Source: Longimicrobiales bacterium
Lineage (GTDB): Bacteria; Gemmatimonadota; Gemmatimonadetes; Longimicrobiales; Gaopeijiaceae
DNA: 64,000 nucleotides
Reading direction: 5' to 3'
Assembly: GCA_965116905.1 (NCBI GenBank)
Contig: OZ220732.1
Span: 3,104,001 to 3,168,000 of the forward strand
Shown here: in pieces, positions 1 to 64,000 of the stretch
How positions within the stretch are numbered: the stretch's first letter is position 1
Layout of the letters: each line of letters opens with the position of its first letter
Translations under genes and position numbers: made by a program
The notes under the pieces: model-generated
Databases searched by the model: none
Told to the model about the DNA's origin: nothing
What the model saw: only the letters and a program-made list of their open reading frames with translations

Positions 1-309
1 GGCGAAGGTGACTTCGTGGACGCCGGCCGCGAACGCCGCGACCAGCACGACTCTTTGGGGCCCCTCGTCCTGGTAGCGGCCGGGTTCCGACTCCGGCGAT
101 CCCATCAGGTATCCCCCGGCCGGCACCCTCACCATTACGGGGCACGCGTCACAGTCCCGGAAGACGGCCCCGTCCTCCGGCAGCGCCGCGGGCGGCCCCG
201 CGCCGTCCTGGGCGAGGACGGGCCCGGACACGGCGGTGGACAGGATCGCGAGGCAGACGAGACGGACGAGGCGGACGAGACGGACGAGGCGGACGAGACG
301 AACGATCAT
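1..309 (-). CDS. Formylglycine-generating enzyme (SUMF1/FGE-sulfatase) family protein, N-terminal part; runs off the window end
   Basis: Not in the ORF track; manual translation from ATG 309 gives MIVRLVRLVRLVRLVRLVCLAILSTAVSGPVLAQ...VFRDCDACPVMVRVPAGGYLMGSPESEPGRYQDEGPQRVVLVAAFAAGVHEVTFA. This is the typical FGE-domain start, preceded by a signal-peptide-like segment. Confidence 0.85.
   Translation of the reverse strand, partial: MIVRLVRLVRLVRLVRLVCLAILSTAVSGPVLAQDGAGPPAALPEDGAVFRDCDACPVMVRVPAGGYLMGSPESEPGRYQDEGPQRVVLVAAFAAGVHEVTFA
250..303. repeat. 9-bp tandem repeat x6 (GAGRCRRAC), encoding (RLV)n in the FGE-protein signal peptide
   Basis: Units at 250, 259, 268, 277, 286 and 295: gaggcagac gagacggac gaggcggac gagacggac gaggcggac gagacgaac. 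Confidence 0.95.
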
Positions 310-358
310 ACTGGGAATATGGCCCCACCACGCCCGCACGCGTCAGCCCCCGGGGTGC

Positions 359-388
359 TTGCCCCTCCCGGCACCGAGCAGACATGAT
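359..388 (+). promoter_or_regulatory. Putative sigma70 promoter for a leaderless mce transcript
   Basis: TTGCCC(359-364)-N18-CATGAT(383-388)-N6-ATG(395); no SD visible. Confidence 0.4.
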
Positions 389-394
389 GTTTCG

Positions 395-799
395 ATGGAC
401 AGCCACCTTGCCGGTCTTCCGCTCGACCACGTGGCGATCGCCGTGCGCTCCTTCGAGGACACGCTCCCCCTGCTCGAGCGATTGACGGGTGCCGCAGCCA
501 GCCCCCCCGAGCGCGTCGAGACACAGGGGGTCGAGGTGTGTTTCGTGGGAAGCGTCGAGTTGATCCGGCCGCTGGACCGGAACAACGGGGTCGCGCGCTT
601 CATCGACCGGCGGGGCCCGGGTCTGCACCACATCGCGTACCGGGTCGACGACGTCGGCACGGCCATGAAGGCGCTGCTGGGCGAAGGCTGCGAGTTCACC
701 TCCACACGCCCCATGACCGGTGCCGGAGGGCATCGTATCGCCTTCATGCACCCCAGGTCGACGGGCGGGCTGCTGGTGGAACTCGTGGAGCGCGGGTAG
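395..799 (+). CDS. mce: Methylmalonyl-CoA epimerase (VOC/glyoxalase family)
   Basis: Motifs LDHVAIAV, VELIRP, GPGLHHIAYRV and IAFMHPRSTGGLLVELVE. Confidence 0.85.
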   Translation: MDSHLAGLPLDHVAIAVRSFEDTLPLLERLTGAAASPPERVETQGVEVCFVGSVELIRPLDRNNGVARFIDRRGPGLHHIAYRVDDVGTAMKALLGEGCEFTSTRPMTGAGGHRIAFMHPRSTGGLLVELVERG

Positions 800-873
800 G
801 GGCGCGCCATCCGGGACCTCCCCGGCGCAGCCCCGGGCGGCGGTGTCACCACCCGGCCCCGAAGGCCCCGGCC

Positions 874-1409
874 TCATCCCACCACGCGGTCCAGCTCCAC
901 CTCCTCGACGAGCCATCCTCCGCCGTGGCTCCGGATCACCACGAACGGCACCTCGACCGAACCCCGTCCCTCCTGCTCGAGGTCCACGCCCACGCGCATC
1001 GCCGCCCGCCCCCGCCCCGCCACGGCCTCCTCGAACCGCACGCGGTACGAGTCGTGCCGCAGGATGGCGGCGATCACGTCCATGCGCAGTTCGACCTCCG
1101 CTTCTTCGAGACACCGCTCGCCCAGCCGGATCCAAGACCCGGCCTTGCGGAAGGCGCAACCGAGGGTGCCGCCGCGGTCGCCGATCGGCCCGTCCGCGGT
1201 CCCGAAGAGGCGGGCCATCGCCGCGTGATCCCTGCGGCCCGCGGCCTCCAGGAACATCTCCACCGTCCGCACGGGCTCCGGAGGGGGCGCCGGCCCGGCC
1301 TGTCCGCCGCCACCCCCGCACCCGGCCACCGTCGCCAACAGGAACCGGGGCAGGATCATGGCGTGTACGGCCCGCCTGCCCCGCGAACGACGCCCCCCGG
1401 TCCTCCGGC

Positions 1410-1413
<4 letters not shown>
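874..1413 (-). CDS. Hypothetical lipoprotein (NTF2/DUF4878-like pattern)
   Basis: GTG overlaps the clpB stop (GTGA); alternative ATG at 1359. Lipobox-like VAG-C, then PVRTVEMFLEAA...GWLVEEV. Confidence 0.6.
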
Positions 1414-4052
<2,639 letters not shown>

Positions 4053-4087
4053 TGTGGCAAACTCCTGTTGCATATCGGTCGGCAACG

Positions 4088-4165
4088 TGGCCAATTTGGC
4101 AGCGTTCGGGCAGGCGAACCCGCCAGGGTCGGCCAAATTGGCAGACTGTCCTGCCAAAATGGCAG
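4088..4165. promoter_or_regulatory. Three palindromic operator-like sites CTGCCA-N3-TGGCAG in the clpB/OPT divergent intergenic region
   Basis: TGGCCAATTTGGCAG 4088-4102, CGGCCAAATTGGCAG 4130-4144 and CTGCCAAAATGGCAG 4151-4165. Confidence 0.65.
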
Positions 4166-4283
4166 GGGCTGAGTCCGGCGGGGCCCGCCTCCCCCTCTAC
4201 TACAAGGAAGATCCGGGCCAAAGCCGCGGCGCATCGCCGGGCCTGAGCCGGCGCACCGACAACCCGAGACCCGAGGATCCGTC

Positions 4284-6290
4284 ATGGCATCGGTCGACCC
4301 TCCCTCGCGCAAGGGCCTGCCGCCCGAGGCGTACGAAGTCGTTCCCGGCGACGAATACCGCCCGTATGTGCCGCCGGAGCGGTCCCTCACCGAACTCACC
4401 GTCAAGGCGGTGCTCATCGGGCTCGTCCTGGCCGTCGTCTTCGGCGCCGCCAACGCGTACCTGGGACTGAGGGTCGGGCTGACGGTCAGCGCGTCGATCC
4501 CCGCGGCGGTCATGGCCGTGGCCATCTTCCGCGCGCTGAGGCGCGGGACGATCCTGGAGACCAACCTGGTCCAGACCATAGGCTCGGCGGGCGAATCGGT
4601 GGCCGCCGGCGTGATCTTCACGCTTCCGGCGCTCTTCATATGGCAGCGGTCGGACCCGACGATCGTGGTGGATCTTGTCCAGATCACCGTGATCGCCGCG
4701 ATCGGGGGGCTGCTCGGCGTGCTCTTCATGATTCCGCTCAGGCGCTACCTGATCTCGCGCGAGCACGGCAAGCTGCCCTACCCCGAAGGCACCGCATGCG
4801 CCGAGGTGCAGGTGGCGGGGGCGTCGGGCGGCGGCAAGGCCCGGCTGCTGTTCTCCGGCCTGGGGGTCGGGGCGCTCTACCAGGCGCTCGCGAACCGCAG
4901 CGGTCTCGCCCTCTGGAACGAGTCCCCGAGCCAGCCGCTCCCGGGGAAGGCCGAGATCGGGGGGGACTTCACGCCGGAGCTGCTCGGCGTGGGGTTCATC
5001 ATCGGGCCGCGCATCGCGGCGATCATGTTCGGGGGAAGCGCGCTCGCATGGCTCATTCTGATCCCGGCGATCAACCTCTGGGGCGGCAACAGCGTCGTCT
5101 ACCCGGCGACCGATCCCATGGCGTCGCTGATGTCCGGGGACATCTGGAACAACTACATCCGCTACGTCGGCGCCGGGGCGGTGGGGTTCGCCGGAATCGT
5201 CACCCTTCTCAAGTCGCTGCCCACCATCGTCGAGTCCTTCCGCCTGGGCCTGGGCCAGGTGGGTGCGGGCGGGGGGAGCGACCTGCCGCGCACGCAGCAG
5301 GACCTCCCGCTGAAGATGGTCCTGGGCGTCGCCGCTCTGCTGGCGGTGACGCTGTGGCTCTGGCCGGGCGTGCCTGTGGGACTGACGGGCGCGGTGCTGA
5401 TCGTGCTCTTCAGCTTCTTCTTCGTGACCGTGTCGAGCCGGATCGTGGGACTCATCGGCTCGTCGTCGAACCCGGTGTCGGGAATGACGATCGCCGCGCT
5501 GATCCTCACGTCGCTGATCTTCGTGGCCCTGGGGCTGAATGACGGCAGCGGCGCGGCCAAGGTGGCGGTTCTGGCCGTGGGCGCGGTGGTGTGCATCTCG
5601 GCGGCGGTGGCGGGCGACACCTCGCAGGACCTCAAGACGGGCTTCCTGGTCGGCGCCACGCCGAAGCGCATGCAGGTGGGCGAGATGATGGGCGTCCTCG
5701 CCAGCGCGGCCGTGATGGGCGGCGTGCTGGTCGTGCTCAACGAGTCCTACGGGATCGGCACGGTCGACGGCCTGCCGGCTCCGCAGGCCACGCTGATGAG
5801 CCTGGTGATCGACGGCGTGCTGAACGCATCCCTGCCCTGGGGCTTCGTGCTGCTGGGCATCCTGATCGCGGCGGTCGCCGAGTTCGTCTTCAAGCTGCCC
5901 TCGCTCGCCCTGGCCGTGGGGGTCTACCTGCCGGTCTCGCTGATGACCCCGATCTTCGTCGGCGGCCTGATGCGCTGGGCGCTCAACCGCAAGTACCGGG
6001 ACGCGGGCGAAACGGAGGAGGGCGAAAGCGTCCTGGCCGAGCACCGCGAGCGCGGCGTGCTCTTCGCCTCCGGGCTGATCGCCGGCGCGGCGCTGGTGGG
6101 CGTGCTGATCGGCGCCGTGATCTTCGCGGTGGCCAACCGTACCGGCCACGCCGATCCAGCATCGATCTGGCACGTGGGACACGCATGGTCCGACTGGTTC
6201 ACGGGCAGCTCCGCACTGGTCGGGACGCTGGTGTTCGCGGGACTGTGCTGGATGTTGTGGCGCGTCGCGAACCGGAGGGACGCGGCGTGA
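4284..6290 (+). CDS. Oligopeptide transporter, OPT family
   Basis: Motifs ANAYLGLRVGLTVSASIPAAV, ETNLVQTIGSAGES, LPYPEGTACAEV, SSSNPVSG, QDLKTGFLVGATP and PAPQATLM; polytopic membrane protein. Confidence 0.93.
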   Translation: MASVDPPSRKGLPPEAYEVVPGDEYRPYVPPERSLTELTVKAVLIGLVLAVVFGAANAYLGLRVGLTVSASIPAAVMAVAIFRALRRGTILETNLVQTIGSAGESVAAGVIFTLPALFIWQRSDPTIVVDLVQITVIAAIGGLLGVLFMIPLRRYLISREHGKLPYPEGTACAEVQVAGASGGGKARLLFSGLGVGALYQALANRSGLALWNESPSQPLPGKAEIGGDFTPELLGVGFIIGPRIAAIMFGGSALAWLILIPAINLWGGNSVVYPATDPMASLMSGDIWNNYIRYVGAGAVGFAGIVTLLKSLPTIVESFRLGLGQVGAGGGSDLPRTQQDLPLKMVLGVAALLAVTLWLWPGVPVGLTGAVLIVLFSFFFVTVSSRIVGLIGSSSNPVSGMTIAALILTSLIFVALGLNDGSGAAKVAVLAVGAVVCISAAVAGDTSQDLKTGFLVGATPKRMQVGEMMGVLASAAVMGGVLVVLNESYGIGTVDGLPAPQATLMSLVIDGVLNASLPWGFVLLGILIAAVAEFVFKLPSLALAVGVYLPVSLMTPIFVGGLMRWALNRKYRDAGETEEGESVLAEHRERGVLFASGLIAGAALVGVLIGAVIFAVANRTGHADPASIWHVGHAWSDWFTGSSALVGTLVFAGLCWMLWRVANRRDAA

Positions 6291-6730
6291 CGCGGGCGCA
6301 AGCGGAGAGCCGCGGCGGGCAGCGGCGACAGCGTGGGCGGCGGCTGCGCGGCGGGCGGCGGCGACAGCGTGGGCGGCGGCGGCGCGGCGGGCGGCGGTGC
6401 GCGGGAGTGCGTGCGTGGTTGCGCACGTGTCTCAAATCCGCCGCCCTGGTGCTTGCGGCCGGCTGCGGGACGGCGCCCGAGGAGGTCATGACGTGGCCGG
6501 AGTTCGTCGATGTCTACGTCGGTCTGCGCACGGCCGAACTGCGCGCTTCCGACCTGGTCATCGCGGAGGCAACGCGGGACTCGGTGCTGGCGGCTCACGG
6601 CGTGACCGAGGAGGACCTGCTGGCCTTCGCGGAGCGCTACGGCGACAACGTCACCTTCATGGAGGGGGTGTGGAACGCCGTCGAGAACCGGATGGTGGAG
6701 CTGAGCAGCCGTCCCGACTCCGTGGGGTAG
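6287..6730 (+). CDS. Hypothetical lipoprotein (DUF4296-like)
   Basis: GTGA overlap with the OPT stop; Arg-rich repeat N-terminus, LAAG-C lipobox and helical domain SVLAAHGVTEEDL. Start may be further downstream. Confidence 0.6.
   Translation: MTRAQAESRGGQRRQRGRRLRGGRRRQRGRRRRGGRRCAGVRAWLRTCLKSAALVLAAGCGTAPEEVMTWPEFVDVYVGLRTAELRASDLVIAEATRDSVLAAHGVTEEDLLAFAERYGDNVTFMEGVWNAVENRMVELSSRPDSVG
6311..6397. repeat. 36-bp tandem repeat x2.4
   Basis: cgcggcgggc(a/g)gcggcgacagcgtgggcggcggc(t/g)g at 6311 and 6347; partial copy at 6383. Confidence 0.9.
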
Positions 6731-6847
6731 CGCCACCGCGGCCGGGCTAACGGGCGGCGGCCAGCTCCCTCGCGGGCGGGCGTTGGGCGGCTCCCCGGCG
6801 GCCGGCTCCCTGGCGGCCTCGGTGGGAGCGCGGCCGGCCCGGCGCCC

Positions 6848-8533
6848 CTACTCCCACTCGATGGTCGCGGGCGGCTTCGAGCTGATGTCGTAGGTCACGC
6901 GGTTGACCCCCGTGACCTCGTTGATGATCCGGGTCGACACCCGGCCGAGGAAGTCGGGCTCGAACGGATACCAGTCCGCGGTCATGCCGTCCCGTGACGT
7001 GACCGCGCGCAACGCCACGACGTTTTCGTAGGTGCGGCTGTCCCCCATGACGCCTACCGAGCGCACGGGCAAAAGCACCGCGAAGGCCTGCCAGATGTCG
7101 TCGTAGATGCCCGCGGCCTCGATTTCCTCGAGGTAGATCGCGTCGGTGCGCCGCAGGACGTCGAGCCGCTCCTCGTTCACGGCTCCGATCACCCTGATCG
7201 CAAGGCCGGGACCCGGAAACGGATGGCGGCGGATGAACGCCTCGTCGAGTCCCAGCGTGCGGCCCACGCGGCGCACCTCGTCCTTGAAGAGCTCACGGAG
7301 GGGCTCGATGAGCTCGAAGGGCATGTCCTCGGGCAGCCCCCCGACGTTGTGGTGCGTCTTGATCGTGTCGGAGGGGCCTCGCACGGCCAGCGACTCGATC
7401 ACGTCGGGGTACAGAGTCCCCTGCACCAGGAAACGCGCGTTCGACCCGATCTCGCGCGCCGTGCGCTCAAAGACGCGGATGAACGTCTCGCCGATGATCC
7501 TGCGCTTGCGCTCGGGCTCGGTCACGCCATCCAGGGGGTCCAGGAACTCCCGCGCGGCCTCGACCACCACCAGCCGGATCCCCATGTGTTCGCGGAAGGT
7601 TCGCTCCACGCTCCGGCGCTCGCCGAGGCGCATCATGCCGGTGTCGACGAAAATGCAGGTCAGCCGGTCGCCCACGGCCCGGTGCACCAGCGCGGCCGCA
7701 ACCGACGAGTCCACGCCTCCGGAGAGCCCGCACACCACCTGCTCGGCGCCCGCCAGCGCACGGATGCGCTCCACCGACTCGGTGACGAACGCGCCGGCCG
7801 TCCAGTCGCCCGAGCACCCGCAGATCCGGAAGAGGAAGTTGTCGACGATCTCCTGCCCTCGCGGCGTGTGCGCGACCTCGGGGTGGAACTGGACGCCGTA
7901 CAGCGGGCGCGAGCGCGCGCGGAAGGCCGCGACGGGCAGATCGGCGGTCGCCGCCAGGGTCACGAAGCCGGGAGGGGGCTCGTCGACGTGGTCGCCGTGC
8001 GAGCACCAGACCGTGACGTCGTCGTCCGGGTTGAAGCCGTGGAAGAGATCGCCGTCGTGGCCCGTGGCCTCGGTTCCGCGCTGCGCCGCCGTGCCGTCGT
8101 GGCCCGCAGCCAAGCCGCCGCTGCCCGTGACGCGCAGGCTGGCACGGCCGTATTCGCGCTTGCCGGGCACGACCGTGCCGCCCTCGTGGTCGGCGATCAG
8201 CTGCATGCCGTAGCAGATGCCCAGGAGCGGCACCCCGAGGCGGAGCAGGCCGGGGTCGAGGCCGGGAACGTCGTCCCCGTACACCGACGACGGGCCGCCC
8301 GAGAGAATGATGCCCCGGGGCGCCCACGCCCGTACCCAGTCGATGGACCGCGTGGGGGGGTGGATCTCGCAGTAGACCCCCGACTCGCGGATGCGGCGCG
8401 CGATGAGCTGCGTGAACTGGGAGCCGTAGTCGACGACCAGGATGCGGTCGTGGTGTGGAACGGCGGGGTTGGTGGCCGCCGAGGCCGCGCCGGAGCCGGC
8501 TGCGGGGGAGCGGGGACCCGGTGGATCAGTCAT
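6848..8533 (-). CDS. guaA: GMP synthase (glutamine-hydrolysing)
   Basis: Motifs [44 protein letters not shown] and [12 protein letters not shown] 8533 overlaps the lysA end. Confidence 0.97.
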
Positions 8534-9815
8534 CGTATTCGCCCCGGACGAGGTCGCCGTACTCCTCGCGCCGCCGTGCCAGCGTGGCGCGCCTGCCCTG
8601 CACGAGGACTTCGGCAGGACGGGGCCGCGAGTTGTAGTTGGATGCCATGGTGAAGCCGTAGGCGCCTGCCTGGCGCACGCAGATGAGCGCGCCGGGGGGC
8701 GGCACGGGCAGGCGCCGGTCCCGTGCGAGGAAGTCGCCCTGTTCACACACGGGCCCCACGATGTCCACGCGCTCGACGACGCCCTTGTCGCCGTCGCGCA
8801 CCACCGAGATCGCATGGACGCCGCCGTAGTGGCTCGGGCGTATCAGCTCGGTCATCCCCGCGTCCGTGATCACGAACGTCTTGCCTCCGCTTCGTTTGAG
8901 GTACAGGACCCGCGTGAGCAGCGCCCCCGCGTCGCCGACCAGGAAGCGCCCCGGTTCCAGGATCAGTTTGAGTGTACGGCCCTCGAGGCGGGCGGCCACG
9001 CCCTCGGCAAGCACGTGTACGTCGAGTGCCCCGGCTTCGCCATCGGCGATTCCGAAGCCGCCGCCGAGGTCGACGTAGCGGAGGCGCACCCCGCAATCCG
9101 CGCGCACCCTGTCGGCAACCTCGAGCACCACATCGAGCGCGGCCAGAAAGGGACCCGGTTCGCGAATCTGGGAGCCGATGTGGACATTGACGCCGACCGG
9201 ACTCAACCCCGGTTGCTCCGCGATGGCTCCGTACAGATCCACGGCCTCGTCGGCAGACACGCCGAACTTGGCGGACGCGTGGCCGGTGCGGGTGAACTCG
9301 TGCGTGGGGCTGTGCACGTCCGGATTGACCCGGACGGCGACCGGGGCGGTGACGCCGGCCTCCCGCGCCACATCGCCGAGCGCGGCGAGTTCCTGTGCGC
9401 TCTCGACGTGGAACGCCATGATGCCCTGTTCGAGCGCGTAGCGCATCTCGTCCCGGGTCTTCCCCACCCCGGCGAAGACGACGCGCGCCGGGTCGATGCC
9501 TGCGCGCCGGGTACGGTACAGCTCTCCGCCGCTGACGATGTCGGCTCCGGCGCCCGCCTGCGCGAGCAGCCGCAGCACCGCCAGATTCGGATTCGCCTTG
9601 ACCGAGTATGCGATCAGCAGATCCACGCCGGCGAAGGCGTCCCGCACCGCGTGGAAGCATTCCAGGATGCGGTCGCCGTTGTATACGTAGAGCGGCGTTC
9701 CGAATTCCTGCGCGAGGCCATCCAGCGACAAATGGCCGCAGCGCAGCACGCCGTCGCGGCGCGGGAAGGCCGCGTCGGCAGACGCCCCGTCCGGGGACGC
9801 CGGCTTCGCCCGCAT
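8526..9815 (-). CDS. lysA: Diaminopimelate decarboxylase
   Basis: Motifs [14 protein letters not shown] (PLP Lys), [20 protein letters not shown] and [16 protein letters not shown]. Alternative TTG at 9824. Confidence 0.95.
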
Positions 9816-9820
9816 GGCCT

Positions 9821-11293
9821 TCAATAGGCCCGTGCCCACACCACCTCCATGGACGCAGCGCCGCCGCCGACACACCTCGTCGGGGCCGTATCGGACCGGA
9901 ATTCCCGCGATGGGATGACGCGGATCGTCGCCTTCGTCTCGTCCTTGACCCTGTCCTCGACGCCGGAGTCGCCGCTCCAACCCGAGTAGACGAATCCCGC
10001 GCCCTCGTCCAGCAGGTCCCCCAGTTCACCCACCGACGAGACCTCGCCCCGGTAGGTCGCCGCGTCGCGGCGGGCGCGCGCCGCGGCCAGGAGCTGCCGC
10101 TGCAGGTCCTCGAGACGGTCCTCGATGCCGCCGACCGCAACCGCCTCGGGCAGAGGCTCCTTGCGCGCCTCGCCATCGGCCGACACGCGGCGGACGACGA
10201 CCACCTCCTCCTTCTCCACGTCGCGCGGACCGATTTCGATCCGGAGGGGAACGCCCTTGCGCTCCCACCCGAAGAACTTGGCGCCCGGGGACAGGTGCCG
10301 CCGCTCGTCGGCCACCGCCCGAACCCCCTTGCCGTTCAGCGCCGCCGCGATCCCGCGGGCCTTCTCGGCCACGACCGCCCACTGCTCGTCGCTTCTGCCG
10401 ATGGGCAGCACCACCACCTGGGTGGGAGCCAGCTTCGGAGGGAGCACCACGCCGACGTCGTCGCCGTGGGTCATCACCAGGCCGCCGACGAGCCGCGTGG
10501 ATACGCCCCAGGAGGTGTTCCAGGCATACTCCTCCCTGCCCTCTTCGCTCTGGAAGGTGAGTCCGAACTGACGCGAGAAGTTCTGTCCAAGCATGTGCGA
10601 CGTCCCGGCCTGGAGCGCCTTGCCGTCCTGCATCAGCGCCTCGCACGCGTAGCTGCGCACGGCGCCCGCAAACTTCTCGGCCTCCGACTTGAGTCCGGTG
10701 ATCGCGGGCATGGCCATCCACTCCTCCATGAAGGTCCGGTAGACCTCGAGAATGGTGCGGGCCTCCTCTTCGGCCTCGGGTTCGGTCGCATGGGCGGTGT
10801 GGCCCTCCTGCCACAGGAACTCGGCGGTTCTCAGGAAGAGCCGGGTCCGGAGTTCCCACCGCATCACGTTGGCCCACTGGTTGAGCAGGACCGGCAGGTC
10901 CCGGTAGCTCTGGACCCATTTCGCGTACATCGAGTAGATGATCGTCTCGGACGTCGGACGGATCACGTAGGGTTCTTCCAGCTCCTTGCCGCCCGCGTGG
11001 GTCACCACCGCCAATTCGGGCTTGAACCCTTCGACGTGCTCCTTCTCGCGTTCGATGAAGCTCATGGGAATGAGGAGCGGGAAGTAGGCGTTCTGGTGTC
11101 CGGTCGCCTTGAACATGTCGTCCAGGGCCCGCTGCATGTTCTCCCAGATGCCATAGCCCCAGGGCCGGATCACCATGCTCCCGCGCACCGGGGAGTAGTC
11201 CGCCAGTTCGGCCTGCTGAACGACTTCGTTGTACCAGGCGCTGAAGTCCTCGGCCCTTGGAGTGAGCCCCTTCCCCCTCTGTCGTTTTGTCAT
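9821..11293 (-). CDS. proS: Proline--tRNA ligase (archaeal/eukaryote-like type, no editing insertion)
   Basis: Motifs DFSAWY, IRPTSET, NQWANVMRWE, FLRTAEFLWQEGHT and QAGTSHMLGQNF; C-terminal WARAY. Confidence 0.96.
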   Translation of the reverse strand: MTKRQRGKGLTPRAEDFSAWYNEVVQQAELADYSPVRGSMVIRPWGYGIWENMQRALDDMFKATGHQNAYFPLLIPMSFIEREKEHVEGFKPELAVVTHAGGKELEEPYVIRPTSETIIYSMYAKWVQSYRDLPVLLNQWANVMRWELRTRLFLRTAEFLWQEGHTAHATEPEAEEEARTILEVYRTFMEEWMAMPAITGLKSEAEKFAGAVRSYACEALMQDGKALQAGTSHMLGQNFSRQFGLTFQSEEGREEYAWNTSWGVSTRLVGGLVMTHGDDVGVVLPPKLAPTQVVVLPIGRSDEQWAVVAEKARGIAAALNGKGVRAVADERRHLSPGAKFFGWERKGVPLRIEIGPRDVEKEEVVVVRRVSADGEARKEPLPEAVAVGGIEDRLEDLQRQLLAAARARRDAATYRGEVSSVGELGDLLDEGAGFVYSGWSGDSGVEDRVKDETKATIRVIPSREFRSDTAPTRCVGGGAASMEVVWARAY

Positions 11294-11652
11294 CTGCCTC
11301 CGCCCCCTCCGGGCGCGTCGTCGCCGGGTTCCCCCTGTTTGTGTCCGTTCGAACGCTGGCGCCGGTCCATGGCCCACGCCACCACTCCCGGCACTCCGAA
11401 GAGCAGGATGGACGCGGTCAGCCACGTGGTCCGAAACGGCCATCCGAATGCGCCGCGACCCAGATACGCGGCGAGCCAGCCTCCCAGAACTGCCGCAACC
11501 GCCGCGGCTCCCAGCAGGATCGCCTCGAGAAGGTTGAGGCGGCGAATCGCACGGCTCATCACCTGCCGCACCACGCGCATGTCCTCCTGGGAGGCTTGCC
11601 GCCGCTTGCCCCGTGGCCGCTTGCCCCGTGGCCGCTTGTTCCGGGGTTTCAC
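11290..11652 (-). CDS. Hypothetical small membrane protein (2 TM)
   Basis: Overlaps the hisS stop (GTGA) and the proS start (ATGA); two hydrophobic segments and a basic repeat N-terminus. Confidence 0.7.
   Translation of the reverse strand: MKPRNKRPRGKRPRGKRRQASQEDMRVVRQVMSRAIRRLNLLEAILLGAAAVAAVLGGWLAAYLGRGAFGWPFRTTWLTASILLFGVPGVVAWAMDRRQRSNGHKQGEPGDDAPGGGGGR
11601..11645. repeat. 15-bp tandem repeat x3, encoding (PRGKR)n
   Basis: gccgcttgccccgtg at 11601 and 11616; gccgcttgttccggg at 11631. Confidence 0.9.
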
Positions 11653-12956
11653 GTCTCCCCCAGCCCGATGCCGTGCTCGAACAGCGACTCGAGCGACCGC
11701 GTGTCCTGGGCGCCGGTCTCGAGATCGCGCACCGTCGCCGACGCGGATGCCGCCTCGTCCGGACCGATGATCACCGCGTACGCGGCACCGGCCCGATTGG
11801 CCTCCCTCAGCTGCTTGCCCAGTCCCCGGGACCGGAGCGAGTACATCACGCGGTGCCCGGATTCCCTCAGCCGGTGGCCAACGGACATGCCCAGGGCGCG
11901 AGCCTCGTCACCGACCCACACGATGTAGCAGTCACAGGTCCGTGCCGGCGCCGGCACCAGGCCGCGGTCGCGCAGAAGTTCGGCGAGCACCACGTCGCCC
12001 ATCCCGAATCCCACCGCCGGCAGCGGCTCGCCCCCGACCAGCTCCAGGAGCCGATCGTAGCGCCCGCCGCCGCAGATCGCGCGAAGCTCCCCTGCGCGGT
12101 CGAACAGTTCGAAAACGATCCCTGTGTAGTAGGCCAGACCCCGCACGACCGTGAAGTCGAACTGCACGTATCCGCCCAGCCCCATCGCGTCGAGGATGGC
12201 CCGGTACTCGTCCAGCGGCCGCATGGCCTCGAGCACCTCGGGCGCGCCCGCGAACCGCTCCTCCATGGATTCCCACGTACCGTCCGCGATCAGGCCGCCC
12301 AGCGCTTCCACCGCACTCCGGTCGAGGCCGAGGGCCCGCAAGTTCGCGTGCGTCGCCTTCGCCCCTGCCCGTCCCGCCTTGTCGATGACCGCGAGGCAAT
12401 CCGCGTGCCGGTCTGCATCGATCCCGACCGCAGTCAGCACGCGGGCGACGAGCCGCCTGTCGTTTACCCGGGCGACGAAGTCGTCCTCCTGCAGTCCGAG
12501 ACCCCGCACCGCGTCCACGGCGACGGCCAGGACCTCGGCGTCGGCGGCCACCCCGCTCTCGCCCACGATGTCCACGTTGAGCTGGAAGTGTTCTCTCAGG
12601 CGGCCGCGCTGGCTCCTCTCGTACCGGAACAGCTGGGGCAGCGAAAACCAGCGGATCGGCTTGGGCATCCCGCGGCTGCGTTCGGCCAGGATCCTGGCCA
12701 GCGTCGGCGTCATTTCGGGCCGGAGCGCCACCCGGCGCCCCCCCTTGTCATCGAAGTTGTAGAGCTGCCCCACGATCTCCTCGCCGCTCTTTTCGACATA
12801 GAGGCCCAGCGGCTCCAGCGGCGGCCCGTCGTACTCGCGAAAGCCGTAGCGCGTGGCAACCCGGCGCCACGTCTCGAAGACATGATTGCGGAGCGCGAGC
12901 TCTCCGGGTGCGAAATCACGGAAGCCGGGGAGCCGGGAGAAGGACTGGGGGGGCAT
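11649..12956 (-). CDS. hisS: Histidine--tRNA ligase
   Basis: Motifs LPGFRDF, ALRPEMTP, FRYERSQRGRLREHFQ, VRGLAYYTG and CGGGRYD. Confidence 0.96.
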   Translation of the reverse strand: MPPQSFSRLPGFRDFAPGELALRNHVFETWRRVATRYGFREYDGPPLEPLGLYVEKSGEEIVGQLYNFDDKGGRRVALRPEMTPTLARILAERSRGMPKPIRWFSLPQLFRYERSQRGRLREHFQLNVDIVGESGVAADAEVLAVAVDAVRGLGLQEDDFVARVNDRRLVARVLTAVGIDADRHADCLAVIDKAGRAGAKATHANLRALGLDRSAVEALGGLIADGTWESMEERFAGAPEVLEAMRPLDEYRAILDAMGLGGYVQFDFTVVRGLAYYTGIVFELFDRAGELRAICGGGRYDRLLELVGGEPLPAVGFGMGDVVLAELLRDRGLVPAPARTCDCYIVWVGDEARALGMSVGHRLRESGHRVMYSLRSRGLGKQLREANRAGAAYAVIIGPDEAASASATVRDLETGAQDTRSLESLFEHGIGLGET

Positions 12957-12964
12957 GGGTTGCG

Positions 12965-12992
12965 AATCTAATCGGCAAGGTCGGGAATTCAA
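12965..12992 (-). promoter_or_regulatory. Putative sigma70 promoter of hisS (near-leaderless)
   Basis: TTGAAT-N16-TAGATT-N8-ATG on the minus strand; no SD. Confidence 0.45.
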
Positions 12993-14332
12993 TCCTGAAC
13001 GCCCGGCGACAGGGGTTCGGCGGGGTCGTTTCCCCCGGCGAACGGATCGACCCCGAGTACCTCGAGAACGTCGCCCACGGTATGACACGAGCCGGTGACC
13101 ACCACCGTGCCGCCGCGCGAAAGCGTCTCCGCCCGCCCGACCGCGCGGGCCAGGTCCTCCTCGACCTCGATGGGCACGCCGCCCCGCACCAGCTTCGCCA
13201 CCGCGCGCGGGTTCCAGAGCCTGTTCCGGGGCGCCGAGCCGGGGATCGTGAAGACGACGCGATCCGCCAGGTCGACCAGGGGCGGCAGCATGCGCGACCA
13301 GTCCTTGTCCCCGAGTATTCCCGCCAGGACCACCAGGGGACGGGGGGGCGCGAGGTCCGCCAGCGTGCGCACGAGGGCGGCGACGGCAGCCCGGTTATGT
13401 GCGACGTCGAATACGAAGAGCCGTTCGCCGATCCGGTGAATCTGGCCCCGGCCGGGCCACCGCACTCCGGCAACGCCCTTGCGGACGGTGTCGGACGCAG
13501 GCGGCCGCTCGACGAGTTCCAGGGCCCGAATGGCAAGGGCGGCGTTGGTGGCCTGATGCGCTCCAGGCAGCGGGGTCTCGAGCTCCAGGTCACCCCAGCT
13601 GCGGGTGCGCAGCCTGAAACGCGTACCGCCGCGCCCGAGCCGCAGAGCGGACACGTCCCTCCATGGCTCGACCGCGTGGAATGGCGCCCCGACTACGCGC
13701 GCCCGCTCGCTGAGCACGCCCACCACGCCGGGACGTCCTTCGGCGGTCACCACAGGCACGCCGGGCTTGATGATTCCCGCCTTCTCGCGGGCGATGTCCA
13801 CAAGCGAATCCCCGAGGTATTCCTGGTGGTCCAGTGCGACGTTGGTGATGGCGGTGACCTCGGGTGTGATCACGTTGGTCGCGTCCAGGCGTCCGCCGAG
13901 GCCTACCTCGATGCTGGCGTATTCCACTTCGTCCTCGGCGAACATGACCAGCGCAAGAAGGGTGCAGGCCTCGAACAGGGACATGCCCAGCTCTCGCACG
14001 AGAGGCCTCACGCGGTGGGCGCCCTCCTCAAGGCGAGCAGCGCCGAGGGGGACGCCGTCGACCATGATGCGTTCCCGAAACGAGCGCAGGTGCGGAGACG
14101 TGTAGAGTCCGACCCGCGCCCCGCTTTCCTGTAACACGGAGGCCCAGGTCGATGCCACGGAACCCTTGCCGTTGGTGCCGCCGACATGCATGCAGCGGTA
14201 GCGGCGATGCGGGTTGCCCACCTCCGCGAGCGCGGCCTCCATGCGGGCGAGCCCCCACTCGACCGCGCTCGAGACCCCGGGGAAGAGCGAGTCCAGCGTT
14301 GGATCGCGGTGGTTCAGCCCCAGGGCCGCCAC
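12989..14332 (-). CDS. folC: Folylpolyglutamate synthase/dihydrofolate synthase
   Basis: Motifs HVGGTNGKGS, YTSPHL, EVGLGGRLDATNV, EKAGIIK, WPGR and DVAHN. Start approximate (GTG 14332). Confidence 0.93.
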   Translation of the reverse strand: MAALGLNHRDPTLDSLFPGVSSAVEWGLARMEAALAEVGNPHRRYRCMHVGGTNGKGSVASTWASVLQESGARVGLYTSPHLRSFRERIMVDGVPLGAARLEEGAHRVRPLVRELGMSLFEACTLLALVMFAEDEVEYASIEVGLGGRLDATNVITPEVTAITNVALDHQEYLGDSLVDIAREKAGIIKPGVPVVTAEGRPGVVGVLSERARVVGAPFHAVEPWRDVSALRLGRGGTRFRLRTRSWGDLELETPLPGAHQATNAALAIRALELVERPPASDTVRKGVAGVRWPGRGQIHRIGERLFVFDVAHNRAAVAALVRTLADLAPPRPLVVLAGILGDKDWSRMLPPLVDLADRVVFTIPGSAPRNRLWNPRAVAKLVRGGVPIEVEEDLARAVGRAETLSRGGTVVVTGSCHTVGDVLEVLGVDPFAGGNDPAEPLSPGVQD

Positions 14333-15171
14333 CCTTCGCGCATATGGCGGAGCAGTTGGGCGACCGCGCCCTTGAGTTCCCGCCGGTCGACCACGCGGTC
14401 CACCATCCCGTGCTCCTCCAGGAACTCGGCGCTCTGGAATCCGGGGGGCAGCGCCTGCTTGATGGTCTCGCCGATGACGCGGGGCCCCGCGAAGCCGATG
14501 AGGGCGCCGGGTTCGGCCAGGTTGACGTCGCCGAGCATGGCGTACGACGCGGTCACGCCTCCTGTCGTCGGGTCGGTGAGGACCGAGATGTACGGGAGGC
14601 CGCGCTCGTGGAGCCGCGCGAGCACCGCGGAGGTCTTCGCCATTTGCATGAGCGAGAAGATCCCTTCCATCATGCGCGCGCCACCGGATGCGCTGACGAC
14701 GACCAGCGGAAGATCTCCTTCCAGCGCGTCCCTGCCCGCACGGGCGATCTTCTCCCCGACGACGGACCCCATCGATCCCCCGATGAAGCTGAAGTCCATC
14801 ACCGCCAGCACGACCGGGATTCCCTCGATGCGACCCCGGCCGGTGATCACGGCTTCGTTGCGTCCCGTCTTCCGCCGGGCGGCCTCCAGCCGGCCCGGAT
14901 ACGGCTTGAGATCGGAGAATCCAAGAGGATCGCCGCTCGTCATCCCCTCGTTCGCCTCCTCGAAGGAACCGGGATCCGTCAGGACCTCGAGGTAGCGGCC
15001 CGCGGAGATGCGGAAGTGATTGCCGCATTCGGGACACACGCCAAGGTTCCGAGCGAGGCGCTCACCGTAGAGGATTTCCCCGCAGCCGTCGCACTTCTCG
15101 AACACGTCGGACGGCAGATCGCGGCGGTCCTCCGCGGTGAGCGGTTTCTTCTTCTTCTGGAACCAGGCCAA
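14314..15171 (-). CDS. accD: Acetyl-CoA carboxylase carboxyltransferase beta subunit
   Basis: Zn finger CDGC...CPEC; motifs FIGGSMGSVVGEK, SGGARMMEG, PTTGGVTAS and FAGPRVI. TTG start. Confidence 0.96.
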   Translation of the reverse strand: MAWFQKKKKPLTAEDRRDLPSDVFEKCDGCGEILYGERLARNLGVCPECGNHFRISAGRYLEVLTDPGSFEEANEGMTSGDPLGFSDLKPYPGRLEAARRKTGRNEAVITGRGRIEGIPVVLAVMDFSFIGGSMGSVVGEKIARAGRDALEGDLPLVVVSASGGARMMEGIFSLMQMAKTSAVLARLHERGLPYISVLTDPTTGGVTASYAMLGDVNLAEPGALIGFAGPRVIGETIKQALPPGFQSAEFLEEHGMVDRVVDRRELKGAVAQLLRHMREGWRPWG

Positions 15172-15207
15172 AGCTGGAGGCCTCGCGTCGGTGGGGCGTT
15201 TCCTGGG

Positions 15208-16446
15208 TCAGGGATCTTCGCTCGCAAGGGCCACGGCAATCGCCGCAGCCGTCCACGACATCAACAGGAACGATCCTCCGTAGCTGATGAACGGAAGAGG
15301 AATCCCGGTGATGGGGACGACGCCAATGGTCATCCCCACGTTGACAAACACATGTGTAAGCCAGATGCCCATAATACCGAAGATGAACAGTCCGGCAAAG
15401 GGGGCGCTGGCGGTTTCCGCCATCCGGATCATGCGAAGGAAGAGATGGCAGAACAGCAGGAGCGTGAGCGACGTGCCCACGAAGCCCAATTCCTCGCCGA
15501 CGACGCTGAAAATGAAATCGGTGTGCTGCTCCGGGAGAAAGGCCAGTCGCTTCTGCGTACCCGCGGTGAAGCCCTTTCCCATCAGTCCGCCGCTCCCCAC
15601 TGCCACCTTCGACTGGATGAGCTGCCAGCCGGCGTTGCGCGGGTCGAGACTGGGGTCGAGGAAGACTAGCAGGCGGTTGCGCTGATACTGAGCCAGCGAA
15701 TTCCACAGCGGCTGCGCCACCGCGCCCGCGGCGACATTGCCCAGAATCACCGTCACCGACTCCACCAGATAGAGACGGAACCTGTAGAGATAGAGCGCGG
15801 CCGCGAGCAGTATGATGTACACCGACCAGACGCCGGCGCTGAACGCCAGAAGGAGGCCGAGCCCGGGAGACGCGGCAAACAGGATCAGGGGCCAGGGCGT
15901 CCCGGCCCAGTAGATGATCGCAAAGAACATCCCGACGAACGCCAGCGCGGTACCCAGGTCCGGCTGAAGGAGAACGAGTACCAGCGGCACGGCAACGAGC
16001 AGCGCGGGCGTAAGGAGGTCTCGCAGGTACCTCGGCGGTTCTTCGCGGCGGGCCAGCAACAGGGCGAGGGCCAGCGCCGTGGTCACCTTCGCCGCCTCGG
16101 CCGGCTGGAAGCGGAACCCTGCAATCGACAGGAAGCTGTTGACGCCCTCTGCGGTGCCCGCGCCCGTGCCCGCGACCAGCGTGACCGCAAGGACGGCGAC
16201 GCCGACGATGTACACGGGCATCGCGAACCACTCGAACCACCGCAGGGGCACTCGCGACAGGATCAGCAGCCCGACGACCGACGCGGCGAGGATGACTGCC
16301 TGGCGCAGCCAGAGGCCTTGTGTGGCCGGACTGGCAACCTCCAGCACACCGGCGGAATAGATCATGGCCACGCCGAACAGCGAGAGGACGAGGACCGCGG
16401 CGGTAAACGGGAGTTGCCGCAGCCACGCCGGCTTCGCCCCGGTCAT
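15208..16446 (-). CDS. rodA: Rod shape-determining protein RodA (SEDS family)
   Basis: Motifs FQPAEAAK, LQPDLGT, FLPEQHTDFIF and PITGIPLPFISYGGS; ATGA overlap with mrdA. Confidence 0.95.
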   Translation of the reverse strand: MTGAKPAWLRQLPFTAAVLVLSLFGVAMIYSAGVLEVASPATQGLWLRQAVILAASVVGLLILSRVPLRWFEWFAMPVYIVGVAVLAVTLVAGTGAGTAEGVNSFLSIAGFRFQPAEAAKVTTALALALLLARREEPPRYLRDLLTPALLVAVPLVLVLLQPDLGTALAFVGMFFAIIYWAGTPWPLILFAASPGLGLLLAFSAGVWSVYIILLAAALYLYRFRLYLVESVTVILGNVAAGAVAQPLWNSLAQYQRNRLLVFLDPSLDPRNAGWQLIQSKVAVGSGGLMGKGFTAGTQKRLAFLPEQHTDFIFSVVGEELGFVGTSLTLLLFCHLFLRMIRMAETASAPFAGLFIFGIMGIWLTHVFVNVGMTIGVVPITGIPLPFISYGGSFLLMSWTAAAIAVALASEDP

Positions 16447-18284
16447 CCCGGTCCCCGCCGGGCCGCCCACGCCGCATTGCGTCCTGCGACCAGGTAGTCC
16501 CTCAGCGTCTGGACGGTATCGCGCGGTATGCCATGCTGGCCGCGCAGGTAGAAATCGGCCGCCTTGGCGACCAGGGGCGCGGCGACGGCCGACCCGCTGC
16601 CCCCGAATTCGACCATCGCCACGAGCACGATCTCGGGCGGACCGCCGAATCGCCCGGCGATGCCGGTAAACCAGGCGTGCTCCGGCTCCTCTCCGCCGTG
16701 TTCGACCGTGCCCGTCTTGCCCAGGAGGTCGAAGTGTTCGAGGGAAGACAGGTGCGCCGTGCCCCCGGGCTGCATGACCCTGCGCATCCCCTCACGGATT
16801 TCCTCCAGATGCTCCGGCCGGATGTCGAGGCGCCATCCCTCTGCCGGCGCGGCTTCCCGGTAGAGAGCGGGAGCCGGCGCCGACCCGTCCCTCGCGATCG
16901 CAAGCAGGAACTGGGCCATCTTGAGGGGGGTCTGATCGTTGGGTCCCTGTCCGATGGCGAGGCTCAGCACCTCGCCCTCCTGCGCCCGATAGCCGAAGCG
17001 CCGCTCCCAGAAATCGACGCTCTCCGGAAAGATCCCCCCCGCCTCTTGCGGCAGGTCGATACCGCACTGGTTGCCGAAGCCCATGCGGTTGCCCACTCCG
17101 AGCATCCTCGTGAGACCGATTCGGAGCCCCAGCTGATAGAAATAGACATTGCACGAGTGCTGGATGGCGCCGGACAGATCGAGGGACCCGTGTCCCTCGG
17201 AGTCCCAGCAGCGGGCCACGCGGTTGCCGTACACGTATGATCCCCGACACGGAACCGGCATGTGCTCGTCCGGGGTCACCACCCCGAGGTCGAGCGCGAT
17301 CGCGGCGGTGACAAGCTTCCAGGGCGACCCCGGGGCGTAGGTCCCCATCACGGCCCGGTGATAGAGCGGGCTCTCGCGGTTGCCGACGAGCCGGCTCCAC
17401 TCGTCGGCATCGACCACCCCCGCAAAAACGTTGGGATCGAAGGCCGGTGCCGAGTAGAGCGCCAGGACTCCGCCCGTCTCGACGTCGAGGGCCACGACGG
17501 CGCCGTTCATGCCCTCGGGGAACGTCCGGTGAATCCACTCCATGAGTTCCAGGTCGAGATTGAGGTCGATATCCTCGCCCGGTACTTCGGCCACACCCCG
17601 CACGCCACCAAACGATCCGACAATCCTCCCCGCTGCGTCCACCTCCACGTAGCGTGTCCCCGCCCGACCCCGAAGCAGCGACTCATAGTGCGACTCGACG
17701 CCCGACCGGCCCACGATCCATCCAGGCTCGGCATCCTCGAACCCGGGGCTTCCCAGTTCCGTCTCGTTGATCTCCCCGACGTACCCGACCACATGCGCCC
17801 CCAGTTGCCCCGCGGGATAGCGCCGCTTGGGACGAGGTTCGATCAGCAGACGCGGAAAGCCCGAGCGCCGCTCCTCGAGCGCGGCCACGGCGTCGAATCG
17901 TGCGTCGCCCGTGACCAGCAGCGGCCGCGGACTCCCGGCCTGGATCTGTTGGGACAGAGATTCAAAACGTTCGGCGCGGACGTCCAGATGCTCCCGCAGC
18001 CGCCGCAATGTCGAGAACATCGAATCCGGCTGATCCGGGACGATGGAGACGGAGTACCCGGGGATGTTCTCCGCCAGCACCCTCCCGTCGCGATCGCGGA
18101 TGATCCCGCGGGGGGCTGGAACGGTCAGCGGCCGCAATCGATTCCGCTCGGACTGCAGGAGCCAGTCCGTGGCGCGCAGGACCTGGGCCCGGAAGAGGAC
18201 GCCGGCAAGGATTCCCAGGAGGACCACGACCCCGATGCGCGCGCGGTTCGCCAGGGCGGAGTGACGGTGACGGGGGCGACTCAT
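16443..18284 (-). CDS. mrdA: Penicillin-binding protein 2
   Basis: Motifs PAPRGIIRDRDG, SxxK (GSPWK), SCN and KTG; located in the mreBCD-rodA operon. Confidence 0.95.
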   Translation of the reverse strand: MSRPRHRHSALANRARIGVVVLLGILAGVLFRAQVLRATDWLLQSERNRLRPLTVPAPRGIIRDRDGRVLAENIPGYSVSIVPDQPDSMFSTLRRLREHLDVRAERFESLSQQIQAGSPRPLLVTGDARFDAVAALEERRSGFPRLLIEPRPKRRYPAGQLGAHVVGYVGEINETELGSPGFEDAEPGWIVGRSGVESHYESLLRGRAGTRYVEVDAAGRIVGSFGGVRGVAEVPGEDIDLNLDLELMEWIHRTFPEGMNGAVVALDVETGGVLALYSAPAFDPNVFAGVVDADEWSRLVGNRESPLYHRAVMGTYAPGSPWKLVTAAIALDLGVVTPDEHMPVPCRGSYVYGNRVARCWDSEGHGSLDLSGAIQHSCNVYFYQLGLRIGLTRMLGVGNRMGFGNQCGIDLPQEAGGIFPESVDFWERRFGYRAQEGEVLSLAIGQGPNDQTPLKMAQFLLAIARDGSAPAPALYREAAPAEGWRLDIRPEHLEEIREGMRRVMQPGGTAHLSSLEHFDLLGKTGTVEHGGEEPEHAWFTGIAGRFGGPPEIVLVAMVEFGGSGSAVAAPLVAKAADFYLRGQHGIPRDTVQTLRDYLVAGRNAAWAARRGPG

Positions 18285-18754
18285 GACCTCGTTCCGCCGC
18301 GCATGAACAACAGCCACAGCACGATCCCGACCGACGCGGCGTACAGGGAAAGGAGCCCGGATTCCACAACGAAGCGCTGGTCGAGGTCCGGCCGCACGGC
18401 CGAGTCCGTCACCGCCCACACCAGCGCCTGCCGAACCCAGGCGCCCAGAAGGAAGAAGGTGACCAGAAAGCTCTTCGAATCGCCGACGAACAGGTCGCGG
18501 GACTTCGCTCCCGCGATGCCGAGCATCGTCATGGTCAGGACATTCGATCCGAATGTAGTCATCGAATAGGCGTCCTCAACCAGTCCCAGCAGCATGCCGA
18601 GCGCACCGGCCGAGCGGACATTCATCGACCGGCTGGCCAGCAGAAGCGCCACGACGAAGAAGTCGGGGGCTGTCTTGCCGAAGCCCAGGGCCACATGGAG
18701 CATGAGGTGCAGCAGGATCAGGCCCACCGTCAGGACCACGATCCGAATGGTCAA
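18281..18754 (-). CDS. mreD: Rod shape-determining protein MreD
   Basis: Hydrophobic 157-aa protein with APD and GLVED; between mreC and mrdA with 4-bp overlaps. Confidence 0.85.
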   Translation of the reverse strand: MTIRIVVLTVGLILLHLMLHVALGFGKTAPDFFVVALLLASRSMNVRSAGALGMLLGLVEDAYSMTTFGSNVLTMTMLGIAGAKSRDLFVGDSKSFLVTFFLLGAWVRQALVWAVTDSAVRPDLDQRFVVESGLLSLYAASVGIVLWLLFMRGGTRS

Positions 18755-19620
18755 TTGACGCGATCCGGTGGCGCGGCAACGGGGGTGTCCACGTCGACCG
18801 CGATCAGGCTCCTGTCCATCCCCATGTCGACGACAGCGTGCGTCGCCTCGCCCGGGTACACGGAGGGGATCACGTAGTAGCTCTTGCTCCAGCCCGCCGA
18901 AGTTTCGGCAACCCCGGACAGACGGCCGATCCGAATGCCCCTGGGAAACGCTCCGCCCCGCCCGGAGGTGACCAGCTCGGCACCGTCGGGCAGGTCCGAC
19001 AGAAAGGACGCACCCCGCAACACCAGCCGATCCTGGGCTCTGAACTCCCCGCGGGCCGCCTCGATGATGCCATGCTCCTGACCGTCAACCGTCATGGCCG
19101 AAACGCGAAAATCCGGGTGCGACCAGTCGTAGGCCAGGGCGTAGCCGGGGAACACCTCCTGGACCTGACCGAGCAGTCCGCCTTCGGTGACCACCGCGTT
19201 GAAGGGGCGGATGCCCAGGTCCTCGCCGGCGTCGATGTGAAAAACGCTCTCCGAGCCGGAGGTGCCGGTGCGGACGACCGTGACCGCCACGAAGCGACTC
19301 GGCATCCGCGCCCGCAGCGACAGCACGCCGCGCAGCTGCCTGTTCTCTTCCGCGAGGGTGCGCTGACGGGCAATCAGCGCCATCGACGAGTCCATCTGGG
19401 CCCGCAACACATCGAAGTCGCGTGCGCGCGCCTCCGCCCGCGTGATCATGCCGTTGACCGCGATGAACGGGCTCAGGAGCATCTGCCGAACGGAGTGCGC
19501 AAGGGACCGCTGCGCGGCCTCGGGCAGGTTGAGCAGGATCAGGGAGGTCAGTACGAGCCCGATGATCACGGGGAAGTCGCGCTTGCTCCCTGCCCGGCTC
19601 CTGTTCGACTGACCAGCCAA
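18751..19620 (-). CDS. mreC: Rod shape-determining protein MreC
   Basis: N-terminal TM, EENRQLR coiled coil, GLLGQV and LVTSGRGGAFPRGIRIG. Confidence 0.92.
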   Translation of the reverse strand: MAGQSNRSRAGSKRDFPVIIGLVLTSLILLNLPEAAQRSLAHSVRQMLLSPFIAVNGMITRAEARARDFDVLRAQMDSSMALIARQRTLAEENRQLRGVLSLRARMPSRFVAVTVVRTGTSGSESVFHIDAGEDLGIRPFNAVVTEGGLLGQVQEVFPGYALAYDWSHPDFRVSAMTVDGQEHGIIEAARGEFRAQDRLVLRGASFLSDLPDGAELVTSGRGGAFPRGIRIGRLSGVAETSAGWSKSYYVIPSVYPGEATHAVVDMGMDRSLIAVDVDTPVAAPPDRVN

Positions 19621-19675
19621 CGCTCGTTCTTTCCTCCCATCGGCGGATCGCCCGCCTTACGTCCCGCCGGAGGTT

Positions 19676-20719
19676 CTAGGTTGTGAGGACGGACCGGTAC
19701 TTGGAGAATTCGTCGAGGATCCTGCCGGAACCCCGCACCACGCACGTCATGGGCTCCTCGTCGACGTGGATCGGGAGGTTGGTCTCCAGGGCGATCAGCC
19801 TGTCGAGGCCGCGGATGAGAGCCCCGCCGCCGGTCATGACGATCCCGTAGTCCACAATGTCGGATGCCAGTTCGGGCGGCGTGATCTCCAGCGCCGACCG
19901 GACCGCCTCGACGATCGAGCGCAGCGGCTCCTGAATGCACTCCCGGATCTCCTGGGAGTGGATGAGCACCATCTTCGGGATGCCCGACACGAGATCCCTC
20001 CCCTTGACCTCCATCTCCCGCTCGCCGTCCGTCTCGATCGCCGAACCGATCTGCATCTTGATCGCCTCGGCGGTCGGTTCACCGATCAACAGGTTGTAGT
20101 TCTTCCGGAGGAAGGCGACGATCGACTGATCCAGCTCGTCGCCACCGATCCGAATCGATGTATCGGCGACAATCCCTGAAAGCGCGATTACCGCGATCTC
20201 GGTCGTCCCGCCCCCGATATCGATCACCATGTTCCCCCGCGGGGTCTCGATCGGGAGTCCGACGCCGATGGCCGCGGCCATGGGCTCCGCCACCATGTAC
20301 ACTTCGTTCGCCCCGGCCGCCTGAGCGGAGGAACGCACCGCCCTGCGTTCGAGCTCGGTGATTCCCGACGGCACGCCCACCACGACCCGGGGCTTGATTC
20401 GGAAGATCCGCTTCGACATGACCTGCTTCAGGAAATGGCGAAGCATGAGTTCCGTCACGTCCACATCGGCGATGACGCCATCCTTCAGCGGCCGGACGGC
20501 CTCGATCCCTTCGGGCGTGCGACCGAGCATTCGCTTGGCCTCGAGACCCACGCTCATGATCCGCTTGGTCCCGCGTTCCACGGCAACGACCGAGGGCTCG
20601 CTCAGCACGACGCCTTCCCCGCGGACGCACACGAGCGTATTGGCCGTCCCCAGGTCCACACCGATATCGCTCGTCGGGACCAACCGCTTCGAACTGAACC
20701 AACTGGAGATTGGGGGCAA
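19676..20719 (-). CDS. mreB: Rod shape-determining protein MreB
   Basis: Motifs DLGTANT, EPSVVA, RPLKDGVIAD, EPMAAAIG, DIGGGTTE and MTGGGAL. Confidence 0.97.
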   Translation of the reverse strand: MPPISSWFSSKRLVPTSDIGVDLGTANTLVCVRGEGVVLSEPSVVAVERGTKRIMSVGLEAKRMLGRTPEGIEAVRPLKDGVIADVDVTELMLRHFLKQVMSKRIFRIKPRVVVGVPSGITELERRAVRSSAQAAGANEVYMVAEPMAAAIGVGLPIETPRGNMVIDIGGGTTEIAVIALSGIVADTSIRIGGDELDQSIVAFLRKNYNLLIGEPTAEAIKMQIGSAIETDGEREMEVKGRDLVSGIPKMVLIHSQEIRECIQEPLRSIVEAVRSALEITPPELASDIVDYGIVMTGGGALIRGLDRLIALETNLPIHVDEEPMTCVVRGSGRILDEFSKYRSVLTT

Positions 20720-20807
20720 AGGTCAAGGCGGCCGAAGCGGCTCCGGTATTGGGGAGTTTGCCTCCGCAGAGAGTGGGACCTGATCTAAAACTATCGAAAT
20801 TCCGCGC

Positions 20808-22376
20808 TTATTTCACGCCCGTACTGCCGAAACCGCCGGAGCCGCGCTCCGTTTCGGTCAGCCCCGGCACCTCGTGCACCCGCGGCGACAGGCATCGGCT
20901 GAACACGAGCTGCGCGACACGGTCACCGCGGTTGATCGTAACCGCCTCGGCGCCCGAATTCTGCATCAGGACCTTGAGTTCCCCCCGGTAGTCCGAATCG
21001 ATCGTGCCGGGGCTGTTCGGCAGCGTGATCCCAAACCGCGCCGCCAACCCCGAGCGGGGCCGGACCTGACACTCGAGTCCCGCAGGCATCTCCATGATCA
21101 GCCCCGTCGACGCCGCGTGGATCTGGCCCGGAGCCAGCTGAAAGCTCTCACAACTGCGAATGTCGAAGCCCGCCGCCTCGGCCGACGCACGCGCAGGCAG
21201 GGGAAGATCCGGGTTGGTGGCCAGGCGCTTGAAGCGTACCTCGGGCCCATCGTGCCGGTGCACCGCCTCCTGCCGGCGAAGGGGCTCCATGCTCATCCCG
21301 AACGCCTCGGCGACCGCCCGATGAACGACCCTGCCCCGCGCGACGTTGATCCCCCTGGCAAGGTCGGGATCTTCGGCGCACGCCTGGCGCCATCCGCACC
21401 GCGCCAGATGCATCGCGAACGGCAGCGTCGCGTTGGTCAGCGCCAGCGTCGAGGTGCGCGGCACCGCGCCGGGGATGTTCGACACCCCGTAGTGGATCAC
21501 TCCATCGACCTCGTAAACCGGGTCCTCGTGTGTCGTCGGCCGTATGGTCTCGACACATCCCCCCTGGTCGACCGCGACATCGACGATCACGGATCCGGGC
21601 CGCATCGTTGCGAGGTCCTCCCGCTTGACCAGACCCGGAGCCTTCCCACCCGGTACGAGCACGGCGCCGATCACGAGGTCGGAGCCGCCGAGCTGCTTCC
21701 GAACGGCGTAACGCGTGCTGAAGAGGAGGTTCACGTTGGCCGGCATGATGTCGGCGAGCTGCCGCAGCCGCGGAAGGGACACGTCCATGATCGACACCCG
21801 GGCGCCCAGGCCCGCCGCCATCCTGGCCGCGTGGGTTCCCACGACGCCCCCGCCCAGCACCAGCACCTTGGCGGGCAGAACCCCGGGGACGCCGCCCAGG
21901 AGAATCCCCGATCCGCCCGAGGGACGGCCGAGGTACTTCGCGCCTTCCTGCACCGCCATGCGCCCCGCCACCTCGCTCATCGGCGTGAGGAGCGGCAGGT
22001 CGCCGTCCTCCGGGCCCACCGTCTCGTATGCAATCGCGATCGCGCCGCTGTCGATCACGGCACGAGTCAGCTTCTCGGATGCCGCAAAGTGGAAGTACGC
22101 GAAGACGATCTGTCCCTCGCGCATCAGGGGCCATTCGGAGGCGACCGGCTCCTTCACCTTCATGATCATCGCGGCGCGCTCCCACACCTCCGCGGCGGTA
22201 TCGACAACCTCCGCGCCCGCGCTCGCATAGAAGTCGTCGGTGAAACCGCTGTCCCCGCCGGCCCCGGCCTGCACGAGAACCTCGTGGCCGGCCTTGCTCA
22301 TGGCCTCGGCGCCGGCCGGTGTCAGCGCGACCCTGTATTCGTTCTGCTTGATCTCGGATGGAATGCCAACGACCAT
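20808..22376 (-). CDS. ald-dut: Alanine dehydrogenase fused in-frame to a trimeric dUTP diphosphatase (Ald-Dut)
   Basis: N-terminal ~365 aa Ald (GIPSEIK..EYRVALTP, KVKEP, PMSEVAGR, GGGVVG, DVAVDQGG, NIPGAVPRTST). C-terminal ~145 aa dUTPase with motifs I-V (AGFDI, RSGLA, GTIDSDYRGE, GDRVAQLV, RGSGGFGSTG). No stop codon between them. Confidence 0.9.
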   Translation of the reverse strand: MVVGIPSEIKQNEYRVALTPAGAEAMSKAGHEVLVQAGAGGDSGFTDDFYASAGAEVVDTAAEVWERAAMIMKVKEPVASEWPLMREGQIVFAYFHFAASEKLTRAVIDSGAIAIAYETVGPEDGDLPLLTPMSEVAGRMAVQEGAKYLGRPSGGSGILLGGVPGVLPAKVLVLGGGVVGTHAARMAAGLGARVSIMDVSLPRLRQLADIMPANVNLLFSTRYAVRKQLGGSDLVIGAVLVPGGKAPGLVKREDLATMRPGSVIVDVAVDQGGCVETIRPTTHEDPVYEVDGVIHYGVSNIPGAVPRTSTLALTNATLPFAMHLARCGWRQACAEDPDLARGINVARGRVVHRAVAEAFGMSMEPLRRQEAVHRHDGPEVRFKRLATNPDLPLPARASAEAAGFDIRSCESFQLAPGQIHAASTGLIMEMPAGLECQVRPRSGLAARFGITLPNSPGTIDSDYRGELKVLMQNSGAEAVTINRGDRVAQLVFSRCLSPRVHEVPGLTETERGSGGFGSTGVK

Positions 22377-22425
22377 TTTCGGGATCCGTTCTGGTTGTCT
22401 CGTGTTCCCGGAGATTCGCGTTCCG

Positions 22426-23673
22426 TCAATGCGGGCCGAGGCACAGGGTGTACTGGCGCTCCGGCTCGCAGACCTCCGCCGCCACTCTCACAATGTCGCC
22501 ATCGGTCACGGAATCTATCCGGCCGGCCAGCTCGTCCAGGGTGACAAAGGGCTCGCGGTACAGCGCAAAGCCCGCAAGGCGGTGCAGCCGGGCACCGGGG
22601 GACTCCTGCGAGAGCATGATCTGGCCCTTCACCTGCTCCTTGATCGTGTCCAGTTCGCCGCTGGCAAGACCCTCGGCCGCGATGCGGCGATAGACGTCAC
22701 GAATCGCATCCAGCGCCTCCGATTCCTTTCCGGGACGGGTTCCCGCGTACACGCCGGAGACGCCGCCGAGGGTGTAGAACGACTGGAAGGAGAACACCGC
22801 GTAGGCCAGGGCCAGCTCCTCCCGGACCCTCTGGAAGAGCCTGGAGCTCATTCCTCCGCCGAGCGCCGTCGCCAGCAGGTTCAGCGCGTGCCGATCCGGG
22901 TGCGAGTGGCCAGGCGTCGTGCGGCCCAGCACGATATGCACCTGCGATGCCTCGCGTGCCACCCTGTCCACGCCTTCTTCGGGGGCCGGAGGCGCGGGAA
23001 CGCCGCCAGCCTCGCGCCCGGGTTCGATCTCACCGAACCACTCGTCGGCCAGCCCGAGGAACTCGTCGTGCTCCACCGCGCCCGCCGCCGCCAAGACCAG
23101 GTTCGACCCGACGTAGCCTTCCCGGTGCAGCCGAACCAGGTCATCGCGCGAGACGGCGGCCACCGAATCACGGGTTCCCAGGATCGACCTGCCGTAGGGA
23201 TGCCCCCGCCACAGGCGCTCACCGTGGAGTTCGAACACGAGGTCGTCGGGCGTGTCCTCCACCGCGGCGATCTCCTCGCCGACCACCATCCTCTCCTGGT
23301 CGAGGTCGCGCTCGGCGAGGCGCGGGTCCCGCACCAGGTCCGAGATCACGTCCACCGCCCGGGGCAGATGCTCCGCCAGCACGCGTGCCTCGTAGCCGGT
23401 ATGTTCCCGCGAGGTGTACGCGTTCAGCGAGCCGCCCACGCTTTCCAGCGAGCGTGCGATCTGGCGGCGTGAGCGCGATCCGGTACCGCGAAAGACCAGG
23501 TGTTCCAGCAGGTGGCTGGCACCGGTCTGGCCGGGACTATCGTGGGCCGCGCCCTGCCGCACCCACGCACCCACGGCCACCGAGCGCACACCCGGCATGC
23601 GCTCGGTCAGGACATGCACCCCGTTTCCCAACCGGTCGCACCCAAAGCTCTGCGTGCGGGGATCGCGCCCCAT
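22426..23673 (-). CDS. M16 (pitrilysin) family zinc peptidase
   Basis: Motifs HxxEH (HLLEH), NAYTSRE and LGGGMSSRLFQRVRE; typical position after pnp. Confidence 0.93.
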   Translation of the reverse strand: MGRDPRTQSFGCDRLGNGVHVLTERMPGVRSVAVGAWVRQGAAHDSPGQTGASHLLEHLVFRGTGSRSRRQIARSLESVGGSLNAYTSREHTGYEARVLAEHLPRAVDVISDLVRDPRLAERDLDQERMVVGEEIAAVEDTPDDLVFELHGERLWRGHPYGRSILGTRDSVAAVSRDDLVRLHREGYVGSNLVLAAAGAVEHDEFLGLADEWFGEIEPGREAGGVPAPPAPEEGVDRVAREASQVHIVLGRTTPGHSHPDRHALNLLATALGGGMSSRLFQRVREELALAYAVFSFQSFYTLGGVSGVYAGTRPGKESEALDAIRDVYRRIAAEGLASGELDTIKEQVKGQIMLSQESPGARLHRLAGFALYREPFVTLDELAGRIDSVTDGDIVRVAAEVCEPERQYTLCLGPH

Positions 23674-23704
23674 CCGGCCTTCGCGCCCGATCCCGGTCGT
23701 TCGC

Positions 23705-25834
23705 CTAGCTGCCGGCCCCGGCCTTCTCGGCGACCGGAGTCCTCTCCTCCGCGGCCGCGGCCTTCTTGGAGAGGCGCATGCGGCCCTTCTCGTCGATGGA
23801 CAGGAGCTTGACGCGTATGATGTCTCCGCGGTTCACCACGTCCTCGGTCTTGCCGACCCTGTAGTCCGCCAGCTCCGATATGTGGCACAGCCCCTCGACG
23901 CCGGGCATGATTTCAACGAATGCGCCGAATGTCGTGGTGTTCTTGACCGGCCCTTCGTAGATCCTGCCCACCTCCGGCTCCTGCACGATGGCTTCGATCA
24001 TCTCGCGGGCCCTGGCGCCGGCCTCCGAAGACACGGCGGCAATCTTGACGACGCCGTCGTCGTCCACTTCGATGGTGGCGCCGGATTCGTCCTGTATCGC
24101 CCGGATGGTCTTGCCCTTGGGACCGATGATGTCACCGATCTTCTCCGGGTTGATCCGGATCGATTCGATCCTCGGCGCGTAGTCCGAGAGGTCCTCACGG
24201 GGCGACCCGATCGCCGCGTCCATGCGGTCCAGGATGTGCATGCGGCCCCGGCGGGCCCGCTCCAGCGCCTCGCTCAGCAGCTCGAAGGTCAGCCCCTCGA
24301 TCTTGATGTCCATCTGTATGGACGTGACGCCCTTGCGCGTCCCGGCCACCTTGAAGTCCATGTCCCCCAGCGCGTCCTCGAGGCCAAGAATGTCGGTAAG
24401 GACGGCCACACGGTCACCCTCGGAGACCAGCCCCATCGCCACGCCCGCACAAGCGGCCTGCACCGGCACGCCCGCGTCCATCAGGGACAGCGACGCGGAG
24501 CACACCGACGCCATCGAGGACGACCCGTTCGACTCCAGGATGTCCGAGACGATCCGGATCGTGTACGGAAAGTCGTCGTAGTCGGGAAGCAACGGCTGAA
24601 TGGCCCGCTCCGCGAGCGCCCCATGGCCCTTCTCACGCCGCGAAGTCGACCGGATCGGACGCGCCTCGCCCACCGAGAAGGGCGGGAAGTTGTAGTGAAG
24701 CATGAACGACTTGGTGATCTGCTCGGCGCTGTCGATCGAGTCGATGCGCTGCTCGTCCCGCGAAGTCCCGAGGGTCACGACCCCCAGTGACTGGGTCTCT
24801 CCGCGCGTGAACAGCGCGGACCCGTGCGTCCTGGGCAGGAGCCCGACTTCGCAATCGATCTGGCGCACATCGTCGACGCCCCGGCCGTCTGCCCGCAGAC
24901 CCTCGTCGAGGATGCGGGCGCGCACGCTCTTCTTCTCCAGCGACCGGACGACATCCTGCACGTCCCCGTCGGGAGCCGGTCCCTCCGGGTTCTCTTCAGC
25001 CAGTTGCGCCGAAATGTCCTGCGCAACCGCCTTCAGCGCGGCCGACCGGTCCTTCTTGCTGGTTATCCTCACCGCCTCGGCTACGCGCGCCTCGGCCTCC
25101 TCCTCGACACGGCCACGCAGCTCCGGATCCACCTCCTTGGGCACCCACTCCATCGCGGGAACCCTGCGGGGCGCGATGAGCTCCTCCTGGATCTCGATCA
25201 GCTCCCTGATTGCGTCGTGGGCCACCCTCAGGCCTTCGAGGATCTCGGTTTCGGGGACCTGAATGGCTCCTCCCTCCACCATCACGATCGCGCTTGCCGA
25301 GCCGGCCACGACGATGTCGACGTCGGCGTATTCGAGTTGCAGGAAGGTGGGATTGACCACCCAGTTCCCCTGGATCCTCCCGATGCGCACGGATGCCACG
25401 GGTGTGCGGAAGGGGATGACCGACGTGTTGAGCGCCACGGAGGCGCCGATCAGCGTAAGGACGTCCGCGTCGTTTTCCTGGTCCGCACTCAGGACCTGGG
25501 CGTGGATCTGGGTCTCGTAAAAGAACCCGTTGGGGAAGAGCGGGCGCAGGGTGCGATCCGTCAACCTGGAGGAAAGTACCTCCTTCTCCTGGGGCGCCCC
25601 CTCGCGCTTGAAGAAACCACCGGGGATCTTTCCGGCCGCGTAGGCCTTCTCGCGGTATTCCACCGTAAGCGGGAAAAAGGGGAGATGAGTCGGCCTGTCC
25701 TGCACCGTGGCCGTCACCAGTACTACCGTTTCGCCGAACTGGACGAGGCAGGCCCCATGTGCGAGCCGCGCCATGCGGCCCACTTCGAGGACCAGCCGCC
25801 GGCCGGCGAACTGTCGTTCGATTCTGTCTGTCAT
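23705..25834 (-). CDS. pnp: Polyribonucleotide nucleotidyltransferase
   Basis: Motifs FFPLTVEYRE, GKIPGGFFKREG, HGSALFTRGETQ, ESNGSSSMAS and GDMDFKVAG; KH and S1 domains. Confidence 0.98.
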   Translation of the reverse strand: MTDRIERQFAGRRLVLEVGRMARLAHGACLVQFGETVVLVTATVQDRPTHLPFFPLTVEYREKAYAAGKIPGGFFKREGAPQEKEVLSSRLTDRTLRPLFPNGFFYETQIHAQVLSADQENDADVLTLIGASVALNTSVIPFRTPVASVRIGRIQGNWVVNPTFLQLEYADVDIVVAGSASAIVMVEGGAIQVPETEILEGLRVAHDAIRELIEIQEELIAPRRVPAMEWVPKEVDPELRGRVEEEAEARVAEAVRITSKKDRSAALKAVAQDISAQLAEENPEGPAPDGDVQDVVRSLEKKSVRARILDEGLRADGRGVDDVRQIDCEVGLLPRTHGSALFTRGETQSLGVVTLGTSRDEQRIDSIDSAEQITKSFMLHYNFPPFSVGEARPIRSTSRREKGHGALAERAIQPLLPDYDDFPYTIRIVSDILESNGSSSMASVCSASLSLMDAGVPVQAACAGVAMGLVSEGDRVAVLTDILGLEDALGDMDFKVAGTRKGVTSIQMDIKIEGLTFELLSEALERARRGRMHILDRMDAAIGSPREDLSDYAPRIESIRINPEKIGDIIGPKGKTIRAIQDESGATIEVDDDGVVKIAAVSSEAGARAREMIEAIVQEPEVGRIYEGPVKNTTTFGAFVEIMPGVEGLCHISELADYRVGKTEDVVNRGDIIRVKLLSIDEKGRMRLSKKAAAAEERTPVAEKAGAGS

Positions 25835-25952
25835 TTTCTCTTCCGGGATTGCCGCAGAGAACCTGCGGCGAAAAGGGGCCGTGGCACTACCGACGCGCCG
25901 CCGCCCGCCGCATGGCGTGGACGGTCGGAGGACGCCTTCATGCGCGCGCCGA

Positions 25953-26213
25953 TCAATGGCGCAGCCCGAGGTCTTTGATCAATTCGCGGTACCCGTCCAG
26001 ATCGGTCCGCTTGAGGTACTCGAGGAGCCGGCGGCGGCGTCCCACCATCTTCAGGAGGCCGCGGCGGCTGTGATGGTCGTGCCTGTGGGCGTCGAAATGG
26101 ACACGCAGGTGATCGATCCTGGCGGTGAGAAGGGCAACCTGGACCTGGGTGCTTCCGGCCCCGTTATCGTGGGGCTGGTACTTGGCTATGATCGCTTGCT
26201 TGTCGATACCCAT
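25953..26213 (-). CDS. rpsO: 30S ribosomal protein S15
   Basis: [14 protein letters not shown]...[23 protein letters not shown]. Confidence 0.97.
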
Positions 26214-26221
26214 TTCGTTCC

Positions 26222-26301
26222 CGTGTATTGCGCCTCTCTCCAGACACGACGCTGTCAGGCGGACAGCCTTTAACCATAGTCTATGGCCGACTGACGCACA
26301 A
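26222..26301 (-). promoter_or_regulatory. Putative rpsO promoter and structured 5' leader
   Basis: TTGTGC-N17-TATGGT (26301-26273) at the ribF 3' end. Hairpins GCTGTC/GACAGC (26251-26267) and CGTGT/ACACG (26222-26248). Confidence 0.4.
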
Positions 26302-27244
26302 CCGCATGTCGCTCCAGCAACCTCCGGGTGCTCGCCACGTCCTCCCGCATCTGCCCGACCAGCGCCGCAGCCGATTCGAAGGCGAGCACGGGGCGCAGGT
26401 ATTCGATCAGGTCCAGATGAATCCGCTGCCCGCCCAGGTCCGCGTCGAAATCGAGCAGATGAACCTCGACGGAGGCGCTCGCCCCCGGGAAGGTCGGGCG
26501 TTCCCCGATGTGCAGCGCGCCCATGAACCTGCCCGCGCGAATGGTGACATGACATGCGTAGATGCCCTCGGCGGGCACGAGCTTGTCGGTCCCCGCCACG
26601 CGCAGGTTCGCGGTGGGGAATCCGAGGCTCCGTCCCCGCCCCTCTCCCCTGACGACGGTGCCCGTCAACGAGTACGGCCGTCCCAGCCCGCGGTTGGCGT
26701 CGGCGAGCCGTCCCTCAAGTAGGGCACGGCGAACCGATGAGGACGAGACCGCCGCGGGGCCGGGGCCGGAATGGACGGCTTCCACGACATCGAGCTGAAA
26801 CCCCCTGGCGGCGGCGATGGACCGAAGCGTATTGACGTCTCCGGATCGTCCGCGCCCGAACCCGTGATCGTAGCCGATGACGAGGTGGCTCATCCCCAGG
26901 CGCCGAAGCAGAATCTCATCCACGAACCGCTGCGGCGAGAATTCGCGAAGCTCGGGGGTGAAGGCCAGGAAGACCGCATAGTCGAGCCGGCTGCACGCGA
27001 GGACCGCCTTCTTTTCGTCCGGCGTCGTCAGCAGCGCCGGCGCGGCCTCGGGCCGGACCACGCGCAACGGATGGGGATCGAAGGTGACCAGAACACTTCG
27101 CCCACCCTGCGCCGACGCCCGCTCGCCGATTTCCTCCAGGACCCGCCAATGCCCCCGGTGGACTCCGTCGAAGGTGCCCACGGTGACGATGACGGGGCAA
27201 TCGTCGCGGGGCAGCCCGGAGATGCCCGACCGCAAGACCGTCAC
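26270..27244 (-). CDS. ribF: Bifunctional riboflavin kinase/FAD synthetase
   Basis: Motifs [39 protein letters not shown] and GERPTF. Confidence 0.96.
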
Positions 27245-28143
27245 GCCCCGGCGCCCTCGTCGTCATAGAACACCTTGCTGGGCCGGAGCACCCCGTCCCG
27301 GACCGCCCCGATCGCCACCAGCCGTTCATCCGGGAGGACGACGACGGCCGGGCTTCCGTCGGGCGCGTCCCCGGGAATCCATCTCCCTGCGGCCAGCATC
27401 GCCGCCTCGTCGGTGCCGACAACGACGCGCGGCAGGTGCGACAGCGCGGACACCGCCTCGACCCAGGCCCCGTGCGGCGGCTTCCCCGCCCTCACGGAAG
27501 CGAGCGAAGCCGCATCGCGCACGTGGAAGGACCCGACGCGCGTGCGGCGCAACTCCACAAGGTGACAGGACGTTCCCAACCGCTCGCCGAATTCAACCGA
27601 CAGCGCCCGGACATAGGTGCCACTGGAGCACACGACCCGAAAACGCACCCGCGGCGGCACATGGTCGAGTATTTCGAAACAGGTCAGCGTCACCTCCCGG
27701 GGACTGAGGACAACGCGCTCACCGCGCCGCACGCGCCGATGGGCGGGTACCCCGTCGACCTTCACGGCCGAGTAGGCGGGCGGGACCTGGCGCAGCCTGC
27801 CGACCATGCCGGCCGCGGCCGCCTCCAGTTGTTGCCGCTTCAGCGAGACCCAGTGGTCGTCTTCCGCGATCGGCGTTCCGTCGCGGTCCTGCGAGTCCGT
27901 GGCCACTCCGAGCCGGGCGGTTGCCCGGTACGTCTTGTCGAACCCCACGAGGTACTCCAGCAGGCGGGTCGCCTTGCCCGTCGCGAGCACGAGCAGGCCG
28001 GTGGCAAAGGGGTCGAGCGTCCCGGCATGACCCACCTTGCGTACTCCCAATCCCCGGCGCGCCACCGCGACCACGTCGTGGGACGTGATCCCGGCCGGCT
28101 TGTCCACCAGGAGGAAACGCATGACACCGGAGGCACCGGTCAA
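27241..28143 (-). CDS. truB: tRNA pseudouridine(55) synthase
   Basis: Motifs DKPAGITSHD, GHAGTLDP, QVPPAYSAVKVDG and CSSGTYVR. Confidence 0.96.
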   Translation of the reverse strand: MTGASGVMRFLLVDKPAGITSHDVVAVARRGLGVRKVGHAGTLDPFATGLLVLATGKATRLLEYLVGFDKTYRATARLGVATDSQDRDGTPIAEDDHWVSLKRQQLEAAAAGMVGRLRQVPPAYSAVKVDGVPAHRRVRRGERVVLSPREVTLTCFEILDHVPPRVRFRVVCSSGTYVRALSVEFGERLGTSCHLVELRRTRVGSFHVRDAASLASVRAGKPPHGAWVEAVSALSHLPRVVVGTDEAAMLAAGRWIPGDAPDGSPAVVVLPDERLVAIGAVRDGVLRPSKVFYDDEGAGA

Positions 28144-28508
28144 GGGTCGTCCGCTCCGCCTTCGGGCGGCATCACGTCGCGCAGTATGGCATCGATCCGC
28201 CTGCCGTCCTCGATCGTCGTGTCACGCTGGAACCGCAGTTCGGGCATGCGCCGGATCCGAAGCTCGCGCCCCAGCACGGAGCGCAGAAACGGGGCCGCAC
28301 GGCCCAGCGCCACCAGCGTGCGGGCCTGTTGATCCCGCGACCCGTGCAGCTCCACGTACACGCGGGCCAGCCAGAGGTCCTCGGTCACATCCACCCCGGT
28401 AACCGTCAGGGGGCCCACGTCCGGGTCGCGAAGCTGGTACTGGATCCTGGTGGACAGTTCCCGGCGCAGCTGCTCGCCCAGTCGTGAACGTCGCCGCCCG
28501 GACATCAA
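28140..28508 (-). CDS. rbfA: Ribosome-binding factor A
   Basis: Motifs LRDP, DLWLARVYV and RRMPELRF; canonical infB-rbfA-truB position. Confidence 0.93.
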   Translation of the reverse strand: MMSGRRRSRLGEQLRRELSTRIQYQLRDPDVGPLTVTGVDVTEDLWLARVYVELHGSRDQQARTLVALGRAAPFLRSVLGRELRIRRMPELRFQRDTTIEDGRRIDAILRDVMPPEGGADDP

Positions 28509-28783
28509 TACCGTTCGGTCGAGTTGGCGACCACCACCGCCCCGCGCGCACCGGCCACACGGCGATCGACGGACTCGAGGATCGAATCGGCCTGGGCGGC
28601 GTGCGCCGCGAGGAAAGCCACGGAGATCCGGGCCCGGTTGCGCGCGTCCTGGAGTCCCGACTCGACGACCGACACGTTCATGCGCGCGAGCCGGTCCTTG
28701 AGGGAGCGCAGGACGGATCGCTTTTGCTTCAGCGAGGCCGATCCGGGCACGGATAGATCCCAGGTAGCCACGGTGACGACCAC
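28505..28783 (-). CDS. DUF503 (YlxP-like) protein
   Basis: SLKQKRSVLRSLKDRL..MNVSVVE; between infB and rbfA. Alternative TTG at 28822. Confidence 0.85.
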   Translation of the reverse strand: MVVTVATWDLSVPGSASLKQKRSVLRSLKDRLARMNVSVVESGLQDARNRARISVAFLAAHAAQADSILESVDRRVAGARGAVVVANSTERY

Positions 28784-28818
28784 CCCGGGCCGCTGCGGCA
28801 CAGCGGGACGGGCGTTGC

Positions 28819-31596
28819 TCAACCCCGCTCGGTACCCGTCAGGGTGCGGGCAACCTCCTGCACCTGGTAGGTCTCCACGATGTCGCCCACCTTCAGATCG
28901 TTGAAGTTCGCGATGCCGATCCCGCATTCGAAGCCTTCCTTCACCTCCCGGACATCCTCCTTGAAGCGCCGGAGCGACCCGATCTCACCGTCGTAGATTA
29001 CGACGCCATCGCGGATGACGCGGGCCAGCCCACCGCGCTTGACCATGCCCTCCACGATGTAGCTTCCGGCGATCGTGCCGACTCCGCGGATCTTGAAGAT
29101 GACGCGGGCCTCCGCCGCCCCCAGCACGCTTTCGCGGCGCTCGGGTGCCAGCAGCCCCTCCAGCGCGGCCCTGACGTCGTCCACCGCCTCGTAGATGACG
29201 TCGTAGACCTGGATGTCCACGGCTTCACGTGACGAAGCCTGGCGGGCCAGCGCGTCGGGGCGGACCCGGAAGCCGATGATGACACCCCCGGCGGCGAGCG
29301 CAAGCATGACGTCGGACTCGTTGATCGCCCCGACGCCGCGATGGACGATCTCCACCTGCACCTCGTCGGTGGACAACTGCTCCAGGGCGTCGCAGAGGGC
29401 CTGAACGGAGCCGTCCACATCTCCCTTGACGACCAGCCGCAGGGTCCCGACATCGCCTGCCGCCAGCAACTGCGTGAAGTCGCCGAGCTTGATGCCCCGC
29501 TGCTTGATCCGCAACTGCTTCTCCCGGTCGAGCCGCTGGCGGTTGGCGGCGATGGAGGCAGCCTGGTCGGCCCCCATGACCTGGAACACGTCACCGGCCT
29601 GGGGCACTCCGGCCACCCCGAGGATCTGCACGGGAGTCCCGGGGCCCACGGCGTCGACGCCCTGACCGCGCTCGTCGAGCAGCGCGCGCACGCGCCCGTC
29701 GTGGAGCCCCACGACGAAGCTGTCGCCGACGCGCAGCGTCCCGGTCTGAACGAGAATCGTCGCCAGGGGTCCCTTGCCGATGTCCAGTTCGGCCTCGACG
29801 ACCGCTCCGACGGCGTCCCGGGCGGGGTTCGCCTTCAGTTCGAGGATCTCCGCCTGCAGGAGGACCTTCTCGAGCAGGTCGTCCATGCCCTCGCCGGTCT
29901 TGGCCGATACCTCCGCCACGAGGGTCTCGCCGCCGAAGTCCTCGACCGTGACCTCGTGCTGAAGCAGGTCCTGCTTGACCTTGTCGGCGTTCGCCGTGGG
30001 AAGGTCGATCTTGTTGATGGCCACCACGATGGGCACGCCGGCGGTCTTCGCATGACTGATCGCCTCGATGGTCTGCGGCATCACGGCGTCATCGGCCGCG
30101 ACGACGAGCACGACCAGATCGGTGACATCCGCGCCGCGCGCCCGCATCGCCGTGAAGGCAGCGTGCCCGGGGGTGTCGAGGAACGAAATGGTGCGGGCGT
30201 CGTCGAGTGCGACGTGATACGCCCCGATGTGCTGGGTGATGCCGCCGGCCTCGCCGGCCACGACGTTGGTGTCGCGGATCCAGTCGAGAAGCTTCGTCTT
30301 GCCGTGGTCCACGTGGCCCATCACGGTCACCACCGGGGGACGTGGACGCAGGTCCGCGGGATCGTCCTCTTCGGCCTGCTCCTCCGAAGGGGGCAGGTAG
30401 TCGGTCTCGCGAACGGCCGTGAAGCCGAACTCCTCGAGGAGCAACTCGATCTGGTCGAAGTCCAGCCTCTGATTGATGGTGACCAGCAGACCCATGTTCT
30501 TGAAGGCCCAGCCGATGATCTCGGTCGGGCTGACATCCACGAGTTCCGCCAGTTCGGCAACCGTGAGGAATTCGTTGACCCGCACGGTTCGCTCTTCGAC
30601 GGACCTCGCCTCGGCCGCGCGTTCCTCCGCCGCAACCCGCTCCTCCTTGGCCGCGGCCACTGCGCCCTTCCCCCGCTTGCGCTTCTTGCGGCCGCCCTTG
30701 ATCTCGGCCATGACCCGCTGGATGTTCTGCCTGGCCACGTCGCGGTCCGCGCCCTTGCGGCGGCGACCCTTCTTCCGTGCCCTCTTGCGACGGCCGTCCG
30801 AAGTGTATCCCTCGGCCTGGATCCGCACGCGGCCTCCGGGACCCGCGCTTGCCGCCGGCTCCGGCTTGCCCGGCGTGGGAGGCCCGGCACCCGGTCTGTC
30901 CCTTGCGCGGGTCGGCTTGAAGCCCGTGCGCGCGGCAAGGGGCGGCTCGGGCCGGGCAAGCGCCGCGCCATCGGCGGCGGCATCTTCGGTCCCGTCCGCC
31001 GCCGACGGCGCGAATCCGTCTTCGGGAGCCTCCGAAACCGCCAGCCCGGCCTCATCGGCCTGCTCTTCGGCGACGGGCACCGCCGGAACCTCGTCTCCGG
31101 CGGCTGAATCGGCGACAGCGGCCGGCTCGTCGGCCAAAGGCGCGTCGGGCTTCGGTGAATCCGTCTCCTCCGCGGCCGGCACCGCTTCGGCCTCGTGGGG
31201 CTCGTCGGCCTCGGTCCCGGGAATCTCCGGCGCAATCGCAACTTCCAGTCCGAGGGCCGGGTCCGTCGCTTCGACGCCCTTCTCGATGTCGGCGACCGCG
31301 TCCTCCGGAGCCTCCGCCACGGCCGTCTGACTCTCCACGGGAGCACGGCGGCGGGAGGGCGCGCGCCGACGCCGCCGGCTCACCGGTCTCCGCGCCTTGA
31401 CCGCAGCCTGCATCACATCGGCGGCCTCACCGTGGCCCGCCCTGCGTTCACGCTCCAGGCGCGTGCGGATGAGCGCGACATCGACGTCCCTGATCGGAGC
31501 GTCGGGGTGCCCGACGCGCACACCCGACTCCCGCAGAAACCTCAGAAGCACATCGGCATTGACCTTGAGGTCCGTCGCCAGTTCCTTCACCCGCAT
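28819..31596 (-). CDS. infB: Translation initiation factor IF-2
   Basis: Start MRVKELA (TGATG overlap with nusA). Motifs [38 protein letters not shown] and GFECGI. Confidence 0.97.
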
Positions 31597-32945
31597 CAGG
31601 CCGGCCCACCCCCTCCGCTTGCAGACTCCTGACCCGCACGGACCGACTCGGAGTCGACCACGGTGAGATCCTCGATCAGGGTAAGGAGCTGCGCTGCCGC
31701 GTCCTCGGTCACCCCGTCCACCGCCAGGAAGTCGGCGCGGTCGAGGTCGATGATGTCGAGGAAACTGTCGTAGCCGGCCGAAGCCAGCGCGTTCAGCGTC
31801 GACGCGTCCAGTGAAAGTTCGCTCAGCGGGAAGTCGGCCGTTTCGTAGGAATCCGCCTCTTCCTCCACGAACAGGGACATGTCCGCGCCACGCTCCAGCC
31901 ACTCGCGCGAGCCGTACAGATCGATCTGCCATCCGATCAGCTGGGACGCGAGGCGGACGTTCTGGCCGTTCCTGCCGATGGCCAGCGAGAGCTGATCCTC
32001 GTCGACGATGGCCGTGACCACCTGCCGCGCGGAGTCCGAGACGACCTTCGCCACCCGGGCCGGGGCAAGCGCCCGCCGCGCGAAGATCTCCGGATCCGGG
32101 TGCCATGGCACGATGTCGATGCGCTCGCCGCCCAGCTCCGACACGACAGCCTGCACGCGCGACCCCTTGAGCCCCACGCACGCGCCCACCGGATCGATGG
32201 AATCGTCCCGGCTGTGCACGGCGATCTTGCTCCGTCCTCCGACCTCGCGGGTGAGCTCCTTGATCTCGACGATCCCCTGCTGGATCTCGGGGACCTCGAG
32301 GTTGAACAGCGCCGCGACGAAAAGCGGGTCCGAGCGGGAGAAGATCAGCCGGGGGCCCTTCGGGGTCTCATCGACCTTCTTGAGCACGGCCCGGATGGAT
32401 TCGCCCTGGCGGAAGCGTTCGCGGGGGTTCTGTTCCTTCCAGGGAATGATCGCCTCGGCCTCCCTGGTGCGGTTCAGCAGCAGCACGATCTTGCCGCGCT
32501 CGATCTGCTGCACCTCACCCGAGAGCAGATCGCCCACCCGGTCGGCGTATTCGTCCCGGATGCGCTGGCGCTCGCCCTCGCGAACCAGCTGCACGATGCG
32601 CTGCTTGGCGGCCATCACGGCGTTGCGCCCGAACTCGGAGAAGTCCACGGGGATCTCCATGACGTCCCCCACCTCGTAGGTGGGATCGTCCCAGCGGGCC
32701 TCCTCGACTGAAATCTCCGACGACTCGTCCTCGACCGTCTCGACCACCCGCTTCAGCACCAGCATGTCGATCGCGCCGGTATGCTGGTCCACATCGATCT
32801 CGGTGTCGACATTGGCGCCGAATATCCGCGCCAGACCGGCGTGGATGGCTTCCTTGACCAGCAGGTCCACCTCGTCGGCGTCGAGGCTCTTGGCCTTGGC
32901 GATCGCGCCGACGGCCTGACCGATCAGAGAGGAGTCCGTCATCAT
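31596..32945 (-). CDS. nusA: Transcription termination factor NusA
   Basis: Motifs [28 protein letters not shown] and [14 protein letters not shown]. Confidence 0.96.
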
Positions 32946-33433
32946 GCACTCCATTCGTGGACCAGGCGTGCCTTGGCAACGCGTGAACGCGGAACCTCGA
33001 TTTCGTGACCGCCGCTCAGCCGCAACAGGATCGACCCGGTCCCCTCGTCGCCGGCGGCGAATCCCATGAGGGTCCCCTCGATCCGCGAAGCGTCACCCGA
33101 CAGCGGTGCGGTTCCCTGTACGGCGATCTTCCGCCCGCGAAACCGGCGAAAGTCCCGGGCGCGGGTCAGCGGGCGCTCGAGCCCGGGCGAAGACACCTCG
33201 AGCACGTAGCGATCGGGTATCCTGGCGTCCGAGTCGAGCCAGGCCTCCATGCCGCGGCTCACGGCCGTGCAGTCACTTAGGGAGACGGGCCGGTCGAGCG
33301 CGGCGCGCTCCACGCGAAGCCTGATGACCGGACGATGAGCGCGACCCGCCCACTCGACCTGCACCAGATCGTACCCCAGGCGGGAAAGTCGCTCCTCGAA
33401 CTCCCGCTGAAGCTCGGTCCGGCTCGCATTCAC
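32942..33433 (-). CDS. rimP: Ribosome maturation factor RimP
   Basis: YVLEVSSPGLERPL; first gene of the rimP-nusA-infB operon. Start approximate. Confidence 0.93.
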   Translation of the reverse strand: MNASRTELQREFEERLSRLGYDLVQVEWAGRAHRPVIRLRVERAALDRPVSLSDCTAVSRGMEAWLDSDARIPDRYVLEVSSPGLERPLTRARDFRRFRGRKIAVQGTAPLSGDASRIEGTLMGFAAGDEGTGSILLRLSGGHEIEVPRSRVAKARLVHEWSA

Positions 33434-33453
33434 GTCGATCACCCTTTCATCAA

Positions 33454-33500
33454 CGGACAAAAAAACGGACAAAAAAAGCGGGGGATGCCATCTCCCCCAC
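33454..33500 (-). terminator. rimP leader terminator/attenuator-like hairpin with a duplicated U-tract
   Basis: Minus strand GTGGGGGA-GATGGCA-TCCCCCGC, followed by TTTTTTTGTCCG twice (33466-33477 and 33454-33465). Confidence 0.75.
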
Positions 33501-33536
33501 CTGGAAAGGCCGCAGCGGCCCGTCAGCCACCAAGGT

Positions 33537-33566
33537 ATTATAGCTGTGACGGACTTCGCCGGTCAA
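33537..33566 (-). promoter_or_regulatory. Sigma70 promoter for the rimP-nusA-infB operon
   Basis: TTGACC-N18-TATAAT; the -35 box overlaps the murA stop codon. Confidence 0.7.
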
Positions 33567-34840
33567 TCACGGCGCTCGATGCACGCGCCAAGGGCCCTGA
33601 GACGTTCGTCGATCCGCTCGTAACCCCGTTCGATCTGGCCCACATTGCGGATACGGCTCTGCCCGGTTGCGCCCAGTGCGGCAATCAGGATCGCCATGCC
33701 GGCGCGAATGTCGGGGCTCTCCAGCCGGGCGCCCCGCAGCTGTGACGGGCCGACGACCACCACGCGGTGGGGGTCGCACAGTATGATGCGCGCGCCCATG
33801 GATACGAGCTTGTCCGTAAAGAACATCCGCGATTCGAACATCTTCTCGTGGATCACGATCGTCCCGCGGGCCCGGGTGGCCGCGACCACCGCAATCGACG
33901 TGAGATCCGCCGGAAACGCGGGCCACGGGCCGTCGTCGACCTTGGGCACGTGCCCGTAGGCGTCCATCCGGATGACCGGCTGTTCGCGCCCGTCGACGAT
34001 CAGGTCCCGCCCGCGGGGCTCACAATCGATCCCGAGGCGCCGGAAACCGATGAGGATGGAGTCGAGATGCTCCAACGGCGCATCCTCGATCACGAGTCGA
34101 CTCCTCGTGACCGCGGCGAGGCCGATGAACGACCCCGTCTCCACGTGATCCGCCCCGATCGTGTAGTCGGCACCGCCGAGCGAGGGCGCACCGCGAATGA
34201 GCAGATTGGACGTCCCGATGCCCGATATCCGTGCCCCCATCGCGTTCAGCAGATGGCACAGGTCCTGGACATGGGGTTCGGCCGCGGCGTTTCTGATGAC
34301 CGTCTCGCCCTCGGCCAGGGAGGCCGCCATGACGGCGTTTTCGGTCGCGGTCACGGAGGGCTCGTCGAGGAACATGTCGGTGCCCGCGAGCGAGGGTGCG
34401 CGGATGTCGAGGCCGGAGGAGGTCTCGACTTCGGCCCCGAGCGCTCGGAAGGCGAGAAGATGCGTGTCCAGGCGGCGGCGGCCGATTACGTCCCCGCCCG
34501 GGGGAGGGAGTGAGAGCGAGCCGAAGCGGGCCAGAAGGGGGCCGGCCAGCAGAATCGAGGCCCGGATGCGTTCAGCCAGCCCGGGGTCGAGTTCACCCGC
34601 GGCGGCGTTGGCGGCGTCGACCCGGACCTGATTGGCTCCGGTCCATGCGACATCGGCGCCCAGCGAGTCCATGATCTGCAGCAGGGTGGCGACGTCACGG
34701 ATGCGGGGGACGTTGCGAACGGTGACGGGCTCGGTGGACATGAGGGTCGCGGCAAGCACCGGAAGGGCCGCATTCTTGTTTCCGCAAGGCCGGATGGTCC
34801 CGCTCAGTTCCCGTCCGCCGGTCACGATGAAGGATGGCAT
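33563..34840 (-). CDS. murA: UDP-N-acetylglucosamine 1-carboxyvinyltransferase (Asp-type active-site loop)
   Basis: Motifs GNKNAALP, RASILLAGPLLAR, PGGDVIGRR, SVTATEN, AAAEPH, DIRAG and IERGYE. Confidence 0.96.
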   Translation of the reverse strand: MPSFIVTGGRELSGTIRPCGNKNAALPVLAATLMSTEPVTVRNVPRIRDVATLLQIMDSLGADVAWTGANQVRVDAANAAAGELDPGLAERIRASILLAGPLLARFGSLSLPPPGGDVIGRRRLDTHLLAFRALGAEVETSSGLDIRAPSLAGTDMFLDEPSVTATENAVMAASLAEGETVIRNAAAEPHVQDLCHLLNAMGARISGIGTSNLLIRGAPSLGGADYTIGADHVETGSFIGLAAVTRSRLVIEDAPLEHLDSILIGFRRLGIDCEPRGRDLIVDGREQPVIRMDAYGHVPKVDDGPWPAFPADLTSIAVVAATRARGTIVIHEKMFESRMFFTDKLVSMGARIILCDPHRVVVVGPSQLRGARLESPDIRAGMAILIAALGATGQSRIRNVGQIERGYERIDERLRALGACIERRD

Positions 34841-34846
34841 GGGTGG

Positions 34847-34875
34847 AAGATACCGCTGGATCGGTTTCCACTGAA
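34847..34875 (-). promoter_or_regulatory. Putative leaderless promoter of murA
   Basis: TTCAGT-N17-TATCTT-N6-ATG(34840); no SD. Confidence 0.45.
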
Positions 34876-34923
34876 GGGCCATATTTGGCCGGGACCAGCA
34901 GCGACTTCATCCGGTGGCCACGC

Positions 34924-35454
34924 ATGCTTCTGCACCTCGCACCAGCGCTTCAGGACACGACCGTCGTCACGGTTGCCAGGGACGGGCTCGGGGTGGTCTC
35001 GGCCTGGATGACCCTGGGCATCGGAGTCGCGTTCGCGGCCATCCTGATCGTTCTCCTTCTCGTCCTTTCCGAACTGCGGCTCCTTTCCCGCACGTGGACC
35101 GGCTTCCTGCGCACGACGACCGAGCGGTCCATCCCGCTGGTGGAGCACGCCAACAACGCCGCGCAGAACCTGGAGCGGATCACGGAGGTTGTACGCTCCG
35201 AGGTAGACCGTTTCGACGGAGCGGTCGGTGACGTCGCGGATGACATCGGCAAGGCCGCGGAAGATGTCAAGCGACGCGTCGCGGACCTTTCGGCCCTGCT
35301 CGACCTTGCGCAGTCCGAGGCCGAGGACGCCGTGCTGGACGCCGCGGCCGCGGTCAGGATGCTCCGCAAGGGCACCGCGTTGCTGCGGGGCCAGGACGCG
35401 CCGGCGGAAGACCGCGCCGAAGCGTCCCCCGACAACCGGGAAGATTCCGACTAG
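34924..35454 (+). CDS. Hypothetical membrane-anchored coiled-coil protein (DUF948-like)
   Basis: One TM segment followed by heptad-rich helices; fills the gap divergent from murA. Confidence 0.65.
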   Translation: MLLHLAPALQDTTVVTVARDGLGVVSAWMTLGIGVAFAAILIVLLLVLSELRLLSRTWTGFLRTTTERSIPLVEHANNAAQNLERITEVVRSEVDRFDGAVGDVADDIGKAAEDVKRRVADLSALLDLAQSEAEDAVLDAAAAVRMLRKGTALLRGQDAPAEDRAEASPDNREDSD

Positions 35455-37748
35455 AAGTAGTCCCGCTCCAGGGCCGCGTAACGCACCAGCAGCTTCTTCC
35501 TTCCCGCGCTGTCGAAATCGACGGTCACCCTGAGGTCCCGGCCGAAGCCCGACAGCTCGGCGATGGTACCGGACCCGAATGTCTGGTGAAGCACGCGTTC
35601 ACCCTTCACGTAGCGCGGGCGGTCCTGGTTGAAGCCCGGCTCCGCTTCGCCGCCGACCGCGGGCGCAGGCGGATCCGCCGTCCGCTCGCGGCGTGGCCGA
35701 CCGGCCCAGTCCCATCGTACCCGCTGTGTGACCCTGGTCTCGAGACTGTCCGCCAGAACGTCCAGAAACGACGAGAGCGTCCCGTAGAGAACCTCCCCCG
35801 CCCGCCGACGCCTTCGGGCATGCGTCAGATACAGCCTGTCCCGGGCGCGCGTCATGCCGACATAGAGAAGCCGCCGTTCCTCCTCGAGCGACCTGGCGTC
35901 GTCGTACGCCCGCGACAGCGGGAAGAGCCCCTCCTCCATGCCGCCGATGAACACCACTGGGAACTCCAGTCCCTTGGCGCTGTGAATGGTCATGAGGGTC
36001 ACCGCGTCGGCGGCCGCATCGTGGCGGTCCACGTCCGCAACCAGCGCGACATGCTGTAGAAACAGGTCGAGGTCGGCAAAGCCATCGTATTCACCTTCAT
36101 CGACATCGAGCACCGCAACCGCGTCGAAATCATGGGCGGCTGCGATCAGTTCCCGCACATTCTCGGCGCGGTCGTCCCCGTCCGGTCCATCGCCACGCAG
36201 GAGCATGACGATGTCCAGTTCCTCAATCAGGTCCTCCATGACTTCGCCAGCGGTCCGCTCCGCCGTCAGCGCCGAATAGCGGCGGATCAATCCCGCAAAC
36301 GCGAGGAGGCCACGACGGGCACCCGGAGGCAGATCGCGGATCTCATCGGCCCGGCCGGCCGCCTCGAGCAGGCCAAGCCCGGCCTCGCTTGCGAAAGCGG
36401 ACAGGCGCGCCAGGCTCTTCGCGCCGATCCCCCGACGCGGATAGTTCACCACGCGATCAAACGCATCCATGTCGAGGGGGTTGACTACGAGGCGAAGGTA
36501 GGCCAGGACGTCCTGAATCTCGCGACGTTCGTAGAATCGCACGCCGCCGACGATCTGGTAGGGCAGTCCGCGCCGCCTGAATCGATCCTCCAGGGCCCGG
36601 GACTGCGCGTTGGTGCGGTACAGCACTGCGAAGTCACGGTGATGGCGGTCCGGATCGGCGAGCATGAGGCGTTCGATCTCTTCCACGATCCACCGCGCCT
36701 CGTCACCCTCATCCCGTGCCTCGAGGCAGATTACGGGTGCGCCTCCGCCGCGCTCCGTGCGAAGCGTCTTCCGCTTTCGCTCGGAGTTCTCGCCGATTAC
36801 CGCGTTCGCAGCCCGCAGGATCACGGAGGTCGAGCGGTAGTTCTGCTCCAGGCGTACCACTCGGGCGTTCGGAAAGCTGTGCTCGAAGTCGAGGATGTTG
36901 CGGATGTCCGCGCCCCGCCAACCGTAGATGCTCTGGTCGTCGTCACCCACGACCATGAGGTTCCCGTGCTCGGAGGCCAGGAGTTCCAGGAATCGGAACT
37001 GCGCATGGTTGGTGTCCTGATATTCGTCCACAAGGATGAAGGCGAAACGCTCCTGATAGCGCCGCAGGAGTTCCGGGTCGCGCTCCAGGAGGCGCACGGG
37101 AAGGACCAACAGGTCGTCGAAGTCCATGGCATCCTGCTTGCGGAGCGCATCCTGATACGCGGGATAGACGAGCGCGACGCGTCTCATGAACAGATCCCCG
37201 CTGTCGCCGTAGGCCTCCGCGAAACGTTCGGCGCCGACCAGTTGGTTCTTGGCCTCCGATATCCGCTCGCGCACCGATCTCGGCGACCACCGCTGCGGGT
37301 TCACGTCCACGCTTTTCTGGACCTTCTTCACTTCGCGCAGCGATTGCTCGGCGTCCCGGATCGTGAAGCCCCGCGTCCAGCCGACGCGCGGGGCGTGGCG
37401 ACGGAGGAGGCGGGCTCCGATGGCGTGAAAGGTCCCCATCCAGATTCCCCGCGGCTCGCGCCCCAGCAATCCGACGACCCTATCCCGCATTTCCCCGGCC
37501 GCCTTGTTCGTAAAGGTGACGGCCATGATGCGGTCCGGGGGCACCCCATGCTTCAGGATCAGGTTGCACACCCGTGTGGTGAGAACCCGGGTCTTGCCCG
37601 ATCCCGCGCCGGCCAGCACCAGGCCGGGGCCTTCAAAGTGCTCGACAGCCTCTTGCTGTTCGGGGTTGAGATCGGGCGCGAGGAACGCCGGCTCCTGCAA
37701 CCGGCCTTCGCTCGAGCGAGCATCCAGCGGCCTGGAATCCGCGCTCAC
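35451..37748 (-). CDS. pcrA: ATP-dependent DNA helicase, UvrD/PcrA family
   Basis: Motifs LNPEQ, AGAGSGKT, TFTNKAA, DEYQDTN, VGDDDQSIYGWRGA, TIHSAKGLEF and EERRLLYVGMTRA; C-terminal Tudor-like domain. GTGA overlap with the upstream kinase. Confidence 0.95.
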   Translation of the reverse strand: MSADSRPLDARSSEGRLQEPAFLAPDLNPEQQEAVEHFEGPGLVLAGAGSGKTRVLTTRVCNLILKHGVPPDRIMAVTFTNKAAGEMRDRVVGLLGREPRGIWMGTFHAIGARLLRRHAPRVGWTRGFTIRDAEQSLREVKKVQKSVDVNPQRWSPRSVRERISEAKNQLVGAERFAEAYGDSGDLFMRRVALVYPAYQDALRKQDAMDFDDLLVLPVRLLERDPELLRRYQERFAFILVDEYQDTNHAQFRFLELLASEHGNLMVVGDDDQSIYGWRGADIRNILDFEHSFPNARVVRLEQNYRSTSVILRAANAVIGENSERKRKTLRTERGGGAPVICLEARDEGDEARWIVEEIERLMLADPDRHHRDFAVLYRTNAQSRALEDRFRRRGLPYQIVGGVRFYERREIQDVLAYLRLVVNPLDMDAFDRVVNYPRRGIGAKSLARLSAFASEAGLGLLEAAGRADEIRDLPPGARRGLLAFAGLIRRYSALTAERTAGEVMEDLIEELDIVMLLRGDGPDGDDRAENVRELIAAAHDFDAVAVLDVDEGEYDGFADLDLFLQHVALVADVDRHDAAADAVTLMTIHSAKGLEFPVVFIGGMEEGLFPLSRAYDDARSLEEERRLLYVGMTRARDRLYLTHARRRRRAGEVLYGTLSSFLDVLADSLETRVTQRVRWDWAGRPRRERTADPPAPAVGGEAEPGFNQDRPRYVKGERVLHQTFGSGTIAELSGFGRDLRVTVDFDSAGRKKLLVRYAALERDYF

Positions 37749-39022
37749 GGGCCGCCGCGCCGGCGCGGATCCGCTCCGCGATGTCCGTGGCCACGGGTCT
37801 CCGGCGCTCGTGGCAGCCTCGCCTGAAAGGTGACGCCACGCTCGCCGCGGTCCAGGAGTTCGAGCTTGCCACGGTGAACGCCTTCGACGATTCGCCGCGT
37901 CAAGGTCAGCCCGACGCCCCATCCACCGGATTTGGTAGTGACTCCGGGGTCGAACAGGCGGTCACGGATCTCGAACGGCACTCCCGGACCCGTGTCCCGG
38001 ATCTGAAGCACGACCCAGCTGTCCTCGGCGGGCCGGGCGGACAGCGTGATCGAGCCTCCGGTGCCCGCCATCGCGTCGAGGGCGTTCTTCACGACGTTCT
38101 CCAGGGCCCACGCCAGGAGGACCTCATGGCCGAGAATGTCCGGCAGGTCGTCGGGCACCTGTACGTGCAGGGCGACACCGGGCCCCAGCCGAGGCAGCCG
38201 CGCCTCCATGTAGGCCCGCAATTCCGAGATCACGTCCCGGAGCGAGACACGCTTGAGTTCCGGATCCCTTCCGATGAGTTCGAAGCGTCGGCTCACCCGC
38301 TCGAGGCGCACCAGGTCTTCGCCGATGGCGGTGGCGATCTCGAGCTGGTGCATGTCGCCGGGACGTTCGGTGGGTGACAGCCCCAGCACCTCCACCCATC
38401 CCTGCAGCGAACTGATCGGGGTACCCAGCTGGTGTGCGAGCTCGCGGGCCATCGCCGTCCACGCCTGTTCGGCGGCGGCGCGGCGCTGGTAACGGAAGAC
38501 GGCGACCGCCAGCAGCACCGTGAGCAGCAAGCCCGACGCCCACAGGAAGGGCATCCACTGGAGCCGCGCGGCCTCCGGCGTGATGCCGTAGTGGACCAGC
38601 TGGCTCGCCGGGTCTCCCACGGGAGGGTTGCGGGCATCGAGTTCGTCGGCGTAGCGGAGGATGCGCTCGATCTCGTCCACCGTGGGTGGGTCCGCAACCT
38701 CGAACGGCAGGTTGGCCGAGGTGTTGTACTGGCGGCCGGGCTCGGAGGTCACGACGAAGGGAACCCCGAGTGCCACGAGTTCCCGCTGAAGATTGGTGAG
38801 CGCCGCCAGTTCGGCCCCGGTCTCCTGGCTTGTCAGCCCTCGTTGGACCTGGGCATAGATTCGCGTGAACGTTTCCGCGTCGGCCTGGCGGGATCGCACG
38901 ATCTGCAGCGTGGTCACCAGGTACCAGGCCAGCAGGGTGACGAAGAGGATGGCCAGCGCGATCGGCCAGGTTCGGGCCCTGGCTCCGCCGGATTCCCTTT
39001 TGGGACCTGTTCGCCTGATCAT
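37745..39022 (-). CDS. Membrane sensor histidine kinase
   Basis: Two TM segments, H-box ELAHQLGTPISSL, N-box ENVVKNALDA, G1 DTGPG and G2 GWGVGL. Confidence 0.92.
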   Translation of the reverse strand: MIRRTGPKRESGGARARTWPIALAILFVTLLAWYLVTTLQIVRSRQADAETFTRIYAQVQRGLTSQETGAELAALTNLQRELVALGVPFVVTSEPGRQYNTSANLPFEVADPPTVDEIERILRYADELDARNPPVGDPASQLVHYGITPEAARLQWMPFLWASGLLLTVLLAVAVFRYQRRAAAEQAWTAMARELAHQLGTPISSLQGWVEVLGLSPTERPGDMHQLEIATAIGEDLVRLERVSRRFELIGRDPELKRVSLRDVISELRAYMEARLPRLGPGVALHVQVPDDLPDILGHEVLLAWALENVVKNALDAMAGTGGSITLSARPAEDSWVVLQIRDTGPGVPFEIRDRLFDPGVTTKSGGWGVGLTLTRRIVEGVHRGKLELLDRGERGVTFQARLPRAPETRGHGHRGADPRRRGGP

Positions 39023-39061
39023 TCGATCTCTGTTCCTGTCGCCGACCCCCGCCCGCCGGCG

Positions 39062-40345
39062 CTATCCCCCAGGTCGGATCTCGACGCATCCGACCACCGG
39101 AGCAAGTACGTCCGGGAGACGGACCGAACCGTCCGGCTGCTGATAGGTCTCGAGCAGCGCGACCATCAGCCGCGGCAAGGCCAGCGCCGAGCCGTTGAGC
39201 GTATGGGCGAACTCCGTTCCCGCGCCCTGTGTCCGTCGAAACCTGATGTTCGCCCGCCGAGCCTGAAAGTCGCTGAACGTGGAGCAGCTCGAAACCTCCA
39301 GCCATTGACCGACTCCGGGGGCCCATACCTCCAGGTCGTAGGTGAGGGACGCCGAGAAGCCCAGATCTCCGGCCGCGAGCAGCACGACCCTGTAGGACAG
39401 GCCGAGAAGCTCCAGCACCCTGGCCGCATCGCCGGTAAGTTCGTCAAGTGCCGCAGGCGCCGCCTGAGGAGTCTCGAAACGGACCAGCTCCACCTTGTCG
39501 AACTGGTGGACCCTGAGCATGCCCCTGGTGTCCTTTCCGGCCGCCCCGGCCTCCCTCCTGAAGCACGGCGAATACGCCACGTATTTCCTTGGCAGAGAAT
39601 CACCGCGGAGAATCTCGCCGCTGTGCAGATTGGTGACCGGCACCTCGGCCGTGGGAATGAGCCACAAGCCGTCCCTCCGCGTCACATACGACTCCTCGGC
39701 GAATTTCGGAAGCTGTCCCGTCCCGGTCATCGCCTCCTGCTTGACCAGGTAGGGGACCCGCAGTTCCAGGTATCCGTGCTCCGCCGCATGCAACTCGATC
39801 ATCCAGTCGATCAGGCGTCGCTGCAACGCCGCCCCCCGGCCCCGCAGGACGTAGAAGCCGGACCCCGAGACCTTCCCTCCCCCGGCGAGATCCAGGATCC
39901 CCAGCGAGGAGCCCAGCTCCCAGTGCGGCTTCGCATCGAAGGAAAGCCTGGCCGGCTGACCCCAACTCCGCACGATCCGGTTGCACTCCACGCCGCCCTC
40001 CGGCACCCTGGCATCCGGAAGATTCGGAATGACCGCCAGGGCCTCGGCGATCCGGTCGTCGGCCGCGGCCACGACCGCGTCCAGGTCGTCGATGCGCGCG
40101 CCTACCTCGCGCATTCGCGCAATCTCGACGGAGGCATCGCCCCCCTCGCGCCTGACCTCGCCGATGCGTTTCGAGACCCGGTTGCGGAGGGACTTGAGCT
40201 CGTTGACCTCTCCCAGCGCCTCGCGCCTCGCACGGTCGCGTTCAAGGAGCCCGGCCACCGTCTCGGGCGCGTCCGGCAATCCCCGGCGCGCAAGCGCTAT
40301 GGTTACGCCCTCGGGATCGCGGCGCAATCGCCTGATGTCCAGCAT
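39062..40345 (-). CDS. serS: Serine--tRNA ligase
   Basis: MLDIRRLR start; motifs GTGQLPKF, LIPTAEVP, CFRREAG, RVHQFDKVE, EVSSCS and HTLNGSALA. Confidence 0.97.
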   Translation of the reverse strand: MLDIRRLRRDPEGVTIALARRGLPDAPETVAGLLERDRARREALGEVNELKSLRNRVSKRIGEVRREGGDASVEIARMREVGARIDDLDAVVAAADDRIAEALAVIPNLPDARVPEGGVECNRIVRSWGQPARLSFDAKPHWELGSSLGILDLAGGGKVSGSGFYVLRGRGAALQRRLIDWMIELHAAEHGYLELRVPYLVKQEAMTGTGQLPKFAEESYVTRRDGLWLIPTAEVPVTNLHSGEILRGDSLPRKYVAYSPCFRREAGAAGKDTRGMLRVHQFDKVELVRFETPQAAPAALDELTGDAARVLELLGLSYRVVLLAAGDLGFSASLTYDLEVWAPGVGQWLEVSSCSTFSDFQARRANIRFRRTQGAGTEFAHTLNGSALALPRLMVALLETYQQPDGSVRLPDVLAPVVGCVEIRPGG

Positions 40346-40353
40346 TCGGACCG

Positions 40354-40911
40354 CTAGTCGGGGGGAATCAGGTCGCGGCTGTTGCAGATCCGGCTCATGT
40401 CGAACTGAAACCGCACGGTTCCGGCGTCGGCATCGGTGCTGAGCGGCTCGATCTTGCCGTAGTAGTTGCAGATCGTGCCGAAGGTGCCCCGGTGCCTTCT
40501 CGTGCGGATCGCGTACACGCGCCCGGCGACGATGGGAACCGGAACGTCCGACATATAGCTGGCGGTGTCCTCGGGTGCTTCGATCGCCGAAACGAAGGTC
40601 TCTCCCTCCAGGACCGCGAGCGCCGCTTCGGATGGGATCCCCAACGCGGCCGGGGGCAGCCACACCAACGCCCCATCGCGCCTGTCCACCGCCAGGTCCC
40701 AAGCGTCGCCGGTCGTCGGCGCCTCGATCCTCACGGCGCGGCGCAGGTGGAAGTCGAACCCGGAGACCAGGTTGGGCTCGGGGAGGGACAGCGCGTACAG
40801 CCGCACCGTGTCCGGGTCCTCCACCCATCGAATCAGAAAGGGGTTGTCGTCGCACGCGGCGAGAACACCGGTGGCGCCAAGCACGACGAGGCCCAGACTA
40901 CGCATCTTCAT
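40354..40911 (-). CDS. Hypothetical lipoprotein (possibly HmuY-like)
   Basis: MKMRSLGLVVLGATGVLAA-C lipobox; WDLAV and YYGKI segments. Confidence 0.7.
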   Translation of the reverse strand: MKMRSLGLVVLGATGVLAACDDNPFLIRWVEDPDTVRLYALSLPEPNLVSGFDFHLRRAVRIEAPTTGDAWDLAVDRRDGALVWLPPAALGIPSEAALAVLEGETFVSAIEAPEDTASYMSDVPVPIVAGRVYAIRTRRHRGTFGTICNYYGKIEPLSTDADAGTVRFQFDMSRICNSRDLIPPD

Positions 40912-40917
40912 GTGTGA

Positions 40918-40996
40918 ATTCTACCCGGCGAGGTTCCGGAGTCAACTCCAATGCGTGCGCCGACGCGTTGACTTCGCGGGGGCGCGACACTAGGTT
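40918..40996. promoter_or_regulatory. Back-to-back sigma70 promoters
   Basis: Minus: TTGACT(40945-40940)-N16-TAGAAT(40923-40918)-N6-ATG. Plus: TTGACT(40968-40973)-N17-TAGGTT(40991-40996). Confidence 0.6.
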
Positions 40997-41070
40997 CGGC
41001 GACCTTGGGCGCATCCCCAACACGGATCCCGAATACGGGAGACTCCCGGCCCTGTTGCCTGAAGGATCAC

Positions 41071-42156
41071 GTGACCTCGAACACCTCGGTCTGGGTGACC
41101 GTCCTGGCTGGCGGCGCCGGCACGCGGTTCTGGCCCCTCAGCACACCCCAACGGCCCAAACAGCTCCTGAACCTGGCGGGGCCGCAACCCCTTGTCGCCG
41201 ACACCGTCGCGCGGGTGCGGGGATTCGTTCCGCCTGGCAACATCAGGGTGCTGACCGGCGCGCACCTGGCGGAACCCATCCAGCGCGCAACCGGTCTCGG
41301 CGACGAATCTCTCCTCATCGAGACCCGGGCACGAGGCACGGGACCAGCGCTCGCCTGGGCAGCGTGGGAGATCGCGAACACCGATCCCGACGCCGTCATG
41401 ATCTCACTTCATTCCGACCACGTGGTCACGCCAACGCCCCGCTTCAGGGAAGTCCTCGCGGCCGCCGCCGAGATCGCGCGGCGAGACGACCTCCTGGTCA
41501 CCGTGGCGGTGCCGCCGGACCGTCCCGAAACCGCCTACGGCTACATCAGGCCGGGCAAGGCGCTGAGCGCGCCGAAGGGGCACACGGCCTACCGGGTCGC
41601 AGCTTTTGTCGAAAAGCCCGGTCCCGACGACGCGGCGCGCTACGTTGCCGCCGGCTACCGCTGGAATTCGGGCATTTTCGTGTGGAGAGCCGCCGTTTTC
41701 CTCGCCGAACTGCGGACCCACGCGCCCGGGATCGCCCGGGCCCTGCCCGCGCTTGAGCGTGGCGACGTCACCGCGTTCTTCGACCAGACGCAAGCCGCCA
41801 GCGTGGACGAGGCGCTCCTGGAGCGCAGCGCGAGCGTCGCCGCCATCGATGCCACCTTCGATTGGGACGACATCGGCAGCTGGGAGGCGGTCGCCCGCCT
41901 GAGTCCACCGGACGCCGACGGCAATGTCCGCGTCGGTGACGCGCACGTCGCGCGCGGCGAAGGCAATATCGTGTTCGCGGACTCGGGCCGCGTGGTGCTG
42001 TTCGGCGCAGACGACATGCTCGTGGTGCGGACGGACGATGTCACGCTCGTGATGCCCAGGTCCGAGCTGGTCCGCCTGAAGCAACACCTCAAGGACCTGC
42101 CGGCGAGAGCCGCGCGCGCGGTCGACGACGGGGGCGGTGGATCGGATCCACGGTGA
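41071..42156 (+). CDS. manC: Mannose-1-phosphate guanylyltransferase
   Basis: Motifs LAGGAGTRFWPLS..RPKQ, SDH, PETAYGYI, FVEKP, WNSGIF and WDDIGSW. Confidence 0.9.
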   Translation: MTSNTSVWVTVLAGGAGTRFWPLSTPQRPKQLLNLAGPQPLVADTVARVRGFVPPGNIRVLTGAHLAEPIQRATGLGDESLLIETRARGTGPALAWAAWEIANTDPDAVMISLHSDHVVTPTPRFREVLAAAAEIARRDDLLVTVAVPPDRPETAYGYIRPGKALSAPKGHTAYRVAAFVEKPGPDDAARYVAAGYRWNSGIFVWRAAVFLAELRTHAPGIARALPALERGDVTAFFDQTQAASVDEALLERSASVAAIDATFDWDDIGSWEAVARLSPPDADGNVRVGDAHVARGEGNIVFADSGRVVLFGADDMLVVRTDDVTLVMPRSELVRLKQHLKDLPARAARAVDDGGGGSDPR

Positions 42157-43364
42157 TGTCCCCACGCCTTCTTCTCTACGACGACGACATCGCCCGCGGA
42201 TGGCAGCCGTTCGCCGCGACCCGTCCCGTCGGCGAACTCCTGTTCGGCACCATGACGTTGCGCGCACGCGCGGAGACGCGGTTGGGGCTCGTGTGCGGAG
42301 CCCACGTCGCCGGCGAGTCGCTGCGTCACTTCGAGGAGCCCGGCGCACCGCCGTGCACGCGCCCCGAAGCCATCGAGCGTTCCGGCGACCGGGTCTGCCT
42401 GTCGAGCCGGTTCGTCCCCGACGAGCCAATCGCGCTGGACTTCGAGGAGGCGACCGTCCTTCTCGGCGAGACGGGCCCGGTCGGCGCATGGCTGCCCGAC
42501 GGCGAACGCTTCCCGCTCGGGGCGCCGGCCGGCCGCTGGCCGCGTTGGCCGCGTTGGCCGGTCAAGGGCTCGGTACTCGGCTCACCGTGGGAGTTGATGG
42601 CGGCCAACGCCCGGTGCGTCGCCGCCGACGCATCCCGTTTCCCGGAGCACGGGGTCCCGGCGGGGGTGCATCGGCTCGGCACCGGGCGCGTCTCGGTCTC
42701 TCCCGAATCGGAGATCGACCCGGGCGTGATCCTGGACGCGACCGCCGGGCCGATCATCGTGGACTCGGGCGCGCGTGTGCAGGCACCGTGCCGAATCGTC
42801 GGACCCGCATACCTGGGGATCGGTTCGCTGTTGCCGGGAGGGGTCGTCGCGCATTCAAGCATAGGACCCGCCTGCACAGCTCACGGCGAGATTCGGGCCA
42901 CCGTCATGCTGGGTTTCTCCAACAAGGCGCACGAAGGATACCTGGGCCATTCGATCGTGGGACGGTGGGTGAATCTGGGGGCGATGACCACCAATTCCGA
43001 CCTCAAGAACACCTACAGCCCGGTCAGGGCCGGTGCCGGGAGACATGCCGTCGACACCGGATTGACTAAAGCGGGGTGTCTGGTAGGCGACCACGTCCGC
43101 ACCGGGATCGGCACGCTCATCAATACCGGAACGCTCATCGGAGCGGGGACCAGCATGTCGGGAGGCGGCGTGGTGTCCGGCGCGATTCCACCTTTCTCCT
43201 GGGGTGCCGCGGGCACATGGACGGAGCATGACATCGAGCGCTTCATCGGCACCGCCGAGAGGGTCATGGCCCGCAGGCGGGTCGCGCTGACCGCGGGCCT
43301 GCGCAAACACTACCGCACGGTATTCGCGGCCACCGCCCCGTCGCGACCCGAGCGGGGGCGCTGA
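42153..43364 (+). CDS. Putative sugar nucleotidyltransferase-like protein with left-handed beta-helix (GlmU-related)
   Basis: Motifs WQPFAATRPVGELLFG, SNKAHEGYLGHSIVGRWVNLGA.TTNSDLKN and VRTGIGTLINTG. Confidence 0.85.
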   Translation: MMSPRLLLYDDDIARGWQPFAATRPVGELLFGTMTLRARAETRLGLVCGAHVAGESLRHFEEPGAPPCTRPEAIERSGDRVCLSSRFVPDEPIALDFEEATVLLGETGPVGAWLPDGERFPLGAPAGRWPRWPRWPVKGSVLGSPWELMAANARCVAADASRFPEHGVPAGVHRLGTGRVSVSPESEIDPGVILDATAGPIIVDSGARVQAPCRIVGPAYLGIGSLLPGGVVAHSSIGPACTAHGEIRATVMLGFSNKAHEGYLGHSIVGRWVNLGAMTTNSDLKNTYSPVRAGAGRHAVDTGLTKAGCLVGDHVRTGIGTLINTGTLIGAGTSMSGGGVVSGAIPPFSWGAAGTWTEHDIERFIGTAERVMARRRVALTAGLRKHYRTVFAATAPSRPERGR

Positions 43365-43368
43365 CGGC

Positions 43369-44190
43369 GTGTGGTTCTCCGTTCTGGGAAGCGGAAGCCG
43401 GGGCAACTCGGTACTCGTGGGCGCCGGCGACACGCGCGTTCTCGTCGACGCGGGCTTCAGTGGACGTGAGCTGGCCCACCGGCTCGGAAAGGTCGGTGTG
43501 GAACCGGGCGCCATCTCCGCCATCGTATTGACGCACGAGCATGGCGATCACACCCGGGGCGCCGGCGTCTTTGCACGCAGACACGGCACACCGCTCCTGA
43601 TGACCGAAGGTACGCGCCTCGCGTGCCGAAAGCTGTTTCGCGGAGACGAGGCGATCCGGAGCTACCGCGCCGGGTTTGCGGTCGACATCGACCGGCTGAG
43701 GATCGATCCCTTCATCACGGTCCACGATGCCGCCGATCCCGTAGCGGTTGCGGTAACCGACTGCGCGACCGGACTGCGCCTCGGCATCGCCACCGACCTG
43801 GGGAAGCCCACCGTGCAGATTCGGCATGCCCTGCGAGGATGCGACGCCCTGATCGTGGAATCCAACCATGACGAGGGAATGCTCTGGTCCGCCGGATACC
43901 CGCCCGCGGTCAAGGCGAGGATCGCATCCAGCCACGGTCACCTTTCCAATCGGGCCGCTGCCGACTTCCTGGCGGAGACCTTCGATCCCCGCCTGTCCGT
44001 GGTGGTGCTCGCCCACCTGTCCGAGGAGTCGAATACGCCCCGGATGGCAAGGGCGGCCGCGGCCCGCGCGCTGGCGGGACGGGGCTTCAAGGGCCTGGTC
44101 GAAGTCGCCCTGCCCGACCGGCCGACCCCGGTGTTCGACCTTGCGGAACTGCGGGAGCGCGTCGGGCCGCGCCAGCTTTCGCTCTTCTGA
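43369..44190 (+). CDS. MBL-fold metallo-hydrolase (YycJ/WalJ-like)
   Basis: Motifs LGSGSRGN, THEHGDH, HDA, TDLG, ESNHD, GHLSN and AHLS..SN. Confidence 0.9.
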   Translation: MWFSVLGSGSRGNSVLVGAGDTRVLVDAGFSGRELAHRLGKVGVEPGAISAIVLTHEHGDHTRGAGVFARRHGTPLLMTEGTRLACRKLFRGDEAIRSYRAGFAVDIDRLRIDPFITVHDAADPVAVAVTDCATGLRLGIATDLGKPTVQIRHALRGCDALIVESNHDEGMLWSAGYPPAVKARIASSHGHLSNRAAADFLAETFDPRLSVVVLAHLSEESNTPRMARAAAARALAGRGFKGLVEVALPDRPTPVFDLAELRERVGPRQLSLF

Positions 44191-44217
44191 CCGTCCCCGG
44201 GAGGTGTCGCCGGCCTG

Positions 44218-45564
44218 CTAAAGCCCGAAGAAGCGGAGGAGGTCGTTGCCCAGCGCCCACACCATGATCCCGACGATCACGTAGAACCCGATCTGCCCCC
44301 AGCGCAACCGCTGCTTGACCCCCAGCTTCTCTCCGCGCACGAACTCGATGCCGAGGAAGACCATGTGACCGCCGTCGAGGGGCGGAATGGGCAGCATGTT
44401 GAGGATGGCGAGATTGATGCTGAAGAACGCCATGAAACCCAGAAAGGTGCTGAGTCCCCCGGCGGCGGCCGCCCCGGAAAACACCCAGATCGTGCCGATG
44501 GAGCCCACCGACCTCGGCGACTCGTTGAGCGTCACCAGGTCGCGCAGGAAGCGGAGGATCGCGAGGGTGACTTCCGTCGTGCGCGCCGCGCCGAACGAGA
44601 TGGCCTCTCCCAGGCCCATGGAAACGGTGCGAAGCGGAGGCGGCGTTTGCAGGACCCCCAGCATGCCGCGCCGCTCTCCGGCCCGCTCGCCCTCGACATC
44701 ATCGAGGACCACGATGCGGGTCAGATTCACATCGTCCCGCAACAGCCCGATCTCCACGCGCTCCCCCGGACGCGCGCCGAGTTCCCTCGTCATTTCCGCC
44801 CAACTGTCGACCGGCACGCCCGCTACATGGGTGACCCGGTCACCCTGTTCGATCGCGGCGCCCGCCGCAGGTGTTCCCGCCTGGACATTCCCGACCACCG
44901 GGTCGCTCCAGTACTGCAGCGATCCGGCGAGCGCGCGCCGCTCTTCCGCGTCCGCCGGCACGATCACGTCGAAGGTGCCCCTCGGGGATTCGGTGACCAC
45001 GGTGAGCGGACCCGGCGCACTCTCCACGAAGGCCCGCTGGATTTCGTTCCATGAACCGGGGCGGGACCCTCCGATGCTCGTGATCTCGGCCCCCGGGACG
45101 ATCCCTGCCAACGCCTCGGCCCCGGCCGGAAGCGTGCCTTCATTCACGGCCATGACCCGCGTGACGGCCGTCTCCTGGCGCCCCCAGGCGGCCGCCACCA
45201 GCGCGTACAGGAAGAAGGCGAAGAGCATGTTCATGATCACGCCTGCCGAGATCACGACGGCACGCGCCCAGACCGGCCGGCCGTCGAAGTCGCCGGGGCC
45301 CGGCTTTCTCCGGGGGTTGGCTTTGCCGCCCTCCAGGTGCTCCAGGACCTCGTCCTCCATCCCCTGCATCTTGACGTACCCGCCAAGCGGGATGGCCGAG
45401 AGCACGTACTCCGTGTCTCCCCTGTGAAATCCCCAAACGCGCGGACCGAGGCCGATCGAAAAACGCTGAACCGCGACGCCTACCGACTTCGCGGCCCAGA
45501 AATGGCCCAGCTCGTGCACGAAGATCAGCACGCCGAGCAGCACCACAACGGCCAGCAGCGTCAT
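44218..45564 (-). CDS. rseP: RIP metalloprotease RseP
   Basis: Motifs HELGH, IPLGGYV and NMLPIPPLDGG; two PDZ-like segments. Confidence 0.95.
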   Translation of the reverse strand: MTLLAVVVLLGVLIFVHELGHFWAAKSVGVAVQRFSIGLGPRVWGFHRGDTEYVLSAIPLGGYVKMQGMEDEVLEHLEGGKANPRRKPGPGDFDGRPVWARAVVISAGVIMNMLFAFFLYALVAAAWGRQETAVTRVMAVNEGTLPAGAEALAGIVPGAEITSIGGSRPGSWNEIQRAFVESAPGPLTVVTESPRGTFDVIVPADAEERRALAGSLQYWSDPVVGNVQAGTPAAGAAIEQGDRVTHVAGVPVDSWAEMTRELGARPGERVEIGLLRDDVNLTRIVVLDDVEGERAGERRGMLGVLQTPPPLRTVSMGLGEAISFGAARTTEVTLAILRFLRDLVTLNESPRSVGSIGTIWVFSGAAAAGGLSTFLGFMAFFSINLAILNMLPIPPLDGGHMVFLGIEFVRGEKLGVKQRLRWGQIGFYVIVGIMVWALGNDLLRFFGL

Positions 45565-46718
45565 GCGCGAATCATCCTTTCCACTTCGGCGGCCGCCCGG
45601 CTGCGCGCAGCCCGGTCCACCGCGAGCACCTCGTCAAGCGTCGCCACCGCTGTCCCTTCCAGTGCCTCCAGCGCGGCCTCGACGACAATCGCAATACCGG
45701 TGAAGGTAACCATTCCCTTCAGAAAAGCCTCAACGGCCACCTCGTTCGCCGCGTTGAACACGGCGGGAGCGGCACCACCGGCGCGACCCGCATCGACGCC
45801 CAGCCGGAAGAGTGGAAACCGCGCCTCGTCCACGGGCTCGAAGACCAGCGGCGACGCGGTGCACGGATCGAAGCTGCGAAGTGCCGGATCCGGCGGCCGC
45901 CGCGGCCACGTCAGCGCGTGCAGCACCGGAAGCTCCATGGTGGGATTCCCCATCTGCGAGAGCACCGATCCATCGACGAACTCAACGAACGAGTGGACGA
46001 TCGAGGTCGGATGCACGACCACGTCGATGCGGTCATAGGGGAGGCCGTAGAGAAAGTGCGCCTCGATTACCTCGAGCGCCTTGTTCGCGAGCGTGGCGGA
46101 GTCGATCGTGATCTTGGCACCCATGTCCCAGGTCGGGTGCTGCAGGGCCATCGCCGCGTCGGCCCGCTCCAGCTCCTCCGCGGACATCCGGCGAAACGGC
46201 CCTCCGCTCGCCGTCAGGATGAGCCGTTGAATCTCGTCCGGGCGGGCCGAGCCGACGCATTGCAGGATGGCGGAATGCTCGCTGTCCACCGGAATCAGTT
46301 CGCCCCCGCCCCGCTCGGCGGCGCGCAGCACCAGCTCACCCGCCGCCACGAGCGACTCCTTGTTGGCGAGGGCACAGCGCTTCCCGGCTTCCAGGGTGGC
46401 GAGAGTGGGACGCAGCCCCGCGGCGCCGACGACCGCGTTGACCACGATGTCGACCCCGTCGAGGCGGGCGAGCTCCACGACGTGCTCGGCGCCGCCGAGC
46501 CAACCCGCCGCAACAAGATCCGGACGCTGCTCCAGGGCCCTCGGATCGGCGAGCGCCACGTGCCGCGCCCCGAATTCGGCCGCCAGCCCCTCCAACGCGG
46601 CGACCGATCGCTGCGCGGACAGCGCCACCACGCTGAACAGTCCCGGATGGCGTCGGATCACCGAGAACGTCGAGCGGCCCACGGACCCCGTGGCCCCCAG
46701 TACGGCGATGCGCTTCAC
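45561..46718 (-). CDS. dxr: 1-deoxy-D-xylulose-5-phosphate reductoisomerase
   Basis: Motifs LGATGSVG, LANKESL, PVDSEHSA, TASGGPF, HPTWDMGAKITIDSAT and NAANE. Confidence 0.97.
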   Translation of the reverse strand: MKRIAVLGATGSVGRSTFSVIRRHPGLFSVVALSAQRSVAALEGLAAEFGARHVALADPRALEQRPDLVAAGWLGGAEHVVELARLDGVDIVVNAVVGAAGLRPTLATLEAGKRCALANKESLVAAGELVLRAAERGGGELIPVDSEHSAILQCVGSARPDEIQRLILTASGGPFRRMSAEELERADAAMALQHPTWDMGAKITIDSATLANKALEVIEAHFLYGLPYDRIDVVVHPTSIVHSFVEFVDGSVLSQMGNPTMELPVLHALTWPRRPPDPALRSFDPCTASPLVFEPVDEARFPLFRLGVDAGRAGGAAPAVFNAANEVAVEAFLKGMVTFTGIAIVVEAALEALEGTAVATLDEVLAVDRAARSRAAAEVERMIRA

Positions 46719-46721
46719 GAA

Positions 46722-46816
46722 CCCGTCACCCGGCTTGCCCCCGTCACCCGGCTTGCCCCGGTCACCCGGCTTGCCCCGGTCACCCGGCGTGCCCCGTCAC
46801 CCGGCGTGCCCCGTCA
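46722..46816. repeat. 17-18-bp tandem repeat x5 spanning the cdsA stop and the cdsA-dxr spacer
   Basis: Core gtcacccggc at 46725, 46743, 46761, 46779 and 46796; partial gtca at 46813. Confidence 0.95.
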
Positions 46817-47672
46817 GCAGGAGCAGAACGTACGCCAGCGGCAGGCTGAAAAAGAGCGCGTCGAACCGGTCGAGCACGCCTCCATGCCCGGGCAGCAGCC
46901 CGCTCGAGTCCTTGACTCCTGCCTCACGCTTGAGCAGGGACTCGGCAAGGTCGCCCAGTTGGCCCCCGACGCCCAGAACGAGACCGACCAGGGCCCCCGC
47001 AACCGGCGACACCGGGAATGTGGCGAGGTCGCGCATGACGAGCCCGGCCAGACTTCCGACCGCCACGGCCGCGATGAGCCCGGCCACACCGCCCTCCACC
47101 GTCTTCCCGGGGCTGACCCGCGGCGCCATCCTGGTGCGGCCGAAGCGCTTGCCCGCGAAGTAGGCGGCGGTATCCGAGGCCCAGATCACGAGGAGCGGAA
47201 ACAACACCAGCAGCCGCCCCTCGAGCGGGTCGTGGGCACCCGTACCCACGGCATCCGGGAGATGCCGCAGCAGTACCGCGAAGGCGAGCGTCCCGCCCGC
47301 GTAGAGCACACCCGCGACCGTCGCCGTTATGGAGAAGAGGGGCGCGCCGCCGGTGCCGCGCCGCGACACGGCGACCGCCAGGGTCGCCAGCAGCAACGCG
47401 AACAGCAACAACAGCGCGCGGTCCGCCCAGGCCCCGAACGTCGGCTCGTACGCAGCCGCGAGTACAAGGATCGACGCCGCAGGCACGCCGAGCCAGCCGA
47501 CGGGACGCGCGCCCGTGGACGACGCCAGCGCGTAGAACTCCCGGGTCGCCGCTCCGGCCACGACGGCCAGCAGTCCCCCGAAGTACCAGCCACCGGCGTA
47601 AATCGCGAGGAGGGCCACCGGGATGCCGACGAGGGCGACCGCGAATCTGGCCCGGAGTTCGCCCGCGATCAT
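46797..47672 (-). CDS. cdsA: Phosphatidate cytidylyltransferase
   Basis: Motifs WASDTAAYFAG, SPGKTVEG and GDLAESLLKREAGVKDSSGLLPGHGGVLDRFD. Confidence 0.95.
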   Translation of the reverse strand: MIAGELRARFAVALVGIPVALLAIYAGGWYFGGLLAVVAGAATREFYALASSTGARPVGWLGVPAASILVLAAAYEPTFGAWADRALLLLFALLLATLAVAVSRRGTGGAPLFSITATVAGVLYAGGTLAFAVLLRHLPDAVGTGAHDPLEGRLLVLFPLLVIWASDTAAYFAGKRFGRTRMAPRVSPGKTVEGGVAGLIAAVAVGSLAGLVMRDLATFPVSPVAGALVGLVLGVGGQLGDLAESLLKREAGVKDSSGLLPGHGGVLDRFDALFFSLPLAYVLLLLTGHAG

Positions 47673-47694
47673 GACGCGCGGAGTACCCGGGTGA

Positions 47695-48438
47695 TCATCG
47701 CGCGGTGACCCGTCCGAAACGGCGGTCGCGGCGCTGATAGTCGAGGATGGCGGCAAAGAGGTCTTCCCGCACAAAGTCGGGCCAGAGCACGGAGGCGACG
47801 TGAAACTCGGTGTAGGCCGTCTGCCAGAGCAGGAAGTTGCTGATCCTCATTTCGCCCGAGGTGCGAATGAGGAGGTCCGGATCCGGAAGCCCGCGCGTGA
47901 ACAGCATCCGCTCGACCGTGTCCACGTCGATCGCTTCCGGGTCGAGCCGTCCGCCGCGTACGCGCTCCGCCAGATGACGGGCCGCGCGAGCGATTTCCTC
48001 TCGCCCTCCATACGAGATCATCAGGTTCAGCCGCAGCACGGCCCCATCCCGGGTTGCGTCCTCGATCAGCTCCACAGCCGATCGCGTCGTGGAATCGAGA
48101 CGCGAAACCTCGCCGAGCACCCGGACCTGGACACCGTGGCCGGCAAGCTCCTCGTGCTCGGACTCGGCGTATTCGCAAAGCAGCTGCATGAGCGCGTCGA
48201 TCTCGGACTGTGGCCGCTTCCAGTTCTCGGTGGAAAACGCGAAGAGCGTCAGGATCTCGATGCCCGCTGCACACGCACCCTCGACCGCCTCGCGCACCGC
48301 CTTCATTCCCTCCCAGTGTCCCGTGTGCCGGGGCAGTCCGCGTTGGCGGGCCCAGCGGCCATTGCCGTCCATGATGACCGCCACGTGGCGCGGCACACGC
48401 CCGTTCGCCCGGATCAGGGACAGCGAGTCAGCCGCCAT
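47695..48438 (-). CDS. uppS: Polyprenyl (undecaprenyl) diphosphate synthase
   Basis: Motifs PRHVAVIMDGNGRWA, AFSTENWKR and RTSGEMRISNFLLWQ. Confidence 0.97.
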   Translation of the reverse strand: MAADSLSLIRANGRVPRHVAVIMDGNGRWARQRGLPRHTGHWEGMKAVREAVEGACAAGIEILTLFAFSTENWKRPQSEIDALMQLLCEYAESEHEELAGHGVQVRVLGEVSRLDSTTRSAVELIEDATRDGAVLRLNLMISYGGREEIARAARHLAERVRGGRLDPEAIDVDTVERMLFTRGLPDPDLLIRTSGEMRISNFLLWQTAYTEFHVASVLWPDFVREDLFAAILDYQRRDRRFGRVTAR

Positions 48439-48474
48439 GGACAGGTTGCAGCGGGAGTGCGCTCGTCGAGTGCC

Positions 48475-49026
48475 TCAGATCGCCATCACCTCCTTCTCCT
48501 TGACGGAAAGAAGGTGATCGATCTTGCCGACGTAATCATCCGTGAGCTTCTGCACTTCGGCCATGGTGCGGCGCCCTTCGTCCTCGCCCACCTCGTTCGC
48601 ACGCAATCGCGCCTTTACGCGTTCGTTCGCCGCCTGCCTCGCGCGCCGTATCGACACGCGGCCTTCCTCCGCCATCTTGTGCAGAATCCTCACGTACTGC
48701 TTGCGGCGCTCCTCGCTGAGGGGCGGGATCGGCACCCGGATGATGCTGCCGTCGTTGGAGGGGTTGAGTCCCAGCCCGGCGGTGAGCACGGCCTTTTCGA
48801 TCGGCCCGATCAGGGAGGGGTCAAACGGCTGCACCACCAGCAGGGAGGGGTCCGGCGCGCTCACCGTCGACACCTGGTTCAGCGGCATCCGGCTGCCATA
48901 TGCCTCCACCCGCACCGAGTCGAGGATGGACGGGACGGCCTTGCCGGTGCGCACCGTCTCGAATTCGCGGTGGATCGCCGCCACGGCAGCATCCATTCTG
49001 CTTTTCGCTTCGTCCACCAGTGCCAC
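48475..49026 (-). CDS. frr: Ribosome recycling factor
   Basis: Motifs VRTGKA, YGS.MPL, GLNP.NDG and PPLSEERR; SD GGGAG before GTG 49026. Confidence 0.95.
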   Translation of the reverse strand: MALVDEAKSRMDAAVAAIHREFETVRTGKAVPSILDSVRVEAYGSRMPLNQVSTVSAPDPSLLVVQPFDPSLIGPIEKAVLTAGLGLNPSNDGSIIRVPIPPLSEERRKQYVRILHKMAEEGRVSIRRARQAANERVKARLRANEVGEDEGRRTMAEVQKLTDDYVGKIDHLLSVKEKEVMAI

Positions 49027-49068
49027 GCCGTGCTCCCTTCCCAGGCGGTCCGACAATGATTCCGTGAA

Positions 49069-49791
49069 CTAAGATACCAGCGTTCCCACCCGCCTACCCT
49101 GTATCGCCCTGCGAACCGCTCCGTGGTCGTCGAGGTTGAGCACGATGATGGGGAGGTCGTTCTCACGGCAGAGGGACACCGCCGCCGCGTCCATGACCCG
49201 CAGATCACGCCTGACGACCTCGTGGTAGGAAATATCCGGGATGAACTCGGCCGCCGGGTCGCGGGCGGGATCCGCGCTGTAGACGCCCTCGACCTTGGTG
49301 GCCTTGATGACCACGTCCGCATCCATCTCGATCGCCCGCAGGACCGCAGCCGTGTCCGTGGAGAAGTAGGGATTCCCCGTACCCCCGGCGAAGATCACGA
49401 TCCGTCCCTTCTCCATGTGGCGAAGGGCCCTGCGCCGAATGTACGGCTCCGCCAGTTGCGGCATCCGGATCGCCGTCATGACGCGGGTTTCGATCGCCTT
49501 CTTCTCAAGGAGGTCCTGCACCGCCAGCGCGTTCATGATCGTGGCGAGCATCCCCATATAGTCGGCGGATACCCGGTCCATTCCACGCTGACTGGCGATT
49601 GCGCCGCGCACGATGTTGCCGCCCCCGATGACGAGCCCGAGCGATACGCCGAGATCGTGGATCGCACTGATCTCGTCGGTAATGCCCTCTACGATCTTCG
49701 GATCGATGCCGAAGCCGCGCGACCCGGCGAGAGCCTCGCCGGAGAGCTTAAGGAGTACGCGGCCGTAGCCCGAACTCCTCTGGTCGCTCAC
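49069..49791 (-). CDS. pyrH: UMP kinase
   Basis: Motifs [26 protein letters not shown] and [10 protein letters not shown]. Start approximate. Confidence 0.96.
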
Positions 49792-49863
49792 GCCGTGGTT
49801 TCCGGCCGTTGCGCGTGCCGGAAGCCCGGCCCGCACGCGGTCCCCGACGCCCGCACCGAACCC

Positions 49864-50457
49864 CTATCCTCCGATCCTGAAGCGTGCAAAGCGGGCGACC
49901 CTGACCTTCTCTCCGGTTTTCGCGGACGTCTCGGTGATCAGATCGCCGACGCTCTTGTCCGGATCCTTCACGAAGGCCTGTTCCAGGAGAACGCTCTGCT
50001 TGTAGAACTTGGCCATCTTGCCCTCTACGATTCGGTCGCGAATGTGTTCGGGCTTGCCTTCATGGGCAACCTGATCGGCAAAGACCTTCCGCTCCCGCTC
50101 CACGACTGCGGAATCGACGTCTTCGATCCCCACCGCCAATGGATCCGAGGCCGCGACATGCATCGCGATGTCACGCGCGAGCGCTCCGAATTCATCCGTG
50201 TTGGCCACGAAATCGGTCTCGCAGTTGAGCTCCACCAGAACGCCGATGCGGCCGCCGTGGTGAATGTAGCTGGCCACAACTCCTTCATTGACCGCGCGGT
50301 CGGCCCTCCTGGCCGCCTTGGCCTCCCCCTTGCTCCGCAACAGATCGATGGCGGCCTCGATATCGCCACCGGTCTCCTGCAGCGCGCGCTTGCAATCCAT
50401 CATCCCCGCGCCGGTCCGGTCGCGGAGTTCCTTTACCAGTTTCGCACCAATCGTCAT
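49864..50457 (-). CDS. tsf: Translation elongation factor Ts (short form, ~197 aa)
   Basis: Motifs VKELRDRTGAGMMDCKRAL and ELNCETDFVA. Confidence 0.96.
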   Translation of the reverse strand: MTIGAKLVKELRDRTGAGMMDCKRALQETGGDIEAAIDLLRSKGEAKAARRADRAVNEGVVASYIHHGGRIGVLVELNCETDFVANTDEFGALARDIAMHVAASDPLAVGIEDVDSAVVERERKVFADQVAHEGKPEHIRDRIVEGKMAKFYKQSVLLEQAFVKDPDKSVGDLITETSAKTGEKVRVARFARFRIGG

Positions 50458-50515
50458 TTCCGGGTCTTCCTGGGTCGCACCCGGGCACATGCGGCCCCCG
50501 GCGCCTGTGAGAACC

Positions 50516-51415
50516 TCAGCCGCTCTCGTCCCCGGCAGGACCGGATTTCGAGCCCGTCTCACCGTCGCCGGACTTTCGCACCTGCGCGATGGCCTCCGGG
50601 CGCGGGCGGCGTCTGCGAGGCCGGCGCCTGACTTCCCTCACGTCCGCGGACTTCTCACCGGTCTCGGTCGAATAGGTGGTCGCTTCGAGCTCCGCCTGCC
50701 GCCGCAGCTGTTCGTCCGGCACCTCCCGCCGCGCCGTTTCGATCGCATCGGCGATCTGTCCGGCGATCAGGCTCACGGAGCGGATCGCGTCGTCGTTTCC
50801 GGGGATGGGGTAGTCGATGAGCTCGGGGTCGACGTTGGTGTCCGCGATGGAGATCACCGGGATCCCGAGGCGATGGGCCTCGCGCACACCGATGATCTCG
50901 CGCTTCGCGTCCACGACGAAAACGGCGCCGGGCAGGCGCACCATGTCGCGCACGCCTATGAAGTACTTCTCGAGCTTGGCCCGTTCCCGCTCGAGCAGCA
51001 GGCGCTCCTTCTTGGTATAGAATTCGAACGCGTTCTCTTCCTGGCCCCGTTCCAGTTCCTTCATTCGCCGAATCTGGCGGCGGATCGTCTGGAAGTTGGT
51101 CAGCATGCCCCCGAGCCAGCGTTCGGTGACGTACAGCGCACCGCAGCGGTTGGCTTCCTCCTCGATAATCTGCCGCAGCTGGCGCTTGGTCGAGAGGAAC
51201 AGGACCTTCTGTCCCTTGAGCACCACCCGGCGCACGGCATCCGTAGCCTCCGTCAGGCGGTCCAGCGTCTTGCGCAGATCGATGATGTGGATCCCGTTGC
51301 GCTCTCCGAAGATGAAGGGACGCATCTTGGGGTTCCAGCGCCTGGTCTGGTGGCCGAAATGGACACCGGCGTCGAGCAGATCGGTCAGTCCTACCGGGTT
51401 CGGAGCAGGGTTCAT
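50516..51415 (-). CDS. rpsB: 30S ribosomal protein S2
   Basis: Motifs [29 protein letters not shown] and [10 protein letters not shown]. Confidence 0.98.
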
Positions 51416-51428
51416 TCGAGTGCGCCGC

Positions 51429-51824
51429 CTATCGCTTGCTGAACTGGAAGCGCTTGCGGGCCTTGGGCCGGCCCGGCTTTTTGCGCTCGACCTTACGTGC
51501 GTCCCGGGTCAGCAGGCCACTTTCCCGCATGCTGGACCGGACCTCTTCGTCCTGGGCGACCAGGGCCCGCGCGACACCCAGACGGATCGCGTCGGCCTGG
51601 CCGGTGAGCCCGCCGCCCCGCACTCGCACATTCACGTCGAGGCTTCCCTCCGAGCCGGCCACGCGGAGCGGGTCCTCGATCCGCATCCGGTGCGCAGGTC
51701 TCGGGAAATAATCTTCGAGCTCACGGCCGTTGATCGACCAAAGTCCCCGCCCCGGGCGGAGAATCACGCGGGCGACACTGGTCTTTCTGCGTCCGACCGC
51801 TTGTATCGGCTGGTTGCTGGCCAT
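51429..51824 (-). CDS. rpsI: 30S ribosomal protein S9
   Basis: Motifs [22 protein letters not shown] and [17 protein letters not shown]. Confidence 0.97.
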
Positions 51825-51841
51825 TGCGACTCCGTAGGAGA

Positions 51842-52273
51842 TCAGATTTCCAGGGGCCTGGGGCTCTGGCCCTGATGTGGATGCTGCGCGTCCGGGTAGA
51901 CCCGGAGTTTCCGGCGCATGGCCCGCCCCAGCCTGGTCTTCGGGAGCATGCCGCGAACCGCGAGTTCGATGACTCGATCGGGGAACCTCTCGATCATCCT
52001 GGAAAACGGTATGTGCTTGTCCCCGCCCATGTAGCCGGAGTGGCGAAAATAGGTCTTCTGCTCCGCCTTGCGGCCTGTAAGCAACACCCGCGCGGCGTTG
52101 ATGACGATGACGTGATCGCCGGTGTCCAGATGAGGCGTGTATATGGGCTTGTGCTTGCCCCGCAGGATCCGCGCCACCTCGGTAGCCAGGCGCCCCAGGG
52201 GTTTGCCCTCCGCATCGACGACCCACCAGGTCCGGTGGATGTCTTCCTTTTTGGGGGTGATGGTCTTCGTCAC
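51842..52273 (-). CDS. rplM: 50S ribosomal protein L13
   Basis: [13 protein letters not shown]...[17 protein letters not shown] and AVRGMLPK. Confidence 0.97.
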
Positions 52274-52352
52274 GGTTCCCGTTCCAGCAACACGAAGCCG
52301 CCCCCCAAACGCTCGGGCGGGGCGCGGCACCCGAAAAAGACAACAGCATGGA

Positions 52353-52381
52353 AAGGTATCCGTGCTGGCGCGACGTGTCAA
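52353..52381 (-). promoter_or_regulatory. Sigma70 promoter for the rplM operon
   Basis: TTGACA-N17-TACCTT. Confidence 0.7.
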
Positions 52382-52405
52382 CGCGCGTTTCGTCCGATGG
52401 TGCGA

Positions 52406-53257
52406 CTAGTCGGAGAAGGACTCCAGCGCCCGCCTTCGGGAAGCGTGGCGGAGGTGATCCAGGGCCTTCTCCTTGATCTGGCGCACGCGTTCGCGCGTCA
52501 CCCCGAGCAGCTCTCCGATCTCTTCCAGGGACCTGGGCTCCTCGCCGCCGAGGCCGAAGTACAGCCGCAGGACCCTCGCCTCGCGCTCGGCCAGGGTTGC
52601 CAGGGTATCCGAAAGCGCCTCGGTCAGCAGCTTTTCGTACGTCTCCTCGTCGGGCCCCTGCGACACCCGGTCGGGAAGGTAGTCGATCAGGCGGCCATCC
52701 TCGCCGGGTACGAAGGGCGCGTCCAGTGAAACGGGCGAACGGGACAGCGTGAGGGCCTGTTCCACTTCGGCCTCGGTCAGTCCCAGGCCCCGCGCGATCT
52801 CGATCGCATTGGGTTCGCGGCCCAGCTCCTGAAGGCGCGCCGCCCGATATTTCGCGATTCGGTGCAGTGTCGCCACCCGGTTCAGCGGAACGCGCACGAT
52901 GCGGCTTTGCTCCGCGAGGGCCTGCAGGATGGACTGTCGTATCCACCAGACGGCATAGCTGATGAACTTGACGCCCCTGGTCTCGTCGAATTTGTGGGCC
53001 GCCCGGATCAATCCCAGGTTTCCTTCGCTGATCAGGTCGTGCAGCGGCACGCCCTGGTTCTGGTACTTCTTCGAAACGGACACCACGAACCGCAGGTTTG
53101 CGCGCACGAGCTTGACGAGGGCCTCCTCCTCGCCCCGCCTGATCCCCTGTGCGAGCCGGGCTTCCTCCTCCTGATCAATCAGCGGATACCGGCTGATCTC
53201 CTGCAGGTACAGGTCCAGGGAATCGTCGAACGGTTGGGATCGGCCGGTCAGGCTCAT
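52406..53257 (-). CDS. RNA polymerase sigma factor, RpoD/SigA family (no region 1.1)
   Basis: Motifs YLQEI, ANLRFVVSV.KKY, DLISEGNLGLIRA..KFD, YAVWWIRQ and TRERVRQI; ~283 aa. Confidence 0.93.
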   Translation of the reverse strand: MSLTGRSQPFDDSLDLYLQEISRYPLIDQEEEARLAQGIRRGEEEALVKLVRANLRFVVSVSKKYQNQGVPLHDLISEGNLGLIRAAHKFDETRGVKFISYAVWWIRQSILQALAEQSRIVRVPLNRVATLHRIAKYRAARLQELGREPNAIEIARGLGLTEAEVEQALTLSRSPVSLDAPFVPGEDGRLIDYLPDRVSQGPDEETYEKLLTEALSDTLATLAEREARVLRLYFGLGGEEPRSLEEIGELLGVTRERVRQIKEKALDHLRHASRRRALESFSD

Positions 53258-53413
53258 GAGTCGTCTCTGGCTCGGGGACCACGGAACTCCGGTGAACATC
53301 CGGCCGCCATGGCCCGCTGCTGGTCAATGCCTTCAGGAAGGGTCGGTTCCGGGGTGCCACGCAATGTGAGACCCCGACCGCAAGTCCGAAAGGCCCGGGT
53401 CAGGCAGCGCTCG

Positions 53414-54772
53414 CTAGCCACGCTGCAGACCATGTCTCTCAATCTTCTTGTAGAGGTTCGAGCGCGGCATCCCCATCCGGCGGGCGGCCTCCGAGACATT
53501 CCATTCGTGATCCCTCAGCTTCCCGGCGATGAAGGCCTTTTCGGCCGCGTCCTTGAATTCGCTGAGCGTCTCCAGCGCCATCATGTCTCCGGGGACGCCG
53601 GGCTCCGCGTCGTCGGGCCTCACCAGGGCGTCCACATCCGCGCGTTCCACCGAATCGCCCCCGCTCAGGATCATGAGACGCGCCACCGCGTTCTTCAGCT
53701 GGCGAACGTTGCCGGTCCAGTCCGAATCGACCAGCGCCTCCAGCGCACCCTCGGTGAACTGCTTGTACGGCACTCCGTAGCTTCCGGGAACGAGATCCGC
53801 GAAGTGCGCCACAAGCATGGGTATGTCCTCGCGGCGTTCCCGCAGGGGCGGGACCCGAATCGTCACCATGTTGAGGCGGTGCAGGAGGTCCTCCCTGAAG
53901 TCCCCCTTCTCGATCTGGTCGTAGAGATCCTTGTTGGTCGCGGCGATCACGCGAACGTCGACGGACGCGGGACGCGCTCCTCCAACCGGCGTGATGTCAC
54001 CACCCTGCAGGGCCCGGAGCACCTTGGCCTGGGCCGCGAGGGACATGTCCCCCACCTCATCGAGGAAGAGCGTCCCGCGGTGGGCCTGCTCGAACTTGCC
54101 GACCCGGTCCGCCACCGCCCCGGTGAACGACCCCTTTACATGGCCGAATAGTTCCGATTCGATCAGCTCCGAGGGGATGGCCGCGCAGTTCACCTCGACG
54201 AACCGCCGTTTCACGCGCGCCGAGCGGCGGTGCAGCGCCTTGGCGGTCAGTTCCTTGCCGGTCCCGTTTTCGCCCGTGATCAGGACGGGCGCATCCGTGG
54301 CGCCGACCTTCTCGATGTCGCGCAGGATCTGCCGAATGGCCGGCGATGCACCCACGATGCCGTGGTGGATCTCGATCTCGCTCGTCAGGCGCTCCACGCT
54401 GTCGGACAGTCCCCGGACCATGAGCGCGTTGCGCAAGGTCACCAGCAGCCGGGTGGTGTCGAGGGGTTTCTCAAGGAAGTCGAAGGCCCCCTTGCGCGTC
54501 GCCTCGACGGCGGTGCCGATGGTCCCGTGCCCCGACACCATGACCACCACGGCGCCCGAGTCGGCCTCCCGAATCCGTTCAAGGACCTCCAGCCCGTCCA
54601 TCTTGGGCATCTTCACGTCGAGGAAGACGACGTCGGGCCGAAAATCCGGGTAGTCGATCAGCCCGCTCGGGCCATTGGGCGACAGGTGCACCCGGTGTCC
54701 CTCGTACTCGAACAGCTGCTTCAGCGCGACGCCGACCGACTCTTCGTCGTCTATGATGAGAATCCTGGCCAT
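53414..54772 (-). CDS. Sigma54-dependent response regulator (NtrC/NtrX family)
   Basis: REC domain (IDDE, LDVKMP), GENGTGKE, ESELFGH.KGSFTGA, LFLDE, GNVRQL and a Fis-type HTH. Confidence 0.95.
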   Translation of the reverse strand: MARILIIDDEESVGVALKQLFEYEGHRVHLSPNGPSGLIDYPDFRPDVVFLDVKMPKMDGLEVLERIREADSGAVVVMVSGHGTIGTAVEATRKGAFDFLEKPLDTTRLLVTLRNALMVRGLSDSVERLTSEIEIHHGIVGASPAIRQILRDIEKVGATDAPVLITGENGTGKELTAKALHRRSARVKRRFVEVNCAAIPSELIESELFGHVKGSFTGAVADRVGKFEQAHRGTLFLDEVGDMSLAAQAKVLRALQGGDITPVGGARPASVDVRVIAATNKDLYDQIEKGDFREDLLHRLNMVTIRVPPLRERREDIPMLVAHFADLVPGSYGVPYKQFTEGALEALVDSDWTGNVRQLKNAVARLMILSGGDSVERADVDALVRPDDAEPGVPGDMMALETLSEFKDAAEKAFIAGKLRDHEWNVSEAARRMGMPRSNLYKKIERHGLQRG

Positions 54773-54802
54773 GGCTTCGACTCCAGGTTGTCTCCCGGCC
54801 CG

Positions 54803-55408
54803 CTAGTTGCGGACCGGCACGGTCATGGTGCTCCGGGTCTTCGTCCCGCCGAGTGTTACCCCGTGAACGTTGGCGTACCGGGGCCCGTCGGGGAACAGCG
54901 TGCTCTGAACGATGTGGACGGCATCGATGTCGAACCATTGGGCTCCGGTGGACAACTCACCCTGACAGGATCCGCTCCGCCTGCGCCACCCGGGAGTACC
55001 ACCGCGCATGGTCCTTCCAACCGTAAGATGCGGCTTGAACACCCGGCGCTCCGCGGCGATGCCCTCCTGGGCGAGTGCGCGATCCAGGAGGTTGCGCATG
55101 CGCACCAGCGGATCCGCCTGCAGTCCTACCCAGTAGACGCGCGGGACGCCTCTCCGGGGGAATGTTCCGTTGCCAGTCAGGCAGGCCCGAAAAGCGGGTT
55201 CCGGCGACAGCGCCTCCGCGGCGCGCACCAGTCGGGGGAACAGCGCGGCAGCGACGTCGCCCATGAAGCGCAGCGTGACATGGTAGCGGCGGGGCGGTAT
55301 CCAGCGGACACCGGTGGTGGCGTCGCGCAGCGGTGCCAGCGAGTCCCACAGGCGCTCCCGCACCTCCTCCGGGGGCCACACGGCGAAGAAGAGTCTCCGG
55401 GTCTTCAA
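54803..55408 (-). CDS. thpR: RNA 2',3'-cyclic phosphodiesterase (2H family)
   Basis: RLFFAV and two HxT motifs (HVTL, PHLTV); TTGA overlap with the upstream gene. Confidence 0.88.
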   Translation of the reverse strand: MKTRRLFFAVWPPEEVRERLWDSLAPLRDATTGVRWIPPRRYHVTLRFMGDVAAALFPRLVRAAEALSPEPAFRACLTGNGTFPRRGVPRVYWVGLQADPLVRMRNLLDRALAQEGIAAERRVFKPHLTVGRTMRGGTPGWRRRSGSCQGELSTGAQWFDIDAVHIVQSTLFPDGPRYANVHGVTLGGTKTRSTMTVPVRN

Positions 55409-56571
55409 GGGACCTGCACGGCCACCGGCTTCACGATTGCGTCCACTGCGGTGACCGCGGCCTCGACGTCCTCGCCGGTGGACGCCCACCCCAGCGAAAA
55501 CCGCACGGCTCCATCGCCGGAGGTGCCCAGAATCCTGTGAACCTCCGGTGCGCAGTGCAGCCCCGCCCTCGTCTGCACCCGGTGTTCCCTGTCCAGCCGT
55601 CCGGCCAGCGTCGCCGCGTCCATCGAATCCGCCTTGACCGTCACGACGGGCACGCCATGCGGTGCCGGGGGCGACAGCACCGTCAGGCCCGGAATCCGGG
55701 ACAGGCCGTCGAACAGCCTGGCCTTCAGGGTCATCTCACGGGCATGCACCGCCTCGGTGCCGGTCTCCGCGAGGAACCTGCAGGCCGCCAGGAGCCCCGC
55801 AATCCCGGGCGAGTTCCCCGTCCCCGCCTCCAGCCGGTCCGGCATGGCGCTCGGCATGCGGCGGCGACGCGAGTCCCCACCCGTGCCGCCGCAAAGCAGC
55901 GACCGGCACTCCAGGCCTTCCCTCACCCACAACCCGCCCGTGCCCTGCGGACCCAGGAGCCCCTTGTGTCCCGTGAAGGCGATCACGTCCGCCGCAGGGT
56001 CGGAGGGGGGCGGAAGGTGGCCGGCCGACTGCGCCGCATCGGCAACGACGACCGCTCCGGCGTCGCGGGCGGCCGCAGCCAGGGCCTCGACCGGCAACCG
56101 GGTCCCGAGCACATTCGACGCGACATTGACCACCAGCACCCGTGCTCCGTCCAGGAGCCCGACCGCCTCATCCATGTCGACGCCGCCGTCGGGACTGCCC
56201 GACAGCATTCGAACCTCGACGCCCATCGAGGTCGCGAGGAAGTGCGCGGGCCGAAACACGGCGTTGTGATCGTACTGAGAGATGACCAGCACGTCGCCCT
56301 CGCCCAGCAGGCCCCACAGAGCCGTGTTCAGGGCGTGCGTCGCGTTGTGCATGAAGGCGATACGCCCGGGATCGCCGGGCAACCCCAGCATCCGGGCGAG
56401 TGCGCGGCGGCAGCGAAAGGCGATCCGCGCCGCCTCCGTGGCGCCGGAATGTCCGCCTCGTCCGGGGGTGCAGCCGTTCCCGCGCAGAAAGTCCGCGACC
56501 GCTGCCGTGACCTCGGGCGGACGCACCGCCGAAGTGGCGGCATAGTCCATGTAGTGAATCATGCCGTGCAT
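55405..56571 (-). CDS. Cysteine desulfurase-family PLP enzyme (aminotransferase class V)
   Basis: Motifs YMDYAATS, NATHALN, DAAQSAG, TGHK.L.GP.G.G, EAGT and RAGLHCA. Confidence 0.9.
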   Translation of the reverse strand: MHGMIHYMDYAATSAVRPPEVTAAVADFLRGNGCTPGRGGHSGATEAARIAFRCRRALARMLGLPGDPGRIAFMHNATHALNTALWGLLGEGDVLVISQYDHNAVFRPAHFLATSMGVEVRMLSGSPDGGVDMDEAVGLLDGARVLVVNVASNVLGTRLPVEALAAAARDAGAVVVADAAQSAGHLPPPSDPAADVIAFTGHKGLLGPQGTGGLWVREGLECRSLLCGGTGGDSRRRRMPSAMPDRLEAGTGNSPGIAGLLAACRFLAETGTEAVHAREMTLKARLFDGLSRIPGLTVLSPPAPHGVPVVTVKADSMDAATLAGRLDREHRVQTRAGLHCAPEVHRILGTSGDGAVRFSLGWASTGEDVEAAVTAVDAIVKPVAVQVP

Positions 56572-56705
56572 CCCTGAGGAATCGCTACGATGGCAGGCTA
56601 ATGCCTGCACTCGCACCCGAACAAGGTATGCCCGGAAAGCGACCTCCGTCGCTGCCTTCCGCAACGCGCCCCTCGGGACGTTTGGCAACGGCCGCGACAC
56701 GCCTG

Positions 56706-58235
56706 TCAGGTGCCGCGTCCGGCGGGCGTTCCGTGCAGCCCCGACCGCAGACGGAGCGCCTCCGCGACCTGCGGGCTATCGATGCGATCCATTCCTCCGA
56801 GATCCGCGATCGTGCGCGCGACGCGCAGTGTACGATGCACGGCCCGTGCGGACAGCTGATAGGCCTCCGCGCCCTCCTCCAGGAGCGCCGCCCCGGCGTC
56901 CGACAGCTCGCAGAATCTCATGACGTCACGCGCGTGCATCGTCGCGTTGCAGGCGAGGCGATCGCCGTGGCGCGCGGCCTGACGCGCCCGGGCCTCGAGG
57001 ACATGCTCCCGGGCTGCGGCCGTCCCCGTGGCCGGGACGCCGTCGCCACCCGTGAGTTCCCTCCACGTGACCGGATGCATCCGCACCTGCAGGTCGATTC
57101 GGTCCAGCAGAGGACCCGAAAGGCGCGACCGATAGCGCGCAACGTCCCGGTCCGCGCATATGCAGTCCTCGCCCTCCAGCCCGCACGGGCACGGATTCAT
57201 GGCCGCCACCAGCTGGAATCGCGCCGGAAACGTGACCGTGTGACGAACCCGGGCAATGCGGACCAGGCCGGACTCGATCGGTTGCCGCAGGGTTTCAAGG
57301 ACGCGCCGGCTGAATTCCGGCAGTTCATCGAGGAACAGCACCCCCAGGTGCGCCAGACTGATTTCGCCGGGGCGCGGGGGAACGCCTCCTCCTATGATGC
57401 CTCCCGCCGAGATCGTGTGATGCGGTGCGCGAAAGGGACGCCGGGTCTTCACCGGCCGGTCACTGTCCAGGAGTCCGGCAACCGAGTGAACCCTCGTCAC
57501 CTCGAGCGACTCGGACTCCAGCAACGGCGGAAGCAGTCCAGCAAGCCGCCTTGCGAGCATCGTCTTCCCCGCACCCGGCGGACCCGCCATGAGGAGACTG
57601 TGTCCGCCCGCAGCCGCGATCACCAGCGCCCGCTTCGCCAGATGCTGACCGCGGACATCCTCCAGGTCGGGCAGGTCCGGAGGGGGTTCGACGGGCTCCA
57701 CCGGAATCGGCAGCGGATCCCGTTCACCCCGGAGAATCCCAACGGTCTCCTCCAGGGACGACACCGGCACCACGTCCACACCCGGAACCGCAGATGCCTC
57801 ACGGGCGTTGGCCGCTGGCACGAAAAGGCGGCTCGTACCATGGGACCGGCAGCTCATGGCCAGCGCGATCGCGCCACGCACGGGGCGCACCGATCCGTCG
57901 AGCCCCAACTCGCCGACGAAGGCATCATCCGCAATCGCGTCCATCGGCACATGTTCCTCCGCCGCCAGCAGCGCCACTGCGATCGGGAGGTCGAACCCCG
58001 AGCCCGACTTCGGCAGATCCGCGGGCGCCAGGTTGACCGTCACCCGCCGGGGAGGCGAGGACAATTCATCGGTCTGCGCGATCGCGGCGAAGACCCGCTC
58101 CTTCCCCTCACGGACCGCCCCCGCCGGCAGACCGACGACAGTGAAGAGCGGCAGTCCGTTCCCGACCTTCACCTCAACACTGACCGGCTGTCCCTCGACG
58201 CCGTTTACCCAAAAGGAATGAACGATTGCCAGCAT
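56706..58235 (-). CDS. comM: YifB/ComM-family Mg-chelatase-like AAA+ ATPase
   Basis: Motifs VNLAPAD..K.G..FDLPIA, GPPGAGKTM, PFRAPHH, PGEISLAH.GVLFLDE and AMNPCPCG; SD GGAGG. Confidence 0.93.
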   Translation of the reverse strand: MLAIVHSFWVNGVEGQPVSVEVKVGNGLPLFTVVGLPAGAVREGKERVFAAIAQTDELSSPPRRVTVNLAPADLPKSGSGFDLPIAVALLAAEEHVPMDAIADDAFVGELGLDGSVRPVRGAIALAMSCRSHGTSRLFVPAANAREASAVPGVDVVPVSSLEETVGILRGERDPLPIPVEPVEPPPDLPDLEDVRGQHLAKRALVIAAAGGHSLLMAGPPGAGKTMLARRLAGLLPPLLESESLEVTRVHSVAGLLDSDRPVKTRRPFRAPHHTISAGGIIGGGVPPRPGEISLAHLGVLFLDELPEFSRRVLETLRQPIESGLVRIARVRHTVTFPARFQLVAAMNPCPCGLEGEDCICADRDVARYRSRLSGPLLDRIDLQVRMHPVTWRELTGGDGVPATGTAAAREHVLEARARQAARHGDRLACNATMHARDVMRFCELSDAGAALLEEGAEAYQLSARAVHRTLRVARTIADLGGMDRIDSPQVAEALRLRSGLHGTPAGRGT

Positions 58236-58469
58236 GGTTCCTCCACCTCCGTTCGCGCGGTCCCGGCACGAGCCCCGGCCGGGCCGCATGGAGGGTATAC
58301 CCCAAACGGGGGCGCTGGCATGGCTGAATCGGCCACCTGGAGCGGGTCTTCGCCGCCGGGTCTTCGACGCCGCCCTGCGGAATATCGGTGCCGGTCCGGG
58401 GACGGGGGTCTGGCGAAACGCCCTCCGAGAGTGCAAGTTGGTCGGGTTTTTGACCGGGAGAATACACTG

Positions 58470-59606
58470 ATGACAATCGCTATCCTGGCCGAGAGCCGAC
58501 CGGGTGAACGCCGGGTCGCCCTTGTGCCCGATGTCTCGCGACAGTACCGGAAGCGGGGCTGGAACCTTCGCATCCAGGCCGGAGCAGGAATCGGCGCCTC
58601 CTTCCCGGACGCGGACTACTCCGAGGCCGAGATTACGGTGGCGCCGGACCGTGATGCACTGCTCGACGGCGCGCGCACGGTGCTCAAGGTGCAGCCTCCT
58701 TCCCCGGACGAGGCGGCCGCCCTGCCCTCGGGGTCCGTGCTGGTTTGCCACCTGAACCCGCTGGATCCGACCGACGCCATCGAGGCGCTGGCGGACCGGG
58801 GCGTGACCTCGTTTGCGGTCGAACTGATCCCGAGGATCACGCGGGCGCAGAAGATGGACGTCCTCTCCTCACAGGCGACCGTGGCGGGCTACAAGGCGGT
58901 CCTCATGGGGGCGGACGCCATGACGCGGTTCCTTCCCATGCTGACGACCGCGGCCGGCACCGTCCGTCCCGCAAAGGCGCTGATTCTCGGGGCGGGGGTC
59001 GCCGGACTTCAGGCAATCGCCACCGCGCGCCGCCTGGGAGCGGTGGTCTCCGCGTTCGACATCCGGCCCGCGGTCAAGGAGCAGGTGCAGAGCCTCGGCG
59101 CGAAGTTCCTCGAGGCAGCGCTGGACGACGCGGCGGAGGACGAGGGGGGCTACGCCCGGGCGCTTTCCGAGGAACAGCACGAGCGCGAACTGGAATTGAT
59201 CGCAGCCAACATCAAGGACCAGGACCTGGTGATCACGACCGCGCAGATTCCGGGCAAGCCGGCCCCCGTCCTGATCACCGAGGAGATGGTCGCGACCATG
59301 CGGCCCGGCAGCGCCATCGTCGACCTCGCCTCCGAGTCGGGCGGCAACTGCGAAGTCACGGTCGCGGGCCGCTCCGTGGACCACGGGGGCGTGACGGTGA
59401 TGGGACCGACGAACCTGCCGGCCGAACTGCCCTTCCACGCCAGCCAGATGTACTCCCGCAACCTGGCCAGCTTCGTGGACGATCTGTTCGACGACGAAGG
59501 GGAGATCGATTTCAACGACGAGATCACGGCCGCCACCTGCGTCACTCACGGCGGCGAAATCAGAAACGAACGCGTCAGGGAGCAGCTGGCGTCCGCAACG
59601 GAGTAG
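58470..59606 (+). CDS. pntAA: NAD(P) transhydrogenase subunit alpha part 1 (domain I)
   Basis: Motifs ERRVALVP, PRITRAQKMDVLSSQ, GAGVAGLQAIATA and GGNCE. Confidence 0.95.
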   Translation: MTIAILAESRPGERRVALVPDVSRQYRKRGWNLRIQAGAGIGASFPDADYSEAEITVAPDRDALLDGARTVLKVQPPSPDEAAALPSGSVLVCHLNPLDPTDAIEALADRGVTSFAVELIPRITRAQKMDVLSSQATVAGYKAVLMGADAMTRFLPMLTTAAGTVRPAKALILGAGVAGLQAIATARRLGAVVSAFDIRPAVKEQVQSLGAKFLEAALDDAAEDEGGYARALSEEQHERELELIAANIKDQDLVITTAQIPGKPAPVLITEEMVATMRPGSAIVDLASESGGNCEVTVAGRSVDHGGVTVMGPTNLPAELPFHASQMYSRNLASFVDDLFDDEGEIDFNDEITAATCVTHGGEIRNERVREQLASATE

Positions 59607-59613
59607 CGAATCC

Positions 59614-59892
59614 ATGGGTGAACTGCTGATCCTGCTGTACATCTTCGTACTCGCCACCCTTGCCGGGAAGGAAGTGATCTCCAAGGTCCCACCGACCCTG
59701 CACACGCCGCTGATGTCCGGCGCGAACGCCATCTCGGGCATTGCCATCATCGGCGCGCTGGTGGTCACCGGCGCCGCTGAGGAACCGTGGGTCAAGGTGC
59801 TCGGAATCGCGGGAATCGTGATGGCGACGATCAACGTGGTCGGCGGCTTCATGGTGACCGACCGCATGTTGCAGATGTTCCGGAAACGCTGA
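59614..59892 (+). CDS. pntAB: NAD(P) transhydrogenase subunit alpha part 2
   Basis: Motifs VPPTLHTPLMSGANAISG and NVVGGF.VTDRML.MF. Confidence 0.95.
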   Translation: MGELLILLYIFVLATLAGKEVISKVPPTLHTPLMSGANAISGIAIIGALVVTGAAEEPWVKVLGIAGIVMATINVVGGFMVTDRMLQMFRKR

Positions 59893-59899
59893 GGTTAAC

Positions 59900-61321
59900 G
59901 TGGAATCCAACACCATCACCCAGATCGCCTACCTGATCTCGGCGGTCCTGTTCGTCTCCGGGATCAAGCAACTCTCTTCTCCGGCCACAGCCCGCTCCGG
60001 GAACGCCCGGGCATCGCTGGCCATGCTCCTGGCCATCGTCGTCACGCTCCTGGACCACGAAATCCTCGATTGGACGACGGTGGTGGCCGCGGTCGTGGCC
60101 GGCGCCGCGATCGGCGGCATTCTGGCCAGGTACATACAGATGACCGCCATGCCGCAGCTGGTCGCCGTCTTCAACGGCTTCGGGGGCGGCGCGTCGGCGG
60201 CCGTCGCGGCTGCCGAATTCCTGCGGGCGGGCGGAAGCGGCCCGTCGCTCGAACTCGGCGTCGGCGTCACGATCGTGCTCGGCACGCTGATTGGCGCCGT
60301 CACGTTCTCGGGCAGCCTCATCGCCTTCGGCAAGCTGCAGGGCGTCGTGACCGGAAGTCCGGTGACCTTCCCTCTCCAGAAGACCTTCAACGCCATCCTT
60401 TTCCTCGGCGTCCTGCTGATCGGCGCCAGCCTCGCGCACGCCGGCAGCGTCGCCCCGGTGTTCGGCATGGGCGCGCTGGAGATCAGCGGTCCGTTCTTCC
60501 TGGCGCTCGTGGTCGGCGCGCTGATCCTCGGCGTCCTGCTGGTTATCCCGATCGGCGGTGCGGACATGCCGGTCGTGGTATCCCTGCTCAACTCCTACTC
60601 GGGAATCGCGGCGGCGACCACCGGATTCGTGCTGAACAACTACATCCTGATCATCGCGGGGTCGCTGGTCGGGGCGGCGGGCCTGATCCTGACACAGCTC
60701 ATGTGCAAGGCCATGAACCGCTCCCTGGGCAACGTGGCGTTCGGCGCGTTCGGCACCGAGGGACAGACGGCCAGGGTGAAGACCGGACAGCGCCCGGTAC
60801 GCGATGTCGACGCGGAGCAGGCCGCGATGGTGCTGGCATACGCCGGCTCGGTCGCTGTGGTGCCCGGCTACGGTCTGGCCGTCGCACAGGCCCAGCACGA
60901 GCTCAAGAAGGTCTGCGACCTGCTTGAGGATCGCGGCGTCACGGTGCGTTTCGGCGTACATCCGGTCGCGGGCCGAATGCCGGGGCACATGAACGTCCTG
61001 CTGGCCGAGGCGGACGTGTCGTACGACAAGCTTCTCGACCTGGACGACATCAACGCCGAGTTCGACTCGACGGATGTGGTGCTGATCGTGGGCGCCAACG
61101 ACGTTGTGAACCCGGCGGCCCGCGACCCGGACTCGGTCATCGCGGGTATGCCGATCCTGGACGTGGACAAGGCCCGCACCGTAATCGTGATGAAGCGCTC
61201 GCTGAGCCCGGGATTTGCCGGCATCGACAACGACCTCTTCTACATGGACAACACCCTGATGTTCTTCGGGGACGCCAAGGATCAGATGTCGGAGCTGGTG
61301 AAGGAGGTGCGCGAGGCCTAG
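59900..61321 (+). CDS. pntB: NAD(P) transhydrogenase subunit beta
   Basis: Motifs MTAMPQLVA.FNG.GG, IGGADMPVV.SLLNSYSG, HPVAGRMPGHMNVLLAEA and GANDVVNP. Confidence 0.97.
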   Translation: MESNTITQIAYLISAVLFVSGIKQLSSPATARSGNARASLAMLLAIVVTLLDHEILDWTTVVAAVVAGAAIGGILARYIQMTAMPQLVAVFNGFGGGASAAVAAAEFLRAGGSGPSLELGVGVTIVLGTLIGAVTFSGSLIAFGKLQGVVTGSPVTFPLQKTFNAILFLGVLLIGASLAHAGSVAPVFGMGALEISGPFFLALVVGALILGVLLVIPIGGADMPVVVSLLNSYSGIAAATTGFVLNNYILIIAGSLVGAAGLILTQLMCKAMNRSLGNVAFGAFGTEGQTARVKTGQRPVRDVDAEQAAMVLAYAGSVAVVPGYGLAVAQAQHELKKVCDLLEDRGVTVRFGVHPVAGRMPGHMNVLLAEADVSYDKLLDLDDINAEFDSTDVVLIVGANDVVNPAARDPDSVIAGMPILDVDKARTVIVMKRSLSPGFAGIDNDLFYMDNTLMFFGDAKDQMSELVKEVREA

Positions 61322-61388
61322 GAGATGGCCCAGGAGATCGTCGACGGACCCCTTTCGGCCGCGGCCTGGCGTGTGCGTGCCGCTGGCT

Positions 61389-62822
61389 TCAGCCCGCCAG
61401 CCCCCTGCCGGCTTCGCGGAGCGCGTTCCAGGTCGCGTCGACGTGCTCGGCCCGGGTGTGGATGTTGCCGATCGCGAAGCGCAGCCAGGTGTCGCCGTCG
61501 ATCTCGGTCTGTGCCAGAAAGGCGGTTCCGCTCCGATTGACCCGATCCATGACCGCGAGGTTGACGGCGTTGCGCCGTTCGCCGCGGACGCCCGGGGGCG
61601 CGTGCCGCAGCACCACCAGGGAAAACGGCGTCGGACGCCAGCGCTCCCAGTCCTCCTCGGCATCGATCTTCTCGGCGAGCCGCCTCGCCAGGGCGACGTG
61701 GCGCGCCAGGTGCGCGCGCAGGCCGCGCTGTCCGAAATAGCGCATGACGAACCACAGCTTGAGGGCGCGGAAGCGCCGGCCGAGTGCCAGGCCGTGATCC
61801 ATCAGGTGACTGACGCCGTGCTCGCCGGTCTCCAGGTACGCCGGCGTCAACGAGAAGGCGGCGCGCAGCGCGGCGGGGTCGCGGACGTACAGCACCGAGC
61901 AGTCGACCGGCGTAAACAGCCACTTGTGCGGGTTGATCACGATCGAGTCCGCCCGCTCCCAGCCCGCGAAGTGCGACTCCATGTCGGGCAGCGCGGCCGC
62001 AACGCCCGCGTACGCCGCGTCCACGTGCAGCCATATGCCGTACCGTGCCGCGACATCGGCGATCGCGCCGACCGGATCGACCGCGTTGATCGACGTGCTG
62101 CCGATCGTCGTCACCACGGCAATCGGGCGAAACCCTGACGTAACGTCATGGTCGACCGCACCCGCGAGGGCCGCCGGGTCCATCCCCCGCAGCGGACCGG
62201 TAGGGACGACGCGGACGCCCTCACGCCCCAGGCCCAGGGCGTGCACCGCCTTCAGCACCGACGAATGGGCCTCGGCCGTTGTGTACACACGCCCCGGAGG
62301 AGCCCCGGCCAGCCCCCGTTCCCGGGCCTCGGGCAGCAGCTTCTCCCGCGCGGCCGCCAGTGCCGAAAAGGTGGAGGTGGACGCGGTATCGTTGATCGTG
62401 CCGAGGAAACCGGGCGGCAACCCCAGGAAGGCGCGCAGCCAATCCAGCGTGACCTGTTCCAGCTCCGTAGCCGCAGGAGAACTCTTCCAGACCATCGCGT
62501 TGACGTTCAGCGCAGCCGCAAGCAACTCTCCCAGGATCCCCGGGCCCGATCCGGAAATCGCGAAATAGGCGAAGAACGAGGGGTGGTTCCAATGTGTGAT
62601 CCCGGGCACCACCGTCGACTCGAAGTCCCTGAGCAACGTCTCCATCGGCTCGCCATCGGGCGGCACCTCGCGCCCGAGCGCCTCGCGCACGTCACCTGGC
62701 CGCACCCGGGCAAGTACCGGGTACTCGCCGATCCCCTCGAGGTAGTCGGCAACCCAATCGATGAAGCGGTGGCCCGACTCCCGGAAATCGCCAGGAGGCA
62801 TCCCGCCCGGAGAGACAGCCAT
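61389..62822 (-). CDS. Group II pyridoxal-dependent decarboxylase (aromatic-L-amino-acid decarboxylase-like)
   Basis: Motifs PGITHWNHPSFFAYF, SPAATELE, HVDAAYAG, NPHKWL (PLP Lys) and GRRFRALKLW. Confidence 0.92.
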   Translation of the reverse strand: MAVSPGGMPPGDFRESGHRFIDWVADYLEGIGEYPVLARVRPGDVREALGREVPPDGEPMETLLRDFESTVVPGITHWNHPSFFAYFAISGSGPGILGELLAAALNVNAMVWKSSPAATELEQVTLDWLRAFLGLPPGFLGTINDTASTSTFSALAAAREKLLPEARERGLAGAPPGRVYTTAEAHSSVLKAVHALGLGREGVRVVPTGPLRGMDPAALAGAVDHDVTSGFRPIAVVTTIGSTSINAVDPVGAIADVAARYGIWLHVDAAYAGVAAALPDMESHFAGWERADSIVINPHKWLFTPVDCSVLYVRDPAALRAAFSLTPAYLETGEHGVSHLMDHGLALGRRFRALKLWFVMRYFGQRGLRAHLARHVALARRLAEKIDAEEDWERWRPTPFSLVVLRHAPPGVRGERRNAVNLAVMDRVNRSGTAFLAQTEIDGDTWLRFAIGNIHTRAEHVDATWNALREAGRGLAG

Positions 62823-62845
62823 TCGGGGTCGCTGCGGCCCGGGCG

Positions 62846-63472
62846 TTACAGGGGCCCGGGACGGGACAGGTGCCCCATGATCCGCCGGCCCTCCGCCTGA
62901 AGGTCGCGGAGCTGGTCGCAGATCTCTTGCAGATCGTCCCCGCCGAGGGGCGCCGGCACACCGGAATCGTGGATCAGGCTGAAGAAAAGGAGGTCCGTGT
63001 GGCCAACGCTCGCCTGGGTCACGCCGATATCGACAGCCCGATTGAGATGAAGGATCTCCCGGAGCGGCAACCCGCCTTCAGCCGTCGCGGGGGGACGCTC
63101 GAACATCAATACCAGGATGACTTCCCGCAGAAGCTGGAACTCCTCGATCACTTCGCCGGCGGACAGGCCGCGCCGGGCGGCCACCGAACCGAAGAGCTCG
63201 GCGCCCTCCGACCAGAGCGGCAGGATCTGGGCCCGGTAGGCCCCGAGCATACCCGGCAGCAGGGAGACCAGCCCTCGGCAGAACGGCCTCGCGACGGGCC
63301 GCGTGTCTCCCGCCCACGACTCTCCATTCGCCAACAGGCCCGACGCCCAGCGCTCGGCGATCCCGGGCGAACGCTCGTCGATCCACGCTGCCATGTCGAC
63401 GGGAACGGCAAGGGTCCGTCCGCTTGCGCGCGAGTCCGAAGGGCCGGGCCTGCCTGGAGTCATGTGGAGCAC
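62846..63472 (-). CDS. Hypothetical all-helical protein, RsbRD_N/non-heme-globin-like
   Basis: IAERW...RRGLSAGEVIEEFQLLREVIL pattern. GTG 63472 lies 6 nt after TAGAAT; alternative ATGs at 63463 and 63394. Confidence 0.65.
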   Translation of the reverse strand: MLHMTPGRPGPSDSRASGRTLAVPVDMAAWIDERSPGIAERWASGLLANGESWAGDTRPVARPFCRGLVSLLPGMLGAYRAQILPLWSEGAELFGSVAARRGLSAGEVIEEFQLLREVILVLMFERPPATAEGGLPLREILHLNRAVDIGVTQASVGHTDLLFFSLIHDSGVPAPLGGDDLQEICDQLRDLQAEGRRIMGHLSRPGPL

Positions 63473-63478
63473 AGGACC

Positions 63479-63507
63479 ATTCTACTCGCCCGCGTCGGAA
63501 CCGCCAA
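63479..63507 (-). promoter_or_regulatory. Putative leaderless promoter overlapping the kinase stop codon
   Basis: TTGGCG-N17-TAGAAT-N6-GTG(63472). Confidence 0.5.
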
Positions 63508-64000
63508 GGTCCTCCTGCCGTTCCCCAGTGGCGGGCTCGTACACTTGCAGGCCGATTCTCACGAGGGTGCCACGGCCGACTTTGCTCCGCACATCCACGG
63601 TGCCGCCCCATGAGTCGACCAGCCGCTTGGCAATCGCGAGTCCCAGACCGGTCCCCGTGGAGCGCGTCGAAAACTGAGGCTCGAAGATGCGCGGAAGCAG
63701 CTCGTCGGGGATCCCGGACCCCTGGTCCTCCACGACCACCGCCACCCTCCGCGAGCCATCCGCGGGCTCGACGGCGCCGATGCGCACAACCCCACCGCCC
63801 GGCATCGCGGCTCTGGCGTTCTCCAGCAGGTTGAGCAGCACCTCCTTGAGTTCGTCGGGACGCGCAACCACCCTGGGCAGGGTGGCCGGCAAATCGCTCT
63901 CGAGACGGATCGTGGTCTTGCCACCGCCCTGGTAGAGGTTCAGGAGCTCCCTGATCACCTCGCCCGGATCGACGGCGACCAGCGGACCCGCCTCGGCCGC
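63482..64000 (-). CDS. Sensor histidine kinase, C-terminal HATPase part (5' end outside the window)
   Basis: Motifs VLLNLLENARAA, DQGSGI, IFEPQFST and GTGLGLAI. Confidence 0.9.
   Translation of the reverse strand, partial: AAEAGPLVAVDPGEVIRELLNLYQGGGKTTIRLESDLPATLPRVVARPDELKEVLLNLLENARAAMPGGGVVRIGAVEPADGSRRVAVVVEDQGSGIPDELLPRIFEPQFSTRSTGTGLGLAIAKRLVDSWGGTVDVRSKVGRGTLVRIGLQVYEPATGERQEDLGGSDAGE

What the first reader, a model, noticed from the sequence alone, without database searches (positions are those of the whole stretch)
20808..22376. In-frame fusion of alanine dehydrogenase and dUTPase, both catalytically intact
Seen: one 522-aa ORF holds a complete Ald followed, via a ~15-aa linker (FGMSMEPLRRQEAVHRHDGPEV, ~21240-21296), by a dUTPase with all five motifs. 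Established: Ald is usually a hexamer and this dUTPase class is a trimer, so a shared 3-fold axis would make the fusion structurally feasible. I do not recognise this as a described architecture. Inference: it may be a selected bifunctional enzyme linking alanine/redox metabolism to dUTP sanitising, here just upstream of mreBCD. It could equally be a recent stop-codon loss: CAG at 21272-21270 is one transition from TAG and is followed by GAG-GCG-GTG, a possible ancestral dut start.
Basis: partly seen in the sequence, partly recalled or inferred. Interest (0 to 1): 0.75.

Follow-up and report, generated by a model that had tools for sequence, protein, structure and literature searches.

The report
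Clade-wide alanine dehydrogenase–dUTPase gene fusion
In five related genera of uncultured bacteria, the neighbouring genes for alanine dehydrogenase and dUTPase are joined into one gene that keeps both sets of active-site residues; the join likely arose once by accident and is likely kept because the dUTPase lost its own start signal, not because the two enzymes cooperate.

Summary
The fusion is real, old and not found in print. One 522-aa ORF holds a complete alanine dehydrogenase and a complete trimeric-type dUTPase, the genome's only copy of each. It is fused in 61 of 62 genomes examined from five Longimicrobiales genera (53 of 53 in this genus), which form one clade on independent markers. 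Relatives outside the clade carry ald and dut as adjacent separate genes. Catalytic residues are invariant and both domains are under purifying selection (dN/dS about 0.13), while the linker varies from 15 to 49 residues and is nearly unconstrained (0.65). Against functional coupling: one nested lineage has split the gene again, relatives lose ald or dut independently, and neither domain shows extra clade-specific change. Best reading: an accidental neighbour fusion, locked in by dut's dependence on ald translation. A hexamer capped by two dUTPase trimers, possibly NAD(H)-responsive, remains untested. This scan had not noted it before.

The parts
20808..22376 (-). ald-dut fusion ORF, 522 aa
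   Evidence: one open match in 53 of 53 genomes of the genus
21291..22376 (-). Alanine dehydrogenase part, residues 1-362 (R15, K75, H96, D270; G175-G177-G180 and D198 of the NAD site)
   Evidence: TIGR00518 504 bits; PF05222 and PF01262; residues counted; dN/dS 0.133
21243..21290 (-). Variable linker, residues 363-378
   Evidence: 15-49 residues between F359 and R381 across 78 sequences; dN/dS 0.65; pLDDT under 50 at 368-376
20808..21242 (-). Trimeric-type dUTPase part, residues 379-522 and stop
   Evidence: NF001862, TIGR00576; PF00692; motif residues; dN/dS 0.129
22426..23673 (-). Upstream neighbour: M16-family peptidase (context, conserved gene order)
   Evidence: PF00675 and PF05193; order kept in relatives
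23705..25834 (-). Upstream neighbour: polynucleotide phosphorylase (context, tree marker)
   Evidence: TIGR03591 964 bits
19676..20719 (-). Downstream neighbour: mreB, first of mreB-mreC-mreD-mrdA-rodA (context, tree marker)
   Evidence: order kept in relatives

Best explanation
One gene encodes an alanine dehydrogenase joined by a variable linker to a dUTPase; the join likely arose once when two adjacent genes merged, and the two enzymes likely work independently on one chain, kept together because the dUTPase lost its own start signal. Step by step. Shown: in relatives the order is pnp, M16 peptidase, ald, dut, mreB, with the dut start often overlapping or touching the ald stop. Inferred: dut was translated by coupling to ald, and one indel or stop loss in the ancestor of five genera put it in the ald frame. 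Shown: both domains keep their catalytic residues and are under equal purifying selection, while the linker changes length freely but stays in frame. Inferred: a frame break now silences the genome's only dUTPase unless a new start codon lies at hand, so the fusion is hard to undo (a ratchet); it was undone once, where an overlapping ATG is present. Predicted from family knowledge: Ald parts form the usual hexamer and the tethered dUTPase parts form trimers, most simply two per hexamer.
For: Fused in 61 of 62 clade genomes examined: 53 of 53, 3 of 3, 3 of 4, 1 of 1, 1 of 1 by genus. One clade on PNPase+MreB+M16, SH-aLRT 100 under two models. Outside it, no fusion among the rest of 201 family genomes or 301 phylum genomes, though in-frame neighbours separated by stops occur (12 and 8 rows). 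Of 45 split genomes outside the clade, 14 have an NTGA stop-start overlap and 15 more a start codon within -20 to +12 nt of the stop (not a random sample). K75, H96, D270, N300 and the dUTPase core residues are the same in 78 of 78 sequences. dN/dS 0.133, 0.652, 0.129 for Ald, linker, dUTPase over 96 non-independent pairs. 13 linker lengths among 44 genes, all in frame; 4 of 44 have no ATG/GTG/TTG in the linker and 26 of 44 none with a ribosome-site-like motif. Secondary split in G095 and 23 related database proteins, nested in the clade (AU test p 7e-7). Clade-specific changes per 100 columns are no higher in Ald (7.7, 3.3) or dUTPase (5.6) than in MreB (11.8), M16 (6.7) or PNPase (8.2).
Against: No protein product, activity or oligomer was observed. 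A ratchet and a mild benefit of tethering predict much the same sequence pattern. Ald was kept in all 62 clade genomes but is missing from this locus in 10 fetched loci of 8 outside genera, which a real functional link could also explain. The Ald substrate-binding domain, which carries the tether, lost 14 otherwise conserved positions of 182 against 1 of 180 in the NAD domain. A GTG ten codons before the dUTPase core is kept in 9 of 9 members of the window's subclade, so an internal start is not excluded there. G097 is a long branch, unplaced on the Ald-only tree, and keeps a Met just before the dUTPase core, so a second origin is possible.
Confidence: 0.65

Rival explanations
1. The fusion is selected because the domains co-assemble: an Ald hexamer would carry a dUTPase trimer on each face of its three-fold axis, and the NAD(H)-driven opening and closing of Ald would tune dUTPase activity to the redox state.
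For: Near-complete fixation over five genera. [quoted passage not shown] An Ald-like hexamer is known to control another enzyme by NAD+ (bioRxiv 10.1101/2025.10.31.685773, abstract and passages). Clade-specific changes K7, E36Q and Y352H lie in the substrate-binding domain.
Against: Linker of 15-49 residues with dN/dS 0.65; natural re-splitting; no excess of clade-specific changes over neighbouring genes; independent loss of ald or dut in relatives; no shared substrate or product (established biochemistry). The known regulator lacks the catalytic lysine, which is kept here in 78 of 78.
Confidence: 0.15
2. The genes share a frame but the cell makes mostly two proteins, by an internal start in the linker or by cutting the exposed linker.
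For: In the window, ATG at M361 and GTG at V372 each follow a ribosome-site-like motif, and the GTG is kept in 9 of 9 subclade members. The linker is predicted to be disordered. NCBI lists 160-162-aa dUTPases from this clade.
Against: No start position is shared across the clade; 4 of 44 linkers have no canonical start codon and 17 of 44 no ATG. Three of those four NCBI proteins were found inside unbroken fused frames, so they are gene-calling choices; the fourth (P0125) was not in my loci. The motif before M361 comes from conserved Ald codons (sequence). An internal start would remove the need to keep the frame, yet 13 linker lengths stay in frame.
Confidence: 0.12
3. The fusion arose more than once inside this clade (for example separately in genus g69), which would hint at repeated selection.
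For: Linkers of different genera share no sequence; G097 keeps an Ald-like ending and a Met before the dUTPase core and is unplaced on the Ald tree.
Against: G097 joins the other fused genomes at SH-aLRT 100 on independent markers under both models; two changes explain the 27-row tree; no fusion outside the clade in 201 family and 301 phylum genomes.
Confidence: 0.07
4. A recent stop-codon loss or an assembly error in this genome.
For: CAG at 21272-21270 is one change from TAG.
Against: 53 of 53 genomes of the genus are fused; CAG is found in 1 of 9 closest sequences.
Confidence: 0.01

Closest known systems
NAD-dependent L-alanine dehydrogenase (TIGR00518; PDB 2eez, 2vhw, 8hye)
   Same: Full-length match, 50-54% identity to solved structures; catalytic H96 and D270 named in PMC4691113 are kept.
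   Different: Carries a C-terminal dUTPase; none of the 60 listed PDB sequence hits spans both parts; Met301 is Ile.
Homotrimeric dUTPase (PF00692, TIGR00576)
   Same: All five motifs present (motif names recalled; residues counted); the only such gene in the genome.
   Different: N-terminally fused to a 362-residue hexamer-forming enzyme.
Nucleocapsid-dUTPase fusion of Mason-Pfizer monkey betaretrovirus (PMC1802613, abstract)
   Same: A trimeric dUTPase tolerates an N-terminal partner on a flexible linker.
   Different: Viral; the partner is a small nucleic-acid-binding domain, not an oligomeric metabolic enzyme.
Alanine dehydrogenase-like protein (ADLP) with CoA transferase, Thermus thermophilus (bioRxiv 10.1101/2025.10.31.685773)
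   Same: An Ald-fold hexamer that carries a second enzyme; the precedent for the bold reading.
   Different: ADLP is inactive, lacks the catalytic lysine and binds its partner without a covalent link; here K75 is invariant and the partner is fused.
Lineage-restricted fusions of adjacent operon genes (general class, recalled)
   Same: Neighbouring, probably coupled genes merged once; variable linker; occasional re-splitting.
   Different: This pair of enzymes has no shared pathway, and the pairing was not found in the papers searched.

Membership tests
Alanine dehydrogenase | Score over the TIGR00518 equivalog cut-off, both Pfam domains | tested here: met
   504 vs 391.85 bits; PF05222, PF01262
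Alanine dehydrogenase | Catalytic and substrate residues R15, K75, H96, D270 | tested here: met
   K75, H96, D270 in 78 of 78; R15 in 77 of 78, the other truncated; residues named in PMC4691113
Alanine dehydrogenase | NAD site: glycine motif, D198, S134, M301 | tested here: inconclusive
   G175, G177, G180, D198, S134 in 78 of 78; M301 is Ile in 46 of 78 including the window
Alanine dehydrogenase | Hexamer with alanine/pyruvate activity | not testable with these tools
   needs purified protein; six or three full chains exceed the complex predictor's size
Homotrimeric dUTPase | Score over the family cut-offs | tested here: met
   NF001862 164.9 vs 103; TIGR00576 159.7 vs 102.55
Homotrimeric dUTPase | Five motifs including the C-terminal arm | tested here: met
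   All present in the window; D405, R441-S442-G443, D460, Y463, R486, Q489, R511, F516-G517-S518 in 78 of 78; arm glycines 514 and 515 vary (58 and 61 of 78)
Homotrimeric dUTPase | Trimer formation and dUTP hydrolysis | not testable with these tools
   needs an assay
ADLP-type NAD+ sensor | Loss of the catalytic lysine (inactive Ald fold) | tested here: not met
   K75 in 78 of 78; ADLP described
Functionally coupled bifunctional enzyme | Conserved linker or interface | tested here: not met
   Linker 15-49 residues, dN/dS 0.65; no excess clade-specific change
Functionally coupled bifunctional enzyme | The two genes are kept or lost together | tested here: not met
   ald missing from the locus in 10 loci that keep dut; dut not found in 4 of 4 g18 genomes, of which the two checked keep ald; re-split lineage
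Functionally coupled bifunctional enzyme | Cross-regulation or channelling between the sites | not testable with these tools
   needs kinetics on fused versus separated domains

The most novel reading that the evidence does not exclude
The protein builds a closed particle of about 330 kDa in which an active alanine dehydrogenase hexamer holds a dUTPase trimer on each face, and NAD(H)-driven movement of the tethering domain changes dUTPase activity, tying dUTP clearance to the cell's redox and nitrogen state.
Probability: 0.12. Interest if true: 0.75.

Novelty: new variant of a known kind. Interest (0 to 1): 0.4.

Why it matters
It is an undescribed domain architecture that marks a five-genus clade of Longimicrobiales and is hidden by annotation: NCBI names full fusions only 'alanine dehydrogenase' or calls just the dUTPase end. 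The clade holds the ancestral split state in its relatives, the fused state, and a natural re-split, which makes a clean case for asking whether a fusion of unrelated enzymes is kept by benefit or by a one-way loss of a start signal. It also poses a neat structural question: how one chain satisfies a hexamer and a trimer without polymerising. If the domains proved to regulate each other, it would be a new link between redox state and dNTP-pool sanitising; the present evidence leans against that.

Tried and rejected
Recent stop loss at CAG 21272-21270: rejected. Assembly error: rejected. G095's split as an assembly error: rejected, 23 database proteins end at the same place. Independent fusions elsewhere: none among the best 120 of 8000 scored candidates in a search scored on residues 300-522, none among the best 150 representatives (weak, since a fusion can hide behind an Ald representative), none in 301 phylum genomes at E 1e-33. 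Two singletons, P0082 and P0348, look frameshifted and were left out of all counts. Complex prediction of Ald with three dUTPase parts gave no verdict (score 0.00). The single-chain model was mediocre (pLDDT 73, pTM 0.46) and its fold search only returned Ald and transhydrogenase entries in the listed rows. The AU test on all 80 rows did not finish and was redone on 27 rows; five gappy rows were dropped from the 80-row tree. The promoter scan found no site and 3 terminator-like sites, as chance gives, none near the gene. Sequencing runs: 11 of 15 listed hold part of the gene, among them runs labelled sponge metagenome and one metatranscriptome with 0.57 of the words; none was laid on the gene, so junction coverage, expression and habitat stay unconfirmed at read level, and the small-share runs are not used. 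Literature: 0 papers with all of alanine dehydrogenase, dUTPase, fusion; 1 with the first two, a tuberculosis drug review seen as a listing only; nothing relevant.

Full report
The observation. The minus-strand ORF at 20808-22376 is open for 522 codons. Its first 363 residues pass the alanine dehydrogenase equivalog cut-off (504 against 391.85 bits) and residues 380-521 pass two dUTPase cut-offs (Pfam). A tblastn of each part against the whole genome (one contig, 97% complete) finds no second trimeric dUTPase and no second Ald, only a distant hit at 25% identity; PF00692 hits once and the dimeric family PF08761 not at all, though that model passed its cut-off in none of the 14 control genomes. 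The neighbours are pnp and an M16 peptidase upstream, and mreB, mreC, mreD, mrdA, rodA downstream.

How far it reaches. The whole protein matches one open frame in 25 of 25 genomes of the genus and in none of 16 from two other families of the order. With a junction query, 53 of 53 genomes of the genus are fused. Among 201 family genomes, 16 give a full-span match without a stop and 12 a full-span match with stops; only the best 150 matches were listed, the rest being too weak to span the junction. The fused ones outside the genus fall in g61 (3 of 3), g67 (3 of 4), g66 and g69 (one genome each seen). In 301 phylum genomes, 23 are fused, all in these genera, and 8 have the two genes in frame with stops between, 7 of them in other families. 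Record titles name Longimicrobiales and Gemmatimonadota. The protein search gives 77 further full-length fused clusters at 67-97% identity, then Ald-only proteins; scored on residues 300-522 it shows no further Ald-dUTPase family among the best 120. PMC11651109 (passages) describes a host-associated subgroup of the related Gaopeijiales; I did not test whether it is this clade.

History. On concatenated PNPase, MreB and M16 proteins (80 rows, five gappy rows dropped), all 26 fused rows plus the split G095 form one clade at SH-aLRT 100; a mixture model on 24 rows gives the same. Forcing G095 out is rejected (AU p 7e-7) and two changes suffice (27 rows). The Ald tree agrees at SH-aLRT 90 but leaves G097 unplaced. 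These are quick trees without bootstrap, and G097 is a long branch. Outside the clade the order pnp, M16, ald, dut, mreB is usual. Of 45 split genomes outside the clade, 14 have the dut start overlapping the ald stop as NTGA, 15 have a start codon within -20 to +12 nt, 15 lie further off and one has a 2.4-kb insert (chosen by hand, partly for being in frame). Translational coupling is inferred from this layout.

What is selected. Across 78 fused sequences K75, H96, D270, N300, the NAD glycines and D198 are invariant, as are the dUTPase core residues of all five motifs (Ald residues as named in PMC4691113, passages; dUTPase motif names recalled). Exceptions: Met301 is Ile in 46 of 78, and two arm glycines vary. 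Over 96 close, non-independent pairs from 44 genes, dN/dS is 0.133 for Ald, 0.129 for dUTPase and 0.652 for the linker. The linker takes 18 lengths from 15 to 49 residues in the proteins and 13 lengths in the 44 genes. At least 12 frame-keeping length changes against one frame break has a rough probability of 2e-5 if a third of indels keep frame. So the shared frame is selected. No start codon is shared in the linker: 4 of 44 have none, 17 no ATG, 26 none with a ribosome-site-like motif; but a GTG at V372 is kept in all 9 members of the window's subclade.

Tests of functional coupling. First, G095's split is real: its Ald is 99% identical to a 377-aa cluster, and 23 proteins of two clusters end at the same residue. 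Its dUTPase keeps the motifs and has an ATG 14 nt before the end of the Ald stop. The fusion can thus be undone where a start is at hand. Second, outside the clade ald is absent between M16 and dut in 10 fetched loci of 8 genera, while genus g18 has no PF00692 match in 4 of 4 genomes and keeps ald in the 2 checked. Third, clade-specific changes per 100 columns in 21 fused against 34 split genomes are 7.7 and 3.3 for the two Ald domains and 5.6 for dUTPase, against 11.8, 6.7 and 8.2 for MreB, M16 and PNPase. Pointing the other way: Ald is kept in all 62 clade genomes, and its substrate-binding domain lost 14 conserved positions against 1 in the NAD domain. The single-chain model puts the linker below pLDDT 50.

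How it most likely works. One chain, two independent enzymes. Ald hexamers and dUTPase trimers are family knowledge (hexamer); the tether leaves from the substrate-binding domain. That three such domains face each side of the hexamer is recalled from the structure papers, not read here; if so, two dUTPase trimers could cap one hexamer. The fusion most likely came from one frame or stop change between coupled neighbours and persists because the only dUTPase now depends on ald translation (0.65). Rivals: selected co-assembly with redox control (0.15), two products from one frame (0.12), more than one origin (0.07), recent accident (0.01).

Against what is known. Each part is an ordinary member of its family by score and residues. 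No solved structure among the 60 listed spans both. A dUTPase trimer with a flexible N-terminal partner is known from a betaretrovirus (PMC1802613, abstract). An Ald-fold hexamer that controls another enzyme by NAD+ is known from Thermus, but it lacks the catalytic lysine kept here (bioRxiv 10.1101/2025.10.31.685773, abstract and passages). Bacteria without any known dUTPase are described (PMC5122711, abstract), so dut need not be strictly essential; here its selection is shown by dN/dS. No paper in the searched library joins the two enzymes (open-licence PubMed Central and bioRxiv only, supplements not searched). NCBI names two full fusions 'alanine dehydrogenase' and lists four 160-162-aa 'dUTP diphosphatase' proteins, three of which I found inside unbroken fused frames. 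Earlier notes of this scan hold nothing on this fusion.

Verdict. A real, old, undescribed fusion with both halves under selection, most likely an accident of gene order that became hard to reverse. New variant of a known kind; interest 0.40.

Noticed in passing
L171, L172, L181, L182 (genus g18; G045, G177, G153, G225): This genus, outside the fused clade, has no PF00692 dUTPase match in 4 of 4 genomes of 96-100% completeness; in the two checked, ald runs straight to mreB, PF08761 is not found and uracil-DNA glycosylase genes remain. A dut-less genus that keeps UDG-family genes.
   Followed up: partly
L039 (G095); protein clusters P0093 and P0121: A natural re-split of the fusion. All 23 proteins keep Asp followed by Val or Ala near the new Ald end, the codons that spell the overlapping ATG in G095, which may mean the new start is conserved.
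   Followed up: partly
L132, L133, L138, L140, L147, L148, L160, L166, L168, L170: ald is missing between the M16 peptidase and dut in 10 loci of 8 genera; in 8 of them dut sits within 56 nt of the M16 stop. Whether ald lies elsewhere in those genomes was not checked.
   Followed up: partly
L051, L053, L054 and NCBI proteins P0123, P0124, P0126: Public annotation calls only the C-terminal 160-162 residues as dUTPase inside unbroken fused frames, hiding the fusion.
   Followed up: yes
window 21474-21476 (residue 301): Ald Met301, a nicotinamide contact and hinge residue in the M. tuberculosis enzyme, is Ile in 46 of 78 fused sequences and Met in 34 of 34 split relatives.
   Followed up: partly
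L026, L027, L030 (family f3): dUTPases of family f3 are only 44-46% identical to the window's, against 59-71% in the window's family, while their Ald is 67-70%; faster change or replacement of dut there.
   Followed up: no
L069 and L164: Inserts of about 2.0 and 2.4 kb lie between ald and dut; contents not read.
   Followed up: no
P0082 and P0348: Two singleton proteins join Ald sequence to out-of-frame stretches near the junction; probably assembly frameshifts, not checked on DNA.
   Followed up: no
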